Positions 1 through 15,498 of a stretch of DNA of 15,498 nucleotides are shown here, in pieces (positions within the stretch are counted from its first letter, which is position 1; every line of letters begins with the position of its first letter). The translations under genes and the position numbers were made by a program. Under the pieces are notes generated by a model. It saw nothing but the letters and a program-made list of their open reading frames with translations, ran no database searches and was not told the DNA's origin. Source of the DNA: a virus (taxonomy: Duplodnaviria > Heunggongvirae > Uroviricota > Caudoviricetes); the IMG/VR virus record IMGVR_UViG_2693429582_000026. One strand, 5' to 3'.

Positions 1-14159: not shown

Positions 14160-14495
14160 ATGGATTTGAATAAATTCGATGAGCCATTCAGCCCTGAAGA
14201 TATCGAATGGCGAATACAGCAAAGCGGTAAAACACGCGATGGCAAAGTGTGGGCTATGGTGCTGGCTTATGTCACGAACAGGGCAATCATGAAACGCCTG
14301 GACGATGTTTGTGGCAAAGCAGGATGGCGTAATGAATACCGCGATATTCCCAACAACGGCGGCGTTGAATGCGGCATATCAATAAAAATTGATTCCGAAT
14401 GGGTAACCAAATGGGATGCTGCTGAAAACACGCAAGTAGAAGCAGTCAAAGGTGGTCGTTCCGGTGCAATGAAGCGCGCTGCCGTTCAGGCATAA
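14160..14495 (+). CDS. Rad52/Sak-like single-strand annealing protein, N-terminal 111 aa; probably a truncated or decayed gene
   Basis: ATG 14160 with GAGGTG RBS. FSPEDIEWRIQQSGKTRDGKVWAMVLAYVTNRAIMKRLDDVCGKAGWRNEY fits the Rad52-family pattern (DIEWR...A..LAY...R.VM.RLD.V.G...W). The ORF is about half the usual length and is followed by ORF-like sequence in another frame (14497..14739) with one internal TGA. Confidence 0.5.
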   Translation: MDLNKFDEPFSPEDIEWRIQQSGKTRDGKVWAMVLAYVTNRAIMKRLDDVCGKAGWRNEYRDIPNNGGVECGISIKIDSEWVTKWDAAENTQVEAVKGGRSGAMKRAAVQA

Positions 14496-14759
14496 CATCG
14501 CCGAGAAATCGAAAGAAAAACAGAACAAGGTAAACGTTGATCTTGCAGCATCAGGCATGGAGTACAGAGAGCGCCTTAACATACCTGTTATCACTGAGCA
14601 GGTATCATGAGAGCAACCTGAGCACTCACGCGAGTATTTCATGGAGCGCATCAGATACTATCGCGAGCAGTCGTTAAACATGCCCAAGGGAAGCAACCCA
14701 TGGTATATCGATATGGATGAACAGAACGCCAAGAAGTAAACGCAATTTGAACGAATGCG

Positions 14760-14815
14760 AACCCGCCGAGTGCGGGTTTTCTTTTATCTGAACTCGCTAC
14801 GGCGAGTTTTGTTTT
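14760..14815 (+). terminator. Tandem rho-independent terminators
   Basis: AACCCGC-CGAGT-GCGGGTT followed by TTTTCTTTT (14760-14785), then AACTCGC-TACG-GCGAGTT followed by TTTTGTTTT (14791-14815). Confidence 0.65.
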
Positions 14816-14828
14816 ATGGAGACAAGAA

Positions 14829-15173
14829 ATGTCAGATTTGGCTATGAAGGTTTTGAAATGGCAATCGACTGGCGATGTTGGCATCAGTAGCGCAACTCTT
14901 GCCTCAATCGCATGTGGACTGAAAAAGAATATCTATGGTCATCACTTCGGCGCTCCACATGATGCAGCCGATTTCCGACGATGCGTTGCGCTTGTCGAGC
15001 AGATTCCAGAAATCAGGGATTCATTCGACAAGGTTGCAAAGCGCGTTCCGGCATTCAAAGGCATCCTCAACGAATGGGATTCTCTCGTTGCTCTGTTGAA
15101 GTCTGAAATGAAGATACACGGAAACAAAGCACCAGAGACTTACAGAAGAATCAGCGAGCTACGCAAGGACTAA
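14829..15173 (+). CDS. Hypothetical protein (114 aa)
   Basis: Track ORF, ATG 14829 with GGAGA RBS, directly after the tandem terminators. No family recognised. Confidence 0.5.
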   Translation: MSDLAMKVLKWQSTGDVGISSATLASIACGLKKNIYGHHFGAPHDAADFRRCVALVEQIPEIRDSFDKVAKRVPAFKGILNEWDSLVALLKSEMKIHGNKAPETYRRISELRKD

Positions 15174-15297
15174 CCACAGTCTCACACTCGATGAGGCCTG
15201 TTCATTTCTAAAGATATCCAGACCTACCATTGCTGCATCAATGAGGTTTTTTATTGCCTGATTTGCAGGTTCGATTCCCTATTCGGAGATAGCACTC

Positions 15298-15498
15298 ATG
15301 CAACACGAACTACAACCTGATTCACTGGTTGATTTGAAATTCATCATGGCCGATACTGGCTTCGGTAAAACCTTCATCTATGACCGGATTAAGTCCGGAG
15401 ACCTGCCTAAAGCCAAAGTTATCCACGGACGAGCAAGATGGTTATATCGTGACCATTGTGAATTCAAAAATAAGCTCTTAAGCCGCGCCAATGGGTAA
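15298..15498 (+). CDS. AlpA/Xis-like small DNA-binding protein (candidate excisionase or regulator), 66 aa
   Basis: Track ORF ending at the window edge with TAA. ...TGFGKTFIYDRIKSGDLPKAKVIHGRARWLYRDHCEF... resembles the AlpA-family helix-turn-helix (STIYRxIKxGxFPxPxKLG.R...W). Position toward the int end of the left arm is consistent. Confidence 0.55.
   Translation: MQHELQPDSLVDLKFIMADTGFGKTFIYDRIKSGDLPKAKVIHGRARWLYRDHCEFKNKLLSRANG

What the first reader, a model, noticed from the sequence alone, without database searches (positions are those of the whole stretch)
14160..14739. Rad52-like annealing protein gene looks decayed (frame change plus in-frame stop)
The ORF at 14160..14495 has a Rad52/Sak-like N-terminus but ends at 111 aa. 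ORF-like sequence continues in the +1 frame from about 14497 to 14739 with a single TGA at 14608-14610. This fits a frameshift plus a nonsense mutation in what was once a full-length recombinase of about 200 aa. Together with the disrupted O gene it suggests a prophage undergoing domestication. No exo/bet/gam-like genes are evident in the window.
Basis: partly seen in the sequence, partly recalled or inferred. Interest (0 to 1): 0.4.

Follow-up and report, generated by a model that had tools for sequence, protein, structure and literature searches.

The report
Deletion scar joining two dead prophage genes
The short Rad52-like gene is a real remnant, but it was cut by a 3-4 kb deletion that joined it to a different, already dead gene (a DNA polymerase III theta/HOT homologue), which is ordinary prophage decay.

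Summary
The sequence facts hold. ORF 14160..14495 encodes 111 aa with a Rad52/Rad22 N-terminus. The +1 frame is open to 14739 apart from one TGA at 14608-14610.

The intact gene is 708 nt (235 aa) in 396 of 405 matching E. coli records and in phages such as HK75, mEp235, mEpX2 and Sf6. The window keeps codons 1-110.

The sequence after 14489 is not the rest of that gene. It is a homologue of the DNA polymerase III theta subunit (phage P1 HOT type, PF06440, E 3e-28). Intact relatives are 85 aa and start MSGHNIAEK.

A deletion joined the two genes at a 4-bp microhomology (TCAG, 14486-14489). It measures 3,274 bp against one related prophage and 4,462 bp against another. It removed the recombinase 3' end, ssb, the Abc2 anti-RecBCD gene, several small genes and the theta ATG.

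The theta gene was already dead. All seven related copies examined carry a 1-nt deletion in codon 3. The TGA is an older CGA-to-TGA change, and other lineages carry further lesions.

RefSeq already annotates both as pseudogenes. This is ordinary prophage decay and of low interest.

The parts
14160..14495 (+). Truncated Rad52/Rad22-family (Sak-like) single-strand annealing protein gene. Codons 1-110 (14160-14489) are native. Codon 111 (GCA) and the TAA stop come from the other side of the deletion.
   Evidence: Pfam PF04098, E 2.1e-18. tblastn of the intact 235-aa protein gives residues 1-110 at 100% identity to 14160-14489 and nothing for residues 111-235. RefSeq annotates it as a pseudogene 'missing C-terminus'.
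14486..14489 (+). Deletion junction: the 4-bp microhomology TCAG, present at both parental sites.
   Evidence: Similarity to intact rad52 genes ends at 14489 and similarity to theta loci begins at 14486.
14490..14739 (+). 5'-truncated pseudogene of a DNA polymerase III theta subunit / phage P1 HOT homologue. The start codon was lost in the deletion. The stop is TAA at 14737-14739.
   Evidence: Pfam PF06440, E 2.8e-28, 97.9 bits against a cut-off of 34.6, model positions 2-67 of 70. Intact 85-aa homologues start MSGHNIAEK. RefSeq annotates it as a pseudogene with an 'internal stop'.
14490..14491 (+). Site of an older 1-nt deletion in theta codon 3. Intact genes read ATG TCA GGT CAT; here the sequence is ..TCA GG CAT.
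   Evidence: DNA alignment with the intact genes L007 and L008 and with related pseudogene copies L004, L005, L010 and L012-L015.
14608..14610 (+). In-frame TGA in the theta remnant, at the position of an Arg residue that is invariant among the intact homologues (CGT or AGA there; CGA in the divergent pseudogene copy L015).
   Evidence: 72 of 90 E. coli records carry an identical 57-mer around it.
14759..14809 (+). Two terminator-like hairpins with T tracts (14759-14779 and 14790-14809) just downstream of the theta remnant.
   Evidence: Consensus scan only. They are conserved together with the theta locus in relatives.

Best explanation
The region is a deletion scar in the early-left (pL) operon of a roughly 50-kb lambdoid prophage. 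The prophage lies between argW-intS and torI-dsdC in an E. coli O103 genome.

The ancestor carried an HK75-type recombination module: a Rad52-like annealing protein of 235 aa, SSB and the Abc2 anti-RecBCD protein. Several small early genes followed (DUF2737, ead/Ea22-like and hypothetical genes), then a theta/HOT-like gene, a 114-aa ORF and the excisionase TorI.

One illegitimate recombination event between two TCAG tetranucleotides removed everything from codon 111 of the recombinase gene up to and including the ATG of the theta gene. The loss is 3,274 bp against strain 1223 and 4,462 bp against strain ECONIH6.

What remains is a 111-aa ORF (110 native residues, then Ala and a stop) abutting a theta remnant with no start codon. 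The theta gene was already a pseudogene before this event. It had a 1-nt deletion in codon 3 and a CGA-to-TGA nonsense change, both shared with related prophages that lack the large deletion.

Shown here: the identity of both genes, the junction, the deleted content in relatives, and the shared older lesions. Inferred: that the event was an intramolecular microhomology-mediated deletion, and that the 111-aa product cannot act as a recombinase.
For: **Source and annotation**
- The window is 100% identical to E. coli O103 ML775, where RefSeq annotates two adjacent pseudogenes: Rad52/Rad22 'missing C-terminus' and pol III theta 'internal stop'.

**Gene identities and junction**
- Pfam gives PF04098 for 14160-14492 and PF06440 for the +1 frame.
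- Related prophages at the same dsdC site (L004), and L005, have the collinear order rad52(708 nt)-ssb-abc2-...-theta-114 aa ORF-torI.
- Similarity breakpoints fall at 14489 and 14486, with TCAG on both parental sides.
- None of the deleted proteins (ssb, abc2, DUF2737, ead, hypotheticals, rad52 residues 111-235) is found anywhere in the window.

**Full length is the norm**
- The 708-nt gene is full length in 396 of 405 E. coli records and occurs in phages HK75, N7, mEpX2, mEp235, IME10, ECP1 and Sf6.
- 19 invariant alignment columns lie beyond residue 110, including W111-Y118.
- In the AlphaFold model the cut falls at the end of helix 100-110. It removes helix 115-119, three strands and a C-terminal three-helix domain.

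**Theta was already dead**
- Intact homologues are 85 aa.
- The 1-nt deletion is present in all 7 related copies examined. L015 keeps CGA but has a 2-nt deletion, and L014 has an extra TAG.
- The pseudogene differs at 12 of 63 columns that are at least 90% conserved, against a median of 1.5 and a maximum of 6 for intact homologues.

**Independence of the junction**
- The junction 34-mer also occurs in an IMG/VR contig that is identical to window 896-15498.

**Literature**
- The HK75-type module (anti-RecBCD + SSB + annealing protein, no nuclease) is described in PMC12315714.
- HOT is a theta homologue that can stabilise epsilon (PMC2528190).
Against: - The direct ancestor is not available. The left flank is only 94.6% identical to L004 and about 98% identical to L002 and L005, so the exact deleted length and content are inferred from mosaic relatives.
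- I could not inspect reads. The IMG/VR record may derive from the same or a clonally related strain, so an assembly artefact is not formally excluded.
- No experiment shows that the 111-aa fragment is inactive.
- The structural match to RAD52 and Mgm101 has high probability but low TM-scores of 0.23-0.45.
Confidence: 0.92

Rival explanations
1. One reading: one recombinase gene of about 200 aa that suffered a frameshift near 14495 and a nonsense mutation at 14608, so that 14497-14739 is its displaced C-terminal half.
For: Two adjacent open frames on the same strand with one stop look like a frameshifted gene.
Against: Residues 111-235 of the intact protein give no tblastn hit in the window. 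The downstream frame matches pol III theta at E 2.8e-28 and aligns end to end with 85-aa theta proteins. DNA similarity to intact rad52 genes stops abruptly at 14489.
Confidence: 0.01
2. The junction is an assembly or consensus artefact, and the real genome has the intact module.
For: Only 1 of 5,426 complete E. coli genomes has the junction. Reads were not available.
Against: A 4-bp repeat cannot cause a mis-join in assembly. The flanks are single-copy and collinear with relatives. A second public record (IMG/VR UViG_2690316086_000022) carries the identical junction.
Confidence: 0.03
3. The arrangement arose by illegitimate recombination between two different phages or prophages (mosaic exchange), not by deletion within one prophage.
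For: The left and right flanks have different best relatives and identities: 94.6% and 99.1% to L004, 98.3% and 99.4% to L005. Lambdoid early regions are known mosaics.
Against: Both flanks occur in the same order and orientation in single prophages at the same or a related site. One intramolecular event is enough. The outcome for gene content is the same either way.
Confidence: 0.04

Closest known systems
Rad52/Rad22-family (Sak-type) annealing protein of the HK75-type Rec module of lambdoid phages (HK75, mEp235, mEpX2, Sf6), as classified by Zheng et al. 2025 (PMC12315714)
   Same: Bases 13900-14489, which include the first 330 nt of the gene, are 93-98% identical to these phages. The gene sits in the same position after cIII, kil and a 56-aa ORF in the pL operon. 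The Pfam family is the same.
   Different: Only codons 1-110 of 235 remain. The partner genes ssb and abc2 are absent.
Human RAD52 N-terminal domain and yeast Mgm101 (PDB 1KN0, 1H2I, 8BJM, 9YI9)
   Same: They are the best and only consistent structural matches to the model of the intact phage protein: the top 17 hits, with Foldseek probability 0.91-1.00. They share Pfam family PF04098.
   Different: Sequence identity is 12-16% and TM-scores are low, 0.23-0.45. phmmer finds no PDB sequence match at E below 0.01. The window copy is truncated inside the conserved domain.
Phage P1 HOT and E. coli HolE, the theta subunit of DNA polymerase III
   Same: PF06440 match over model positions 2-67 of 70. 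The reconstructed protein is 67-78% identical to intact 85-aa prophage theta proteins.
   Different: The window copy has no start codon, a 1-nt deletion in codon 3, an in-frame TGA at an invariant Arg, and 12 changes at conserved positions. It is a pseudogene.
KplE1 / CPS-53-type prophages at argW-dsdC, with IntS and TorI at opposite ends
   Same: intS lies next to tRNA-Arg at one end and torI next to dsdC at the other.
   Different: This is a roughly 50-kb lambdoid prophage with largely intact morphogenesis genes and cargo (nleD, sodC), not the short K-12 remnant. The comparison with K-12 rests on my own knowledge and was not tested here.

Membership tests
Rad52/Rad22 family (Pfam PF04098) | Significant match to the family profile above the gathering score | tested here: met
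   The 111-aa fragment scores 67.2 bits, E 2.1e-18, against a cut-off of 20.3. The intact relative scores 91.9 bits, E 5e-26.
Rad52/Rad22 family (Pfam PF04098) | Complete N-terminal annealing domain (full profile coverage) | tested here: not met
   The fragment covers model positions 7-125 of 153; the intact relative covers 7-153. Invariant residues W111-Y118, F124, A125, W148 and others are lost.
Rad52/Rad22 family (Pfam PF04098) | Rad52-type fold (beta-hairpin, beta-sheet and long helix) in the intact relative | tested here: inconclusive
   AlphaFold model with mean pLDDT 80. The top 17 PDB matches are Mgm101 or RAD52 at probability 0.91-1.0, but TM-scores are only 0.23-0.45.
Rad52/Rad22 family (Pfam PF04098) | Ring oligomerisation and single-strand annealing activity | not testable with these tools
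   Needs biochemistry or a recombineering assay.
HK75-type lambdoid Rec module (annealing protein + SSB + Abc2 anti-RecBCD) | All three genes contiguous in the pL operon | tested here: not met
   tblastn with SSB and Abc2 from L004 finds nothing in the window. Relatives L002, L004 and L005 have all three.
DNA polymerase III theta / HOT (Pfam PF06440) | Significant match to the family profile | tested here: met
   97.9 bits, E 2.8e-28, against a cut-off of 34.6, with the TGA read through.
DNA polymerase III theta / HOT (Pfam PF06440) | Intact ORF of about 76-85 aa with its own start codon | tested here: not met
   The ATG is deleted, codon 3 has lost 1 nt, and there is a TGA at 14608-14610.
DNA polymerase III theta / HOT (Pfam PF06440) | Binding and stabilisation of the epsilon proofreading subunit | not testable with these tools
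   Known for HolE and P1 HOT from the literature (PMC2528190). It is not expected for a pseudogene.
Programmed recoding (selenocysteine or readthrough at the TGA) | Conserved TGA with a downstream RNA structure, in an otherwise intact and constrained ORF | tested here: not met
   The fold of 14600-14670 has z = -0.98. There is no Rfam hit in the region. Sister copies carry CGA plus a 2-nt deletion, or an extra TAG. There is an excess of changes at conserved sites.

The most novel reading that the evidence does not exclude
The 111-aa N-terminal fragment, still placed behind kil in the pL operon with its native start, might be expressed on induction or during superinfection. It could then act as a dominant-negative subunit that poisons the ring assembly of Sak/Rad52-type annealing proteins of incoming phages, a form of exclusion. 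Nothing here supports this. The junction occurs in 1 of 5,426 complete E. coli genomes plus one identical IMG/VR contig, so there is no sign of selection, and the fragment lacks invariant residues of the domain.
Probability: 0.02. Interest if true: 0.5.

Novelty: already known. Interest (0 to 1): 0.08.

Why it matters
It matters mainly as a correction. Two adjacent open frames with one stop were read as a single frameshifted gene. They are in fact remnants of two unrelated genes brought together by a deletion.

For annotation, this prophage has lost its whole homologous-recombination module (annealing protein, SSB, anti-RecBCD) and also has a frameshifted O replication gene. It is therefore probably impaired in replication and phage-driven recombination, while still carrying cargo such as nleD and sodC.

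It adds one ordinary example to the known pattern of prophage decay and of recombination-module loss in lambdoid prophages. No open question becomes testable because of it.

Tried and rejected
- **Frameshift model.** tblastn of the intact 235-aa protein against the window found only residues 1-110. Rejected.
- **111 aa as a natural short form.** 396 of 405 E. coli records have the 708-nt gene. The best 120 database homologues are mostly 225-250 aa. Rejected.
- **TGA as recoding or selenocysteine.** There is no stable structure downstream (z = -0.98) and no Rfam family in the region. Sister copies carry different extra lesions. Rejected.
- **P0001, a 93-aa 'intact' protein with W at the TGA position.** Its contig (L010) carries TGA and does not translate to the protein under table 11, so the gene caller used another code. 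It is not an intact allele.
- **Sequence search of the intact recombinase against PDB chains.** No hit at E up to 0.01. Only the fold search linked it to RAD52 and Mgm101.
- **Junction 34-mer in other collections.** No match in JGI metagenome contigs or GTDB genome contigs. One identical IMG/VR contig.
- **Lopes et al. 2010 (PMC2896510).** It has no specific mention of the enterobacterial members. It was useful only for the Sak-Rad52 relationship.

Full report
**1. Observation**

The ORF at 14160..14495 (+) exists. It has an ATG start, a TAA stop at 14493-14495, and encodes 111 aa. It matches Pfam Rad52_Rad22 (PF04098) at E 2.1e-18 over model positions 7-125 of 153.

The frame that starts at 14161 is open from 14473 to the TAA at 14737-14739, with one in-frame TGA at 14608-14610.

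**2. Where the window comes from**

Window 14000-14900 is 100% identical to E. coli O103 strain ML775 (NZ_CP193495.1, reverse strand). The window is the early region of a lambdoid prophage of about 50 kb. The prophage runs from tRNA-Arg (argW) and intS at one end to torI next to dsdC at the other.

On the + strand of the window, the pL operon reads: N, two hypothetical genes, a gp17-type superinfection-exclusion gene, cIII, kil, a 56-aa ORF, the Rad52-like ORF, the second frame, a 114-aa ORF, and torI.

RefSeq already annotates 14160-14489 as a Rad52/Rad22 pseudogene 'missing C-terminus'. It annotates 14479-14739 as a 'DNA polymerase III subunit theta' pseudogene with an 'internal stop'.

**3. 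The downstream frame belongs to a different gene**

With the TGA read through, the +1 frame matches Pfam DNA_pol3_theta (PF06440). The score is E 2.8e-28 and 97.9 bits against a cut-off of 34.6, over model positions 2-67 of 70.

A database search with a reconstructed protein found 676 homologues. Almost all of the best 120 are exactly 85 aa, are named DNA polymerase III subunit theta, and start MSGHNIAEK or a close variant.

In contrast, residues 111-235 of the intact Rad52-like protein have no tblastn match anywhere in the window. The 'frameshift plus nonsense in one gene' reading is therefore refuted.

**4. The junction**

- Intact Rad52-like genes are 708 nt (235 aa), for example WP_000365280.1 in strains 19KM2326N and 1223.
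- DNA similarity of the window to those genes ends at 14489. Similarity to theta loci begins at 14486.
- The left parent reads ...GCCGTTCAG|TGGGG. The right parent reads ...GACAATGTCAG|GCATAAC. The window reads ...GCCGTTCAGGCATAAC.
- The join is therefore at a 4-bp microhomology, TCAG. By my own rough calculation, a random junction would show 4 bp or more of microhomology about 1.5% of the time.
- Against L004 (strain 1223, same dsdC site) 3,274 bp are missing. Against L005 (ECONIH6) 4,462 bp are missing.

The missing interval holds:
- the last 378 nt of the recombinase gene;
- ssb (PF00436);
- the P22-type anti-RecBCD gene abc2 (PF11043);
- a DUF2737 gene;
- hypothetical genes;
- an ead/Ea22-like gene;
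- a DUF551 gene (in L005 only);
- an 80-aa ORF;
- the ATG of the theta gene.

None of these is found elsewhere in the window. The deletion ends exactly at the G of the canonical theta ATG.

**5. Full length is the norm for the recombinase**

- Of 405 E. coli records that match the 708-nt gene, 396 cover at least 80% of it.
- The exceptions listed include O111 strains with IS1203 inserted in the gene. Strain TW10598 has an independent deletion at nt 531 that fuses the gene to a pyrophosphohydrolase fragment.
- The region containing the first 330 nt of the gene is present at 93-98% identity in phages HK75, N7, mEpX2, mEp235, IME10, ECP1 and Sf6.
- The best 120 of 5,593 homologues are mostly 225-250 aa.
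- In an alignment of 33 homologues, 19 invariant columns lie beyond residue 110. The first eight (W111 G112 I113 G114 R115 Y116 L117 Y118) follow the cut directly.
- An AlphaFold model of the intact protein (mean pLDDT 80) puts the cut at the end of helix 100-110. The cut removes helix 115-119, three strands and a C-terminal three-helix domain.
- The model's only consistent PDB matches are yeast Mgm101 and human RAD52 (top 17 hits, probability 0.91-1.0), although TM-scores are low.
- I infer that the 111-aa product cannot act as an annealing protein. This was not tested.

**6. The theta gene was already dead**

- A DNA alignment with intact genes (L007, L008, L011) shows ATG TCA GGT CAT AAC in the intact genes. 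All related E. coli copies examined (L004, L005, L010, L012-L015) and the window read ATG TCA GG- CAT AAC.
- The TGA replaces an Arg codon that is invariant among 46 intact homologues.
- 72 of 90 E. coli records have an identical 57-mer around the TGA.
- The most divergent copy (L015) keeps CGA but has a 2-nt deletion upstream. L014 has an additional TAG.
- The reconstructed protein differs at 12 of 63 columns that are at least 90% conserved. Intact homologues differ at a median of 1.5 and a maximum of 6.
- There is no notable RNA structure after the TGA (z = -0.98) and no Rfam family in the region.
- The single 'intact' 93-aa protein with W at the TGA position (P0001) comes from a contig that carries TGA. 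It is a gene-calling artefact.

This is the pattern of neutral decay, not recoding. The most likely order of events is: first the 1-nt deletion, then CGA to TGA in one sub-lineage, then the large deletion in the ML775 lineage.

**7. How widespread the large deletion is**

- Only 1 of 5,426 complete E. coli genomes has a match that spans the junction.
- The junction 34-mer is absent from JGI metagenome contigs and from GTDB representative genomes.
- It is present in one IMG/VR contig, UViG_2690316086_000022, which is identical to window 896-15498.
- This second record argues against an assembly artefact. I cannot show that it comes from an independent strain.

**8. Comparison with known systems**

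The ancestral module matches the 'HK75-type' Rec module of lambdoid phages: anti-RecBCD, SSB and an annealing protein, with no nuclease (Zheng et al. 2025, PMC12315714).

Sak-type proteins are the phage annealing proteins directly related to Rad52 (Lopes et al. 2010, PMC2896510).

HOT of phage P1 is a theta homologue that can replace HolE in stabilising the epsilon proofreading subunit (PMC2528190 and the references it cites).

The window holds remnants of members of two known families. Neither remnant is intact.

**9. Verdict**

The finding is real as sequence. It is a deletion scar between two pseudogenes and is already flagged in RefSeq.

The claim of prophage decay is supported: O is frameshifted, the Rec module is deleted and the theta gene is dead. 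'Domestication' in the sense of selection was not tested. The structural genes and the cargo (nleD, sodC) are annotated as intact.

Interest is low, and the novelty class is already known.

Noticed in passing
window 14305-14339: A type I-E CRISPR array next to queE in E. coli JNE151685 (NZ_AP027258.1, 22 repeats) holds a 32-nt spacer identical to nt 149-180 of the Rad52-like gene allele of strain 1223. The window's protospacer (14308-14339) differs at two positions (14312 and 14330). It is preceded by ATG (14305-14307), which fits the AWG PAM of type I-E as I know it.
   Followed up: partly
window 7864-8735 (- strand): The lambda-O-type replication gene is split into two ORFs (8178..8735 and 7864..8238). 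RefSeq flags it as 'frameshifted'.
   Followed up: partly
window 448-703: Rfam matches above the gathering score to the prophage-borne small RNAs AgvB (anti-GcvB, 448-509 +) and STnc100 (510-703 -).
   Followed up: no
window 4973-5171 (- strand): Rfam matches to C4 antisense RNA (4973-5056), isrK (5082-5158) and the c4 a1/b1 target element (5119-5171). They lie next to antirepressor genes, which suggests a P1/P7-type antirepressor control unit inside the nin region.
   Followed up: no
window 1476-1724 (- strand): Three tRNA genes (annotated Ile, Arg, Arg) lie downstream of the Q antiterminator and a DNA methylase fragment. Genes for a TerB-family protein, a DUF3927 protein and a SASA-family esterase follow. 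From my own knowledge this position is typical of Stx phages, but no stx gene is annotated here.
   Followed up: no
L003 3161-4040 (E. coli TW10598): An independent deletion truncates the same Rad52-like gene at nt 531 and fuses it to the 3' part of a dATP/dGTP pyrophosphohydrolase gene. O111 strains carry IS1203 in the same gene. Loss of this module recurs.
   Followed up: partly
L004 5973-6000 (theta locus of relatives; deleted in the window): In relatives, an upstream in-frame ATG (product MFRRRRVDNVR...) overlaps the preceding ORF and is what RefSeq uses as the pseudogene start. The strong AAGGAGG Shine-Dalgarno sequence instead precedes the canonical ATG, which is now out of frame.
   Followed up: partly
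ML775 record 1520954-1524243 (outside the window, L017 21955-25244): sodC and an IS66-family element (ISCro1) lie between the tail assembly genes and gpJ. nleD and a DUF1076 gene lie near intS. The prophage is a cargo-carrying lambdoid element with mostly intact late genes.
   Followed up: no
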